A stretch of 61,671 bases of DNA, filler included, from Rhabdomonas costata (taxonomy: Eukaryota): the NCBI GenBank assembly GCA_019059605.1. It is 24 parts of 24 records of this genome, joined end to end, with 100 filler letters (N's around TTAATTAATTAA, not from the genome) between each part and the next. Parts side by side here need not be neighbours in the genome. Positions count along the whole stretch, not along the records: positions 46,348 to 48,815 come from JAHMHO010003255.1; positions 48,916 to 51,379 come from JAHMHO010003256.1; 22 more parts are not named here. One strand, given 5' to 3'. The notes below the pieces were generated by a model. That model made no database searches. It was given only the letters and a program-made list of their open reading frames with translations, and was not told where the DNA came from. Of the stretch, positions 1-61,671 are shown piece after piece. The number at the start of each line of letters is the position of its first letter. The stretch's first letter is position 1. Position numbers and translations under genes: made by a program.

Positions 1-310
1 TGTTGGTGGGAACCCCTCTGAGCAGGACAGCATTGAAACACGTTTTGATTCCTCCGCTGAATGTAAAACGTACGAGACAAAGAAGCAGAACCATGGATAG
101 CAATATAAACAGAAGCTGAGCACCAGCGGAGGGTCAAGGAAGACCGATACCCCCTTCTCCATCCATGACTTACCGGTGCCAAGTTGGACGTCAGCCATTT
201 TTACATTCAGCGGAGGAATCAAAACGTGTTTCAATGCTGTCCTGCTCAGAGGGGTTCCCACAATACTCTTCGTCACACGCACACGTGATGCACGCGCTGC
301 ACACCCAAGC

Positions 311-2059
311 CTCCTTGTTGATCAGCGCCATTTCAATCTGATGGTAGGCATCCAGGTGTCTTGCCTGCGGTGGATCCCCCCGCCCTTTTATTTGTCCCTT
401 CGGGTCAATAACTGCATCTTGCCATTCAAATGGAATGGTGAAACCCCAAACCCCAAACAAATAATTTGTAGCACTCAACGAACGGAACAAGCGTAGGCAT
501 TCCTTAATCTCATTGAGGAGGGCGTAGCCCAGATTGGTGTGCATATCAACGAACTTTTTCTGCTCCTTCATCTGGGGCACTGAGCTCATCAAAGAGGTGA
601 CAGACTCGGTCATCCCATCGAGATCGTCGCTGTGTCGCAAATGAAGTGCGAAATACTAAAGCAGGGGTTCGCTGTTTTCCCATAGCCAGAGTTGGAAACA
701 TGCTTTGGTCCCGAAAAGAACACTAAAAAATACGCAATGCCTTTTATCGAACGTTGCTCAGGGAATGTGTGCTACATTACAGGCAATAGCAGCATCTTTG
801 AACTTTCGCAAAACACTAAATCTGTCTAGCAGCCATCCAGAAAAGCGAAACGCTCCCCCACATTAATTGAATATCAATAGCATCCGTGAGAATACCCTTG
901 CTCCTGCGTCACCTTGTCCTTGCTCTCCTTGAACTTGCTGAGCTCCTCGTAAGCCCGGTCTGAGTGAAGCAAAAACGTATATGAAAAAGAAAGAAGGTTT
1001 GAAGCCTGGAAAATCCAAGTACTCTGATGCAACACAAATAGAGTTTTGGCTCACTCACACAATACAAGCCGAAAACGCCCAGCAGGGTACTTCATCAGAG
1101 AATACGAACACAAAAAATCCACTTCCGTTTGATTGAGTTGGTTTGTGATTTGCTTCGTGAGTCTCCGCACAGTCGGGTAACTCACACCAGAGAAGTCATG
1201 GTAAAGGGCCCCAGCATTGTTCTGCCAGAACTGGTCCCGGGAGTCCAACTCGTAGACCTTCTTCTTCGTTGGGTTTTCTTCGTCCTTTGAGGCAAGCGGG
1301 AATCGACTCGACAGGCCCAGGAGGGGCCGCCTCGTGTTGGGAAGCACAGCAACCACGGCACTGCAAATGATCCTGACCCTGACTCAATTCCCATCTCATC
1401 AGCAATAATTATACAAGCAGAGCAACGACCAAACGAATGCGCACGAAAGTGTGGAAAATAGATGTTTGCATTTGTGCCCGTTGGGTCGAAACGGTCGGAA
1501 CCACGGCACCGATTCTCTGGGCTTGCCTTCTTCTGTGCTTTTGCAGGCGCCCCCCCCCCCACACACACACATTCCTTTTTTGAACAGTGCCACTACTGAG
1601 TGCCTGAGTAGTGCCACTACTCAGCTTATTCCCTTGCTTGCACTGAATATTTTTTTCGTATTCCGCGGGGAATTCTTGCATGCATTCAACAAATAGTTAA
1701 CTTCTCTTCTTTGACTTAGGGACAGTTGTGTCTGTTTTGCTGAATAGTGTGTGTGTGGGGGGGGGGTTGCTTAATAAACCTAATGACCTAATGAACTCAC
1801 AAGGGGAATGGGGGGTGTAGTCACACGCTGTCACAGGAAATTTTTTATCACGGGCGGTCACCAACAAAGGGCATGCCCGCACAAGCGGGGTGCCGATAGT
1901 TCACTGCAGTGGGCAGTGTCACAGGCAGCAGCGTTTCGCATACCTTGAGCTGCACCTTGTTCAGCCGCATCCCCAGGACGTCAGCCAGCATACAGCGGTA
2001 GGACCAAGGGTGTACCAGGCAAACAGGGATGTCGTTGTTGCGGTCACAGAGAAGCAGAA
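311..2059 (-). CDS. SLY1: Sec1/Munc18 family protein Sly1/SCFD1, partial and multi-exon
   Basis: The spliced exons read LLCDRNNDIPVCLVHPWSYRCMLADVLGMRLNKVQLK / DEENPTKKKVYELDSRDQFWQNNAGALYHDFS / DRAYEELSKFKESKDKVTQEQG / DDLDGMTESVTSLMSSVPQMKEQKKFVDMHTNLGYALLNEIK / ARHLDAYHQIE. These match the Sly1 motifs DR..D....L.H.W.Y and KK..D.HTN...L...IKAR.LD. Confidence 0.88.
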
Positions 2060-2475
2060 CTGTCCAACGCAAATCAAGTGACACTCCCAAAGTTAGAGAT
2101 CAGTGCACACCAAATTCCTATAAGGAGGTCTTTCACGGTAACTTTCAAACCCGGGTCTTTTTGGCATTGGATATCCTCTTCTTTCCAATAAACCATAAGT
2201 TCATAAGTTCTAACTTCACGATGTACCCTGCTGAGAAACACAGCTTGCTGTCTCAAAAGCTGATGAAAGGAATTTGCACTGTATGACGCCATGGAAGTTG
2301 GCACAAGAAAGAGCGAAACCTCAGCTGCCACACACGCGCGCACACATTGAATTGGTTATAAGGGTAAATGCTGGTGCGGATACTGTCAGGCAACGAAGCT
2401 GGCTCGAATGCTCGAATCCATATCACGGTGCAACACGCTGGTCTCGATTAGGCGTAGGGATGAAGCTGCCCCCAC

Positions 2476-2575
2476 NNNNNNNNNNNNNNNNNNNNNNNNN
2501 NNNNNNNNNNNNNNNNNNNTTAATTAATTAANNNNNNNNNNNNNNNNNNNNNNNNNNNNNNNNNNNNNNNNNNNN
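2476..2575. other. Artificial contig-joining spacer (first of 23)
   Basis: N-run + TTAATTAATTAA (stops in all six frames) + N-run. It recurs at about 5051, 7635, 10212, 12790, 15365, 17940, 20517, 23092, 25658, 28232, 30806, 33381, 35954, 38529, 41102, 43676, 46248, 48816, 51380, 53954, 56527 and 59099. Neighbouring contigs are therefore not syntenic. Confidence 0.99.
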
Positions 2576-2824
2576 GTTGTTTTGTCCACAACCTTGGTTG
2601 AAAACACCAAATTTCCAACGTCGGGTTTTTGAAAATTAAGAAAACTAGCGTGTAACCATCGGTAAACCGGAAAAGCTCACCACCACGAACAACACTGATT
2701 ACAGGAGGGGGGTGACGCTTCGAGGTCAAGCGCCCTACTAGAGAGCGTTGCTGATGAAGAAGAGGCAGCAAGCGAATCTCCGAACAAACGTGGAAAAGGT
2801 GGGCACCTCCGCTTGGGGCGAGGG

Positions 2825-3699
2825 TCTCCCTTGGCAGCATCGTCGAAGTGCGGCGGAGTAGGCCGCCGTGCGGCCGTCGTCGCCGAGGCACTGGCGGTAC
2901 CACTCCGGGAGGAAGTGCAGGCGGGTCAACCTGGGTCCCGCCCCGACGCGGAAGGTGATCCGAGCCTTGTTGTGTGACACCTGAAGGATCCGGAGGGGGG
3001 GAAGGAGGTTGGGGTGGTCTTACCAGAACTGAACAAGCGCTAAATGTACTAATTATCATTGCAGTATGCTAGCTTTGACACCTCTTGAAACACATATGCA
3101 TCCATTCCCAGGAAACTAAAAATGGAGAGACGGGCAATGGACGTAAAATTCCAAATATAGGCGAACTCAGAAAAGAGGGTTAGAGATATTTCACTCGTCA
3201 ACAAGCTGTTCGGTGGAAAATAATCGGGGTGGGGGATGGAGAGCTGCGCTGTATCGTGGAGGTTGACGGAGGTTAACGGCATCCGTCTTTCCGATTTCAT
3301 ACGTGCTGCCTTTGACGGGCGTCTACTGAGAGGTCCCTGGTCTGCGCTCATAAGGACTAAAAAGAAGACATCCACATCCCATTCATATCAAATGAAAAAC
3401 CATGTTTGCAGTTGGTGGTGAGAACACAACAACACAACCATTGACAAACTAAAGCAATAAACAAAGTGCTCAGGACAGAATTTTGCGCTGGAGCTGCGGA
3501 CTCAATCCAGAGTCTCTCTGGCCAAGAGGCAAAGCACATCCGTACATAACCACACATACCGACACCATCTCGGTGCTCCCCTGCTTGACAGGGCATGGGT
3601 CGACATAAAACAGTGCCTGGGAGGAGGGTGTCGACGATGCCCCGGAGTTGGTAACTGAAATGGACTCGGTAAGGAAGAGCTCGTAGTAGTACACAAACC
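2825..3699 (-). CDS. Protein arginine methyltransferase-like (PRMT7/PRMT9-type inter-domain region), partial
   Basis: Exons read FVYYYELFLTESISVTNS...SQALFYVDPCPVKQGSTEMVS / VSHNKARITFRV...WYRQCLGDDGRTAAYSAALRR. This resembles a PRMT beta-barrel end followed by the 'L.D..R..AY..AL' start of a second methyltransferase domain. The intron is GT-AG. Confidence 0.5.
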
Positions 3700-5312
3700 C
3701 TTTGGGGGGATGCAAACAGTGCCTTCAGTATGCCGGCGCAAAAATGAGGCAAGGCGTGTCTGAGAAGCATGAGCGCCCGCAGGTTCTTGTTGCGTGAGAA
3801 AAGCGTAACTTGACATGTACTGCTTCAAAGGTGGTCCCTTGCCGCACATCAACAGGATGTCCTCCAATTCTGTCATTCCTAATCAATCGGCTCATGGAAT
3901 GGAAGCTGTTCCAACGTGGTGCGAGTGTAATTTTCCGGTAATCTCTGACGCATTGGTCCCCCGCGTCGCGAAGAGGCAGTCAGCATCCGCACACAGTTTA
4001 CCATCCCCCCTCACGTTACTCCCCCTGCTTCACAGGGTTCGTGTCCCCCTCGGAACGTACGACTTGGGAATCCCGACTGACGCGTTTGGAGTACTCTTCA
4101 TGGGCGCCTGGGACCTACCTGAACTCTTTCTGCCCCTCTCCGCTTTGCTCATCATTCCTCTCCCCTGCGCAGGCGTCAGCCGTCATTTACACACAGACAT
4201 ACCGTGCAATGTGCCGTCCGCGAGGACCTTCACTGGGATATCCTTGCGGTCAATAGGCCGCAGAGTGCTGGGATCGCCAAGAACAAACTGAAACACTGGG
4301 AAAGGCTCCGTCAGCACGCGATGTGGCTGTCGGCTCAGGTCCACAGCAGAAACATTGAGACTCCTGCAGCCCATCCCCCCCCCCCAAAAAAGCTTCTTCA
4401 TTAAAGGAAAAATACTGAGTGAATCACTCTTCAGCTTCTACCCCTCCTCTCGTAATCCAAAGAGCTTTTCGACCAATATTTTCCCGAACTATCCCGTTTC
4501 TCCTCTCCTTTTTCGTGCTTCTGCCTGCCTGGTTGAACAGACCCATGGAAATTGGACATTCTAATTCCGGCGATGCCTCCAGCATTCTTCAGTTTGATCT
4601 GCAGTTGGGTTCAGCACGAGGATGGGCGGAGAAAGGGAGGGGGGCTCCTATCCCCAGAATGGGCCACTAGCGTCGACCACCAACGCTAAAGGCAAGTTCG
4701 TGAGTGAGAGAATCTAGTTGGGGGGGGGTACCAGTCGTAGGCATCGCTGAAGGCGCTGAGGTCGAGCCCACTGGCGCATCGGCATAGCTCAACACCGACG
4801 GCAAACACATGTGCACGGCAGGGGATGATCGTGGCATATTCCGCCAGATATTGCTTCCTGCATAGTACGTCAATTCAACTCAGTACAAGACTCCGAGAAA
4901 TAACTATTGCAGTATCACAAGTCTCCACAGAGGCACCACCATAACATCTGCTCACCAGTCCCTCCACTTTAAAATAAGAAACCACGATAATACCACGCCT
5001 TTTGCGGAAAGCACAGAACATGGGTTCTTCAAATTGGTGGAGTGGGAGGGNNNNNNNNNNNNNNNNNNNNNNNNNNNNNNNNNNNNNNNNNNNNTTAATT
5101 AATTAANNNNNNNNNNNNNNNNNNNNNNNNNNNNNNNNNNNNNNNNNNNNGCTGACAGACTCGTCAGGTGGACAGGTGGAACAGACCCCTGCACCATGTT
5201 ATTGTCTCCTGCCTGTGTGCAAAACATGCTCAGGGGCGTTCTGGTGTTTCTCCGGCCTGGCCGCGCTGCTAGGGGGGCGCAAGCCGTCGCCCCCTCCGCC
5301 GCTTCCGCTGCA

Positions 5313-7375
5313 GATGGGGGAGTTAATGGGGTCGATATACCTCATGGCCGCGCTCGGAGCGGCGCTGTTCCACCTCTACCGCACAGCTGAGGGGCAGCGG
5401 GTGTGCGTGCGAGCGGACGCGGTGGACAGAGAAGGGGGTGATGCCCAATGGGCCCATGCCCATCGAGGGTGGAATATAACATAGAATCGCGAGTCATCAA
5501 TGTGTGTGCGTGCGTGTTTGTGTGGGTGCGTGTGCGTGTGCGTGTGCGTGTGCGTGTGCTTGTCAGTGTTTAGGGTCGATTGCCTGTCCCCGACCGAAAC
5601 GTTTGACTTTGACGTTTAATAGTGTTTACACGTTTAACAACGGTTACGCAAACGCTTTTTTTCTCACGGTTTTTGCAGTTGTTTTTGAGCTCCTCAACAA
5701 CAGTGGAATAGCCCGGAACTGAAGACATACATGCTCCAATGATTAGTGATCACTCCGGAAACACTGAGCTGGAGGGAGAGTGACCCCAGACTGTTTTAAA
5801 GACCCAGAGTGATGGGTTGGAGCTCGTACTTGGTGGGTGGAACCACCCCTGAGTTTTTTTGTGGTACTTACTAGCCTGTGGCTGTGTCTCTTTGCGTCCA
5901 CAGTGAGCGAATAACAATTGATGTGTTTGCCTTCTCTTAAGTGTGCTGAATCAACGTTTTCAGGGTCCCCAACACATCTTTATCAAACTTTCGAAATTGG
6001 TTCACAAGTAATGTTCTGAGACGCTGGCACTGAAACGACATGGTTGAGGGATTGATCCTTCCTGTGAGCTTGCACCGCGTGCTTTTAACCTTCTCAGGTA
6101 GACATCAACCTCCTCCACGTCGCCACGTGGTGCAATGCGATCCTTGGGTCCCTCGTGCAGAAGGACCCCCCTAAGGTCGTCATCTTCGACAGACCTCCGC
6201 AGGTGCATCGGATGTTTTCACTGCTGTGACGAGCCCATGTCGTGAAAGCTACGGTACGTACCTTCCAGCTTGTCGGGATGCATCGCCGTGATGGGGTTCT
6301 TCAAACTCAAAATGTATTTCTCCCATGAATTGTACTCCAGGAGAGGAGGAATGACTGGCCCGTGCCTACGGCGAACTGCTTCCGCACCAAGGACGGGATG
6401 TGGCTGCAGATGCTGGGCGTAGAGCTGCCCCGCCACCTCATGAAGACGGTTTGTGTGTTATGTACCCCCCCTCCTCCTCCTCCTTCTGCTCTGTTCGCAG
6501 TTGGTTGTCGTCCATGGAAATACTGCCCGGCTTCTTGATCACGACTTCGCAATTAGGTCTTCCTGTGAGTGTTCTGCAGACGAGTGAGACAGACGATAAA
6601 CATGGCTTACCTCTGCTTAATCGTTTCAGCATTTGTTTTTTTTTAAGAAAGATTGAAAGCAGGTTCCTCTACACTTCAGTGCAAAATCAACTCGTTTCGT
6701 CACCATTCACATGTGGGAGTGCCAGTTTCCCAGGTGGCAAAGTTGATTTGTGAGGAGAGACAACTTGTAAACCCACTTATAAGTGTTTTATTACGAACAC
6801 GATACTCCTCATTGGAACCGGGTTTCTCCTTAGGGTGTTTTTTGTCCAGGTAGGGAGAGAGAGTCGCTTTCCTGCCTGAGAAAATGTTGGAACCCGCGAA
6901 ATGTCCTCAACAAGAAAGGCTGTTCCGCACCACAATCGGTTCGTTAGGTGGGATGATTTTATACAATGCTTCTTGCTTCTTGCTGGCATGAGCTTTTTTT
7001 CACCACCGCTTATCACCCCTGAAGCAGGCAACGCAGTCTGGTCTCTACACAGCATCGGGCCAAAAATAATCCGAGTCTGAGAATAATGTAACCAGCAGAA
7101 CATACCTCTCATTTAATGATTGCGCATTCTTTTGTTCTGCCGCTCAGCTTCGTGGCCTCGGGATTCGGTGGAGGGTCTTCCCTATGGTGCTGTGGGAGGT
7201 GCTGCGGAGCGTTCTCCCCGCAACGGGGGTGCCGCTACTCTTCCGCCTCACCCCTGTGTTCACCGTAATCAACGCGGAGATGACCAGGGCAATTTCCGCG
7301 TTGACCTGGGTGGAGGCCCAGACCCTGCTCCGGGAGAAGGACATCTGGTACTGCCCCGTGCAGACACCGGCCCAG
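5313..7375 (+). CDS. CaiB/BaiF family (class III) CoA-transferase, partial, 4 exons
   Basis: Exons read ...GAALFHLYRTAEGQR / VDINLLHVATW... / ERRNDWPVPTANCFRTKDGMWLQMLGVELPRH / ...TWVEAQTLLREKDIWYCPVQTPAQ. They match the family motifs G.GQ.VD.SL and P..N.F.TKDG.W. Confidence 0.75.
5501..5558. repeat. (GT)/(GTGCGT)n microsatellite
   Basis: Tandem GTGCGT units in an intron. Confidence 0.9.
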
Positions 7376-7519
7376 GTACTACCGCGTGAATCCGGGTCCC
7401 GTGCCCTTGTGTGTGAGTGTGTAAGAAAAAACTCATCCTTGCCAAGTGCACCAAGTGTGTTCGTCTGCGTGAGGACGTGAAAATCCTTGCGGAGGCAAAC
7501 CCACACCGCAGAGACACAC

Positions 7520-7560
7520 GCACTCACTCACTCACTCACTCACTCACTCACTCACTCACT
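7520..7560. repeat. (CACT)n microsatellite
   Basis: About 10 tandem CACT units. A shorter run occurs near 61505. Confidence 0.9.
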
Positions 7561-7748
7561 TACGCTGACACTCGCACGGTGCATGATATCAACCAATTGC
7601 AACCTCGACCCCAACAACCAAACACACCCACCACNNNNNNNNNNNNNNNNNNNNNNNNNNNNNNNNNNNNNNNNNNNNTTAATTAATTAANNNNNNNNNN
7701 NNNNNNNNNNNNNNNNNNNNNNNNNNNNNNNNNNGTGTTTTTGAAAAT

Positions 7749-7925
7749 ACGTTGTGGGTGCTGCCGTAAACCCTCCGCTGCGTGGGGCAAGAAGCGGCGC
7801 AAAAGGGATACTAAGAGCCGCCAAGAGGCACCACAACGGGCCGAGGGTGAAGGGTCAGAAAATTCTGACCCCAAGGACCGGCCACGCAGCGTTTCGGGAG
7901 GCCTGCTGTATATACAAAAGACCCC
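7749..7925 (+). repeat. Dispersed repeat, copy 1
   Basis: Aligns with 14514-14645, including an identical 39-nt core CAGCGTTTCGGGAGGCCTGCTGTATATACAAAAGACCCC. Its 5' part aligns with 43604-43652. Confidence 0.9.
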
Positions 7926-9172
7926 AGGCCTGCTTCGGCGTAGCCCTCAATTGTTCATCTTTTGAACTTGGAGCAATGATCAATTTTTTATATTCAGAAT
8001 ACCGTGAATAGAACTTTGTGCATGTTGTGAGTGTCGTCTGAATCGTTTGCAGGATTATCATGGATGGATGGATCCCAGCCACTTCCGCGGCCGCAAGCTG
8101 GGGATCTGGACAACATTGGAAGATGGTTCCAGAGCCAATGATATTCCTATAGAAGGTTAACCCATTAACACTGAAATAGCTCCTCTCATCAAAAAGGAAG
8201 ACAAGAAAGAAAGAAGAATTCAGAAGCACTGGCAGCGTATGCGTAGCCGTGGGACCCATTGCCATAATGGCGAAGCGATGTCCGACATGGCTGACATGCA
8301 CATCCGTCCCACCATCACGGCCACCTACTTTTTTGAAGGACTTCAAACAAAGGCAAAATATTTTACTTGAATTTGGAAATGCTGTAGCAGTTTGTTCACG
8401 CTTGTGTACGTTTGCACGAGGAAATTTTGGAAAGGAAGCAGAGGCACAGGTGAAGAGGCATGTGGAAAGAAAACAAAAGCTGCCCCTGACCAAAGGCACA
8501 GGCAGCCTATTGGAGCCCACTGCCCACCCAGAGAGTCGCAAAGCACACAGAAATTAATACCGATAACAAAAATGAAATTAATCAGAATCATCACAAAACA
8601 GAACACACTTAACTTTTGCTGTCATGCTTGTCATTCGCTCGTGATTTGGTCTCCCGCTTTGCTTGTTTTCCCTTTGTCTGGTTCCTCTGTAATTTATTGT
8701 TCCCTTTTTGCATATCGCCTTCTTGGCCGCGCGCTATGCTTCTGTGCTTGGTAAGGTACGTTACACCGTAAACTCAGAGCCACAGAGTTCTTCTTTTTTC
8801 AGCTGTTTTGTGCTTCCCAAGCAGAAAACCTACCCGTGTGAGGACCAATCTCCACACAACCGGCATCCAGTTGGACCTAGTTGGCCGCTCTTGCGGGTGC
8901 AGCCCAATCCTCCACTTCTCAAACAATCATCAGTGAAATATGTTCAATTCAGGAGGTGAGGGACTATCCGAGGCAGACGACTGAAACGGGGACGTTGCCT
9001 GGGGCCCTGTACTGACGCATTATTGTAGAGCTCACATGGGAAAACGCTACTGGTGGTAGCCATTACCCCCCCCCCCGCAAGGTCAGCACAGCCCACTGAT
9101 AATCAGGGGACATGTGGGAGAGGAAGGTTAAAGACACACCCACACATACAGCCACACAATGCATACCGAAAC

Positions 9173-9523
9173 TTGCTCGACCCAAACCCCCGGCAGGGGG
9201 TCTGTGTTGTTCCTGCTGGGGAGGCGGGGCACCCAGCTTTGCCACCGCGCCTCGTTGGCGTGCAGCCACTCGCACACGGCGTCGGGCAGGGGCAGGCCGT
9301 CGAACACGATGCGGGCCATTATGGCCTCCTGGTCCACCTCCGAGATAGCGAAGTTCTGCACCACGGCGCTGGCGAGGGTGTGGTGGGTATGGGCCTGGGC
9401 CCACCCCAGCTTGCGGGGGATGATAAGGGGGTAGTCGCAGCTGACTTTCGAGGGGTCGCCCTCCCAGCACTGCGCGGTGTACGCCGGCAGGGAGACCCGG
9501 GTCAGGTTGAACCGCGAAAACAC
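9173..9523 (-). CDS. Exon encoding a glycine-betaine (OpuAC/PBP2)-like substrate-binding domain, probably a receptor ectodomain
   Basis: The exon encodes FNLTRVSLPAYTAQCW...SCDYP....RKL...VVQNFAISEVDQEAIM...DAVCEWLHANEARWQSWVP. The 'A..W...N...W..W' end is typical of OpuAC-type domains. It is bounded by AG and GT. Confidence 0.6.
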
Positions 9524-10311
9524 CTGAGATAACGACACCCATTCACATCAGCAAATTACCACTTTGTCAGGGCCGATCATTGAGGCGGTGACTAAGCTGT
9601 CACCAGGTCTGACACAATAGCCCAACGAGGGAGCAAGGGAGAGGAGGAGAGGTGCTGCTCCGGCGAAGTTCTGAGCGAAGAGAAGAGAGTAAGCAAACAA
9701 AACACGCCCCACCCTGGCATCCATTTCTCTTCTACTCACCAAGAAATCAGCTGGAGGTCATTGAAGAAAGGCGGTTACACCGTAAACTCAGAACCCATGC
9801 TTTTCAGCCCTGGCCATTTTTAGCATCAGTTGGCCATACCGTCCCTGATTTATACACCCACTGGCAACCCCAAGCAGGGCTAGTGCCTGAGAAATGTCAT
9901 ACGACGGGGCTGAAGAGTGTTCAGTGCACACTCTTGCCCCTGTCATCTCCTGCTCCCGCAGACCGCGTCACAGGGCCACATCACACCCGCCCGTCTTGCG
10001 GCATAACGGCTGCATAAACCATGCAAACGCACACAAGGCACCCTCGTACCCAGTGAGGGGTGTAGAGGTACATGAAAATTGGCCGCCGCTCAGCGTAGCG
10101 CCGGTGAAACTCTTCAAACAGAAGCTTCTCCTGCTCGTACCTATAACCACACAAAAAGCTCTACACCAAAGGCCGTCTGAATGCCAACCGGAAGTTCCCG
10201 CCCCCCCCACANNNNNNNNNNNNNNNNNNNNNNNNNNNNNNNNNNNNNNNNNNNNTTAATTAATTAANNNNNNNNNNNNNNNNNNNNNNNNNNNNNNNNN
10301 NNNNNNNNNNN

Positions 10312-11679
<1,368 letters not shown>

Positions 11680-11829
11680 TGGATTGCACTGATTGGGGCA
11701 CTTTTGATGTTGCTGTGAACCAGTGTTGTACAGTCTTGCTGTCGTGACTGAAACATCGGTCGTGCTTGTATCGTTTACACTTCTTCATACCCTTCTGTGG
11801 TCCCCTTGCGTTTCCAGTGAAACGCGTGC

Positions 11830-12789
11830 AGAGCAGAGTACACACCGCGGTTCTCCCTCAACGCGTCGAACAAGGTGGGCTCGACCGCAATTAAACTGGC
11901 TCGCTTCTCCAGCGCTGGGATATTCTGCTGGATCCAGTCCCGCGTCTCGACGAGGCAGGCTTCCACGCGTTTGCCGCTTTGACCCATTGCGCCAGCACCG
12001 CCCACCGCACCGGGCGTTTAATCTCACTCTGGAACAATCCATTCTGAGAAATAACTTCTTCCCCAATAACTCCTCTGTCGGCTCATAGTCCATTACTCAA
12101 CCTCCCCTGCCGTCTGTGTGATCCTCTGGACCGCAAACCTCACAACCTCTAGCCTCTGCATTCTGCAGCAACGGAATCTTCCATGTCTGGATTCGGAAAT
12201 TTAGCTGGGGCTTCACTGGCTCTTTAATTGCTCTCTTGACAGCTGTGGTGGAGCCGAGACAGACAGCGGCCCTCTCTCCCTTTTCAAGGTCCGCCATTTC
12301 ATCGTCTCTGCATCAACTGCCTCATCATCATCATCAACGTGATCTCTGAGAGCTGCCAATGGATCTCGAATGACCTCTGCACCCTTCGCACTCAAGCTCA
12401 TTACTGTGCAACCCTTATCTGTGGAACTCTTACCTCCGCCCTCACTTGTCCCTTGGGTTGGTGGGGCTGCACCTCCCACACTCTGTTGTGTACCTCCACC
12501 GGCACTGCTCTCTGCAACTGGAGCCCCGCTGGGTCCACCCATATCATGATCTGAATCGTCTTCCTTGTCATTTCTCTGAATAACCTCCTCTGAAGCACAT
12601 GTGGGCGGTGGCGCCTGCTCTACCTCCATCACTCTGAAAAGGTAAGACTCGTCTGGAGCACTTGATCTCCACTCCTCCTCTGAAATACGTCTGCTCTCAA
12701 AGGTCGAAACTCTGAAATCTGTCCATTTAATCCGCTCCGCATAATCCTCTCCGTATTCCACTCCCTCTGCATACTGATACGGAACTTTG
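11830..12789 (-). pseudogene. Interrupted intronless coding-like stretch of unknown origin (possible mobile-element remnant)
   Basis: Successive overlapping minus-strand ORFs (182, 66, 102 and 76 aa) look like one frameshifted protein. No splice signals are evident and no family was recognised. Confidence 0.3.
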
Positions 12790-13190
12790 NNNNNNNNNNN
12801 NNNNNNNNNNNNNNNNNNNNNNNNNNNNNNNNNTTAATTAATTAANNNNNNNNNNNNNNNNNNNNNNNNNNNNNNNNNNNNNNNNNNNNTTGACACAATT
12901 GTAATTATTTTTTCGTGAGGATTGCGGGGTGCGCCATCGCGACCGTACTCTTGACACCCCCTTTTTGCGAGTATGCCCTGTGCAATTGTCAAATATAGAA
13001 ACAATGCTGTTCCTTAATTTTTCCTCGCCGCTTTCCGTTCAGAGACACTTTGTGTTTTCTGTTTGGCGTTCTCCCTGCCACATTATCTTGGTTTTTGGAG
13101 TGCCGTTTTGTGTCACCTCTGCCCTGAGTTGGTTGCACATGTTAACGAGTGGACTTTGATGCTGTATGTGTGTGTGGTGTTGACTCCTAG

Positions 13191-15364
13191 GACTCCTCGG
13201 GGCGCACCGCCTTCGACATTGCGGTGACGCAGGCAAAGAAACTCGAGTGGAGGCAGGCCCCTCCAACGATTGTTGAGATGGTGAAGGCCCTTCGAGAGTC
13301 CGGGGTAGTGGCCCACGCAGTGCAGGTCCCTGCAGCCGTCCCTTCTTCTCCACTCTCACTTCACCCCGTCACTGACCGACCTTTGCCCCAGAAGGGGTGC
13401 CAACCCAAAGTGCGGACTCTCACGGTGGTGGGAAGGCTGTTATGGGAAAAATCCAGACTCTCAAGAATGGTAAGGAGACGGAGGGTTTACTCACTGAATG
13501 GGACCGCACTGACATTGGGATACAACGAGACCGTTTGGTGTACCTGCTCAGCAAAAGTCAATGGTATTGATGGAACGAGGGTCGACGAGACCAAGCTATG
13601 CAATTAAAAACGCTCTATGTGTAGTGCCTTTGTGTAATTCATGCACTGAATGTATTGCAAATGCGTGCGTTGGGTTCATTCTTCTGGCTGAGGTTGTAGT
13701 ACATCAAAATGGTTTTTAGTCTGCTTCCAAGCGCCTAATGTCCACCTCTTAAATGATCTTTCGAACATTTTGCAGGCGACTCCGTGGGGTTTTCACGTTA
13801 TTTTCTGGGTGCAGCTTCGAAATGACTCATTTTTGGATAAGTTCCAGCGGCCAACATTTCCCTCAGCAAAAGGGTTGCTGTTCAACACATGAAATTGCAA
13901 AACATATACAGTGAATGATTTTTTAATTTTACAGTGAATGTCTGTGGCTCCGTGTCCCTTCCATTTTCTAAGCTCAAGGAGGGTGACGCCGTCGTCCGAG
14001 GCCCGGAGTGGGACCGCCAGGACACGGACGGGGGTGCTGGGAAGCGAGGCCGAGTGATGCAGTTCGACCCGAGCCACTCCACCTATAAAGTGAAATGGGA
14101 ATTCTCCGGCAAAGAGGACTGGTTCAGCTGCACCGAGCAGAAGTGCAAACTCCTCGTTGTCGAAGCGGCCTCTGCAGCGGTCTGTTTCACATTGTTCTGT
14201 TCTCTCTCCTTCTCCCGCTATCATTTGCTCTTTTCTTCGCTTGTTTTCGTCGGTGTTCGGAAATGGTGTGTGTGTGTGTGCCTGTGTCCGGTACCCGTCT
14301 AAAGCCTGTAAATAACTGAGAATTCCATGGTGTAATACCCAGGATCTTGAGCCGTGGAGCCCAGCGCTCGTTTTCACAATGCACAGCATTTTTTCTTCGG
14401 CTCCCTTTTTCTCAATGGCATTCCTGGCCCCGATGCTAACACGCGTCTAAATTCCCCTTGTCTCTCGTGGTGGCGATCTTTCCAAATTGCTCTGGATTGA
14501 ATGGGGTGCGATTGCGGTGCAAAAGGGTACGAAAAAGCCGCCAAGGGGCTCCACAACCGGCCGAGGGTGAAAGCTCGGAAATTTCGTACCCCCAGGACCG
14601 GCCACTCAGCGTTTCGGGAGGCCTGCTGTATATACAAAAGACCCCTACTTCGGCCTATAGCCCTCTCTTCGGGTTATTTTCTTTCGTAAGTTATTAGCAT
14701 GTCTGTCCATGAATGTAAGAGAGCGAAAAAGTTCTGTTTGAGCAGCCAGTCGGTGTTGCAGCAAAATATTTGGCTCTTTCTGCTCAAGAGTACCCCCCTT
14801 CCTTTTCTGTGGCGCAAGCCCAATTCCTCTGTGCTATTGCGTTGTATTCTTGTACTGTGGTGTGGGCTGCTGAGATTGCCGGGTATTTTGGCTTCTGCAA
14901 TCGAGATCGGGATAAAGTGAGGCGATCCGCGGTCCTTTTTTCCCACACTGGGCGTATCTGACGCTATGCCCATTGGTTGCCCCGCTCTCTTATGGCTCTT
15001 TCCCTCGCGGCAGTGCCTCCCATCACTGGAGCACTTGGAAAGAGAATAGGGAATTAAAATTGGGAAGAGGAAGGACCTAAATTGAAGCGAATTGAACTGA
15101 AGTGAAGTGAAAGGTTAATGCGATTTTCTTTCTTTCCTTACCTCTTCTGCTATCGGAGTGGGCTGCTCGTCCTGTGTTGCCCATTCTGCTGGTGGAGCGG
15201 AAGGTCCTCGACGCCGTGGCGGCTACGCTGGTGGGGCCCACAGCGGCGGCGGGGGCTCTGCGTGGGACGGGCCTCACAGAAGCAATGGCCACGGGTGGAC
15301 CTGAGCCGTCCCCTGCCACAGCGGTGTTGCTGTTCGCGTTGCGGCTCGGACTGCCCCCCCAACC
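13191..15364 (+). CDS. Ankyrin-repeat + MIB/HERC2-domain protein, partial
   Basis: One exon reads DSSGRTAFDIA (end of an ankyrin repeat). The next reads LKEGDAVVRGPEWDRQDTDGGAGKRGRV...VKW (MIB_HERC2 consensus VVRGPDW.W..QDGG.G..G.V). A further probable exon starts near 15160. Confidence 0.7.
14514..14645 (+). repeat. Dispersed repeat, copy 2 (intronic)
   Basis: Homologous to 7793-7925. Confidence 0.9.
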
Positions 15365-16147
15365 NNNNNNNNNNNNNNNNNNNNNNNNNNNNNNNNNNNN
15401 NNNNNNNNTTAATTAATTAANNNNNNNNNNNNNNNNNNNNNNNNNNNNNNNNNNNNNNNNNNNNTGTGCAGCTTCAAAAGCAGATTTCTAGCAAATATGT
15501 GTTGGGGCTAAGCAAGAGCAAAGCTTAACCTTGGGGTTATTGAAGTAATTCGAATCCCGATAGGCAGAAGTCAACCTCACCCTCCCTCCCTCCCTTTGAA
15601 GTCTGCAGTAAAAAACCAAACCGCATATTGGAGATGTTATTTTTGATCACAGGGGATGGTAAACTATATCAACGTCCTCTAAATGCATCTATTTTATCAA
15701 AATAGGGTTTGGTACACTGTTTTCCTCCCCGGACCGACACATGTTATTTAAGGGTGAAGAATATTTATGACCGTTCAGCAGTGCTAACGATTACCCCACA
15801 CCCCGGAAAAAATGCAAGTGGTCCTTTGCAATTCTTTGTGTAGTTTAGCGCGAAAACTAGCTTTCGCACATGAGGTCTTTGCAGGTGCGGTATTTAAAAG
15901 GTCATCATCACAGTTCTGTTGTCGATATTTATCGGAGGCTTGTTTGGTGATCGGAAACATCGCGACGGTTTTAGTCCAAGCCCACACTGGACAGCTTAAT
16001 GACCCTTGTTTGCATCTTTGACAGCTGGGGAGTTGATGTGTTACGACTTCTGTCTCATCGTCACCACCATCTTCACCTGCTCGATGCGTTCTTGCTGTCA
16101 ACTTTGTTTGTGACACTTAACGGCCTCTTGACGTTTCTTTTCTTACA

Positions 16148-17939
16148 ATGCGTGGCATTCCAACGTGGATTGTCTTTCTCGGGGTTGTTCTTGCCCTCGC
16201 GGGCTGGATAGCTGCACAAAAGGGCGTCGATGTGCAGATCGAGTGCAAGGGTTGCTCGTGTGATTTCAGCGTCCGCGGATACCTGAGCCCTGCGGTGGGC
16301 CTTGAGCTGGAGATCAGCACCAATTTCATGTACCCAGAGGACGGCACAATAGCCAACCTCACCGCGTGGGGCGGTGATGGGCAGCGTATTTCCCTGACCC
16401 CATCTTCACCAGGTGTCTATGTCATTGCCGCTGCCGATGCGCAGCAACTGGCCGAGCTTCGGTATAGCATCGACGTCATGCAACAACAGCGCAAGCACTG
16501 CGCGATGATGACCTGCAACCACTGCGACGAAGCACAGAGCCACGTTTTCCTGTCGGGTTACGCGTCGTTTCTATGGTTTCACGGCTTGGAGGAGGTCCCG
16601 TACCATGTCAGCGTGGTCCTTCCTACCAACTGGACGGCGGTTTCCGACCTTCAGTCACTACCCGGTCACGTTTCCAGGAAGCCCTTGCATCAGAAGGGAG
16701 GGGACCAGCAGCCAGCCGTGGCCAAGTTCTTAGCCCCCGCGCTGTTCAATCTGCTGGACTCTCCGATCTTGTTGACGCGTACTGAGTTGCTCTATGTTGT
16801 GCAGATCCCTGCGCCGCAGGCTCCTGGGGACAGAAAAACGGGTGCGGGGGACGTGAAAAATACGCAGCTGCTTGTTTGGGACGCCACCCCTATCTCCGGT
16901 TTGTGTGTGTATGTGTGCATGTGAGTTTGTGTTATAAACGCCTCGGAAGAATGTTTTGCAGGAGAATGTGCTGATGATATCAGTCGGGGGGTCGGCAGAC
17001 CCACTTTTTTCTGCCCAGGAACGTGACCTATTCGCTAGACGACCTTGCCCATGTTTCGTCAGGACCAGAACCGTACCAACAGGGGGGGGGGTACTTGATA
17101 ATGAACTCGGACCTTGTGTTAGAATGGCGTTTTTGACCGAAATTCTCATTTAAGCACTCCCAGCAGATTTCAGAGGTTCTGCGGAACAGCCCTACGGGCG
17201 ATGCAACAGTATCCCAGAGAATTGTGCAATCCCTACTTACTTCCTAGAACCCTATCCTGGTCTCAGTATTAGTAGAACGTTACTTTTGCTCTGAGTGCGA
17301 CAATGGTGGCGTTTCGGCCCGCACAATGACATGTCTTTTCTTGGTCTTTGGTATTCCAGATCTTGTTGCAGCACGCCTGAAGCGGGCAACGTCCATTACC
17401 ATGCTCGCACTGCAACGGCTGGGCTTCAACCTTCACACTCGCCAGCACAGCCTTGCTACTCAGGGGGTCGTCCCCAGAGGCCTCGCCACAGACCCACTTC
17501 CCTACACCATTTACTTTGAGCTCTACGCCGCCGGCGCTGACTACCGCTTTCTTAACTGGGCCCTGGCACACCCCGACGCATTCCAGGGTTCGGATGAGGC
17601 CAAGCACTTCTCCAACTTCTACGACGTGGGGCTGACATACCACTTCATTCACCACATGTACCACTCCTACTTTGTACCGGAACGGGTCTATACGGATAAC
17701 TTTCTCCCCTTGAAGACGGCTTGGAAGATTGGCCGGCGGTCAGGTTTCATGTGGTTTGCTGAAGGCTTCCCTCAGTACGCTGCGTACTCTGGCTTGGCCT
17801 TGACCAAGAGTTTCTCGCTCAGCGACGTCCTCACGAGCTTCTGTTGGCGGTTTGCTGCGACCATCTTACGCACGCCCCCGACCAACATGTCCCTGGTTGA
17901 AATTTCCTCGACCGTGTCGCCAGGAACCCCTCTCTGGAG
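16148..17939 (+). CDS. Secreted M61 (glycyl aminopeptidase)-like gluzincin with an altered zinc motif; 2 exons, 3'-truncated
   Basis: A signal peptide is followed by HVFLSGYASFLW, V.LP..W...S.L and LLDSPI (M61 N-domain), then HHMYHSY and MWFAEGFPQY. The GT-AG intron at 16899-17359 restores the frame. Confidence 0.7.
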
Positions 17940-18120
17940 NNNNNNNNNNNNNNNNNNNNNNNNNNNNNNNNNNNNNNNNNNNNTTAATTAATTAANNNNN
18001 NNNNNNNNNNNNNNNNNNNNNNNNNNNNNNNNNNNNNNNTGTGTGGGGGGGGGGAAGTTAGGCGTCAGTAGGCTGGTGTGGTTTTTGCCCTGGAGTCGTG
18101 GAGTGGGGTTGCTGTGTCAG

Positions 18121-19185
18121 ATCTACTTCAGCATGGACGCGAGCTCCTACGGCGGGCTCGTGGTGGTTGCCCAGCACACCGAGGTCTCCACGGGAGGTCC
18201 TGTGGCCAACCTGGACGGCTACCTGGGGCTGAACTTCTCCGCGGTGCCCTTCGCGGACCTCCATGTGATGGACTTCATCCACAACCGGATTCAGGCATGG
18301 AATTGGAAAAGCAGTGCAATAGTGCGAGAGCAGCAGCACAGCAAGTGTGAAGTGGTCAGCAAGTATTTTCGTGTTATGCGGCCTCAAAAGTGAGAGTAGG
18401 AAGGAAGGAGAACAGAAACTGTAAAAAACAATTTTTCACCACCCACTTCGCTTTGAAGTCCGAAAGCGCCTCTGATATGAACTTATAGGTTACGTATGGA
18501 CCATAGTTTTCCCTTCCTTCCCTTCAGGGTGGGGCCGCAATAGTGGCGGACCTGTTCTTTGAGTACCCCCCGTTCCCCCCAACGACGGGGTACGACAGCC
18601 TGCCCTGCTCGGGCCTCTGCACCCCCACCCTCTCTGCCTGCACCTCGGCGCACTACCTGGAGTACGACGTGGGGTGGCAGAAGCTCCCCGTGGTGTTCCA
18701 CAGCATCGCCGACCTCCGCAGCGCCACCGACGACTGGGTGGACATCTACGCGGAGTACACCAAGGTGATGGAGTTTCGTTTCCTTGCTCCGTGTGCACCC
18801 CGGTGATTACCTTGCGGCTTTGAAAATGCTTTGAGAAGATACCCAAACCGCTGTCGTACGCCCCCTCCGGGAGCACCTGGGGTTAAAAAATGAACGTTTG
18901 GTGACTCCCACTCTCCACCCACACACGTATACTATGCTGCCAGAGATAAGGGACTCATCCGGAGATGAGAGAAGGCCGTGCTGCTCAGAGTATGCACCCA
19001 TTGCATGTGTGTGACGAGGCGGTATGTAGGCCAAATGGCCATGTGAGAGTGCATCAAACTCGGGTACGCCAAGAACTGTAAAAAACACGGCGTGTGGCGA
19101 TTTTATGCCGTCAGGAGAAAAAGAAAACTCCTGTCCTCGGGATCACGCTTGGGAGAAGCCAGGCGCAGGCTCCCGAGCGATCCGA

Positions 19186-19224
<39 letters not shown>

Positions 19225-19710
19225 ACAGCCACTGGCTAAGAACTATCCAGAGCAGTCCCACGTGATCCTCAAAGTCTGAAAACAGTCGACGTTTCACCCC
19301 CCTCCCTCCCAGAAAAAAAACAATAGTTTCCTGTCGGGTGAGGTTTAGCTGAGGTTGTGACCTATGTTAAACGTGGATTTGGTTTCTCAGTAATCAGAAC
19401 GTCAGTGTGCAAGCGTCAAGAATCCCGAGAGGTGGGTGCGCGATGTGGTTTTTCCCACCGTTGAGTATGAATCCCATGCGCCCCCAGGTCTTCTCGGAGG
19501 GAACGACAGTGAGCCCGCTGTTTCAGGGCTGCGCCCTACCCGCCCCCTCCGCGCTGCCCTCCCTGAACCTGACCCTCTCCAGCATCCCCAGCACCCTGCT
19601 AAGCTCCCAGGCGCTGATTCCGGCGGTGCAGTTCGCCGTGGCGGCGCTGCTGCCCGGGGTGGCTGCGAGCAATGTGGTGGTGGAGCTGAGCACTCTGGCG
19701 GCCTCCCAAG
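18121..19710 (+). CDS. Hypothetical (probably extracellular) protein, 3 exons
   Basis: GC3-rich exons at 18121-18294, 18528-18764 and 19488-19710 have matching phases. The first donor is GC (gcatgg). Confidence 0.6.
19187..19222. repeat. (CA)n microsatellite
   Basis: Long perfect CA run in an intron. Confidence 0.95.
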
Positions 19711-21718
19711 GTTGGTGTGCCACGTCACGGGGTGGAAACACAGGATTGCGAATGGACTCGTATACGAGCTTTTTTTTTGGACCTTTTTAAGGTTTTAGAA
19801 TTTTGAGCAATGCCGAAAAAAGTACGCCTGTTTGGAATTTACGAACTTTGAACTTTTACTTTTAAACTGAACATAGGGAGAATGAATCTCTGGGGAATGC
19901 CCCCCCCCCTTGCCCCCGTGACTAAGACGAAGTGTACTGAGGACATTAAGGTGCGCATCATTTCTCAACCTCAAGAAACTCAAGAACCTCAAGAAACTGC
20001 CCCGTGGCTGGGGGTGCAGCCCGAAGTATTACGATGGGGTTGGTTCCCTTCAAGCTCAGCGATAAACGGTAAGCAACATTCCTCTGCCGGGCGAAGGTGG
20101 GCGAAGACGTTCCAGCTCACCTACGGGAGCTCAACGCGACCGAAAAAACTCGCCCAGCAGTACACCGCCTTGCGCAAGACTGGCATCAGAGCCCAAACAT
20201 CGGGAAACATAGAAGAGGGACACCAGCAACAGCACAACGCGGTGTAGCGTCCGTAGCTGTCAGAGGGGCAACCTCATAATGGTCGATTTCCACAGATCAC
20301 AGATTCACAATGGTCACTTCAAGGCAGCCAGACAACCAGCCAGACACACTTCTGACATTCTCCCCCCCCCCTCTCTCTCTTTCTCGCTTTCTCGCTCTCT
20401 CTCATCTTTGCAGTGAGGGCAACCAGCGTCCAATAGGCAACCTCTTCCGAACACAGCACGCACGCGAACCCAGCAAGGATGGAGGACGGTACACCCCGCG
20501 GTGCGCCAGCGAGAGTNNNNNNNNNNNNNNNNNNNNNNNNNNNNNNNNNNNNNNNNNNNNTTAATTAATTAANNNNNNNNNNNNNNNNNNNNNNNNNNNN
20601 NNNNNNNNNNNNNNNNTGTTTGTTGTGGGAGGCACACATTAGAGCAGGAAAGAGCACGGATATAACTATGCCTCCTAGCACGCGTGCCTCCCACAACAAA
20701 TTCTGCTGCGTCCCAGGGGAGATTATTTAGTCTCGCATGGGGTTAGGATAGAAATGCACGTGTCTCCTGGGTGGTCTTGCGGAGCGATTTTTCCGAGATG
20801 TCTTGGGCCGCTCGTCCGAAGAGATTGACCCTTCGCGGAGCAAGACTAGATGCAAACTGGCGACTACAACTTGTTTTCATTCCTGGTGAAAAACAAGAAA
20901 ATGAGATAAACGCACGGTTGCGTGCTGCTCATTTTTCACGGATGCAATGTGCATTAATTTATTGCATTTCTTGCTATTGCATGCGTACGTTTTTCTGTCG
21001 ACTCCACGTCCCCAAATCTCAAAAAAGAGCAGCCAAAGAAGTTCCTCTTTGCCGTCGCCTGTCGCCAGTTTCGTCGGTCAATCGCTTGCCCCTTGTTGTC
21101 TGGAAACCGCTTCCAGTCTTTTTTCCCTTGTGCGTGCGTCCCGTTTCCCATAGCAGGGCGCCTATGTCCTGAGATTGGTCCTCAGACCTTTTAATGTGGC
21201 GGACGAATTGACCACCTTGTTGGTGCACTTTGAGCAGGTGGTCAAGAAAAAGAAATGAAATGGCCCCAGGTTCATGCTGTTTTATGCGCTCGATACAAAG
21301 AACGGAACCAAAAACGCACATTTCAAAGAAAACCCACCTTCACTACTGGATGGAGCGGCTCCGTAGAAAAGCGCGGGTGACACCAGCGGGCTGCTTAGTG
21401 AGCAAAGAATTACAATATTCACAATGGTACAATTCAAAACATCAGTTTTGCAGGCTTTTTTCCAATTGACTTTTTTTCACTGTAACTGTAGCCCCAGTTT
21501 TTTTTTGAACAGTGTTCTTTGTGCTACTTGTTTCTTTGCGATTTTCGTGCTGCCTCATGCTCGGTCGTGGTGTTACGCTTCGATTATATTGTATCCCAAT
21601 CACTTTTTCCCTTCTAAAGGTAACACACAAGCAAGAAGATGCTGAAACAGTCACCTCCATTCCTTAAACCGTGGTAGGACGAAACAGCAGACGCCAGGAC
21701 GCGAAAGTACTTTGTTAA

Positions 21719-21793
21719 ATGGCGCGTCTGAAGATTGATCCTGTTGTTATCTTCAACATTCTTGATCACTACATCAGAAGAAATGACTCTCAG
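21719..21793 (+). CDS. First exon of an eIF3 subunit F / MPN-family protein
   Basis: MARLKIDPVVIFNILDHYIRRNDSQ followed by a gt donor matches the MPN N-terminus 'V.VHP.V...I.DHY.RR...Q'. No downstream exon was identified. Confidence 0.6.
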
Positions 21794-22731
21794 GTCCCAT
21801 TTTTGTTCAGCAGCGAAACAAACTCTGTTCAACGCAAGCAAGCGCTGTTCAAATTTGTCCGTCGGTCAATGTGGGTTTGGTGTCTTTTGAATATTTTGGA
21901 TTCTTTTAAACTTTTCAATCTTTATTTCTCCTTGTGCCACTCAGCATGAAAGAACACGAACACGGAGGAGTTTTAAGCTTCCTGCTGGGTAAACCAAGGG
22001 AAAGGCCCTTTTAGTTTCGGGGTATTCTACGTACCCGCGGTTTCCCGTCCAGCAGAGTCCATGGCCTGTTGGTGGTCAGGTGTATTTTGCGAAACCTTGC
22101 GTTCCCACAGGACGGCAAGCAAAAAAACAACGACAGCGCTCCACAGCAGTCTTTTGAAAGGTGGGACTGTCATTGCAATTTTGGCTATATGGTTGGCGGC
22201 CCGGCGGCCCGGGACAGACGCGGTCAGAAAAAGTTTTTAGCAAACAGGAACTTGCCAATAGTCCGGGCCCCAAACTTTCCCCAATGGCGCGCCAGACTGC
22301 CGCAACGGTCGACCAGACTCAACAGACAAGGCGTCCTTTGGGAATTCGTTGTGCGTAAAAAAAGAATTCGTTGTGCGCAAAAAACCACCTCGTTGATTTT
22401 GATTGTTATTTTGAAACCTGCCACTGCATGTGGCGGTTCCTTTTCAAGGTTCCTTTTCAATTTCTGAGACAAAGCCGAGCATTAGTACCATGTTTTATTG
22501 GGCTTGCACTCACAACTGATCACAAGCAACGAGCACTCGACTCACAACTCCAAACGAGCGCAGAAAAAACCACCGTGCAACACGCCTGGACAGGAAAACA
22601 GCAAGTGCAAATGTTTGTTCACTCAAATGAGGTCTTGTCTGAAAAGTGACGTGCGGTACAGCATCTGGCAAACTCCCAATGGGAGCCTGCTTCTGCTTCT
22701 GCAGCAAACCGTCCCGCAAACAGCCAGCACG

Positions 22732-23046
22732 TCAAAGAGAGGCCTTTCGCAAATCGTACCAGCTCTCCTCGGCAGCTTTGATCAGAGTGATTACAATCTG
22801 ATTTTCTTTGACAACATAGAACGACTCCGCCGGATCGATCTTTCCATAGAGCTTGCTAACACAAAGCCGATGCTTCTGGCCAGCATCTTCAATCAGGAGG
22901 TCAAACATGTGCTCATCAAAGTTCACAGAGACATCCTCCGAAGGGTGAGTTCCGATGCCGCTCCAGTCTACGTACACCTTCATTGATTTCTTGCCGTCAC
23001 TGTAGGAGTACTTTGTTATGGAGAGTGGTGTTTTTTCAATCGAACG
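22732..23046 (-). CDS. CS (p23/SGT1/CacyBP-like) domain protein, last exon
   Basis: The exon encodes ITKYSYSDGKKSMKVYVD...VSVNFDEHMFDL.I.....HRL.V.KLYGKIDPAES...VKEN.IVITL.K....SW..L, followed by a stop. Confidence 0.8.
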   Translation of the reverse strand, partial: RSIEKTPLSITKYSYSDGKKSMKVYVDWSGIGTHPSEDVSVNFDEHMFDLLIEDAGQKHRLCVSKLYGKIDPAESFYVVKENQIVITLIKAAEESWYDLRKASL

Positions 23047-23826
23047 CTGCAGAAAAGCAACAATAAGTAACATACGCAGAAGACAGCCATTNNNNNNNNN
23101 NNNNNNNNNNNNNNNNNNNNNNNNNNNNNNNNNNNTTAATTAATTAANNNNNNNNNNNNNNNNNNNNNNNNNNNNNNNNNNNNNNNNNNNNTGGTTGTTC
23201 TACTGTCATACAAGCGCGGGCGACAGCAATGGAACAAAAGGAGGACTTCAGCGAAACACAAAAACCTGCACAGGAAAGACCTACATTTTTCAACTCTTTC
23301 CTTGTCCGCCTTTCGTCCCTCTCACGGCGGTTGACGGATCTCCCTCTCTTTCACTTGCCATATTTCCTATGAGGTAAATAGTCCTTGCCATTCCTTCTCT
23401 TCTGTTTTTGTGCTAAATTGTGTCGGACCCACTGAAAATTTTCTCTGCGCATTGTTTTTTAAATTTCAGTAATAGCAGCACGCACAGTGTTCTTCGCCGG
23501 GGTGAAAGGAATGGCATGATTTACACCGGAGAGGGAATGGTGAATTATGATTAAGGAGAAAAGGTGCGAGGTATGTTGGTAGGAATTTCGGATTTGAATC
23601 GAAACCTTTAACAATGTATCCAAGTGTCACAGAGGTAATTGATCAGCAAAAAAAACCAAGGCAATTGAGCACCGGCAATTTAATCATTTCAGAGCCTCGC
23701 TGCGTTGCGGCTGGTTTAGTCAAATATTTGGGCAAAAAAATAATTATTGCGAACAGGGCAGTATGGAGTCGTGGCGTCGCCGCAACAGCCCTGCTCAACC
23801 CCCCCGCCACGCCCAAGCATGCAAAC

Positions 23827-25417
23827 CTTCGGAGGAAACTCCTTGATCCACTGGTCAGCCGAGCTGAACGCTGCAATCTGCTCGTCTGTGTATCCCATGT
23901 CCCGCATGATGAGCCATTGGGGCTTGTTCGCAGCCTTCTTCAACTTCTTCCCCACAAACTTCCCAGCAATAGCCTAATCCGAACCCCACCCAACCATTCA
24001 GCAGACGCAAAAACAAGAGACGGCAATGCTGAGAAAACGTGACTCATTCCCCACACACCTTATCCGCCTCACTTTTCACAGTGGGTTCGGGCTTCTTGGG
24101 GGCTTCCTCGTCGTCGTCGTCAACAGGAAACACGGGCGGGTTTCCATATTGGGCCATTTCATTTCTAAGCTTCTGTGCACAGGCAGCGATGGGCATGCCA
24201 GTGATGTGCAGCCCAAAGGGCAACAGCGTCCTCTTACCCTTCAACCGTTGGTACCCAGCGCAGAACTCCGCCTTGCTGAAGGAGAAACCTGTTGAAGAAA
24301 AGAAAGAGAAACATTGTGTTTGCATCAAATACTTCCAAGGGCACCTTTTAGGACACCACTGCGACGTGGTGGCTTTTTTACCGCGCACTGCAGGTGCGAA
24401 CAAAGAATGCTGAAGTGCTGAAAGGCGAAGCACACACAAAAACGAACCATGTCCGAGGTGCAGCTTCCCATTCATGTACGGATAGGGAAACGTGATGAAG
24501 AATTTGGGAGGTTTGGAAGCATCCAAAGGTGCATCAGCCTCGAAAACTCGGCTCTCTTCCCTGTAGAGCGCACATTGGACAGGGGGGGGGGAACACCAAT
24601 GCATGCCCCCAATGGGGATTCCCAACGCCGCCAGTTGTGCTTAACCTTTACGGCCCCTTGAGCCTTGAGTTCACATTCCCCAACACCGGGTCTGGTTCCA
24701 GCAAGATGGCCCATTCCCCACACTCGTGAGGTATTGGCCCGTCTTCATTGCCTTTTCCCTGTGTTCGTCTTCGAGGAGGGCACATGCAGGGCGTGCTGTC
24801 TTCACAGTTCTGACCTCCATTCTGTGTGAGTGCTTCCTGGCCCCCTCCCCCTTTACCATTCCTCACCTCAAGCCTGTCACGCGGTCGAGGTACACTCTAG
24901 ACAAAGTGGCAGCGGTGCAGGGGGGGGGGCTAAAAATTCCGCTTTGACAAAGGGGAGTACTTGCTGCTAACTCACTTTCATCTGGGACTTCCACAGCGGC
25001 CGGAACTCCCTGTGATCTTTGTCAGCCCCTGGACGTGTTTGGATGATCGGGTGCCCAAAGGCGGGACGTGGAAGAGACACAACAGCTTTTGCGCAGCTGT
25101 CGCGGAAATGTCAGTCTCTTCCCACACAGAAGTCGAGGTTCAGGTTCGGGAACGGCGCGCGGACCTCCTACGTTGGACTCGTGGGCGACGTGGGCGAGAT
25201 ACCGCTGTTGATCCAACCATCATACATATCCTGAAACCTTCACACCAATGGGTGCACGCCACCCATAAAGAACAATTGCAGTGTAGCAAGTATGAGCATT
25301 ATCAGAGGAAAAACACGTCACACAACAGACAAAGACATGCCATTCGCGCTGATATTTCCTCTGAATTTCAAGCAGGCGATCTCGCCTTGTCCACTCGGGA
25401 CCAACCTTTGTAGTCAT
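23827..25417 (-). CDS. LARS1: Cytosolic leucyl-tRNA synthetase, 5' four exons
   Basis: The exons contain RRDRLLEIQRKYQREW, KFFITFPYPYMNGKLHLGH (HIGH-like), SKAEFCAGYQRLKGKRTLLPFGLHITGMPI and QWLIMRDMG..DEQIAAF. Intron 1 is GC-AG. Confidence 0.97.
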
Positions 25418-25757
25418 CCTCGACGAGGACCTCAACGAGAAGAAGCGAAGAAACTTCGTCTTCAACCAACGACCGATTTCAAATCCTACCCGTGGTACTG
25501 CCCTGATGCTGAAATTCAGCGTACAATAACACATTTAGACAAAAAATAAATGCTAAATTTTTCAAAAATAATTTTTTGAATTCTGAACTCCGAGAATTGT
25601 AATCTTTTTATCATGCCGTCATGCTGAATAACAATAATGTGTATTACCCCCCCCCACNNNNNNNNNNNNNNNNNNNNNNNNNNNNNNNNNNNNNNNNNNN
25701 NTTAATTAATTAANNNNNNNNNNNNNNNNNNNNNNNNNNNNNNNNNNNNNNNNNNNN

Positions 25758-28071
25758 AAGCTGGGTAGTGGTGCCATTGGGGTACGTCACTGAGAGGGTC
25801 ATTGTGAGCTCCTGCAGCAGGGCATGCATGCCGGTGTCCATGACGTAGGCACGGATCAGGAACGGGGTGTCGCTGAGGTACACGGCCTGGTCCGTGGTCA
25901 GAGACATGCTCAGCACGGAGCTGCCTGTGGTGCGCACCCCAAGCCGGAGGTAATCCATCGGAATGCTCTCGCCTGTGCAGGTCACCGTCCACTCCCCGAC
26001 CGCCGCCCCGCTGTGCAAGGTGTACTGCTTCACGGAGTCCAGAGTGCTGACCGAGACCCAGCCCGAGCTGAGGTCCTGCCAGGTGTCTCCCGACGGGGAG
26101 GCCAGCTCGCAGCTGACCACCGCGCCCGTACCCTGGCTGATCAGGGAGATCGTCGCCGGGAAGGAGTATATGTCGATCAGGCTGAGACAGCAACACGAGT
26201 GTATTGTGTGTGTGTGTGCATGACCAAAATGAACCAAAACCCTTACGGCAATGTCAAGGTTTCAGTGGAAAATGAATTGAAGCAACCTCTGGGAAACAAA
26301 ATGGAAACAAAATTTGGCACCTGGTCCCATGGAAAAAGTGATCCTTTTTTGGGTTGGGCACCACTGTCCCCAACCCATAACATCAGAACATTACGGCGCG
26401 GTGGTGCCTGCGTGTGGAAATGTATACGATTTCCAGAGGGTTCACAAAAACCTCACTTACAGAGGGCGGGCAGAGCGTATACATAGATTGGTTCAGAATC
26501 TGATCCTGACGGAGGAGGATCACCGAGCTGGACACCGTCTGCTCGCCCACGCTGAGACTGGTCAGGGCGCTGTAGATCATCTGCAGCTGCTGTGCGTCGT
26601 CCGCCTGGCTGAACACCCCCCCCGTCGTAGAGGCGATGATCTGAAGCTTCAGGGTGTCCGCATCCGTGGTGAGGCCCACGGTGTGGATGACCCAGCCCTT
26701 CGCCGAGAAGAAGTTCAGCAGGGACATGTAGTCCGCGATCGGCACGTCCGGGACGTCGGTGCCGTCAGTCAGAGCACGACCACCTTGGGGTTCTGCGTGG
26801 TGCTCTGCTCCAGCAAGGCCTTAGCCAGCTGTAGCCCACCCAGGATAAAGGTGCTTCCCATGTCCCCGATGGTGGTGATGTTGTCCTTCATGGCCTGTCG
26901 GGTGCTAGGGTCGACAACGGAAAGCGGGTAGATGACGTCCGCAGTGTCCACGAACCGGATCACGGCCAAGGAGTCCCCGTCTCGCGCCTGCTCCACGACA
27001 TTCTGCGCCACGGTGAGGCGGATGTACAGTGGATCCGAGGTCAGCATGCTGCCCGAGCCGTCGATCACCAGGACGTAGTCGACGTAAGAGACCGAGAGGA
27101 GTACACGATGGCCTGGCTCTGCAGCGAGTGCAGGTTCTCGGCTGCCACACACCCACAGCTCGGCGAGCGCAGCCCCACTGTGAGGTCATACGCGCCAGCA
27201 TTGGTCTGCGGAGGGGAGACCACCATGAACGCGTAGGCCCCCTTCTGCAGGTCGTACACCGCGGTAAAGGTGCACGGGATCTCCCCCACGGAGACTCGGA
27301 AGTTGGCCTCGGTGAGGCTGAGGATCTCCTGTGAGCCCAACCCTGGGGCACAGGGCACGGGTCCACGGGTGGTGCCCAGCCCGTAGTACGTCTGGCCGGT
27401 GGCGGAGAAGCGAATCTCTCCCTCCTGCACGACACCAGGGATGGTCAGGGTGAACGTTTGGGTGGCCCCGTGGGTGGAAGGTGTGTAAGTAAACCCAAAC
27501 AGCCCAGTCACGGGGTCGTAGTCCAGCGTCTGAGGAAGAGGACCTGGAGCCCCGGTGAAAGTCGCGGGGTTCCCCGAGCACACCCCAAGGGTGAAGGTCG
27601 ACAGAGCATCCGTGCCCAGCCTGAAGCTGGCCGTGGTGGTGAGGTAAGTGAAGGTGGTTGCCCCGCCACTCACCGTGCGGCCCTGGTAGGTCACCGAGAA
27701 GGGCAAGTCGTCCCCGTAGACTTGCGTCTGAGAGGGTGGGCTGGCGCTGCTGTAGGTCGGCATCACAGGCGGGCACTTGTTGGAGCACGGGAAGCCCGCG
27801 GTGGTGTAGGCGATGGCGACAGAGTAGTACGAGGGCGCCACGGCGGCGCCCAACACGGCGACGTACAGCGGCACCGGTGTGACCCCGGTGGCCGGGGTGG
27901 TGTATGAGCACGAGTCCAAGCTGCGGCAGGCGTCGCTGGCGTCGGAGTCCAGCTGGTCCGCGGTCTTGATCGCCACCTCGATGTCGCCTCTGGCGGAGCC
28001 GTTGCGGGGCAGAACCTCCACGTTCAGGTAGCCGCCCGGGGGAACGGCGTACGGGCCGTAGTAGTTCCACG
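25758..28071 (-). CDS. Large extracellular von Willebrand factor A domain protein (two apparent frameshifts)
   Basis: The MIDAS motif VDYVLVIDGSGSM, T.I..GL..A, VVV(L)LTDG and IHTVGL...AD...L..IA..TGG are present. The upstream region is Thr/Gly-rich and beta-type. The frame changes near 27088 and 26771. Confidence 0.8.
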
Positions 28072-28707
28072 CTGGGACACACAGACAGCGGCAAAACGAC
28101 GTCCACCCGCTTCTCCGGTTCAACGGCTGAGCATTTGAAGCCTCCGGTCCCACACAGATAAAGCCCGACAGGCAACCATTTTTGGACGAACTCTCGCTTG
28201 CTCGCAATTGCTGCAAAAATCAGTAAAATATNNNNNNNNNNNNNNNNNNNNNNNNNNNNNNNNNNNNNNNNNNNNTTAATTAATTAANNNNNNNNNNNNN
28301 NNNNNNNNNNNNNNNNNNNNNNNNNNNNNNNTTGTGGAGAGTGCAGTCTAAATCATCCTAATCAGCTAAACGTTTGCCGTCCCCCCGGGATTAGCCAATT
28401 GTTGCCCTCCGTCATCTTGACAACCGACAGACGACAGCAGCACGTGTTAAGAGGAAGATAAAAATATAGAGTTTGACAACCCCCTCAAAATCCGAACAAC
28501 CGTTGTGATGTTCTTTACGTTGACCTAAACCTGAACCGAACCGAAGCCAAATTTAGCTGATTTCAAAGGAAAATTGCTTCGTTCCTTTTGAAAATTCGTC
28601 AATATGATGCGCAATGAGTGGGGAGGGCTCGACCCTTTACCGATCGGGCCAAACCGCCGCCTGCTGCTGCTGCTGTCCAGTCGTGTAATACACATACCTG
28701 CTCAAAG

Positions 28708-30476
28708 GAGCCTTCCAAGAGCGACAAGGCGAAGCCCTCCAGGGAGGCCGACGACGCCCTCTCGGTGGGTGAGCCCGAGGAGATGCTTGAGGCCGACGAG
28801 CCCGACGCCGAACCTGAGGGGGTGGTGGGCGATGACGCAGAGGTGGACGGTGACCCCAGCTCCGCTCCTGCCCCTGCCCCGACTCCTCGCCGTGGAGGGC
28901 CGGCCCGCCGGCTGGGGCTCAGTTCGGAGGCCGTGCAGAAGGAGGCCTCCATGGCAGGCGACGACAGCGGCGTGGACGACGAAGATGACGACAATGACGA
29001 TGATGAAGAGAAGGATGACAGCGCCAACAAGAACCAGGGCACCAGTTCTAACCCCAACCCCGTTGCTGGAAGTACGGTGGGCGCGGAGGGTACCTTGGAG
29101 GAAGAAGCCGGGCAGCCCGAGGAGAGTGATGGAGGCGGCTCCGAGGAAGGGGCGAGTGCCGAAGAGGAGGAGGAGGCGGGCTCCCATGTCACCAAAACCA
29201 CCGTGTCTGCGGCCAAGGTTTGCGAGGTTTGCGGTTATCTCCATGAATGCCAGTGGATGAACTGCCCACCTCACATCCTAAAATGCGTTGTGTTGCAGGT
29301 CCCATTTGCATTTTTCGATCCTCTCAAGCTCAAAGTTGTCTAGAATTTTAGCAGAACCTTGCCACCCCGGTGCAGCTGCAATCGTGGACGGGTCCATTGC
29401 GAGCTTTTGCCCCTTCCGCCCCTCCTTCTCCCTTCTGTCGCTTCTGTTTGTGTAACCAGCTTCCAGTCACATCACTGAACAAAATATTCACCGCAATCAA
29501 TACTGCATTGGCCATCCACTCACTCCTTGAGTCCAGAAAATCCTCTCCCTTGAGGCGGCTCCAGCACTATCATGCTGCTTGGTAACCCCACCCGGTTGTT
29601 GAAAACATGCTGGGCCACAGTCACAGCGAATCTGCCTCGTCGTATCCGTCGAATTAGCGCTCTGCCCGCCCCTCTGTTCCCAACTTTCATTCAGGTGGAG
29701 ATCGGGGACGACGTGGTGACCTGCAGAATTGCCGTCAAGGTGCACCCCCCTACCTCTTCCTCTTTCCTTGAATCTGCTCGGATCACTCCTGGACGTTATG
29801 TTGTTGGTTCCTCAGTGTATTTTCATTTCGCGTTATTCATTCCCTCGCGGATTATGGTTATTGTGTCATTATTAGAATCTTAGCTTCTGTCGGCGCAATC
29901 ACTTTAATCTACAACAATGCCGTTAACCATTCGCTGAATCACCGAGTTCGATATTCTTGGCATTTTCGTTCCGTGTGTTTTTGCCGTTCAACCATCGTTC
30001 CCCAATCGTATTAATTCACAGAGATGTTTGAAGCATTAGCCGTGATCAGGTTGTTGATCGGAAGCACAGTTTAACTCTAACTCACACAGGGGAACATGGG
30101 ATAGGATGGGATAGGGTGGAAGGACCAGCCACGCAGCGTCCAAAGAGGCCCATTGTATATGGAAAGCCTTCGAGCCTCCATCGCAACGTTTGTCTCTGCC
30201 AAAAAAAAAAGTGTGTTGCGTGAAAAATACGTCTGCTTGCAGTATGCTTCGTGCTGTCAAATTCAATTTCTAATGCGGCATGCTTCCAAAAGGCCATTAA
30301 AGCACGCACAGAGACAGAAGCTCACCCAGGTGTTTTTGTCTCTGCCGCAGATCCCCCGCACGGCGGACTTGTGCTGTGTCACGGCAGCGGTATGGGGGCG
30401 CCTGCGGGCGACCTCACTGAAGCCCCCTGTGCTGCGAGGAGTCCTCTCCGCGAGTATAGCGAAGCTCCCAGAGAAG
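28708..30476 (+). CDS. Protein with a long acidic low-complexity exon; tentatively the RNA polymerase I largest-subunit C-terminal region
   Basis: Exons at 28708-29217 (D/E-rich), 29695-29739 (VEIGDDVVTCRIAVK) and 30351-30476 are in phase. An acidic insertion followed by 'C...+.+P' loosely recalls RPA1, but the similarity is weak. Confidence 0.3.
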
Positions 30477-30965
30477 GTCTTTGCACTTCCCGACCATTCA
30501 CTGACTTTTAGCACCCCACTTCGGATCCTTTGCAGGTCACGCTGAGGCCAAGCTTTTGGTCGGGAACGCCAATAAATGGGAAGTCCCCTTTCTATTTTTT
30601 TTGCAGACCTGCATATTTCAGCGTCAAGTTTCGTCCGGGGCTACTTATCATATTTAATAGGCTCCACCGTAAACTGAGACTTTTGTTAGAATAGTTAGAG
30701 CATGCCTGAGCGGTACAAAATCAGGGCACTCACGGTGTCGCCTGATGTTTGGGGTTGGAGGAGCACACCGTGCACCAGAAACACACCTATGTTACCACCA
30801 AAAACNNNNNNNNNNNNNNNNNNNNNNNNNNNNNNNNNNNNNNNNNNNNTTAATTAATTAANNNNNNNNNNNNNNNNNNNNNNNNNNNNNNNNNNNNNNN
30901 NNNNNGTTTTTGGGTCTTTCCTGGGTGCTTGGGTGCGTTATGCAAAGGGGAGGGGCTTTTCTCAG

Positions 30966-31199
30966 GTGGTAGTTTCTCTGAAGGCTCTCGCTGAGCTGGC
31001 GGCGCCGGAGGGAGGAGTGGTGGGGCTGCGGGTCCGGAACTGTGAGTGGGCCACCGTGGAGGTGTGCCGTGAGGGTGCGGCGGGCTGCCCGCCGATCCGC
31101 CTGGGGGAGGTGAGCGTGACCAGCTGCCTGAGGATGGACCTGCGATGCGGTGCGGCCAACACTGTGGAGCTCTCCCGCAGCAAGAACGTCCAGCTGTAG
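30966..31199 (+). CDS. Exon with C-CAP/tubulin cofactor C-like beta-helix pattern
   Basis: The sequence LRVRNCEWATVEV...VSVTSC.RMDL...NTVELSRSKNVQL shows the periodicity of this fold. Confidence 0.45.
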   Translation: MVVSLKALAELAAPEGGVVGLRVRNCEWATVEVCREGAAGCPPIRLGEVSVTSCLRMDLRCGAANTVELSRSKNVQL

Positions 31200-31844
31200 G
31201 TGTGTGTGGAGGGCTATTGAGAGGGGATGGGTGGGGATGCCGTGTTGCCCAATCCCCTGACTCTCCGGCTGCAACTCCGTCGTCGGAGGGTTCGGAGGGG
31301 GACTATGGTTATGGTAACTTGTATGGAGGGAGAGGGGTTGGTGATGAGTTGCTTGCAGGACATGTTTGCCGACGGCGCGGGACTGGGTTGTGCTTGCTGA
31401 TTTTGTTTTTAGCGAGGCAGTAATTTAAACATGAGAATTGTTGTTGCCGGTGCGTGTGTTCCCGTATTTCTTGAGAACGAAGTCACAGTTAATCACCCAA
31501 GCAACGTAAGGAAGACCAAGAATGAATAGAAACTGAGATAATCGTTTTCTTGTCTTTGGTGGGTTTTTTGTTGAGATTGGTGTTTGCGCCTTTGGGTCGC
31601 TTATTGAACACTCAGTTTCAGAGGAGCGGATAGAGACCGTCTTCGACGGGTTCCCCCTCCCTTCTCAAAAGAAGAATGGTGAGAGGTGCTCAGGGTACTC
31701 TCGCCCTTTTAGCTAAGCTCTGGCGACAACAAAAGATGAAAAAAGCAACCCGGAGGGACGCCATCCCAATGATGGGTGTACCTTTTTTGAAAAGTCTTCA
31801 TTTCCGAATCGCAAATTAAAACAATTGAAAATACAAACACGAAC

Positions 31845-31922
31845 ATATACGCATGCACACACACTTACACATACACTTACACATACACATAAGCATACAC
31901 ATAAGCATACACACATACACAC
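31845..31922. repeat. Degenerate (CA/CATA)-rich simple repeat
   Basis: Tandem acacatacac-like units. Confidence 0.8.
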
Positions 31923-31929
31923 CATCAAG

Positions 31930-33369
31930 ATGTCTCTTTGGCGGAGGAGGAGCTGGAGGAGGCGACGTGGCAGCCCCTGCAGGAGGTCCGCGCGGCTAGA
32001 GAGCGAGTTCAGGCCCTACGTGCCCACTTAGCCAAGCTGGAAGCCTCCGAGCAGGAGGTCGCTTTTCCCGAGCGAGTCTATTCCTCTTATACGCTGAAAA
32101 GTTTAAGTTGTGATTGTGTTCAACGAGAAGGGTTTCAGCGCGATGTTGCCCAATTATCACCTCACAGTCAGCACTTACCAGCAGGGGACAATTGTATTGA
32201 GGGGTGAGGTCGTTAAACGTTTAATGGTGTTAAACTTTTTGTGACTTTGTGGATCGATTGGGTTAACCTCAGTTTAGGGGCGGCCCGCGGCGCGACCGGC
32301 GCGGACGCATAAGGGGTTCATGCAAAAATTTCACTGTTCAACACCGTTAATACCGTTAGGCGCTAGTGCTTTATGGCCCCCCCACCTATCATTCCTGGAC
32401 ACAGCAGAAGATGCAGTTTTTTCGAAAGGGAGGTAGGTTAACTAATCTGCTTCCCATAGATGACGATTTAGTTTAACTTTAACTTTAAGTGGTGTTAGCG
32501 GTTTAACGGATAACGTTTAAGCACCCACCACCACCACCACCAAAAAAACACAGTTGTTGTGTAAGCGCAGATTTCCAGCAGAGTTCTGAAGCAGCAGCCC
32601 CGCTATGGTGCCACGCACTTTCAGGGGGTGAACGAACAAATGACTCACCACAATTTAAATGCAAATGTCACAGCATCGAGCACACAACCAAAATTATAGC
32701 TCACTCAGAACACACCCGCACGCACACACAGGCTGTGCTGCTGATCTCGGCGGAGGAAAGCAGCGCAGAGCTGGTGGAGGAGGAGATCTTCAAGGTCACC
32801 ACCTCGGTTATTGCGCCCCTGGAGCAACAGCTCGAGGCCGCCCGGGCGACCCACCAGCTACGGATGGCTGCGGTGCAGGCCCGCAAGCAGAGGGTACGCG
32901 CTCCACCCCCTGCCCTCACCTTGGCTTGGGTGCGTCGGGCTCAAAAACTGTACTGCTGGAGGACTCGTTCATCCAGACCTCATTTGTCGAACCTGTGAAA
33001 AGTTGGTCCTTTCAAGCCCTAATGGGGGGGGGCGTTGTATTTGGTCTGTGTAACTGCTATGTAGGCTTTGGCTTTATGCAATTTCATGAGTTTGCTTAAG
33101 GGGAACTTAAAGGTTAACGTGCCGTGTGTGGCTTCCCAAACGGAACGTGGTCTCCTTTGTTTGCTGTGCGTATACCTAAATCCAAATATTCCGTTTTCCT
33201 GAACGGAGCGGTGCACTGGTGTTTGTGTGTATAGGTGTGTGTGGCATAGCTCGCAGAAGAGCTCGAGGCGCAGTGCCAGGCAGCCGATGCGGCGTCGCAG
33301 CAGGTCGCCCGAGACCTTTCCGAGCTGATGCACGCGGCAGTCACCGAGCACCGCCTAATGCTAAACCAG
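31930..33369 (+). CDS. Coiled-coil hypothetical protein, 3 exons
   Basis: The exons read SLAEEELEEATWQPLQEVRAARERVQALRAHLAKLEASEQE / AVLLISAEESSAELVEEEIFKV...QARKQR / LAEELEAQCQAADAASQQVARDLSELMHAAVTEHRLMLNQ. Each is bounded by AG and GT. Confidence 0.65.
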
Positions 33370-33690
33370 GTGCCCATTTGNNNNNNNNNNNNNNNNNNNN
33401 NNNNNNNNNNNNNNNNNNNNNNNNTTAATTAATTAANNNNNNNNNNNNNNNNNNNNNNNNNNNNNNNNNNNNNNNNNNNNTTTACCGAGACTTTGCTGAC
33501 TTTGCATTCAATTTAGGAAAATGACGGGGAGAAGGTGGTTAGCGGTGCCTGTTCGTGTTTGTTTGTGGTGCGATAATCACTAAGGGCGTTGTGGAATGGT
33601 TGCAGAGATTTTCCGTGATCTTGGTTGATATGCTGAAAGGAAGTCCACCGCCCGCACTTCAACTCCTTCATTCCTTGATTTTCCATTCAG

Positions 33691-35527
33691 GTCCCCGTTC
33701 CGGTGGACGTAGTGAAGAGTGTACAGATCCCTGTCCCCTACGTAGTGGTACGGGAGATTGAGGAGTTGTTTCCCATGGAGCAGATTGTGGAGAAGGTGTG
33801 CGATTGACGTGTTTTTGTTTGTGTGTGCGCACAAAGTGTGACGCCGCTACATAACTGCTGCGCACCCTGGGATTCGCTTTCCTTCCCTTCCACTCGTGAA
33901 GGAAAGACAAAGCAAGACAGGACTTGCGGAAGACCTTGTCTGCGTTCATGATCAGATTGCAATAGTGCGTCGACACCGACTTCATCTTGTCCAATCCAAC
34001 ATACGAAAAGAATGGATATGGAATTATGGGAGTCTGAAAAGAGTTAGGCACTCCTTCCTCTCTTCTTCCCACAGTGCAGAGGTGACAGAAGTGGGGGAAG
34101 TGAGGCACAGTGGTGCGTCCATTTGTAATCGAGGGAGGTAAGCCAGGTTTCGAATCTATGAAACTCCCGGAGAAAAAGCTGCTGTCAGTGGAGAAGGGAG
34201 GTTACCATATGCGAAACGCTCGGCAGTGAGCCGGTGGAGCGAACGGAGCTCCAGGGCACCGTTCGCTCCAACGGCACCTCTCGCGAGCACCAATGTATAC
34301 CCACCCAACCCCCACTCACAAAAGAAGCGGGGAATGTGTGCACATTCCGCAATCTGCCTTCCCCCAGGTCGTCCAGGTGCAGCGCCCAATCCCCGTCACG
34401 GAGGTGGTGCGGGTGCCCGTACCCGTGGACCAGGTCGTCGAGAAGCGCGTGCCCTACCCTGTGGAGCGCGTGATTCACCAAAAGGTTATCGCATCTGCAT
34501 CCGCATTGCATGCTTTTTTGACAACCAAACCTTTCCCTACCGTCAGCCAATTTACGGTTTCGGGTCTTCTTTGTGCTGTACCCGTGGTGTGCTCGGCGGG
34601 AGCGGTTCCGAGCATTTGTCCGTGTATGCTTCGAGTCTGGTCAAAAGTCAGAAATCAGACAAAGCCCAAAATGAACAAGTAACCACCCCCGCACTGCCCC
34701 ACACAGGTTCCCGTTCCTGTGGAGCAGGTGATCGAGAACATCATCCGCGTTCCCAGGCAGGTCATCCAAAAGGTGCCCGTGCAGGTATCTTGTGTGCGGG
34801 ATGGGGAACCGAATTTTCCCGACATTTTCCACAGGACTCGCCTCCTGTCATGTTTTTTGCGTTCTCGAGCTTCACTGAGCCTCAGACTTGTCAACAAAAA
34901 GTCTACTCGCACCAGCACCCTCCGCTGCAACTCGGAACACCTGCTTGAGCGCATTTGTTGAGTGCGTGCGTCCGTCAGTAGTGTTGTGTCTTTGGTTGGA
35001 GCCGCTCCTGTGTCTTATATCGCACGTTATTGCCGCATCTCATTTGTTCACCCAAAGGAAACAAATATAGTTACAAATAGAAATACAGGAAGATTGCTCT
35101 GAGCCTTCCCAAGAACAAAACAAGGGGAACAACAAAAAGACGGACTAGTCAGATGCACAGATGCACAGCCTGCGTGAAAACAGGCAGGCTTGGTTTTTGT
35201 CCGTCCTTGACCAGTGCGAAGACATAAAGCGCATGAAAAGAAATCCGGCAAGGCCATCGGCCTCAATTGACGTATTCAGTCGCACAACTCTCCTTCCCAT
35301 TGAGCGTCCCCCTCTGCATCCCAGGCACTCATCGAAGTGAGGGGAAAGGTGAAGGTGACCGCAACGGCTCACCCAACACGTGCACCGCGGCCGGCCACAT
35401 GTCCATTGTGTGTCCAGGTCTTTCTGGTTTCTGGTCTCCACAGGTGACCTACCCTGTGGAAAAGATCGTCACCCAGGAAGTCCCCTTCACCGTGGAGCAA
35501 ATCGTGGAAAGGATTGTGGAACGCACG
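33691..35527 (+). CDS. Articulin/alveolin-type VPV-repeat cortical cytoskeleton protein, 4 exons
   Basis: Exons at 33691-33795, 34368-34484, 34707-34784 and 35444-35527 encode VPVPVDVVKSVQIPVPYVV, VVRVPVPVDQVVEKRVPYPVERV, VPVPVEQVIENIIRVPRQV and VTYPVEKIVTQEVPF. Confidence 0.88.
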
Positions 35528-36146
35528 GTGTGCGTGCTGCATGATTTGGTACCCTGTCGTAACGTGTAACGTGAAGGTCGTGAAGGATTTGCCGCACCGT
35601 TGCTAGCTGCTTCATTTTCTGTCGTCCACAAATCGGTGACAACAGTGCGGGGACAGTTGTAACCTCTGGCTGCAGTTCCCGAAGTCGTGACTCCCTTTGT
35701 TCTCCTTTGTCGTCGGGCCCTGGCGTTGCAGATTGCCGAAATTGTTTGTCAGTCATTAAAAGTCACCAGTGGGTGCCAGCTGTATATTGCCAGTGAGAGT
35801 TTCTGTACGAACGACTGCACACTCCACGGGCTCGGCGTGAATCACAGGGATGTGGCTTATTCGTGAAGAGTGCATTTTGGAACCACCATCGTGAAACGCC
35901 GTGTCTTTCGAACCATTCTTTGTCTGAGTCTGCTTTTGACGTTAGCGAGACTCNNNNNNNNNNNNNNNNNNNNNNNNNNNNNNNNNNNNNNNNNNNNTTA
36001 ATTAATTAANNNNNNNNNNNNNNNNNNNNNNNNNNNNNNNNNNNNNNNNNNNNGTGTGGTTTTGGATTTTTCTCCTATTACCACTCTCTCTCAGACGCAG
36101 TGAGGCAGGGAGAGGCTGCTGCGTGAGTTTTGGGGTTTTCTCGCAG

Positions 36147-38040
36147 GAGTGTGCACGGGATACCTTTCTGGCCTGCAGCCCGGCCAGACCGTCGCAGTGA
36201 AGGCTGAGAAGTCCGATCTTGTGCCCCCGAAGGACGAGGAGCTTCTGGTCGCCGTTGCCCTGGGGTCTGGAAACGTCACCTTCACGTTCACTCACTAACT
36301 CATTCTCGCCCTCCGCATCGATGTTCATCCATCATATCCACTTCTCAGGCTTGTCCCTGACCCTGACGAAATAACTAGCAATCCACTCGCATACTCATAG
36401 ATTGCTATTCCTGCGCAACACGCATGCGCTCTTTGCATTGGGCTTGCGTTGTTCAGCACGGGCATTTCGCCTGTTCGGGCGCTGCTGCACCGCCGACTTG
36501 CGCTGAAGGAGAGGGGCGGCAAGCCCGGCCACGTGCTGCTGTACTACGGCTTCCGGTCCAAGGCCACGGACTATCTGTACGCGGACGAGTTCCTGAAGTT
36601 CGGGCAGGCTGGGCTTGTGGAGGTGCACCCCGCGTGCAGCCACGAGGTTCCCGGGAAGTACGAGACCCCGCTGGACCTGATCGACGGCAAGCCGCGGGTA
36701 CTGCACGACATGCTACGCTCGGGGGCGTCGTTCTTCTATTGCGGGCTGGGCGGGGCCATCCCGAAGATGGTGGAGTCCACCGTGCAGCGCGCGCTGCACG
36801 CGTGCCGGGAAACCGCGATCAGCGTCAGGAAGCTTCGAGAGCAGGGTTGCTCTCTCCCTTTGTTTCTCCTTGCGGTCACAACAGAAGCTAGTTTGAAACC
36901 CACAGGTTGCAGACACGCACACCCACATACACACGATCACAGACATGGTCGTGTTTCCGCACAGGGGTGGGCAGATTCACCTCAGGTTTGAAATCGAAGC
37001 TTTCAGAACATCCGCCATTGCAATTATTATGTCTGCTCTGTCTGCTCTGCTGCGAATCCCAATTTTTTGCTTTATGGGGACGAATCTTGTCGTCGCTTCT
37101 GCGCAACCTTGCCTTGGCGCCGTTAAAATCTTCAGTTCCCATTCTGCGTTCCTGCACACCCACATTTTAGCAGCGGGCGACACTGGGGCCCTGTTTCTCA
37201 GTGATCCTTCTCCTTTGCCCTTGACCGGGGCGCTCTTTTCTTTTCTTCACGCACTGTCGTCCAATAGCCATCTTTGTGTCCCTTCAGGGAAGTACCTGGA
37301 GGAGTTCTTCAGCACGGATGTGGATGCAGAGAACCTCTTCCAGACCCTATATGGCAACAAGGAGGCCCCGATCGCCTCGAAGTACCAGGGAGCGGAGATG
37401 TTCTGCTTCCAGTGTGAGCAGGTCCCGCCACACAATTTGCTTGTCGGAAGAGGTCGATGTCACTTTAGAGACCAGTATGTTGGTTGGAAAAAAGTTAGGT
37501 GCATCACTTATTCATAGTCAGCTTGCTTTTTATGACAAGACTACTCCCTTGCCTCCACAGTAAAGTTTGAACAGTCTCGCAGGCATGGGTCGCCACCTTC
37601 TGATCTTTGGCAGGTTTCACATTGAAGTTCATGCTTCTTTGATTCTCTGAGCAGACAGTGGTTCTCTGCCTTCACGTTCTCCTTTCTCCCTTTACAGACC
37701 TATCACGGCACTGGCTGCGTCAAGGTGTGCATTTGTTTTTTTTAGTGATTTGTTTGCGATGCAGTGCACTTCTGCCAGGTTTGGTGAAATTGATATGGCT
37801 TTTTGAGCCTTCGTCTCTGTGGTTGGACAGAAGCGAAGGTTTGAGGTACAGCTCTGCCAGGGATTTCACCGATGCATTCAAATAGTTGTGCAAAGTTTTG
37901 GCGCTTTTTTTTTGCGTCACTTTCTTTGTACTCGCAGGTTGGGGTCTGTGGAAAGCAGCCCTCCACGGCGTGGATTCAGGACTTGCTGGTGCACCTGGTG
38001 AAGATCTGGGGGTGGTACAACCACCACGGGCAGAAGTTGG
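36147..38040 (+). CDS. hcp: Fusion protein: CPR/FNR-type FAD/NAD(P)H reductase domain + hybrid cluster (prismane) protein, partial
   Basis: Exons at 36147-36264, 36457-36845, 37288-37421, 37698-37724 and 37938-~38040 join in frame via GT-AG introns. They encode GVCTGYL, ALG/TGISPVR, LYYGFR...DYLYADE, FFYCG and LREQGKYLEEFFS, then a linker, then MFCFQCEQ/TYHGTGCVK/VGVCGK..STAWIQDLLVHLVK. Confidence 0.9.
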
Positions 38041-38649
38041 TGTGTGGGTGCTCTGTGTTGCCGTTTTGTGGGGCATTGCTTCCCCTGAGGATTTTGGGCA
38101 AGTTGCCTTTTTTTAAACCAATTCGTGGGCCATGTCTAGTGTCCTTCTCAAGGGAATTTTGGAAGACCTCTTTGTATACATTTTCTGACCCTGGATCCCC
38201 ACAATAATAAGAACTATTTCGGGGTGCAGTGGGGACAAGGCGTTGAAGCCGTTTTTTTCCCGTTACCACAGACACCTGAATCGCGGATGACGGAGTTTAC
38301 CCGAAAAGTTCCCATACTCCCCCATTTTCTCCCTCACTCTTTCATTTGATCCCTTTGTTGTGCTTGTTCTGGCGTCTCGGTTTTTGGCTTGCTGGCTCTT
38401 TCCTGCTTGCCTGGCCCTTGTTTGTACTTACATACCCATGTGTTTTTCCAAAATTAGGGAGTGCCCGAGAACCGCGCCGCAGACCGACAGCTCCTGTTCT
38501 GCCTCTTCGCCACCCCCCCCCCCAAAAANNNNNNNNNNNNNNNNNNNNNNNNNNNNNNNNNNNNNNNNNNNNTTAATTAATTAANNNNNNNNNNNNNNNN
38601 NNNNNNNNNNNNNNNNNNNNNNNNNNNNGTGGGGGGTGGTTCTCCAGGC

Positions 38650-39490
38650 CTTCGATCTTTGAAAAAGCTGAGACGAGAGATGGGGACAGTGGGCTCGTTA
38701 AGATAGAATCATTTTCATAATTGGCTTGAAAACCTCTTATCAGAATGAAATTATGAAAAACTGGTTTTATGAAAAACAGTTGCAAATTTTATGAATATAT
38801 AAGGAAATAATTGAAAGTTTCATTCGCAATGCAGGATGGATACTTAGGATGACATTATGGCCGATCCAACTGCCCCAACAACTCAAAAATCACTCCCCTT
38901 CATGAAAAAAGGACTGGTAACCAAAAATACCATTGCCTTCCAGCCAAAGGACTTTCACCTCCGTGTACTGCTCCAGGCCACCGATCCTGGTGAACCCTTT
39001 GTAATGCAGGTAGAGCTTGTCATTCAACTCAGGGGTCCTACAAACAAGCAACATCCCTCGAGGAATGAGAACAGTAAGCCTTTACTTTTGCGATTAAACG
39101 GTTTCCAGAGGGGACACATCCAATGACAAATGCACGGAAGAATCCACTGAAATCCGTCTTTTCATCGCGCAAACACAGAAACGCGAACAAACAGATACAA
39201 CTGTTCCAAGTCAAAGAAGAATATCACTTTCGTGTCTCCCATAAATTCAGTCGGCAGACGAACGTGAAAAAACCAGTCTTGAAGAACACACCTGTACATG
39301 CCGTCGCGGTCGTGCTTCTTACAGACCTTGAGAATCTCCTCCGCAGTCATTGCCCCGTCCCCGAGGGAAGGGCCACCATCTCCAGAAAGGGGCATGACCC
39401 CCCCCCTTTCTGTTATCAGATTCGCTCTTTGAGTTCTTACTCTCTCTCCCTCTTTAATCCACTCAGAAAGCAAAACAAACGAGTGCTGCG
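38650..39490 (-). CDS. SAM-domain-like protein fragment
   Basis: The spliced reading [29 protein letters not shown] resembles the SAM consensus '...V..WL..IGL.QY...F'. Confidence 0.5.
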
Positions 39491-42244
39491 TGGCACAAAA
39501 ACGTGAAAATATCGTAAAAACCAAAAACGATGGGTGTGCGGTATGTACGAGCCCAAGAGACGGTTGTTAATCTTGAAGGAAGTTGGCCCTGTTCATTTAT
39601 TTTAATTTAGGCTATGCAAACCATAAACCAAAAAAGACCCAAAGATCATTCAAAATCATTCAACCACACAGCTCATTCAGTATTCAAACTCTCAACCGAC
39701 AATCAACTTGGAAATAAAAACGACGTCTGCAAGGAAATCTTTGGAAATGTTGAGACAAAAAAGCCAGTTGACAACCAGGCTGGAAATTATGTCATATCCC
39801 TATAAGTACGAAGAAGAAAGACCAGAATTTACGCAGCTTTTCAAGGTACGACGCTTCACTGTTTCACTATGAATACGAAGCTCACTTCTCCTCATTCACC
39901 TTTGGGTGTAAAATTTTATCGAAGCATCGACGCATCATTTTCTGGAAAAATTAGCAGAAAATTACTTTGTATGTTTCCCTCCCCTTTCTCAGCTGGTGGT
40001 TTGGCTGGAAGACACTCAAATTCGGGCTCTGCCTGAGGAAGACAGAAAGGCCTTGAAGAGCACGACAGAGCCGGAAACTTGGTGGAAGAGCCTGGAGCAG
40101 GTTCTCTCCGTTTTCCACCTTAACATATTCTCTTTGCATTGCTCCAGCTTTTGTGGGGGAATATGACGGCTTTTCCATTGCAGTACTGTCGCACGGTGGG
40201 CTACACCAAGCCAATGCCGTGCCCTCGAATAGAGGGTGGGCGGATCCGGTTGGACAATAACGTTCGCATGCTACTGGACTGGCTGATTGGGAAGGCACTT
40301 CGCTTCTTTTACGGCGACGAGAATGGCCGTAAGTTGTGTTTTTGTGACGCTTTGCTTTCTTGTCATGGCAGCGTGCCAAAACACAACAAAAGGCACCGTC
40401 ACAGAGTAACCCCTTCTCTCACTCTCGAAAACGGGCGGGTTAAAAAGTTGAAAAGGGAAAAAGTGGAAGTCGAAGTTGGGCGAAAAACGCCTGTTGGGTT
40501 GTATTGTACCTCTTGCAAGAGGGGCACCCATCTCTGATGCACCACGCCCAACAGCAAGGGGTACTATGTCGAACGACACGTGAGACTCCTGCGGTGAGCC
40601 ACTTTCCGTATTGCTTTTTTTCAGCTCAAAAGTACGCGAAAGCGCACGAGCAGTTCTTGCAGCGTTCTGCCTCCTCCTCCTCCTCCGTTTCGCCAGTGAA
40701 GGCACCTCCTTCTCCCGCTCTAAGCAGTATGTGATTGACAATTGTGCCTTCTATTATCAGACCGTGTGTTGTTTGCACATGCCATTACCTGGTTCCTCAG
40801 TTGATCCTGCTACGCTTCAGCCTCGAGTTGCACAACTTTGTCAACTTTTGGGATTCAAGCCCAGCGGAAACCCCGGGGCTGATCTGTCGGTGTGCTTTTT
40901 ATCAAGCAAGATGTTCGCAATTAGAGTCCGTAGCAGCGCAGCCACAACGCTTACAGAATTGCTGACATGACTGGTCCCAAAACTCTCTGCCCTCAGGCCA
41001 GAACGCATGAGAACGTTTCGCCACGCGTCCATCAAAGCTTGGCCCTCGCCCGGTGAACTCCCATGGTGCAAATGCACGCCTCAGGGAAGGAACACAAAAC
41101 ANNNNNNNNNNNNNNNNNNNNNNNNNNNNNNNNNNNNNNNNNNNNTTAATTAATTAANNNNNNNNNNNNNNNNNNNNNNNNNNNNNNNNNNNNNNNNNNN
41201 NTGGGGGGGGGAAGCCTCTCTGCGAACTCCTCCGCCTTTGCCATGGAGCTCCCAAAAATTCTCCCAGGTTTGCTTGTGTGTTTGGACTTTTCGCGGCCAG
41301 TAATAGTCTTGAACGGAAAAGTTGGCGGAACAAGAGTGCTTTGAGGCTGCACAATTCCTTTTTCCTTCCCACAGCTTTCACCACCCAAGAAAAAGCAAAA
41401 CAACAGGAACGCTTCCTACCTGCAGGGCGCAGCATCAGCATGCCTGTTGCGAGAATGGGCGTGGGGATGGTTCGGTTTTCTGCTATGCTCACTTTCTCTC
41501 AAGTTCTAACACCGTGCTTCTTTTTTGGGGGGGCTTTTTTCTGTTGAAAGGTCGCTTAGGTCGTCGCATCCAAGTCCCTTGGTTACTGCGACCGTGGAAG
41601 GAACCGTTACGTACAAAAGAACAAACAAGCATTGGGGAACTCGCCCAGGGCGATCTCTGTCTCCACTTGATGAACACTCAAGAACTGAATGAACACAAGG
41701 AACTCCGGAGCACAAAAAAGGGAGAGGGGAACCCGCCCAACGCTCTCAGTTTCAGCTCGTTCTACATCCCTGATTCCGGGATACTGTGCTTCCAGCACCC
41801 CACCACAGCGGGGCTTGCTCAGAGTAGCATGATTTGCTCACACTGAAGTCAAGGTAAACACAAAACTAGTTTTTTTTGAAGGTGATATCTCATCCCACCC
41901 AAGGTCTCCATTTTGGGGTCGTTTGGAAGATGCCCCCAAAAAGGGCGTTGCCAGCTCTCAGAGTGATGATGAGGACCCTGAAAAATCCAGGACAAGTGTA
42001 CTGTTGTGTTGTGTTTCCTAGTTTCCAATTGTTCTCAGAACATAGACTCCCGGCAAGTCCGGGATTGCGCAGCGAGAGAGGCGTCGGCCGGAGCGGCGCC
42101 TCTCTCTCTCTCTCTCTCTCTCTCCTGGCTACCAGCCCACGCATTATAAAAAAAACATGAAAAAAATGGTTGTCCTTTTTGCTTTGAAACCTTGAAACAG
42201 CACAGAACTCGCGCACACAACCCTCCATTTCGCCTTCACCACAG

Positions 42245-42444
42245 GTTCGTGGGTGGACATCGTCTTTGTCGTGAGTCTGCCTCCCGGCATCTCCGTGGCT
42301 CAATTTAGGCTTACGATCCCTGGCCAAGACTCCTCGCCCTCTGAAGTGAATGCCCAGGCCACCGTGCAGTACGCCCTCTCTTTGGAGTGGACTTGCAACG
42401 GCGCTGCTCTCGGGGCAGGCGTCAGCGGCACCCTTTTGCTTCAG
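42245..42444 (+). CDS. Hypothetical protein exon
   Basis: After a CAG acceptor the frame reads SWVDIVFVVSLPPGISVAQFRLTIPG...QYALSLEWTCNG. The probable donor is GC. Confidence 0.45.
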
Positions 42445-43603
42445 GCTTGAGCCCCTTCCTATGTCGGTCACTTCTCGCGGTTCATCGCATATGTTTGAGG
42501 TGTCCGTAGGAAACTGCACCCGATTTTATGCAGAGGGGCTCGGATGCTGAAATTTGTGTATTCACCGGGCGGTGCCGAAACAAACATGGCTGACGTCCTC
42601 TTGGGTTCCAGACATCAGACTTGCATGTGGGCCCGAAATGAAGGGCTTAGTCTGTTCACCCCCCCCCCCTAATATTTGTGAACTCTGTCACAGTTGAAAA
42701 GTTGCACATACGTTTCATCACGTTCATCATCATCTCTGATGCTCGTCCGAAATGTTCACTGGACACAGATACAACCTGATGTTTTGATCTTCCACAACTG
42801 TCTTGAAGAACGTACCAAAAGACGACAGCGACGGCAACAAGAAGAAGATAGCACTGACGAAGTGTTGATATCAAACGCTTTCATCTTTTTATCATCGCCA
42901 TCGTCTTTTCAAACGTGACAGCAAACACTATCATGATTTGTGCCTCGCTATCACCAGGGAAGGGGTTGGAGAAAATGACCACTGCCCGAAATGAGGCAAA
43001 CCGATGACTGGGATGACTGGGAACCAAAAACAGCATTTGTGCTCAGCAGGTGCAACTGCTAATGCTCTGGGGATTCACTTTGGTACGGCAACGTTATTTT
43101 GTTGCGGTCGAGGCGAAACGAAGAGCAAAAGGGATATCTTCAACCTTAGCCTGGAAAAGAAACGCAACAATAATTCACAGAAAGAGCATTTTTTCAAACA
43201 GGAGAATCAAAGTTCCTAAGGGTGAAGCCGAAGCAAGTCCGGTGCTTTTGTAAAAAACACTGCCTCCCGAAACGCTGCGTGGCTGGTTCTTGCACCATCA
43301 GACTGAGATTTCTTTGCCCGAGGGCCATTGGTACCATTTCCACTCACACGCACATAGCGCACGTTTCGTTCCTTCATGCTTCATCGTTTTCAAATCGCCA
43401 CCAAGTGGGCGTTTGGACTTCCTGGCAATGCCACACACCATAAAGAAGTGACAAGTGGCAGCGCGCCATGTGCTTGTTGGGTGCCCCGTAGTTTTGATAT
43501 TTTTGATATTTTCATATTTTTGATGAAAATGTCAGAATATCAAAATAGGCGGCCACGAGCCAGTTGCCGAGCCCTTTTTGGCGTGGGTGGTTCGTTGTAA
43601 AGT

Positions 43604-43652
43604 ACGTTGTGGGTACTGCCATAAACCCTCCGCTGCGTGGGGCAAGAAGCGG
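43604..43652 (+). repeat. Dispersed repeat, copy 3 (truncated by a terminal fold-back)
   Basis: Near-identical to 7749-7796. Confidence 0.85.
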
Positions 43653-43885
43653 AGGGTTTATGGCAGTACCCACCANNNNNNNNNNNNNNNNNNNNNNNNN
43701 NNNNNNNNNNNNNNNNNNNTTAATTAATTAANNNNNNNNNNNNNNNNNNNNNNNNNNNNNNNNNNNNNNNNNNNNGTGGTGTGGGGCATGTTGCTAAACA
43801 TAAAACCGATTTTTGCCGCACAGTGTGTGTGTGTGTGCACTGTGGAAGGGGGCGACCAATCATCCATTCTCTTTTTGTCGTGCAG

Positions 43886-44369
43886 AACGAGGCGGCGATC
43901 AATCAGCGCCATGACATATACTACGATGACAAGACCGGCACCCTGGCCGCGGCACACTTTTACCGAGACCTCGCGGAACAGGTCAACTGCTGTCTTCTCT
44001 CTGAATTGGTGTCATTTTCTTATGCGCATGTTGTTGCCGTGTTGTCAATGTCCCCCAGACAGTCCCTGGGATCGGTCGTAATAACAGTTCTGCTTGGAGC
44101 CAACAGTTTACCGTGGTACCGAGTTTACCTTTGCATCATCCACAGCTAACTGTTGTTTTCAGGAGTTTCTTTCGGGGCAGCAAGGTGCGGTTGTGTCAGA
44201 GCTCCATCCATCCATCTATCCATCCATCCTATCGTAACTCTCTCAGAAGCTGACCACGTACATTGAGCTGGACGGCTCTGGAGACGTGGCCGCCGTGAAG
44301 GAGGCACTTGCTCTACAGCTTCGGCCTGGACTGAACGCCCTCATGGGCCCCGGGGTTCGGCTTGCGTAA
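43886..44369 (+). CDS. adk: Adenylate kinase (Desulfovibrio/hydrogenosomal type), last 2 exons
   Basis: The exons read NEAAINQRHDIYYDDKTGTLAAAHFYRDLAEQ / KLTTYIELDGSGDVAAVKEALALQL...stop. They match the 'AI.KRHDIYY....GTLAAAY++K.+A.....YIELDG.G' signature. Confidence 0.85.
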
Positions 44370-45302
44370 GCAACCTGGAAACCTTCCAAAGCCAGAGGAA
44401 GCGGGTGAGAACTCTGAGAGGTGAGTCTTCCTTGAGGGAATGAGTCTACCCCGAATCGGCGTTTTCAGAGTGTGGGAAGGGTGAGGGGAATCAAGCTGTC
44501 CGAGACGCTTGAAAGTTAACGCTCGAGCCGCGGCGAGGGGGGAGGGAGAGGGGGCATCGAGTGAATAGTAGGGAAGGAAAACGCTTGTACACATCGTTCA
44601 GCAGTTGGGGATCTGCCGGTGAGGTGGTGTATTTGTTTGTGAACGTAGTAGTGGTAGTAGTGGTATTGCTCTGTAGCTGGGTTGTAATGGCAGGTTCCCT
44701 GCCTCTGTTGCTTCTCTGTATGTGTCGCTGTCGTAGTCACAGCTTAGCCTGTGCACCTCCTGCGCCGAGATCTGCCCCATTGTGCCGCCTGTACAGCGTT
44801 CAGTGCAGGGTTTCTCATTGTGAAAGGCATCCGGAGTAATGCCATGGGCCCACACATACAATCGACTTATGCTGACTTATAGTGTTTCTTTTTCGGAGAG
44901 CATCAGCAATCAATGGTGCGAACTCAGGATAATATGAAAGGATGCTCTGATGTACCAATGGTGGGTTGTCGAGGATTACCCCTCAAATAATGACATTTCC
45001 GCGTCTTTGAGTTGAGGTGTCAGTGAAGCTCGGGGACCATATGTGCGTGCCGTTTGACATAGGAGGGTGTTCGCTCGCGAGAGTACGTATGGGACCCCCA
45101 CACTGAGCTGAGAGGCTATGCGTGTCCAGGTGGAATTCTGTTTTCTTTCCCATCGTATTATTTCTTGCTCACAAGAGGTTAAGACAGGGAACGTTTCCTC
45201 CTTCATTTCCACTGCGCTGAAGATAGGCTTTTTCTACCGTCATTCCATTCTTTTCTTTTCCTCTTTATTATTTTGTTGTGGTTGTTGCCTCGACTCGAGC
45301 CT

Positions 45303-46190
45303 ATGTCTACCGCCATGCATGATCCTGTGCCCCGTCGCTTCGACCTTGACGCCCGTGATCATGGCGGCGCTCCAGAAGAGGCCTTCGTGTGGACTTTCTG
45401 GCTAGGCCCACAAGAGCACACCAGGGGTTCTTCCCGTGCTCTTCCGGTTCAGCCGATGGAGACCCAACCCCTGGGCCCTGGCCTGGCGACCGCCTTGCAG
45501 CGCCACCGCCCGCTTCTAATGCAGCAGCACTCCAGCATCCACCTCTTTCGGAAGGGTCTGAAGACGAGCTACGAGGAGCTGTCCAGCAGAGTTGGGGGGC
45601 ATTTCAAGCTTAGCGACTGCACCGAGAACACGGTGGAGCCCGTGTGGGCGCGGGTGGTGGAGGCGATGACTCAGGGCACCTTCCCAGGACGCCCTGGGGG
45701 AGTGCAGGGCGCGACGGTGTCCAGAGAGGGTTACAGACTTTTCTCTATCAAGGTATGTGTGGTGTGTGCCTAAGTGTCGATACCTTGACCACCCGACTCA
45801 TAGCACCTCCGAATTGGAGCGCGCGTGTGAGGCATCGTCCTAGTGCTTCAGAGGTTTCACCTTTCACCTTTATCCCGTGTCTCGTGCCCCTGGGCGAACT
45901 TCTTTATCCTTTTGCCCAATGCTTGAATGCTGGATTGGAACGACGCAATGATGAAAAATTGGATTTGGGGGCCTTTGTGCCTTGCCACAACATCGGACAA
46001 CGCGCTGTCGGTCTGCTGGTGTGATCTGAGTTTGCCCCAGCGATAAAACATTCTAGTGATTACAAATGCAACGTGCACTTGAGGTCCCTTTCTCTTCGAG
46101 TTGGTCCGTTCGCGAAAGGTGTGGATGCGTGATCCCGAGGACGAGGCCCTGCACGCCGCGGTGCAACAGTTCTTGGGGGCGATCCTGGAG
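45303..46190 (+). CDS. Divergent eIF4E-family cap-binding protein, partial
   Basis: The motifs WTFW, HLFRKGLKTSYEE....GGHF, W.RVVEAMTQGTF, VQGATVS and SIK/VW follow the eIF4E motif order (LFK.GI.P.WED...GG.W ... VCG.V.S ... I.VW). Confidence 0.75.
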
Positions 46191-46760
46191 GTACCCTTTG
46201 AACTGTTGCACCGCGGCGTGCAGGGCCTCGTCCTCGGGATCACACACNNNNNNNNNNNNNNNNNNNNNNNNNNNNNNNNNNNNNNNNNNNNTTAATTAAT
46301 TAANNNNNNNNNNNNNNNNNNNNNNNNNNNNNNNNNNNNNNNNNNNNATTACAAACTGCGGGAGGGGCGCATTCAGACATTCATCCAGCCAACCTCGTTT
46401 GGGCATTTATTTTATAACTTGTCATTATTCAATCTTTCCCATTCGCAACGGCAACCTTCGTAAGTTGTTCACTGACATTTAACCATATTCTTTTTATTCT
46501 CTATTTTTGTCGTGATGCTTCCAAATCCACTCAGCTCCCTCACACCCACACAACCGTCGTAGCTCCTTCTCGAAAGTGATGTTTTGCTTTCGTAAACCGC
46601 ACGGGGAGGGAGGGTCGAGTTTCAGCTCTAATGCCGCCATTCTGTTTCGTCACCGATCCTGCCCACAAAGCAGGTGCCTGGTTGGGGACATACGTTGCCT
46701 GAAGATGACTGAGTTTCGAGCCCAGGGTTTCTGGACAAACACTTCCACTGTCTATCCGTG

Positions 46761-48025
46761 CAGGTACTCGCAAACTGTAACCTTCTTGCCGGATTTTGCG
46801 GCCACCTCCTTGGGCTTCTCCATGGGCTTGTCGGGCTTCTCTGCAGCCCCGGACCGCAGCTTCTTCTGGACCGCGTCGACATTCGAGCCCTCAACCAGGA
46901 ACTTCTCGTAGATCATGTCCAGGCCTCGGATCTCCACAAGAGGAATTACAACCACAGACGACAGCACCGTTCTCAGGTCCACCTGTGAAGTAACACACAA
47001 ATATACAGACGGGAAACAACTTCCGTAAATGATCGTAAATGATAACCACCGTCACTGTTAGCCGTTTTCTAGAGGCTTCGTTAATGAACAAAAAACTTAT
47101 CCAAGTCTTATCCAAGTTACCAGCGTGCATGTAAACACCCTCAAAATAGGCCAGTGGGTTCGGTCAACTGTGGCGGTGCGGCTTCTTTTGTTTTGAGGGC
47201 ATTGGACGACATTAGAACCCCGAAACATTGCTGGATAAGGGCTGACCCTTGCGGTAAATCTAATACTACAGCAAGCACTGACCCATTGAAAGGTAGCATT
47301 CATGATGCGGGAATACTACGAACAAAGGCGAGTCACCTATTAATTCGAGACAAATTTCACAAAAGCTGAGAAGTTGCGGTACGCATCCTCTTTGGAACAG
47401 CAGCAATCATGGATTTGAACACGCGAACTGACCCATGAGAAGACCCAAGGGGTGCACAGGGGGTGAAGGGAGGGGAGGTGCGGGCTTTACCTCCACATGA
47501 ACTTTTTTGACAGCAAGCAGGTGGTCCGTCCTGAACTGAGGCTGATTCTTCAGACACAGCCCGTGCAGGGCCACGGTCCCCGAAAACGGTCGAAAGTCGA
47601 GGTCGTCGAATGTGATGGGTGCCCCAATGACTTTATTCCCAATGCTGGAAATAAAAAGAGCCACGGATTGCTTCAATTTCGGCTTGCGCCACCAACAGTA
47701 AAGGCGAAGCTAGCGCTGAACTTGGGAGGGGGGTGGGTTTAGTGACTGGCGAGGGTTGCCGCGGGTAACTCATTCTACATTTAATACGAAGAAGAAGCAA
47801 AATGAAACTCATGAGAGGTGCACTGAAAAGGTTCCCCCCATGCACTTAAATATACACACAGGCGTCAAGAAAAATGGGTTGACGACACAAAAATCTGCGA
47901 AAGGCACCTCACCTCTCGAGCTGAAGGCGCAGCAAGGGCTTCACAGAAACCACTATGGCGAGCACCCCCACAGGTGCTGCAATAAGAAAGGGGTGTCTTC
48001 TGGCCCAAACCAGCGCTGAACTCAT
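46761..48025 (-). CDS. AsmA-like (repeating beta-groove) membrane-anchored protein, 5' exons
   Basis: An N-terminal TM segment is followed by GNKVIGAPITFDDLDFRPFSGTVALHGL.LKN.P.F....LL.VKKVHVE / VDLRTVLSSVVVIPLVEIRGLDMIYE....GSNV. Confidence 0.65.
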
Positions 48026-48979
48026 CGTGAAGGAAAGGAGGATTCCCTTTTCACAATAAAAACCAGAAGAGCCCCGAAAACTTCTACGGAGAGAATGGAA
48101 ATGGGCCTGCGCATTGGAGTGTGGCGTTAAATCGTCGATTTCCGGCTCTGGCTCCGGCAAATGAAGAACCACAGGGGAACCTTTTAAGGCTCCAACAACT
48201 CCGAAGAACTTGAAGAAACGAAAGTCAAAATCCTCAAGCGCACTAAGCGCTCAGTGGAGGAAAGATGCGGATTTCCGATTACGATGTGACAAGGCAAAAA
48301 TCGAAACGAGAGTGGAAAAGGGAGATTTAAGGGCTTCGCAGAGATCCCACTCCGTTTTTTTAAGAGAGAGAAGGACAGGAATGGGTGGAGGTATGAGGTT
48401 ATGAGTTTAATTTGACTTCATTTTCAAATATGAATGTCGTCCAGTGGCGAGATGCTCGGAAAAAATGGGTTGATCCTTTAAGACTAACCCGGTGTTCCCG
48501 AATGTGCTCCTCTGGCTGTGAAGTCAAGCTGAAAAGCTGTGTTTGTGGGGATTGTGAGAAGCATCTGGTGCTGCGCAGACAGCCGACAAGACTGCCTGTG
48601 TTGCTGCCGCTTAAACAATGAGTGCCTCGAAGTCCCCATTTTTGCATGCATGGAGAAAGTCTTGTTTCAGTTTCTTCTTCTGATTAGCTTTTCCTTTTCT
48701 TTCGCACATCACAAGGAATATCACTATTGCTCTAGTCTTCCCAGGAACAAAACACGGCCTTATTGTGATGGATTTGAAATTTCTTCTCCCATGAGTTATC
48801 AGTCACCACCAACAANNNNNNNNNNNNNNNNNNNNNNNNNNNNNNNNNNNNNNNNNNNNTTAATTAATTAANNNNNNNNNNNNNNNNNNNNNNNNNNNNN
48901 NNNNNNNNNNNNNNNGGGTGTGGTGACGATGTGAAGATGAATCAGAATCTGATCTATTTCTAATTATTTTAATACAAAT

Positions 48980-49964
48980 ATGGCATTTGCCACATTTACT
49001 GCATTCTCATCGTAGACATGAACATACTTGTCGTAAATGCAGTAAATGTGGCAAATGCCATATTTGTATTAAAATAATTAGAAATAGATCAGATTCTGAT
49101 TCATCTTCACATCGTCATCATCATCATCATCATCACCATCATTGTTATGATCATGAAAATAATCATTATAATCATGAACATGATCAAGAACATGAACATG
49201 AACATAACAATGAATATGGACATACCTGTCAAATTATTAAAGTTGGAGGAGTTGGACCTCGTGGATTTCCTGGTTTAACTGGTGCTACTGGTCCTATTGG
49301 ACCTACAGGACCAACTGGTCCAGTAGGAGCAACTGGTGCTACCGGACCGACAGGAGCTGCAGGACCAACAGGTCCTGCAGGAGCGACAGGACCAGCTGGA
49401 GCTACCGGACCAGCAGGAGCTACCGGAGCAGCTGGACCAACTGGTCCTACTGGAGCCACAGGATTAACCGGAGCAGTTGGAGCCACTGGACCAACCGGAC
49501 CTGCTGGTGCTACAGGAGCGACAGGTGCAACTGGTCCTGCATTTTTAAATACATTTGGATATTTTTACAATACTGATAGTACAACAGGAACTGTTGTTAA
49601 TGCTGGTTCAAGTGTTACATTTGCATCAGTTGGTGCTCAAACTGCTGATATACTTATTGACAATGCCAAACAAAATATTACTTTAGATGTAGGTACATAC
49701 AACATAACATACAAACTGTTATTTACTGCTTCATCTGATCCTGTTGTTGTTGGTCTTTATAATGTTACCTCAAGTTCAGCAATTGCAAATTCTATAAATG
49801 GTGGATCTGGTCAAACTTCTATTGTTGGATCTTGTATTTTTGCTGCAACAGTTGTAACTCAAATTTCATTACGTAATTTATCATCCACTGTTTCATTAAC
49901 ATTAACACCGTCTGGTGCATCTGCATATGTAAATGCTATTCTTTCTATTGTTCGTGTTGCATAA
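48980..49964 (+). CDS. Collagen-like (GXT repeat) protein with His/Cys-rich N-terminus and BclA-like C-terminal domain
   Basis: About 30 G-X-T/G-P-X triplets are present, followed by a C-terminal beta-rich domain (FGYFYN...V.F...ITL..GTYNITY...ISLRN...AILSIVRVA). The ATG at 48980 is 1 nt out of frame with the ORF starting at 48987. Confidence 0.85.
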
Positions 49965-50403
49965 ATAAAATAAATTTTTTTATTATTTAAAATAAAATAA
50001 AATAAAATATTGTAAAATCTAATGTGTGTGTGTGTGTTTTCATATATTTTTCACTTATACTTCAGGATTAGTTTATGTTTCTGGTCTATGACATATATTA
50101 TCAGCATATTTTTTAACAGATGATTTTATTGCATTATTATCATTAGTAAATATATGAAAATTATAATCTTTTCTTGTACTATTTATTTAAAATTTTTTAC
50201 CCATATATAATATATATCATATGGTTAGAAAAATAAATAATACAACTTATGAAATTGACATATTATGTAATCTAATTTTAAAATATCGTAAACAATGTTA
50301 ACATGTTTATTTCTAAAAAAAAATAACGTTCACAAAACACTGTAATATAATATAAAAATAAAATGGTTTAAAGAAATCAATATATATACGTAGTACAAAA
50401 ACA

Positions 50404-51234
50404 ATGACATCAAAAAAAATCAGAAAAACAAGTCACGGAGGGTTTTGGGGTAAAACAACAATCACGCAGCACAATGAACAAAAAAGTGTCTGAAACAGAT
50501 AATTGTAAAAATGGTTCACAAAATTGTTCACAAAATTGTTCACAAAATAAAATGAAAGAAGATATTAAGAAACAAGTAGAACAGCAAACTAAGAAACAAG
50601 AAAAAAATAACAAAACAAAACATGAAGAACATGATTCGAAAATAGATTCACCTCAACCTCAGACAGATTCAGCTGATGAAGTAATCTCAAATATAACAAT
50701 TGATAATGAATCAACAACTGAAGCGAAATTCAATGTATCACTTAATGCATTAAAAATGAATTTAGCAAAGACAATAAAAGAACTACGAGATACAAAAAAA
50801 TAATATCAAGAAATTGGATACAATGTATAATCATGATGTACATCGTGCATCAAAGAACACTAAACAAGAAGAAGAAAATAAGAGATGTAAAACCAACAGG
50901 ATTTGGTAAATTAAGAACCGTGCCAGATAAATTAGCAAAACTAGTAGGAATTGAAATAGGTACAACAATGTCACGACCAGAATTTACAAAACAATTCTAT
51001 AAATTATTGGAGGCAAGAAATTTATATTATGACAAAGATAGAGTATTAAGAGTTGATAAAGAGATTAGTGAAGTATTAAGTATTCCAATGGAAGTGAATT
51101 CATCAACATATTTTAAAGATCCCAGCGGATTTAATTTTTATAATGTTCAAAAATATATTGCGAAATGTTATAACGTGGATACAAATAAGAAATCAGAACT
51201 AGATAAGAGTAATATTGTATTATCATACACATAA
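50404..51234 (+). pseudogene. SWIB/MDM2-domain protein, frameshifted
   Basis: KPTGFGKLRTVPDKLAKLVGIEIGTTMSRPEFTKQFYKLL..RNL....DR.LRVD...GFNFYNVQKYIAKCY is a SWIB domain of the type seen in NCLDVs. The N-terminal part is split across frames at about 50415, 50797 and 50855. Confidence 0.75.
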
Positions 51235-51235
51235 A

Positions 51236-51279
51236 AAGTTTACGGAATGATGTGAGTCATCACATCATTCCGTAAACTT
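51236..51279 (+). terminator. Perfect 20-bp stem / 4-nt loop palindrome just after the SWIB stop codon
   Basis: The sequence AAGTTTACGGAATGATGTGA-GTCA-TCACATCATTCCGTAAACTT begins immediately after TAA (51232-51234). Confidence 0.7.
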
Positions 51280-51479
51280 AAAATTTTATTTCGAATAATT
51301 ATTATACAAGAATGGTTCGAAATATATAAAGCAAAGCTGCGGACAAAGTAGTCCTCCGCAAAGTACGCCCCACAAAACANNNNNNNNNNNNNNNNNNNNN
51401 NNNNNNNNNNNNNNNNNNNNNNNTTAATTAATTAANNNNNNNNNNNNNNNNNNNNNNNNNNNNNNNNNNNNNNNNNNNN

Positions 51480-51606
51480 ACGAGCTGCTCAGTTGAATTG
51501 CTAAACATGGCGTGACCCCTGTATCTACGCAGCAGCTGACCTTGGGCGAGTGGCAGTTGTGCGCATGTTTTTAGCCAGTGGGAAATCGCCCTTGGGTCAT
51601 TGCCCG
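51480..51606 (+). repeat. 127-bp exact direct repeat (second copy 53333-53459)
   Basis: The sequence acgagctgctcagttgaa...ggtcattgcccg is identical in both places. Confidence 0.92.
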
Positions 51607-52587
51607 ATGTTGTGTTTCCAATCGTTTCCGAACTTGGTACTTGATTGCCTCTTCCGATAATCGTAGTGTCTGTTTAATATTGGATATTCGATATCGTTCG
51701 AATTATGCGATGTTTTTGCACGTGTTCCAGGAAGAGCGGGGAAGAAGGATACGCGGGGTATCGGGCACGCCCTCTTGTTCCTTTCTCGTGCTCTCATGTG
51801 CCTTTGTTTTGCAAACGGATCCGACCCACATATTTACCTGAAAAAGTAGGTCGAGTATCGAGTTTTCTATCCTAGAGCGGACGCCAAAAGCTTCTGGTTC
51901 GCAACTAAACATGTGGCTTCGGCACCGCCATATGTGACGCCCCTGCATAGGAACCTGCTGTAAGGTACCCCCTTTCCTTCCTAAAAAAGGAACCGCAACT
52001 GGAAACGGCATTCTAAGAATCGCATGTAACATGTGAGCTCATCCCAGGAGAGTTTGCTGCGGGATATCAGCGGCAAATGCCCAACCGAATACAAAGAGGT
52101 TCAGAATTAACGTTTCTTTTGACGCGGTTGGCAAGGGTATTTGCGGGAGTGAGCTGCAAAAAGGAAACGAAGCTGCTTTTCCGATGGACCGTGCGTTTGG
52201 AGCTGGTGGAGTTGCCAGAGCTTTTCCCAACGCGATTGTATGTGCATTTGTTGGTTTTGGTTCTCCTGTGTTTTCAGCCTTGTTTTACCCTTTTCCTGGT
52301 TCTTATCACCCGCTCAGATCAAATGGGCAACACTCGCTCCCGCTGCGTATGTCCCAGCCCCCACTCCTTACTCCTTTTTGACGAGAGGGAAAAATCAGGG
52401 AATGCGGCACCCCGTTCCCCCCTGCAACCCATGGCTGCGCTGTGTCCTGACCCGATTTCGCACGTTTTGCTTCCCCCATCATTTTTTATTACTGGCATTG
52501 TCCTTTTCTCCTTGGTGTGCGCTTATTTTCAGCGGCGTGTGTACGTGTGTGAGAGTGGGTGTACATTTCACCGATGTTGCCGCACAG

Positions 52588-52743
52588 ATGGTTGGTGCGG
52601 TGCCGATGGGTGGCTATGGCATTGCGACGCCAGCCCTCGGCTACGGTGCGCCGGGGGCCTACGGCTTCTCGAGCTTCGCGCCAACCACCTTTGCAACAAC
52701 CCCAATGATTGGGACCTCGGCGTACGGCGCGGGTTGGTGGTGA
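52588..52743 (+). CDS. Gly/Ala/Tyr-rich low-complexity protein, last exon
   Basis: A CAG acceptor is followed by MVGAVPMGGYGIATPALGYGAPGAYGFSSFAPTTFATTPMIGTSAYGAGWW-stop. Confidence 0.55.
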   Translation: MVGAVPMGGYGIATPALGYGAPGAYGFSSFAPTTFATTPMIGTSAYGAGWW

Positions 52744-53678
52744 GGGGGGCTACCTGAAAATGGGGAATTCCATCACAAAGGAATCATTAAACGAGGAAGA
52801 GAGGGAAGAGCGCAGGAAAGCGCTGAGTGGGAGAAGTGGGGTGGGGGTTACTTTTGGGTGAAGTCTGCGCACGGTGCGCTGCAAATTCCTGTCCTGGATG
52901 ACGCTGCCTTTTTCCTTAGCGTGGTTGTCCGTCTGTGTTGCCCCCGACCCGTCCTTGTTTTGCAGATGGGGTGGCGGGCAGAGTTGGGAGGTGAAGCCTT
53001 GTGTGTTTCTTTTGTTCGAGGATCTGATTGGCTCGGACGTTGTGGCCTTCCCTGACACCTGTCGGGAGAACGCGGTATTGCCACTGTACCTCTCCTTTGT
53101 TTTTTTTACTCGCCCTTTTCCTTTTGCGCGCGACTCTACTGCCCTACCACCGGGCAATCGTTGTGGACAAGCTTTGCCGACCTTTCGTTCTTCACTGGCT
53201 TCTTTGGACCTTTCGCCACCACAAGAGAAAAATGAGAGGCGCGGGCGTTTGTTTCGGATCATGGTTGATTTCTGCGACGAACATTCTGTGGTTGCTTTAA
53301 CTTTTATTTAGAATCCGAAATGGACCTTCGTTACGAGCTGCTCAGTTGAATTGCTAAACATGGCGTGACCCCTGTATCTACGCAGCAGCTGACCTTGGGC
53401 GAGTGGCAGTTGTGCGCATGTTTTTAGCCAGTGGGAAATCGCCCTTGGGTCATTGCCCGTTTTTGATTTGTCTTGTTTTTTCCGAATCGCGGGTTTCTTG
53501 TTTTTTTTTTGTGCTATGTTCAGTGTTTTTCAGGTTGCTGAAGCGGTTTTGAGAGAACGAGTGCAAGGTAAAGATGCGCGGTTTCAGACTTGCTTTGGCG
53601 GTTTCCCCTCTTGATGCGCGTTGGCTCTTCTCACGCCCAGAATTCTCATTATCGGCCCTCTGCCCGCCCTTTTCCCGC

Positions 53679-53936
53679 AATGGCCTCGCAAGTCCCGCCC
53701 CTGCACAGCGGTGGCGCTCGAAGTCCCGAGTACGGCGATGATCTGGACCGCGTGCTGGCTGGTGTGGGCCCCGAACTGGCCAGCGAAATCCAGGCGCTGC
53801 TGCACCCCAGTGCTCCTTTGAGCCGTGTCGCTCGTTCCCACAGCCCAGTGACGCCAGCCGGACCTGGGGCGGAACACCGTCAACGCCCCACGGTTCGGGC
53901 ATTGCCCTCCCTTCCCTACCCCGTGGATGGAACTAC
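53679..53936 (+). CDS. Hypothetical protein, first exon
   Basis: An ATG after a pyrimidine-rich leader opens a GC-rich frame MASQVPPLHSGGARSPEYGDDLDRVLAGVGPELASEIQALL. Confidence 0.45.
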
Positions 53937-54479
53937 GTATACCTCACACAACGNNNNNNNNNNNNNNNNNNNNNNNNNNNNNNNNNNNNNNNNNNNNTTA
54001 ATTAATTAANNNNNNNNNNNNNNNNNNNNNNNNNNNNNNNNNNNNNNNNNNNNGGGGTGTTTGATACAAGGGTCTTGCAGAACTCAGGGGATTTTGGTTG
54101 CGTACTTCACGTGCGAAGTCAAAGTGGTCATCGTCTAAGTAGTCGTTAGCTGGTAACGGCTGGGCTGAACGCTCACCCACTGGATGGAATTGCTCTCTGA
54201 CAGACGGCTCAGTGTGAGTTGTTGCTGATTCGGTGAAATCCTGGGCTGGCCCACTGTTGGGTTCGAAGAATTCCGGTCACATTTGTTGTTCTACATGCGG
54301 TGGGTGCCAGTAGATCTACCATTGATTATTGGTTGGCGGCTGCTGCGGTCCAGGTTGAGAAGGACTGCCGTTGGCGTCATCTTCGTCGTCGTCTTCCTGT
54401 AGAAAACCAACAGGGTCCAAGATCCGTGCCCGGTAGGGAATGAATTGGCTGGTTTGTAAGACATGTGTCTCGTGTCCAA

Positions 54480-56470
54480 TTATTTCTAAGGGGATTTAGA
54501 GACTCATGGACGTCAGGATCATTACCCTTTCAATTGGAAACGGTCCGACTGCTCTCGGTGACAATGGTGAACGGGTGCCCACATAGGCTCGCTGATGTTT
54601 GGTATGGTACCAGATCGCCTACGCGGAACTCGTAGTCCCGTCCTTTTCGTTTGGCTTGAGCTACCATGTTTTATTGATTGTCTTGATTCAAAGGCGGCCT
54701 GAATGTCTTTCCAACCCTGTTTCAACCGCTTGACAAACTCCTTGACTTTCTCTTGCTCTCTTCTTGACTGTCTCTTGCTCTCTGTCTGCGTAGAACTGCT
54801 GCGGGTCGGTTGCCTGGTACATCACCAAAGAGAACATGGTGGAATCCACAGTTCAGGTAGTAGGGACTAAACTCTGTGTTTGCGATTGGAGCGTTGTTGA
54901 TTGCCATTTACGCCAACGGTATGTGATGAACCCAGGGAACGGTTTGTTGTTGGATCTGCAGTATTCGAAGGACCTGCTTTAGTGTATGATTAGTAAGTTC
55001 AGCTTGTCAGTTAGTCTGCGAATGTACGTGTTAAAGCTTGCATTTTGATTTCCAGGGCTCTTCATACTGTCTGCCAAAATGTGCGCATGAAAAGCTGATC
55101 CCTGTCGGAGACCACACTTCGCGGTAGCCCATGGTACTTGACAACAGCATCCAAAAACTGTTCTGCTGTCATCTCGGCAGTGTGGTGCTTGTTCTTTGGA
55201 ATCAGATGAACCATTTTGGTTCCACGGTCTGTGACCGTTAGGATCTGTTCAAAGACAATTTGGTTGCCCGGTAGTCGGCACTCATCCACGTTGTCCAGTC
55301 CATTGAGACAGACTGCCATTTTCGTTTAGAGATCTTTAGAGCTTCCTGTAGACCACGCCGTAGATTGTGCTCTGCCTTACTTAGTTGACACTGGTGACAG
55401 GTTTTGGCATATTTGCTGACGCGTCGCTTGATGCGGGGAAATGTGTAGCGACGTTTGGTCATGGCTACGGTACGGTGAATTCCCCAATGTCCATCGTGGT
55501 ACTTTTGAATGATTTACGCAATTCCTGGAGCTCGAACAACAATACGGTCGTCTTCCCACATGCCCCCTAACCGGTAGCTGAATGCTCCGTCAACCGTTAG
55601 GCCAAAGGTTTCAGGATGAAAGTACTTTGCTCTGCACTCTGGGTCGTCACGGTATTCGTTGAGCCAGTCTTCTGCGGGCTGCATCTGGATGGGCGCGCAG
55701 AGATGACCATCAAAGTAGATGGGCGTTGGATTTTTAATGGCTTCTGCGATCAGATCACTGAAGAGAGCTGACTCATCCATCGGTTCTCGCGACAGCGCAT
55801 CAGCGGCTAAGTTAAGCCTCCCCGGTATGTGGGTGATCTTGATCGAGAACGTTTGTAGTTTTTATATCCATTTGATTTGTCTGGGTGCATGTAGGGGGCT
55901 TTCTGTAGGTACCTGAGTGCGGAGTTGTCGGTATAGACGTGCACTTCGGCACCCACTAGGTAATGACGCCATGCTTCCAGAGAATCCACCAAGATCAAAA
56001 TTTCTTTTTCATGAACCGGTTAGTTCTTTTCTGCGGTGAAAAGTTTCCGAGATCGGCAAGCAACAAGCCGTATGTCTCCTTTCTCGTCGTGTTGTGACAG
56101 TGTTGCGCCGGCACCAACTTCTGAACCGTCAGTGTGGAGAATGAGTGGTTTGGGCAAATCTTGAACCATTAAAACGTGGTGTTTGAGGAGTAGGAGTTTT
56201 AGTTCCTCGAACGCTTCGGTTTTTTCTCCACACTGCCAATATTGGTGCCTATTCATTAGATTCGTTAGTGGAGCTGCAAAGGTAGCGTAGTCGGGGCCAA
56301 ACGTTGGTAGAAACCACAAAGGCCTAAGAAACTTTTCACGTCAGTGTGGTTGCGAGGGGTTGGCCAAATGTAGACTGCTGCCAGTTTTTCTGGCATGGGG
56401 CGGACAACTTCGTGTCCCACGATGAAACCACAGTACTCAACTTCCGGTTGACAGAAGGAGCACTTCTGTC
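54480..56470 (-). mobile_element. Degenerate Ty3/gypsy LTR-retrotransposon pol (RT end, RNase H, integrase)
   Basis: Domains occur in RT-RH-IN order. RT: KCSFCQPEVEYCGFIV...KSFLG. RNase H: LHTDGSEVGAGATLSQ, EAWRHYLVG, VYTDNSALRYL. Integrase: CHQCQLSK, WQSVSMD, HGLPRSVVSDRD. There are many stops and frameshifts. Confidence 0.93.
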
Positions 56471-57174
56471 AACCGGAAGTTGAGTACTGTTGTTTCATCG
56501 TGGGACACGAAGTTGTCACCCCCAACNNNNNNNNNNNNNNNNNNNNNNNNNNNNNNNNNNNNNNNNNNNNTTAATTAATTAANNNNNNNNNNNNNNNNNN
56601 NNNNNNNNNNNNNNNNNNNNNNNNNNTTTTTTTGTTTTCACTATTGAGTCCCAGATGCCCTCATTTGGTTTAATGGACAGTTTAAGTGAAGCGGACCAAA
56701 TCTTTGATAATTAGAATCCCGCTCAGAGGTGAGACCCCTGTGAAACCGTGTGAAGGTGATTCATTGATTGACCCACAGAAACTACAATTTCGGAACGAGA
56801 TTCGGAATTTGCAAAAGTTAAGACCCCGCGGGCCGCTTGCAAATTCACACACTTCTGGAAGCCAGCCTGGTGGACACAAACTATATGCCAACCGACAGAT
56901 CTGCAACACACCTTTTTGGGGGCTTTGGGGTTCTCCACCTGCAAAAAGATAACAAGAGAGGGGGGAGGCGTTGGAGCCGCAGCAGAGAAGAGGCCCAGCA
57001 GCTTCACTTAGCGAATCCCTCGCACTGGAAAACCACATAGCTCTTCTATCGCACGGTCAAAAGCTGAGAAGCTGAGAGAAAGAGAAATTCATTCAAAGGT
57101 TAGCCACCTTTTTCCAACGAAATCTTTCCGCCGACACAAGGGGAAGGGGAAGATCTGGAAAAAAAACCCTGAAA

Positions 57175-58625
57175 CCTGCATTGCGGGGGAGGAGCGGGCC
57201 AGCTCCTGCTGTCGGGCCAGGTAGCTGTCGTAGATCCCCGCCGGGGAGATTAGCATACCCTCCGTGCGCGGGAGGGCGGGGGCCGGGGCAGCCTCAACAC
57301 ACTCGCTGTGAGTCACATACGAGACACATGACAGTAAGGAAGGGAAGCGGCGAAGGCAGGCGAAGGTTTGTGCGTGGGAGGGGGCGGGGGAGCACCGTGA
57401 CAAGTGAGCTGTGAAGCCATCCAAATGAAACCACCGCTGGCTGAGGCAGCACGTTGGTTGATGCTGACCACGCCCAAAGCGTGGGCAGAAAAAGGTGCAG
57501 AAGGGAATGCAGGAAGGAGAGACATGACAGCCACCTTTCCTTTGAGCGAGAGGTAGGGCTCAGCATCAAGCTGCTTTCACACCTGACTACACGAGAGCAG
57601 GCACACAACAATGCAGCACCCACCAAGATTCGCTCGCTTGGAGGGAAGCAGCAGGCTCTGGGCGGAGGTGATTGAGCTTGTCAAAGATGGAGCCGATTTC
57701 CCCGTCAGCTTTTGTCAAGGGGAGCTGAGCGGTAGAAAGGCAACTTCAAAAGTCTGGCTGATCCGCAGCTCGCAATGCCCGTTTTGCTTCTAATGAAATC
57801 CGTTTTTTAAAGCTCGCGGGTTATCTTAAAAGAAAGAGGTGAAAGCAGAAACAAAAACCAAAAGAAACGAAAACACATCTCTCCAGTTAAAAACTTTTGA
57901 CCAAAGGTTCAGCTTCGAAGTCCGAAGATGCTTATTTAGAGGGGACTTTTACTCAAGGGTGCTACAAAAACATGGCAAAACCCTTACACTAAGGCGACCC
58001 CGAAAGTCACTGCCGTTCGTGCACTGGTTACGCCAGTACAAAACAAAGCCAGAACCATACACCCGTACAAACCGACTGCCGACTGTCGCACAGCACTGAG
58101 CATGAGGAACGGACGCGCGTGAGCCACACCATGTATTGTGAATTCTCCTCAGGGACACAGCTGGGCGCCTCTGTTGACAGAAAAAGCAACCCCATCTGGA
58201 ACACGCCCCGCTCGACTCACAAACATTCCACGGCGCGACACACCACCGCACGCGGCAACTATTTTTTCACCGCTTTTCCACAATAAAAACTGGGACTCGT
58301 TTGATGAGATGGCGAGAGTGTGACTGATCCATCAAGCAGACAAACGCCGAAAACATCCCAGTTGTTATAGTCATCCATCATCTCGGTACTGGGATTAGGA
58401 TCCAGGCAAAAACAACAGCTGACCCGCAAAGACCCGTACAGTCCAATGATTGCGTTATTCTCCGAGGTGTTTGTGACGCACCAGCGAAAAAATTGAAGGA
58501 GCAAGACGGGAGAGGACATAGACACAGAATAAGGTGAGAGGATCACCATAAGTGGTTTCCTGCTCCTCCTCCAGTTTGAGCAGCCGGTCCAGCTCCGCCA
58601 CCTGAGCAGCCACATTGCCGCCTTG
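57175..58625 (-). CDS. Hypothetical protein, scattered short exons
   Basis: Putative exons read NVAAQVAELDRLLKLEEEQETTY, PNPSTEMMDDYNNWD and AAPAPALPRTEGMLISPAGIYDSYLARQQELARSSPAMQ. No family was recognised. Confidence 0.35.
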
Positions 58626-59587
58626 AAAGGGATCTGTACATCCCCTCAGCCCCCCAATCCCTCTTCAAGCCCCAATACATCTCAGGCCGTCATTTACTTT
58701 TGAAAACAGCAATGGGCGATCCCCGTGAACATATAAAAACCAGTAAGCACAAAGCACAGCGAGCGAGGTTCCACCACCCTTACGTCGGGTGCGGTAAAGC
58801 ACACTGAGCGCTAAAGCAGACACATCCCATGATGTTATATTCATTTATACTCAAACAATGAAAGAAAGAAGGACGTGCTGTATCTAACGACGATTCCAAA
58901 ACAAAAACTGAGAGGAAGAACGGCGCAACTGCTTTTTTGCCCCCCCCCCGGGGTCAACTGTATTTTGGGCTCCTCGTCGGAAACACCCACTCGCTCATGC
59001 TGAATGTTCACCCAGCGACTCAAAGGCAGTGACGCAAAGGATCAGTTCCTGAAAAAGCTGGAGAGTGCATGCCCAGAACTGCTGAGTACCCACACACCNN
59101 NNNNNNNNNNNNNNNNNNNNNNNNNNNNNNNNNNNNNNNNNNTTAATTAATTAANNNNNNNNNNNNNNNNNNNNNNNNNNNNNNNNNNNNNNNNNNNNCG
59201 TGTTCCCTGGGATTCCAATAGAAGATTTTGCAGGGGGTAAGGGGGCGATGCACGTGTTCCGTGGGATTGCAGTAGAAGATTTTGCCCTTTTGAAACTGTG
59301 CGAGCACATTCGGGAGGGCTATTTTCAGTGATTGTGCCTTTCATTTCATTTCCTTTCTTCAGAAAAAGCGGGTTAGGACACTTTGCATGCTTCAGGATTT
59401 CCAATAAACAGCATGCAGGGGGGTCAAGGCAGTCGGATGTGCAGCAGAAGGCCATTTCTCAACAAGGGACAGGAAAACTAGCACACAAAAAGTGGTAAAT
59501 GGAAGAAAATATAAAACCGAAACAGGAGTGAGACATCAAACTGAAAAACGTTTGTTCGCATCTGTGCGCATACGCATGCCGGCGGAC

Positions 59588-61294
59588 CTGAGGGAGGGGA
59601 ACGGCCCTCTTGGGGAGCCTCCCCTTCAAGTCAAACACCTCTAGCTCGCGGGAGAACAGCTCCTTTGGAAGTGCGGTGAGGTCACAAAGGTTCTTTTGTA
59701 CCAGCACGTAGCACGTGCTGAGGCCCTGAACAAACCCAGCATCCCCACCCACTCACCGACGCACCTGCAAACACAAGCAGCTCATACTGGAAGTAATTTT
59801 GTGGTAAATCATCTCTCGAAAGAGAGGGAAATAGTACGCGACTTGCCCTCCTCCGCGGGTTCTCCCTATCCTTGAGGTTGCCGTGCTGGGGTGCAGGAAG
59901 CACGGAATAATTGCAAAACAAACGGTGTTGGAACAGGACAGTGAGCAAAGTAGAAAAACGAATGCAACTTTCTTTCAGTTTGACATTATTCCGCTTTTTT
60001 CTTTGAAGGTGCGAGCGCTATCGGAGAAAAAGGAAACCCGACATCCCAATTCCAGTCCTCAACATGTTTGCACAGCCATCGACCTCAGCTGTGACCCAAG
60101 GGATCTGTTCGACCGACGGGAGCTGTTGCAACCACATCCCAGGCCACGATGGCGCCGCCCTGAGGCCCAACAGAAACGTTCCCCAAAACACGCAGTTGAC
60201 CTGGGTCAGCTTGTGGCACGCGAAGAAAGGAGTAAGGAGGGAGCTCGGGTGCTGCAGCAAGTGCTTGTGGTAGTCTGCGATGATAGCCTCCAACGTCTCA
60301 AACTCGCTGCTCAAAATCTTATGGTAAAAGCAAGCGATAGAGGAGGCATGTGAGCGGATGCGCGTATATATTTCAATCACTTTGATTTAGGTGTCACACC
60401 GAGAGCCAGAACTCATTTCGATCGCTGTATGTCTTGCCCCCCCCCTCCCGCTCCCCCGACAGACCATCATTTGCTGGCGTCAGATGCGGTAACGTGGGTC
60501 GAGGTGTCAAAACCCACTCGAAGGACCCAAGAAGAAGAAGAAACACACTGCGTTAGGGAAGGATTCGTGGAGGGTGTAACAAAAGCAAAACGTCCCAATT
60601 TTAAAACCTTCCTCCCTTCCTTCCTAGAGTACCTCAAGAACGGAGCGGGGAGGGAGGGAGGGATGCGCGGGTGAGGAGAGCGTGTCAGAGCCGAAGGGTT
60701 GCCCAGGAAACCAGAAACAGTGATGCTTTTTCCCGAGAAGCACAGCCGTCACACCGTTTTCATGAGCAGGGTGCCGCATTTGGATTTCAGGAAGAGTCCC
60801 TGGCGGCCGCTGCCCTGCTCCAGCCCGCACTCATCCTCGAAGTCCCACTCTGCAACGTACCTGTGGATGGGGTTAAAAAGCCTTTGGGTGGATTGTGTTG
60901 CTGAGTGAGCAGCTCCTGGCTTTCTTGTGGCTTTCTTGCGCCCTTGCATACTCTCCCGGCCTGATTCACGCCCCGTTTCCACCTTGTTCTGCCCAGGGCA
61001 AACTTTTCTCAGGCGTAGGCGTGAGCCAACCGGCCCATGCCATGACATCAGACCATCTTACTAAACATGCCACAGGGTGTATCGTCAGCAACTTTGGCAT
61101 CGCTGCTGAAGGCCCAATGTATGTATGAGACAACAAAATCCGCTCGCCCCCACCCAATACGCCCAGGCGCACCTGTCCCGAGAGACCCCAAACAACTCCC
61201 GGATCGCGTGGAAGGTCTTCGGGGCCATGTCCACACATTCGATGCCGTCGGGGCCCACGAAGGAGTAAGCCTCGTCGGACGCTGCCGCGGCGCC
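59588..61294 (-). CDS. Phosphatidylinositol-phosphate kinase (PIP5K family), partial
   Basis: The exons read DMAPKTFHAIRELFGVSRD / GSGRQGLFLKSKCGTLLMKT / ILSSEFETL......YHKHL..HPSSLL..FF / YVLVQKNL....EVFDLKGR. Confidence 0.85.
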
Positions 61295-61475
61295 CTGAGC
61301 GCACGCCATCCGCAGCAGCGAACGAAGGCTTCCGCCACCCCACCGCATGGGTTCCTGTGGTTTGCTTCTCCGCGAAAAAGAGGGGTAGCCGTAAAAGGGG
61401 AAACGGAAGAGTAAAGGAGGGAGAGAGCAGAAATCACAGAATAACACCGATTAACAGCAACGTCACCTGTGGTGA

Positions 61476-61508
<33 letters not shown>

Positions 61509-61671
61509 CTCACTCACTCACTCACAGCGTCAGTCAAAGGCTCACAGCAATGCATCCCTGGTCTGTTCTTGACCCATTTGCAAAAAAACATTGAACACAA
61601 ATAGCAACGAATAGACGAGCATCGGTCTTTTGCATATCTAGGAATGCCCACCCACCCACACATCGCTGGGT

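What the first reader, a model, noticed from the sequence alone, without database searches (positions are those of the whole stretch)
36147..38040. Self-sufficient 'reductase-hybrid cluster protein' fusion in a protist
Seen in sequence: a CPR/FNR-type NAD(P)H-binding module (GVCT.YL, GTGISP.R, LYYG.R..DYLY, YCG) ends at 'LREQGKYLEEFFS', which corresponds to the normal C-terminus 'GRY..DVWS' of diflavin reductases. The frame continues through a ~28-aa linker into MFCFQCEQTYHGTGCVKVGVCGK. The junction lies inside one exon (37288-37421), so it does not depend on my splicing model. Established knowledge: HCP is an NO/hydroxylamine reductase in the nitrosative-stress response. The C-X2-C-X8-C-X5-C spacing is class I (strict anaerobes and some protists). 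The dedicated FNR-like partner Hcr is a separate protein associated with class II HCP. Euglena also fuses CPR domains to an anaerobic enzyme (pyruvate:NADP+ oxidoreductase). Inference: this is a single-chain NADPH-to-flavin-to-[4Fe-4S]-to-hybrid-cluster enzyme, i.e. a self-contained NO-detoxifying or redox-balancing system. I do not know of a characterised example. The upstream domains (flavodoxin? PFO?) and the rest of HCP are off-contig.
Basis: partly seen in the sequence, partly recalled or inferred. Interest (0 to 1): 0.88.

Follow-up and report, generated by a model that had tools for sequence, protein, structure and literature searches.

The report
Reductase fused to hybrid cluster protein
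A euglenid gene really does join an NAD(P)H-using flavin reductase to a hybrid cluster protein in one chain, but the same fusion is already present, unstudied, in public sequences from many other eukaryotes.

Summary
Window 36054-38528 is one 2475-base contig. It carries six exons (five GT..AG introns) whose translation equals residues 76-350 of two public proteins of Rhabdomonas costata, 275 of 275 residues. Those proteins were most likely predicted from the transcriptome. [quoted passage not shown]

The fuller isoform (855 aa) carries a whole class I HCP with all cluster ligands.

The fusion is not unique. About 1200-aa proteins built as flavodoxin, FAD, NAD(P)H, linker, HCP occur in Chromera, a kinetoplastid, glaucophytes, oomycetes, ichthyosporeans and early fungi, plus many metagenome contigs. 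They form one clade. None of the 80 best prokaryotic loci is fused.

So the missing upstream part is most likely an FMN domain, not PFO.

Likely mechanism (inferred): NAD(P)H to FAD to FMN to [4Fe-4S] to hybrid cluster, reducing NO or hydroxylamine.

In print I found only a table footnote for Cyanophora, and no characterised member.

Verdict: new member of a recorded but unstudied family; moderate interest.

The parts
36054..38528 (.). One 2475-base genomic contig, bounded by artificial N/TTAATTAATTAA spacers. It holds the middle of the gene only.
   Evidence: piece list; tblastn of P0004/P0156 hits only this piece of the window
36147..36264 (+). Exon a. It encodes the end of the FAD-binding domain (GVCTGYL...) and the first strand of the NAD(P)H domain up to ...VAVALG. 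An AG acceptor precedes it.
   Evidence: residues 76-115 of P0156
36457..36845 (+). Exon b. It encodes the NAD(P)H-binding domain (GTGISP, LLYYGFRS..DYLY, ACSHE, FFYCGLGG).
   Evidence: alignment to the BM3 FAD/NADPH domain, E 7.9e-33
37288..37313 (+). C-terminal strand of the reductase (G)KYLEEFFS. F251 aligns with the FAD-stacking aromatic residue at the C-terminus of diflavin reductases.
   Evidence: query 250 aligns with residue 388 of the 391-residue BM3 chain; this column is F or Y in 45 of 45
37314..37397 (+). 28-residue linker TDVDAENLFQTLYGNKEAPIASKYQGAE in the same exon, with no stop. It contains the family-invariant Asp and Asn of a predicted helix.
   Evidence: D256 in 45 of 45, N259 in 44 of 45; helix 255-266, pLDDT 57-79
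37398..37421 (+). Start of the hybrid cluster protein, MFCFQCEQ, with the first two Cys of the [4Fe-4S] motif.
37698..37724 (+). Exon d, a 27-base micro-exon encoding TYHGTGCVK with the third Cys ligand.
37938..38039 (+). Exon e, encoding VGVCGKQPS... with the fourth Cys ligand and the first helix of the HCP N-terminal domain.
38458..38514 (+). Exon f (GVPENRAADRQLLFCLFAT), cut off by the contig end.
38515..38528 (.). C9A5 run at the contig end. It departs from the transcript-derived protein and is probably an assembly-end artefact. The start of an unconventional intron is not excluded.

Best explanation
This is a genuine nuclear gene fragment of the euglenid Rhabdomonas costata. It encodes the middle of a single polypeptide in which a diflavin-reductase module of the CPR/P450-BM3 type is fused, N-terminal to C-terminal, through a conserved linker of about 30 residues to a complete class I hybrid cluster protein.

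It belongs to a eukaryote-wide family of about 1200 residues, of single origin, built as flavodoxin(FMN)-FAD-NAD(P)H-linker-HCP.

The most likely mechanism is inferred, not shown. NAD(P)H gives a hydride to FAD. Single electrons pass from FAD to FMN. The mobile FMN domain reduces the N-terminal [4Fe-4S] cluster of the HCP. That cluster feeds the [4Fe-2S-2O] hybrid cluster, where NO is reduced to N2O or hydroxylamine to ammonia.

The fused reductase would thus play, for a class I HCP, the role that the separate Hcr protein plays for class II HCP in E. coli. The physiological use would be nitrosative-stress defence or disposal of reducing power in low oxygen in this facultative anaerobe.
For: Shown:
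- The exon model equals the transcript-derived protein, 275 of 275 residues, with five GT..AG introns and the junction inside one exon.
- The R. costata paper states that its proteins were predicted from the transcriptome and that no genes were called on the genome (PMC8219788, passages).
- Pfam on P0004 gives Prismane at 1.7e-127, FAD_binding_1 at 1.5e-14 and NAD_binding_1 at 23 bits against a cut-off of 22.
- The HCP part aligns end to end with solved HCPs: 7de4 at 6.9e-121 and 1e2u at 3.6e-115. An AlphaFold model (pLDDT 86, pTM 0.76) matches 1e2u with TM 0.93.
- All four cubane Cys and all seven hybrid-cluster ligand positions are kept in P0156. Each ligand column is kept in 43 to 45 of the 45 family members.
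- The reductase part is closest to the BM3 FAD/NADPH domain (7.9e-33), then CPR and NOS. R46 and Y48 are kept in 45 of 45 and S49 in 44 of 45. G116, R147 and G210 are kept in 45 of 45. The terminal aromatic residue is kept in 45 of 45.
- Family evidence. An exhaustive HMMER search listed 150 best hits. Seven of them are 1186-1235 aa with one aligned stretch running across the junction. Seven of the 8 tested have Flavodoxin_1 + FAD_binding_1 + Prismane. In a second search, 43 of 60 hits list all three domains.
- One origin. 49 fused tips fall in a clade of 52 (FastTree support 0.989). In an IQ-TREE run of 53 rows, 24 fused sequences plus 3 derived variants form one group (SH-aLRT 93).
- A natural variant, P0012, keeps only the FMN domain, linker and HCP. 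This fits FMN being the direct donor.

From the literature:
- Diflavin reductases pass electrons NAD(P)H to FAD to FMN to acceptor (PMC3509625, passage).
- The donor of class I HCP is unknown, and reduction by NAD(P)H would be exergonic (PMC10210160, section 4.3).
Against: - For R. costata itself, the FMN domain and roughly the first 140 profile positions of the FAD domain are not seen. They are absent from the contig, from the two public proteins (which start at an internal-looking Met) and from a search for shorter fragments (0 R. costata hits among 47). Residues 1-100 of the model have low confidence (pLDDT 48-75).
- No member of the family has been assayed, as far as ten literature searches show.
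- Nucleotide preference is open. The Arg of the Ser-Arg pair that binds the 2'-phosphate in BM3 and CPR (role recalled) is His in 37 of 45 members, including this one.
- The physiological reaction of HCP is itself debated (NO reductase, hydroxylamine reductase, peroxidase, trans-nitrosylase; PMC10210160).
An extra HCP-only transcript or cleavage in the linker is therefore not excluded.
- One of the two public isoforms (P0004) lacks 30 conserved HCP residues.
Confidence: 0.75

Rival explanations
1. The fusion is an artefact: a chimeric contig, a chimeric transcript assembly, or two neighbouring genes merged by a gene model.
For: The genome draft is very fragmented and came from amplified DNA (PMC8219788). 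The contig ends in a C9A5 run.
Against: The junction is inside one exon with no stop. Genome and transcript-derived protein agree, 275 of 275 residues. The same junction, with an invariant Asp and near-invariant Asn in the linker, is present in 45 aligned proteins from unrelated projects and organisms.
Confidence: 0.02
2. The gene is fused, but the cell mainly uses separate products. Either an internal spliced-leader acceptor or start site gives an HCP-only mRNA, or the linker is cut after translation.
For: Euglenids trans-splice their mRNAs (general knowledge). The HCP part starts with its own Met. Within the fused clade there are forms without the reductase (P0204, and P0011 which starts in the linker).
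Against: There is no stop codon between the modules. The linker is conserved in length (22-38 residues, median 31) and in sequence across lineages, including fungi and oomycetes that do not trans-splice. The public transcript-derived proteins read through.
Confidence: 0.08
3. The R. costata copy is a shortened form without an FMN domain, so the 855-aa protein is complete. Either the FAD/NAD(P)H module feeds the [4Fe-4S] cluster directly, or the module is decaying.
For: Both public proteins begin with Met at the same place, inside the FAD domain. No N-terminal fragment was found. Domain-loss variants exist in the clade (P0012, P0204).
Against: A FAD_binding_1 domain that starts at profile position 142 of 222 lacks most of its barrel and folds with low confidence. 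The FAD and NAD(P)H motifs that are present are intact. The nearest relative, P0186, is full length at 1185 aa. Transcriptome assemblies are often 5'-truncated (general knowledge).
Confidence: 0.1
4. The chain is fused, but the reductase does not simply feed HCP catalysis. The HCP part might act as an NO or redox sensor gating the reductase. The enzyme might be a general NAD(P)H sink or peroxidase. Or it might serve nitrogen assimilation (hydroxylamine to ammonia) rather than NO detoxification.
For: HCP function is unsettled. Other partners are also fused to HCP in eukaryotes: HD domain PF01966 in 4 of 60 hits and PF12576 in 2 of 60. The linker is conserved like a regulatory element.
Against: All catalytic ligands of the hybrid cluster are conserved. 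In every characterised diflavin fusion the reductase supplies the fused catalytic domain (PMC3509625).
Confidence: 0.1

Closest known systems
Orthologous fused proteins in public databases, e.g. Chromera velia Cvel_13627 (UniProt A0A0G4IEB6, 1197 aa), Achlya hypogyna OQR93068.1, Sphaeroforma arctica SARC_07729, Basidiobolus meristosporus 'hybrid cluster protein', Cyanophora paradoxa tig00000882_g5263
   Same: Same domain order, same junction and same conserved linker. They are 40-49% identical to the R. costata protein and lie in one clade.
   Different: They are full length, with the FMN domain. The R. costata sequence is known only from residue 142 (profile numbering) of the FAD domain onward. 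None is characterised. They are named 'hydroxylamine reductase' automatically, and the fusion is mentioned for Cyanophora only, in a table footnote (PMC8003979).
E. coli Hcp-Hcr (class II HCP plus its NADH oxidoreductase)
   Same: A pyridine-nucleotide-dependent flavoprotein dedicated to reducing an HCP. The overall logic is NAD(P)H to flavin to Fe-S to hybrid cluster (PMC10210160).
   Different: Hcr is a separate protein encoded next to hcp. It carries FAD plus a [2Fe-2S] cluster (per the title of van den Berg 2000, seen in a reference list). Here the reductase is fused and is a diflavin CPR/BM3-type module with no Fe-S domain. The HCP is class I and lacks the 4-residue class II insertion.
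Stand-alone class I HCPs (Desulfovibrio vulgaris 1E2U, Methanothermococcus thermolithotrophicus 8CNR)
   Same: Same fold (TM 0.90-0.93), same Cys spacing and same hybrid-cluster ligands.
   Different: Those are isolated genes whose electron donor is unknown (PMC10210160, section 4.3). This one carries its presumed donor in the same chain.
Self-sufficient diflavin fusions: P450 BM3, nitric oxide synthase, Euglena/Cryptosporidium pyruvate:NADP+ oxidoreductase, CysJ-fused [FeFe]-hydrogenases (the last two recalled, not tested here)
   Same: A CPR-like FMN/FAD/NADPH reductase is covalently joined to the catalytic domain it serves. The closest solved sequence match of the reductase part is BM3.
   Different: In those enzymes the catalytic domain is N-terminal and the reductase ends the chain (recalled; PDB coordinates for BM3 and NOS agree). 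Here the order is reversed. The chain continues past the FAD-stacking aromatic residue into a conserved linker and the HCP.
Assimilatory sulfite reductase flavoprotein CysJ with hemoprotein CysI
   Same: A diflavin reductase whose FMN domain reduces an Fe-S-containing catalytic partner. The review footnote calls the fused partner 'sulfite reductase'.
   Different: CysJ is only a distant match to the FAD/NAD(P)H part (1ddg, E 1.2e-06, against 6.4e-32 for BM3). No CysI-type domain is present.

Membership tests
Hybrid cluster protein (Pfam Prismane PF03063), class I | Full-length match to the Prismane/HCP family above the curated cut-off | tested here: met
   P0004: 426.7 bits against a cut-off of 27, profile positions 1-503 of 513. 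P0156 aligns with residues 1-550 of 7de4 and 1e2u. Only residues 281-350 are encoded in the window.
Hybrid cluster protein (Pfam Prismane PF03063), class I | N-terminal Cys motif C-X2-C-X8-C-X5-C without the 4-residue class II insertion | tested here: met
   Read directly from exons 37398-37421, 37698-37724 and 37938-38039. There are gaps of 3+1 residues against E. coli class II HCP. The class definition is from PMC10210160.
Hybrid cluster protein (Pfam Prismane PF03063), class I | Ligands of the hybrid cluster (His244, Glu268, Cys312, Cys406, Cys434, Cys459, Glu494 in D. vulgaris numbering; list recalled) | tested here: met
   All seven positions are identical in the alignment of P0156 to 1e2u. 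Each is kept in 43-45 of the 45 fused relatives. They lie off-contig, in the transcript-derived protein.
Hybrid cluster protein (Pfam Prismane PF03063), class I | Three-domain HCP fold including the full N-terminal helical domain (not class III) | tested here: met
   The AlphaFold model matches 1e2u with TM 0.93, rmsd 2.5 Å over 581 columns. Class III 7e0l aligns over only 422 columns.
Hybrid cluster protein (Pfam Prismane PF03063), class I | NO or hydroxylamine reductase activity | not testable with these tools
   Needs anaerobic expression and assay.
Diflavin reductase (CPR / P450 BM3 / NOS / CysJ type) | FNR-like FAD-binding domain (FAD_binding_1) with the R-x-Y-S motif | tested here: inconclusive
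   Only profile positions 142-222 of 222 are present in P0004 (54.6 bits). The motif RTYS is present and kept in 44-45 of 45 relatives. The N-terminal two thirds were not found for this organism. Relatives have the whole domain.
Diflavin reductase (CPR / P450 BM3 / NOS / CysJ type) | NAD(P)H-binding domain with the G-T-G motif, ending in an aromatic residue that stacks on FAD | tested here: met
   NAD_binding_1 scores 23.0 bits against a cut-off of 22 on P0004, and 20.5 on the exon alone. The alignment to the BM3 FAD/NADPH domain (E 7.9e-33) runs to 3 residues from the chain end. The aromatic column is F or Y in 45 of 45.
Diflavin reductase (CPR / P450 BM3 / NOS / CysJ type) | N-terminal flavodoxin-like FMN domain | tested here: inconclusive
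   Absent from the contig and from P0004 and P0156. None was found for R. costata in a search for shorter fragments. It is present in 7 of 8 close relatives tested and listed for 43 of 60 hits.
Hcr-type HCP reductase (E. coli) | Separate FNR-like protein with a [2Fe-2S] ferredoxin domain, encoded beside class II hcp | tested here: not met
   No ferredoxin-type domain appears in Pfam scans of P0004 or of 8 relatives. The reductase is fused, not separate, and the HCP is class I.
Pyruvate:NADP+ oxidoreductase (PFO + CPR fusion) | PFO domains N-terminal to the CPR module | tested here: not met
   All 7 full-length relatives scanned start with Flavodoxin_1 within their first 56 residues and have no PFO domains. 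The R. costata N-terminus itself is unseen.

The most novel reading that the evidence does not exclude
These proteins may be the natural answer to an open question in HCP biochemistry, namely what reduces class I HCP. In a broad set of eukaryotes the donor would be a built-in NAD(P)H diflavin reductase. That would make a self-sufficient NAD(P)H:NO (or hydroxylamine) oxidoreductase with a domain order reversed relative to BM3, NOS and PNO, and with a conserved post-FAD linker helix that may gate electron transfer. The fusion would have arisen once and then spread across eukaryotic supergroups. No member has been purified or assayed.
Probability: 0.5. Interest if true: 0.6.

Novelty: new member of a known kind. 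Interest (0 to 1): 0.45.

Why it matters
A 2023 structural paper on class I HCP states that the electron donor of class I HCPs is unknown and that genomic context gives no hint of a partner (PMC10210160, section 4.3).

A conserved natural fusion works like a Rosetta stone. It names a plausible donor type, an NAD(P)H-dependent FMN/FAD reductase. It also offers a single polypeptide that can be expressed and assayed without guessing partners.

The family also gives enzymologists a diflavin fusion with reversed domain order, in which the chain continues past the FAD-stacking residue.

For protist biology it adds an NAD(P)H-linked route for NO or hydroxylamine handling to the low-oxygen toolkit of a facultatively anaerobic euglenid, and of chromerids, oomycetes, chytrids, ichthyosporeans and glaucophytes.

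The value is tempered. The sequences, including this very protein, are already public, and nothing here is shown biochemically.

Tried and rejected
- Whole-genome search for the missing exons: no genome is held for this window.
I did not pursue it by other means.
- Search for an R. costata N-terminal (FMN/FAD) fragment, using the nearest full-length relative as query and shorter proteins as targets: 47 hits, none from R. costata.
- Prokaryotic origin of the fusion: in the scan of one genome per prokaryotic species, all 80 best loci match only the HCP half, query residues 555 onward.
- PFO as the upstream domain: rejected from the relatives' architecture.
- Rfam scan of the contig, both strands, E up to 0.01: nothing.
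- Earlier findings of this scan, by words, by sequence and by place: nothing relevant.
- Literature: ten searches found no description or assay of a reductase-HCP fusion apart from the Cyanophora footnote. 'hybrid cluster protein' with 'diflavin' returned 0 papers.
- Two likely sources are not held and were not seen: van Lis et al. 2020 (FEBS J) and Hagen 2022 (Coord Chem Rev). They may mention the fusion.
The supplementary tables of the R. costata paper and the sequence supplement of PMC8003979 may list this protein.
- I did not run a complex prediction of the FMN domain with HCP. Transient carrier-enzyme contacts are a poor case for it.
Full report
WHAT THE WINDOW IS

The 61,671-base window is not one locus. 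It is a chain of 24 pieces of about 2.47 kb each, separated by runs of N around the spacer TTAATTAATTAA. The finding lies in one such piece, 36054-38528 (53% G+C). Everything outside this 2.5-kb contig therefore had to come from public protein collections.

Reading the sequence gives six exons: 36147-36264, 36457-36845, 37288-37421, 37698-37724, 37938-38039 and 38458-38514. The five introns (192, 442, 276, 213 and 418 bases) all begin GT and end AG.

The joined reading frame has no stop. Its 275 residues are identical to residues 76-350 of two public proteins, P0004 (825 aa) and P0156 (855 aa). The cluster look-up names these as EukProt EP00906 Rhabdomonas costata, RCo052723 and RCo052726. R. 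costata is a euglenid.

The genome paper for this organism says three relevant things (PMC8219788, abstract and passages):
- The draft has 143,763 contigs with an N50 of 1194 bases.
- No gene prediction was done on the genome.
- The protein set was predicted from the transcriptome.

I infer that the RCo proteins are that set. It is also evidence that the mRNA reads through the junction. The paper's main text does not mention HCP (0 occurrences). Its supplements were closed.

In exon 37288-37421 the layout is as follows:
- The reductase ends with ...GKYLEEFFS, up to 37313.
- A 28-residue linker follows, 37314-37397.
- The HCP Met is at 37398-37400.

The four Cys of the C-X2-C-X8-C-X5-C motif lie on three exons. 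A sixth exon, 38458-38514, continues the HCP until the contig ends in a C9A5 run that departs from the transcript.

WHAT THE TWO HALVES ARE

Pfam on P0004 finds three domains:
- Prismane, residues 281-806, E 1.7e-127.
- FAD_binding_1, residues 6-80, covering only profile positions 142-222 of 222.
- NAD_binding_1, residues 111-163, 23 bits against a cut-off of 22.

Against solved structures, the HCP part aligns from its first residue to the end of E. coli HCP (7de4, 6.9e-121), D. vulgaris HCP (1e2u, 3.6e-115) and the methanogen class I HCP (8cnr, 7.6e-111).

Counting along the printed 1e2u alignment, I checked His244, Glu268, Cys312, Cys406, Cys434, Cys459 and Glu494. This is the ligand list as I recall it from the D. 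vulgaris structures. All seven are identical in P0156.

Relative to E. coli class II HCP, the cubane motif has gaps of 3+1 residues. This is the 4-residue difference that separates class I from class II (PMC10210160, introduction).

An AlphaFold2 model of P0156, built on 45 family sequences (mean pLDDT 86.1, pTM 0.76), superposes on 1e2u with TM 0.93 and rmsd 2.5 Å. It covers class III HCP over only 422 columns.

P0004 lacks 30 residues of the HCP that P0156 has, including a conserved G-x-G-H stretch. I take P0156 as the functional isoform.

The reductase part is closest to the FAD/NADPH domain of P450 BM3 (4dqk, 7.9e-33), then plant and animal CPR and NOS. E. coli CysJ (1ddg) matches at only 1.2e-06. 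The BM3 alignment runs to residue 388 of a 391-residue chain. The role of that residue is recalled, not tested.

IT IS A FAMILY, NOT A ONE-OFF

An exhaustive HMMER search of 1.84 billion representatives with P0004 gave 8321 hits at E of 0.001 or better. Among the 150 best, seven proteins of 1186-1235 aa (P0006-P0010, P0013, P0014) align in one stretch. The stretch starts in the reductase part (query residues 4-86) and runs on past query residue 659, across the junction. Four other long proteins (1117-1452 aa) match only with an N-terminal HCP and are different fusions.

Pfam on eight of the top hits shows Flavodoxin_1 + FAD_binding_1 + Prismane in all seven full-length ones. The eighth is a 782-aa fragment with FAD_binding_1 + NAD_binding_1 + Prismane.

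A second search with the Chromera protein gave 60 hits at E of 1e-50 or better. By listed Pfam domains they divide as follows:
- 43 list PF00258 + PF00667 + PF03063.
- 3 list PF00667 + PF03063 (among them P0004).
- 1 lists PF00258 + PF03063.
- 13 have Prismane without reductase domains.

Named members come from the following organisms:
- Chromera velia
- Papus ankaliazontas, a prokinetoplastid
- a EukProt transcriptome labelled Hpha
- Cyanophora paradoxa and Cyanoptyche gloeocystis
- Achlya hypogyna, Aphanomyces euteiches and A. astaci
- Sphaeroforma arctica and Creolimax fragrantissima
- Polychytrium aggregatum, Podochytrium sp. and Gonapodya sp.
- Siphonaria sp., whose record is flagged as unverified
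- Basidiobolus meristosporus and B. ranarum

Most carry the automatic name 'hydroxylamine reductase'.

THE JUNCTION IS CONSERVED

In an alignment of 45 fused proteins (A1), column counts are as follows.

Reductase part:
- FAD motif: R46 and Y48 in 45 of 45, S49 in 44 of 45.
- G116, R147 and G210: 45 of 45.
- C209: 40 of 45.
- E249: 44 of 45.
- Terminal aromatic residue: F in 32 and Y in 13 of 45.

HCP part:
- Met and the four cubane Cys: 44 of 45. The exception, Gonapodya, has a gap there.
- The seven hybrid-cluster positions: 43 to 45 of 45 each.

The linker is 22-38 residues long (median 31) and is not a featureless spacer. D256 is invariant (45 of 45), position 258 is E or D in all 45, and N259 is kept in 44 of 45. 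The model predicts a helix at 255-266.

ONE ORIGIN, IN EUKARYOTES AS FAR AS SEEN

I built a FastTree tree of 134 HCP domains. Before building it I dropped sequences with incomplete HCP coverage and six near-duplicates. All 49 fused tips fall in one clade of 52 with support 0.989.

An IQ-TREE quick run on 53 rows (LG+G4) places 24 fused sequences plus the same three odd ones in one group, with SH-aLRT 93 (not starred). R. costata is sister to a metagenome protein, P0186 (97). Both sit inside a 16-row subclade (99) that also holds Chromera, Hpha and Papus.

The three odd members look like derived forms:
- P0012 keeps the FMN domain, linker and HCP but has lost the FAD/NAD(P)H module.
- P0204 keeps an N-terminal leader, linker and HCP.
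- P0011 starts in the linker.

The nearest unfused relatives are eukaryotic: Alphamonas edax, then green algae such as Chlamydomonas leiostraca and Netrium.

In a scan of one genome per prokaryotic species, 590 of 600 pattern matches encode relatives. All 80 best loci match only query residues 555 onward, that is, the HCP half.

HOW IT MOST LIKELY WORKS

The following are shown: the domain content, the intact cofactor and ligand motifs, and the conserved covalent link.

The mechanism is inferred from established knowledge of diflavin reductases, where the electron flow is NAD(P)H to FAD to FMN to final acceptor (PMC3509625, section 1.1), and of HCP. The proposed steps are:
1. Hydride transfer from NAD(P)H to FAD.
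2. One-electron steps from FAD to FMN.
3. Swing of the FMN domain to the N-terminal [4Fe-4S] cluster of the HCP.
4. Electron transfer to the hybrid cluster.
5. Reduction of NO to N2O or of hydroxylamine to ammonia.

The FMN-plus-HCP variant P0012 fits FMN being the direct donor.

PMC10210160 (section 4.3) states that the donor of class I HCP is unknown. It also states that Hcr serves class II, and that reduction of class I HCP by NAD(P)H would be exergonic but would need an oxidase partner. This family supplies such a partner in cis.

Nucleotide preference is open. Where BM3 has Ser-Arg, this family has Ser-His in 37 of 45 members, including R. costata.

For R. costata itself the FMN domain and most of the FAD domain are unseen. 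The first 100 residues of the model are of low confidence. 'Self-sufficient' is therefore an inference from relatives.

COMPARISON WITH WHAT IS KNOWN, AND NOVELTY

Functionally, this is to class I HCP what Hcp-Hcr is to class II, but built with a different reductase family and as one chain.

Architecturally, it joins BM3, NOS and PNO as a diflavin fusion, but with the reductase first and the catalytic domain last.

It is not new as a sequence. The very protein is in EukProt, and orthologues have been in UniProt and NCBI for years.

Nine further HCP-directed searches found no description or assay. The passages I read in PMC1484493, PMC3916229, PMC6397501, PMC13632651 and PMC13198582 do not mention it. 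Two likely sources, van Lis et al. 2020 and Hagen 2022, are not held.

I therefore class the finding as a new member of a recorded but uncharacterised kind.

VERDICT

- Interest is moderate (0.45). The biology is coherent and bears on a stated open question about HCP electron donors, but the architecture is already public and nothing is yet shown at the bench.

Noticed in passing
window 48916-51379: This contig has 31.5% G+C, against 47-61% for the other 23 pieces. It encodes a His-rich protein with collagen-like G-x-T triplets (Pfam Collagen 2.9e-14; a weak BclA_C match below cut-off) and an ORF with a weak SWIB match below cut-off. It looks foreign to the euglenid nuclear contigs and may come from a virus, a bacterium or prey.
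   Followed up: partly
window 1-61671: The window is an artificial concatenation of 24 unrelated contigs of about 2.47 kb, apparently sorted by length. They are joined by N runs around TTAATTAATTAA, which gives a stop in all frames. Neighbouring pieces carry no linkage information.
   Followed up: yes
proteins P0208, P0209, P0211, P0216; P0210, P0215: Other HCP fusions exist. An HD domain (PF01966) is fused in front of Prismane in four proteins of 704-727 aa. PF12576 plus Prismane occurs in Scenedesmaceae green algae.
   Followed up: no
proteins P0088, P0109, P0154, P0108: These long proteins (1117-1452 aa) have the HCP at the N-terminus followed by 600-900 further residues of unexamined content. 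This is a different family of HCP fusions.
   Followed up: no
protein P0012 (756 aa; Logan/ENA contigs): This natural variant sits inside the fused clade. It keeps the flavodoxin (FMN) domain, the linker and the HCP but lacks the whole FAD/NAD(P)H module. It would need an external reductase for its FMN.
   Followed up: partly
proteins P0004 vs P0156 (off-contig part of the gene): The two public R. costata isoforms differ by a 30-residue segment of the HCP that includes a conserved G-x-G-H stretch. The difference is either an exon-skipping isoform or an assembly variant. The genomic region is not in the window.
   Followed up: partly
tree, subclade with P0013/P0188, P0191/P0198, P0190/P0195: Oomycete, chytrid and ichthyosporean fused HCPs group together with SH-aLRT 100. 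This does not follow organismal relationships and hints at transfer of the fused gene between eukaryotes.
   Followed up: no
window 38515-38528: The contig ends in C9A5 exactly where the transcript-derived protein continues with other residues. This is an assembly-end artefact or possibly the start of an unconventional euglenid intron.
   Followed up: no

Follow-up and report, generated by a model that had tools for sequence, protein, structure and literature searches.

A probable mimivirus-like giant-virus fragment with a SWIB/MDM2 gene and a collagen-like gene in the Rhabdomonas costata assembly

SWIB/MDM2 genes have been annotated in isolated algal giant viruses related to the Mimiviridae, namely TetV_204 of TetV-1, which is expressed early (PMC12126595), genes of the HeV RF02 and PkV RF02 viruses (PMC11953307), and BQ1_083 of CpV-BQ1 (PMC12085832). 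Acanthamoeba polyphaga mimivirus possesses seven collagen-like genes, L71 among them, and its collagens are modified on lysine by the enzyme L230 (PMC9614988). Hairpin termination motifs are listed as a trait of the Mimiviridae, and the same source gives AAAATTGA, located upstream of genes, as the early-promoter motif of the family (PMC6163669).

Giant-virus fragments are a common kind of find in eukaryote assemblies, and contigs of this type in protist assemblies offer one of the rare ways to assign hosts to uncultured Nucleocytoviricota. We analyzed a 61,671-nt stretch of the R. costata assembly GCA_019059605.1, hereafter the window, and concentrated on its contig at positions 48916-51379. 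This contig is probably a fragment of a mimivirus-like giant-virus genome (Nucleocytoviricota, probably order Imitervirales) that was assembled along with the DNA of an intron-bearing eukaryote. What is new here is a fold-back artefact at the 5′ end, two frame breaks in the SWIB gene and the presence of eukaryotic, intron-bearing genes on the neighbouring contigs.

The contig resembles the algal giant viruses, to which it is likened by description rather than by sequence, and three giant-virus MAG contigs of IMG/VR (L001-L003) in that a stand-alone SWIB domain follows a Lys-rich N-terminal region in AT-rich, intron-free DNA. It differs from them in that its SWIB copy has two frame breaks, and its identity to the MAG proteins is only 32% in alignment (29-32% to the profile query). 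With the mimivirus collagens, again likened by description and not by sequence, the contig would share a collagen-repeat protein of an AT-rich giant virus, thought to form part of the particle surface. Unlike those collagens, the protein encoded here has Thr, not Lys, in the Y position and ends in a BclA_C/C1q-like head.

Composition of the contig and its neighbours

The window consists of 24 contigs, each about 2.47 kb long, with N spacers (N44-TTAATTAATTAA-N44) between them. Because it lists contigs of similar length, the adjacency of one contig to another has no meaning. The general layout of the contig is as follows.

48916..51379, no strand: whole AT-rich contig, 2464 nt, with an N spacer on either side; read as a probable giant-virus-derived fragment
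48921..49005, no strand: left arm of the terminal fold-back, a reverse-complement copy of 49036-49120
49965..50473, no strand: intergenic region of about 510 nt, 20% G+C, with GAAATTGA at 50252 and a (TG)7 run
51330..51379, no strand: 3′ tail, the last 50 nt, 52% G+C, differing from the rest of the contig

The original prediction had singled out an abrupt AT-rich contig, and this was borne out, the G+C content of the 2464-nt contig being 0.315 as compared to 0.468-0.613 in the other 23 contigs of the window. Third-codon-position G+C was uniformly low (0.07-0.20) across all coding parts, so the contig does not look chimeric. The arms of the 5′ fold-back are 85 nt long and 99% complementary, and are separated by a 30-nt loop. 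Similar terminal fold-backs occur at 4/24 contig ends in the window (this contig and three others). We therefore rejected a viral hairpin terminus as the cause, since the three other contig ends show the same kind of structure, and read the fold-back as an assembly or amplification artefact. The last 50 nt share no 13-mer with the other 23 contigs of the window. The longest ATG-initiated ORF in the intergenic region is 33 aa, no ORF of at least 34 aa being present there. Rfam gave no match over the whole window, and a tRNA search of the contig found none.

The neighbouring contigs contain eukaryotic domains in exon-sized pieces, and also a MOZ/SAS gene with short introns, which account for an apparent in-frame stop in that gene. 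Removal of single stop codons gave no clear signal of a variant genetic code in these contigs. This content is consistent with a eukaryote that has introns and argues against an intron-poor kinetoplastid.

The SWIB/MDM2 gene, its relatives and its flanking signals

Five features define the second gene of the contig.

50474..51234, plus strand: SWIB/MDM2 gene with a Lys-rich, coiled-coil-like N-terminal half and two +1 frame shifts
50794..50800, plus strand: first frame break (+2 to +3), in a run of seven A, placed by three-frame translation and alignments
50833..51234, plus strand: intact ORF of 133 aa covering the SWIB domain
50855..50870, plus strand: approximate place of the second frame break (+3 to +1), an A-rich stretch without a long homopolymer
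51236..51279, plus strand: perfect hairpin (20-bp stem, 4-nt loop) whose first base lies 1 nt beyond the stop codon of SWIB

The original prediction described a SWIB gene preceded by a Lys-rich region. The family assignment held, and tblastn with full-length relatives placed the Lys-rich region (ORF 50474-50803) in the same gene as the SWIB ORF (50833-51234); the gene is not one clean ORF. Relative to homologues of 276-287 aa it carries two +1 frame shifts within about 70 nt, and the tblastn alignments recovered it in pieces in frames +2, +3 and +1. With P0010 as the query, the frame +3 piece matched at E 2e-8 and the frame +1 piece at E 4e-53. A third break at the N-terminus (ATG at 50404) was rejected, the second Met of the relatives of 276-287 aa being aligned with the start codon at 50474. 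The two frame breaks may be either base-calling or assembly errors or real decay.

The SWIB ORF scored 19.6 bits against Pfam SWIB (PF02201), under the gathering cut-off of 25; the scores of its relatives were 28.5-44.2 bits for L001, L002, L004, L005 and L006, and 24.6 bits for L003. Eleven of the 12 aligned family members matched Pfam SWIB at E <= 0.01, and the aligned family has TGFGK and GFNFYNVQ blocks in common. The AlphaFold model of the ORF had a pLDDT of 74, with values of 86-91 across most of the stretch from residue 31 to 110, apart from one block at 79. The intact ORF is 63-76% identical to its relatives. When this model was searched with Foldseek, the top PDB rows were the SWIB domains of RSC, BAF60, At5g14170, MDM2 and eIF2D, with probabilities up to 1.00 but E-values of only 0.04-0.6. 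No SWIB entry was returned when PDB sequences were searched with the SWIB profile. Because 11/12 members match the family and the fold model agrees, we assign the ORF to SWIB despite its sub-cut-off score. The protein, which is about 250 aa long and Lys-rich in its N-terminal half, may bind chromatin or transcription factors and would be made early in infection.

The closest SWIB relatives, 62-76% identical and 276-287 aa long, come from metagenome and run assemblies, on contigs of up to 490,192 nt; the contigs encoding P0010, P0011 and P0027 measure 28.7-490 kb. This closest clade is known from unnamed metagenome proteins only, a cluster look-up having yielded neither names nor accessions, and the neighbourhood data refer to distant relatives. 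Among the latter, all three matches in IMG/VR lie on giant-virus MAG contigs (L001-L003) with 19% G+C. Genes next to SWIB on the IMG/VR contigs and at the metagenome locus L006 encode SNF2 and UvrD helicases, ubiquitin E1, FNIP repeats, Rpb1 domain 5, XPG and a RING-SNF2 protein. The contigs of the traceable relatives are compact and intron-free, with 19-24% G+C, and IMG/VR labels three of them giant-virus MAGs. The nearest Atlas clusters consist of SWIB proteins and are 89-94% viral, with Nucleocytoviricota as the commonest phylum; in one nearby SWIB cluster, 67% of the content is eukaryotic and Haptophyta is the commonest phylum. The 50,697 phage records searched contained no SWIB relative, and a scan of 185,579 prokaryote species returned one weak partial match of 45 residues.

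The hairpin directly behind the SWIB stop codon has a folding energy of −31.1 kcal/mol (z-score, −9.5), a value reached by 0/200 shuffles. There is no T-run directly behind it, unlike in an intrinsic terminator. By analogy, it is likely to be a mimivirus-type 3′-end signal, and would mark the 3′ end of the SWIB transcript as in Mimiviridae. The SWIB genes of L001, L002 and L004 are trailed by 12-14-bp stems and that of L003 by a 9-bp stem in which the same palindrome recurs. L001-L003 are closely related among themselves. No hairpin follows the collagen gene, and the signal is thus present at one of the two genes of the contig.

No exact AAAATTGA occurs in the contig, which contains one gene start only. 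The single copy of GAAATTGA lies about 220 nt upstream of the SWIB start. We also considered the distribution of AAAATTGA in L003 and in L009, an IMG/VR contig of 28% G+C with tandem collagen-BclA_C/C1q-like genes. In L009, 8/11 motifs are located <=75 nt upstream of ORF starts, in the sense orientation, and in L003 this holds for 6/8. The total in L003 (8 vs 12.7 expected) is not above chance, and that in L009 (11 vs 6.1 expected; 8/200 shuffles reach 11) is mildly above chance. For both contigs, placement alone is informative, not the counts. L009 also encodes a RING protein, DUF5824, GIY-YIG and a 1420-aa helicase; although it has no giant-virus MAG label, its RING, DUF5824 and helicase genes, together with the AAAATTGA placement, suggest that it is probably mimivirus-like.

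The collagen-like gene

The first gene of the contig comprises the following parts.

49006..49964, plus strand: 5′-truncated collagen-like gene; a region rich in Cys and His, then collagen stalk, then C-terminal head domain
49245..49541, plus strand: collagen triple-helix region of 33 uninterrupted G-X-Y triplets
49542..49961, plus strand: C-terminal domain of 140 aa, BclA_C/C1q-like with a putative fold, having a weak Pfam match and a remote relative in L009

The prediction of a collagen/BclA gene stood for its collagen part: the ORF at 48987-49964 (plus strand), about 320 codons without internal stops, matched Pfam Collagen (PF01391) at E 2.3e-14, with 53.3 bits against a cut-off of 27.2. 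Its BclA part was less secure, BclA_C (PF18573) scoring 26.7 bits, under the cut-off of 38. Because the 5′ end of the contig is a fold-back, the annotated start of the ORF is not real and the gene is 5′-truncated; in our reading of the sequence, the ORF has no in-frame ATG downstream of the fold-back. Thr occupies the Y position in 20 of the 33 triplets, and the collagen region contains tandem repeats whose periods range from 9 to 54 nt.

The head domain is nearly an orphan. An exhaustive HMMER search of 1.84 billion representatives yielded two matches only (E 6e-4), and neither a word-indexed search nor a single-protein scan of IMG/VR produced any. The AlphaFold model of the domain had a pLDDT of 39 and was unusable. 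By language-model features, the nearest Atlas clusters are phage and bacterial, and BclA_C and C1q clusters appear in the list as numbers 9 and 20. The whole protein matched 29 PHROG families, mostly tail fibres, and the head domain by itself matched no PHROG family and no phage record. Matches to phage DNA (66-70% identity) were confined to the triple-helix region. The PHROG and phage DNA matches are due to the collagen repeat alone. A PDB sequence search with the ORF returned collagens and reached BclA via the repeat only. The collagen/BclA gene by itself is not diagnostic of a giant virus.

Like BclA-type proteins (Bacillus exosporium nap, phage tail fibres), the protein has a G-X-Y stalk in which Thr is frequent at Y, and its C-terminal domain, some 140 aa long, is weakly similar to BclA_C. 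It differs from them in its near-orphan head with a sub-cut-off BclA_C score, in its Cys/His-rich and cut N-terminal part, in third codon positions of 7-10% G+C, and in the linkage of its gene to a viral-type SWIB gene. The tandem genes of L009 have the same architecture in a similarly AT-rich contig, and the head domain is 27% identical to that of the L009 protein (pairwise E 5e-7), its only traceable relative. The similarity is remote, and L009 differs further in its lack of a giant-virus MAG label.

The protein would be of the virion-surface type. Its Thr-rich stalk may trimerise, and the C-terminal BclA_C/C1q-like head on this stalk would give a glycosylated fibre or adhesin. The contig adds one example of a collagen protein with such a head beside a viral SWIB gene, which supports the view that fibre proteins of this kind are used by eukaryotic giant viruses besides phages and spore-forming bacteria.

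Origin of the contig

As far as sequence comparison can tell, support for a giant-virus origin comes mainly from the SWIB gene: the nearest traceable relatives have viral affinity for this gene, and for the collagen gene that affinity is weak. The predicted NCLDV origin was accordingly supported, mostly through the SWIB relatives, their gene neighbours and the Atlas clusters, and less through the collagen/BclA gene, from which the prediction had also argued. The DNA may have come from free virus, from ingested virus, from a contaminant or from an integrated copy. For users of the assembly, the main consequence is that this contig should be marked as non-host DNA. If reads tie it to a host, by integration or by host-level coverage in a clonal culture, a mimivirus-like SWIB clade would be linked to that host.

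Several observations run against a giant-virus source. None of the NCLDV hallmark genes MCP, PolB, A32 ATPase and VLTF3 is found on the 2.46-kb contig, which carries two genes only. Both the SWIB and the BclA_C scores are under the curated cut-offs, exact AAAATTGA is missing and the collagen gene is without a hairpin. At about 510 nt, the spacer between the genes is longer than is usual in mimivirus-like genomes. In language-model features, phage and bacterial clusters lie closest to the collagen head, and one SWIB cluster is predominantly eukaryotic.

An unlikely alternative, but one that deserves consideration, is that the contig is an endogenous giant-virus element decaying in the nuclear genome of the assembled intron-bearing protist, with real frame breaks and with host sequence beginning in the GC-rich last 50 nt. 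Large DNA viruses are widely integrated in protist genomes (PMC10120064). A gene that is otherwise conserved has two +1 breaks in the space of about 70 nt, the second outside any long homopolymer, and the G+C content of the tail approaches that of the other contigs. However, the first break lies in a run of seven A, where sequencing errors typically arise, in an assembly that has other artefacts, such as the fold-backs at contig ends. Neither the collagen ORF, with about 320 codons, nor the SWIB-domain ORF, with 133, contains a stop, and the SWIB domain has kept 63-76% identity to its relatives. No clear host flank is present either, the GC-rich tail being just 50 nt long and sharing no 13-mer with the rest of the window. 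If the contig is integrated, it would tie virus to host directly, in a lineage from which giant viruses may so far be unknown.

It is quite improbable that the contig derives from the nucleus of another, AT-rich eukaryote in the sample, whether prey, symbiont or contaminant, with SWIB as a cellular gene. SWIB/MDM2 domains are common in eukaryotes, the cluster with Haptophyta as its commonest phylum is in keeping with such a source, and one source calls more distant members of the family RSC6-like. Against this, the contigs of the traceable relatives are compact, lack introns and have 19-24% G+C, three being labelled giant-virus MAGs by IMG/VR, and a hairpin lies directly 3′ of the SWIB stop codon. 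A collagen gene with a BclA_C-like head is also unusual for a protist.

Returning to the fragment of a mimivirus-like virus as the preferred source, we consider a low-GC bacterium or its phage (for instance Bacillota with BclA-like collagens or Chlamydiae with SWIB proteins) scarcely credible: a collagen stalk with a BclA_C-like tail is the architecture of bacterial exosporium and phage tail-fibre proteins, in line with the 29 PHROG families and the phage and bacterial clusters nearest the head, but those PHROG and phage DNA matches come from the repeat and not from the head, the SWIB family has no phage relative and a single 45-residue prokaryote match, the spacer is 510 nt long with 20% G+C, the 20-bp hairpin stem with no T-run directly behind it is unlike an intrinsic terminator, and the neighbours of the SWIB relatives are of eukaryote type (Rpb1, ubiquitin E1, RING, XPG).

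Make-up and composition of the window

The 61,671-base window consists of 24 contigs of 2464–2484 nt each, with N44-TTAATTAATTAA-N44 spacers between them. Because the contigs are nearly equal in size, the window appears to have been cut from an assembly sorted by length, and their adjacency in it is uninformative on linkage; the finding concerns exactly one contig, 48916–51379. As in the original prediction, this contig was AT-rich, with 31.5% G+C versus 46.8–61.3% in the other 23, and no meaningful 13-mer was common to it and the others.

Features of the window
6–261, 46126–46246, 48921–49120 and 56396–56524: contig-end fold-backs (inverted repeats of 47–85 nt, 95–100% complementary, loops of 5–130 nt)
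10312–11700, plus strand: MOZ/SAS histone acetyltransferase gene, exon-sized pieces with short introns between them (one of about 80 nt)
49006–49964, plus strand: collagen-like gene (Cys/His-rich stretch, then G-X-Y stalk, then 140-aa tail)
50474–51234, plus strand: SWIB gene, two +1 frame shifts, Lys-rich N-terminal half
50474–50803, plus strand: Lys-rich ORF, its frame +2 piece
50508–50548: tandem 12-nt unit, consensus AAAATTGTTCAC, 3.4 copies, 96% matching, in the N-terminal half of the SWIB gene
50794–50800: first frame break, run of seven A
About 50855–50870: second frame break
50833–51234, plus strand: SWIB-domain ORF, 133 aa, Pfam SWIB 19.6 bits, under the cut-off of 25
One base past the SWIB stop codon: perfect hairpin, 20-bp stem, 4-nt loop, −31.1 kcal/mol, z-score −9.5

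The collagen repeat reached up to 60% G+C, contributed by codon positions 1 and 2 only. Third codon positions had a G+C of 0.10 (repeat) and 0.07 (tail domain) in the collagen gene and of 0.14 (N-terminal ORF) and 0.20 (SWIB-domain ORF) in the SWIB gene, and the 510-nt spacer between the two genes had 20% G+C; by these measures the contig is uniform and not chimera-like, the last 50 nt apart. This end (51330–51379) has 52% G+C and matches nothing in the rest of the window; possible readings are a junction to host DNA, a chimeric end of a read, or the last part of a converging gene. On the minus strand, a frame of about 25 codons runs here without a stop as far as a TAA near 51303.

In the other window contigs, Pfam matches at E ≤ 1e-5 were obtained for 7 of 129 ORFs of at least 110 aa, and eukaryotic domains (MOZ/SAS, MIB_HERC2, CS, VWA, IF4E, PIP5K and peptidase M61) came in exon-sized pieces. 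The short introns splitting the MOZ/SAS gene indicate that the assembled organism has spliceosomal introns; its stop codons show no hint of reassignment, and an apparent in-frame stop in this gene comes directly ahead of a GT-type intron start. The assembly's main component is an intron-bearing eukaryote.

The SWIB gene

The Lys-rich region predicted ahead of SWIB was confirmed as part of the same gene. The SWIB assignment itself held for the family and the fold, whereas the ORF's own Pfam score remained under the cut-off and the gene was spread over three frames. SWIB was found at E ≤ 0.01 in 11 of 12 aligned family members, and five of six relatives taken from loci exceeded the Pfam cut-off; these relatives fix the family of the 133-aa ORF as SWIB. 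Among PDB structures, the AlphaFold model of the ORF (pLDDT 74) best matched SWIB/MDM2 domains, RSC, BAF60, At5g14170, MDM2 and eIF2D among them, with probabilities up to 1.00 and weak E-values (0.04–0.6).

The nearest relatives were 62–76% identical, the full-length ones measuring 276–287 aa. Laid on the contig, relatives matched in three frames, the frame +1 piece being the SWIB ORF (E 4e-53) and the frame +3 piece comprising 32 residues (E 2e-8 alone), indicating that the gene is broken by two +1 shifts. A third break was unneeded, as the ATG at 50474 lines up with the relatives' second Met. The seven-A run is a typical sequencing-error site, the second break less so, and the 133-codon SWIB-domain ORF is intact and well conserved. 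That the viral DNA is integrated, with real decay of the SWIB gene, seems unlikely; integration would be a possible state of viral DNA, not an alternative to viral origin, and the likelihoods given here for the various explanations are separate judgements.

Three close relatives (P0004, P0005 and P0006) were called as 81–102 aa, starting just past the Lys-rich linker; the sequence of P0006 recurs without change as the last 81 residues of the 195-aa P0003. In this family, as in the window, frame breaks, whether error or real, may recur in the A-rich linker. The AAAATTGTTCAC repeat codes for a repeated Ser-Gln-Asn-Cys motif absent from the relatives examined.

Relatives, hairpins and origin

All three IMG/VR SWIB matches lay in giant-virus MAG contigs (L001–L003; 29–32% identity, 19% G+C), and a metagenome scan gave three more loci (35–39% identity). 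The neighbouring genes, all without introns, encode SNF2-type and UvrD-type helicases, ubiquitin-activating E1, FNIP-repeat proteins, 2OG-Fe(II) oxygenase, Rpb1 domain 5, DUF7197, an SNF2-RING protein and an XPG nuclease. Isolates of algal giant viruses have annotated SWIB/MDM2 genes (PMC12126595, PMC11953307, PMC12085832). Atlas clusters that neighboured the SWIB query were 89–94% viral (Nucleocytoviricota), and one was 67% eukaryotic (Haptophyta); an AT-rich eukaryote as the source is improbable.

The family traits listed for Mimiviridae include hairpin motifs for termination and the AAAATTGA promoter (PMC6163669). None of 200 shuffles folded as well as the SWIB 3′ hairpin, and a folding scan detected no hairpin after the collagen gene. 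Downstream of the SWIB gene, stems of 12–14 bp are also present in L001, L002 and the metagenome locus L004, and in L003 the same palindrome has a stem of 9 bp; since L001–L003 are close to one another, these amount to about two independent cases. Exact AAAATTGA was absent from the AT-rich contig, its sole variant, GAAATTGA at 50252, being too far upstream to count; the SWIB genes of L001 and L003 also have no early-promoter motif in sense. In L003, six of eight AAAATTGA motifs lie 27–57 nt upstream of ORF starts, the total being below chance (8 observed versus 12.7 expected). Between the ubiquitin E1 and SWIB genes, AAAATTGA occurs on the minus strand (L001 9735–9742, L003 9851–9858), facing E1 and not SWIB.

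The SWIB gene, composition and hairpin together suggest that the contig is very probably a piece of a mimivirus-like giant-virus genome, in support of the NCLDV origin first proposed. Contigs resembling giant viruses have turned up in protist assemblies before (PMC10120064).

The collagen-like gene and contig ends

Terminal fold-backs occurred at 4/24 contig ends in the window; in the AT-rich contig, 48921–49005 is the reverse complement of 49036–49120 (99%). They look like an assembly or amplification artefact, which would corrupt gene ends throughout the assembly. A viral hairpin terminus was rejected for the 5′ fold-back, the same kind being present at 4/24 ends. As the 5′ end is such an artefact, the listed start of the collagen ORF is not real, and since the sequence offers no in-frame ATG beyond the fold-back, the gene is 5′-truncated.

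The predicted collagen/BclA gene was upheld in its collagen part (Pfam Collagen E 2.3e-14; 33 unbroken G-X-Y triplets, Thr at Y in 20), whereas the tail reached only 26.7 bits against BclA_C, under the cut-off of 38. The tail is nearly an orphan: a word-indexed search gave no match, and an exhaustive search of 1.84 billion representatives gave two (E 6e-4), P0008, a collagen-plus-tail protein, and P0007, with the tail behind another N-terminal region. The tail model was poor (pLDDT 39).

By language-model features, the Atlas clusters nearest to it were hypothetical proteins of phages and bacteria, BclA_C and C1q clusters ranking lower. The whole collagen protein matched 29 PHROG families, resting on the repeat, and phage DNA matches (66–70% identity) were confined to the repeat at 49262–49537; the tail alone matched no PHROG family and no phage record. 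The SWIB protein likewise had no match in phage records, and a scan of 185,579 prokaryotic species, one genome each, gave a single 45-residue match. A bacterial or phage source is highly improbable. The collagen gene is by itself no pointer to a giant virus; it is compatible with one, not diagnostic.

An alignment-based IMG/VR scan found one relative (L008/L009; tail 27% identical, pairwise E 5e-7), which adjoins a second collagen-BclA_C/C1q-like gene.

Feature of the IMG/VR contig L009 (28% G+C)
6379–8063, plus strand: tandem pair of collagen genes, each with a BclA_C/C1q-like tail

L009 also codes for RING-finger, DUF5824 and GIY-YIG proteins and a 1420-aa helicase. Eight of its 11 AAAATTGA motifs precede an ORF start by 12–68 nt in the sense orientation, and the total is only mildly above chance (11 observed versus 6.1 expected; 8 of 200 shuffles got as high). 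L009 is probably a mimivirus-like contig that carries no giant-virus MAG label.
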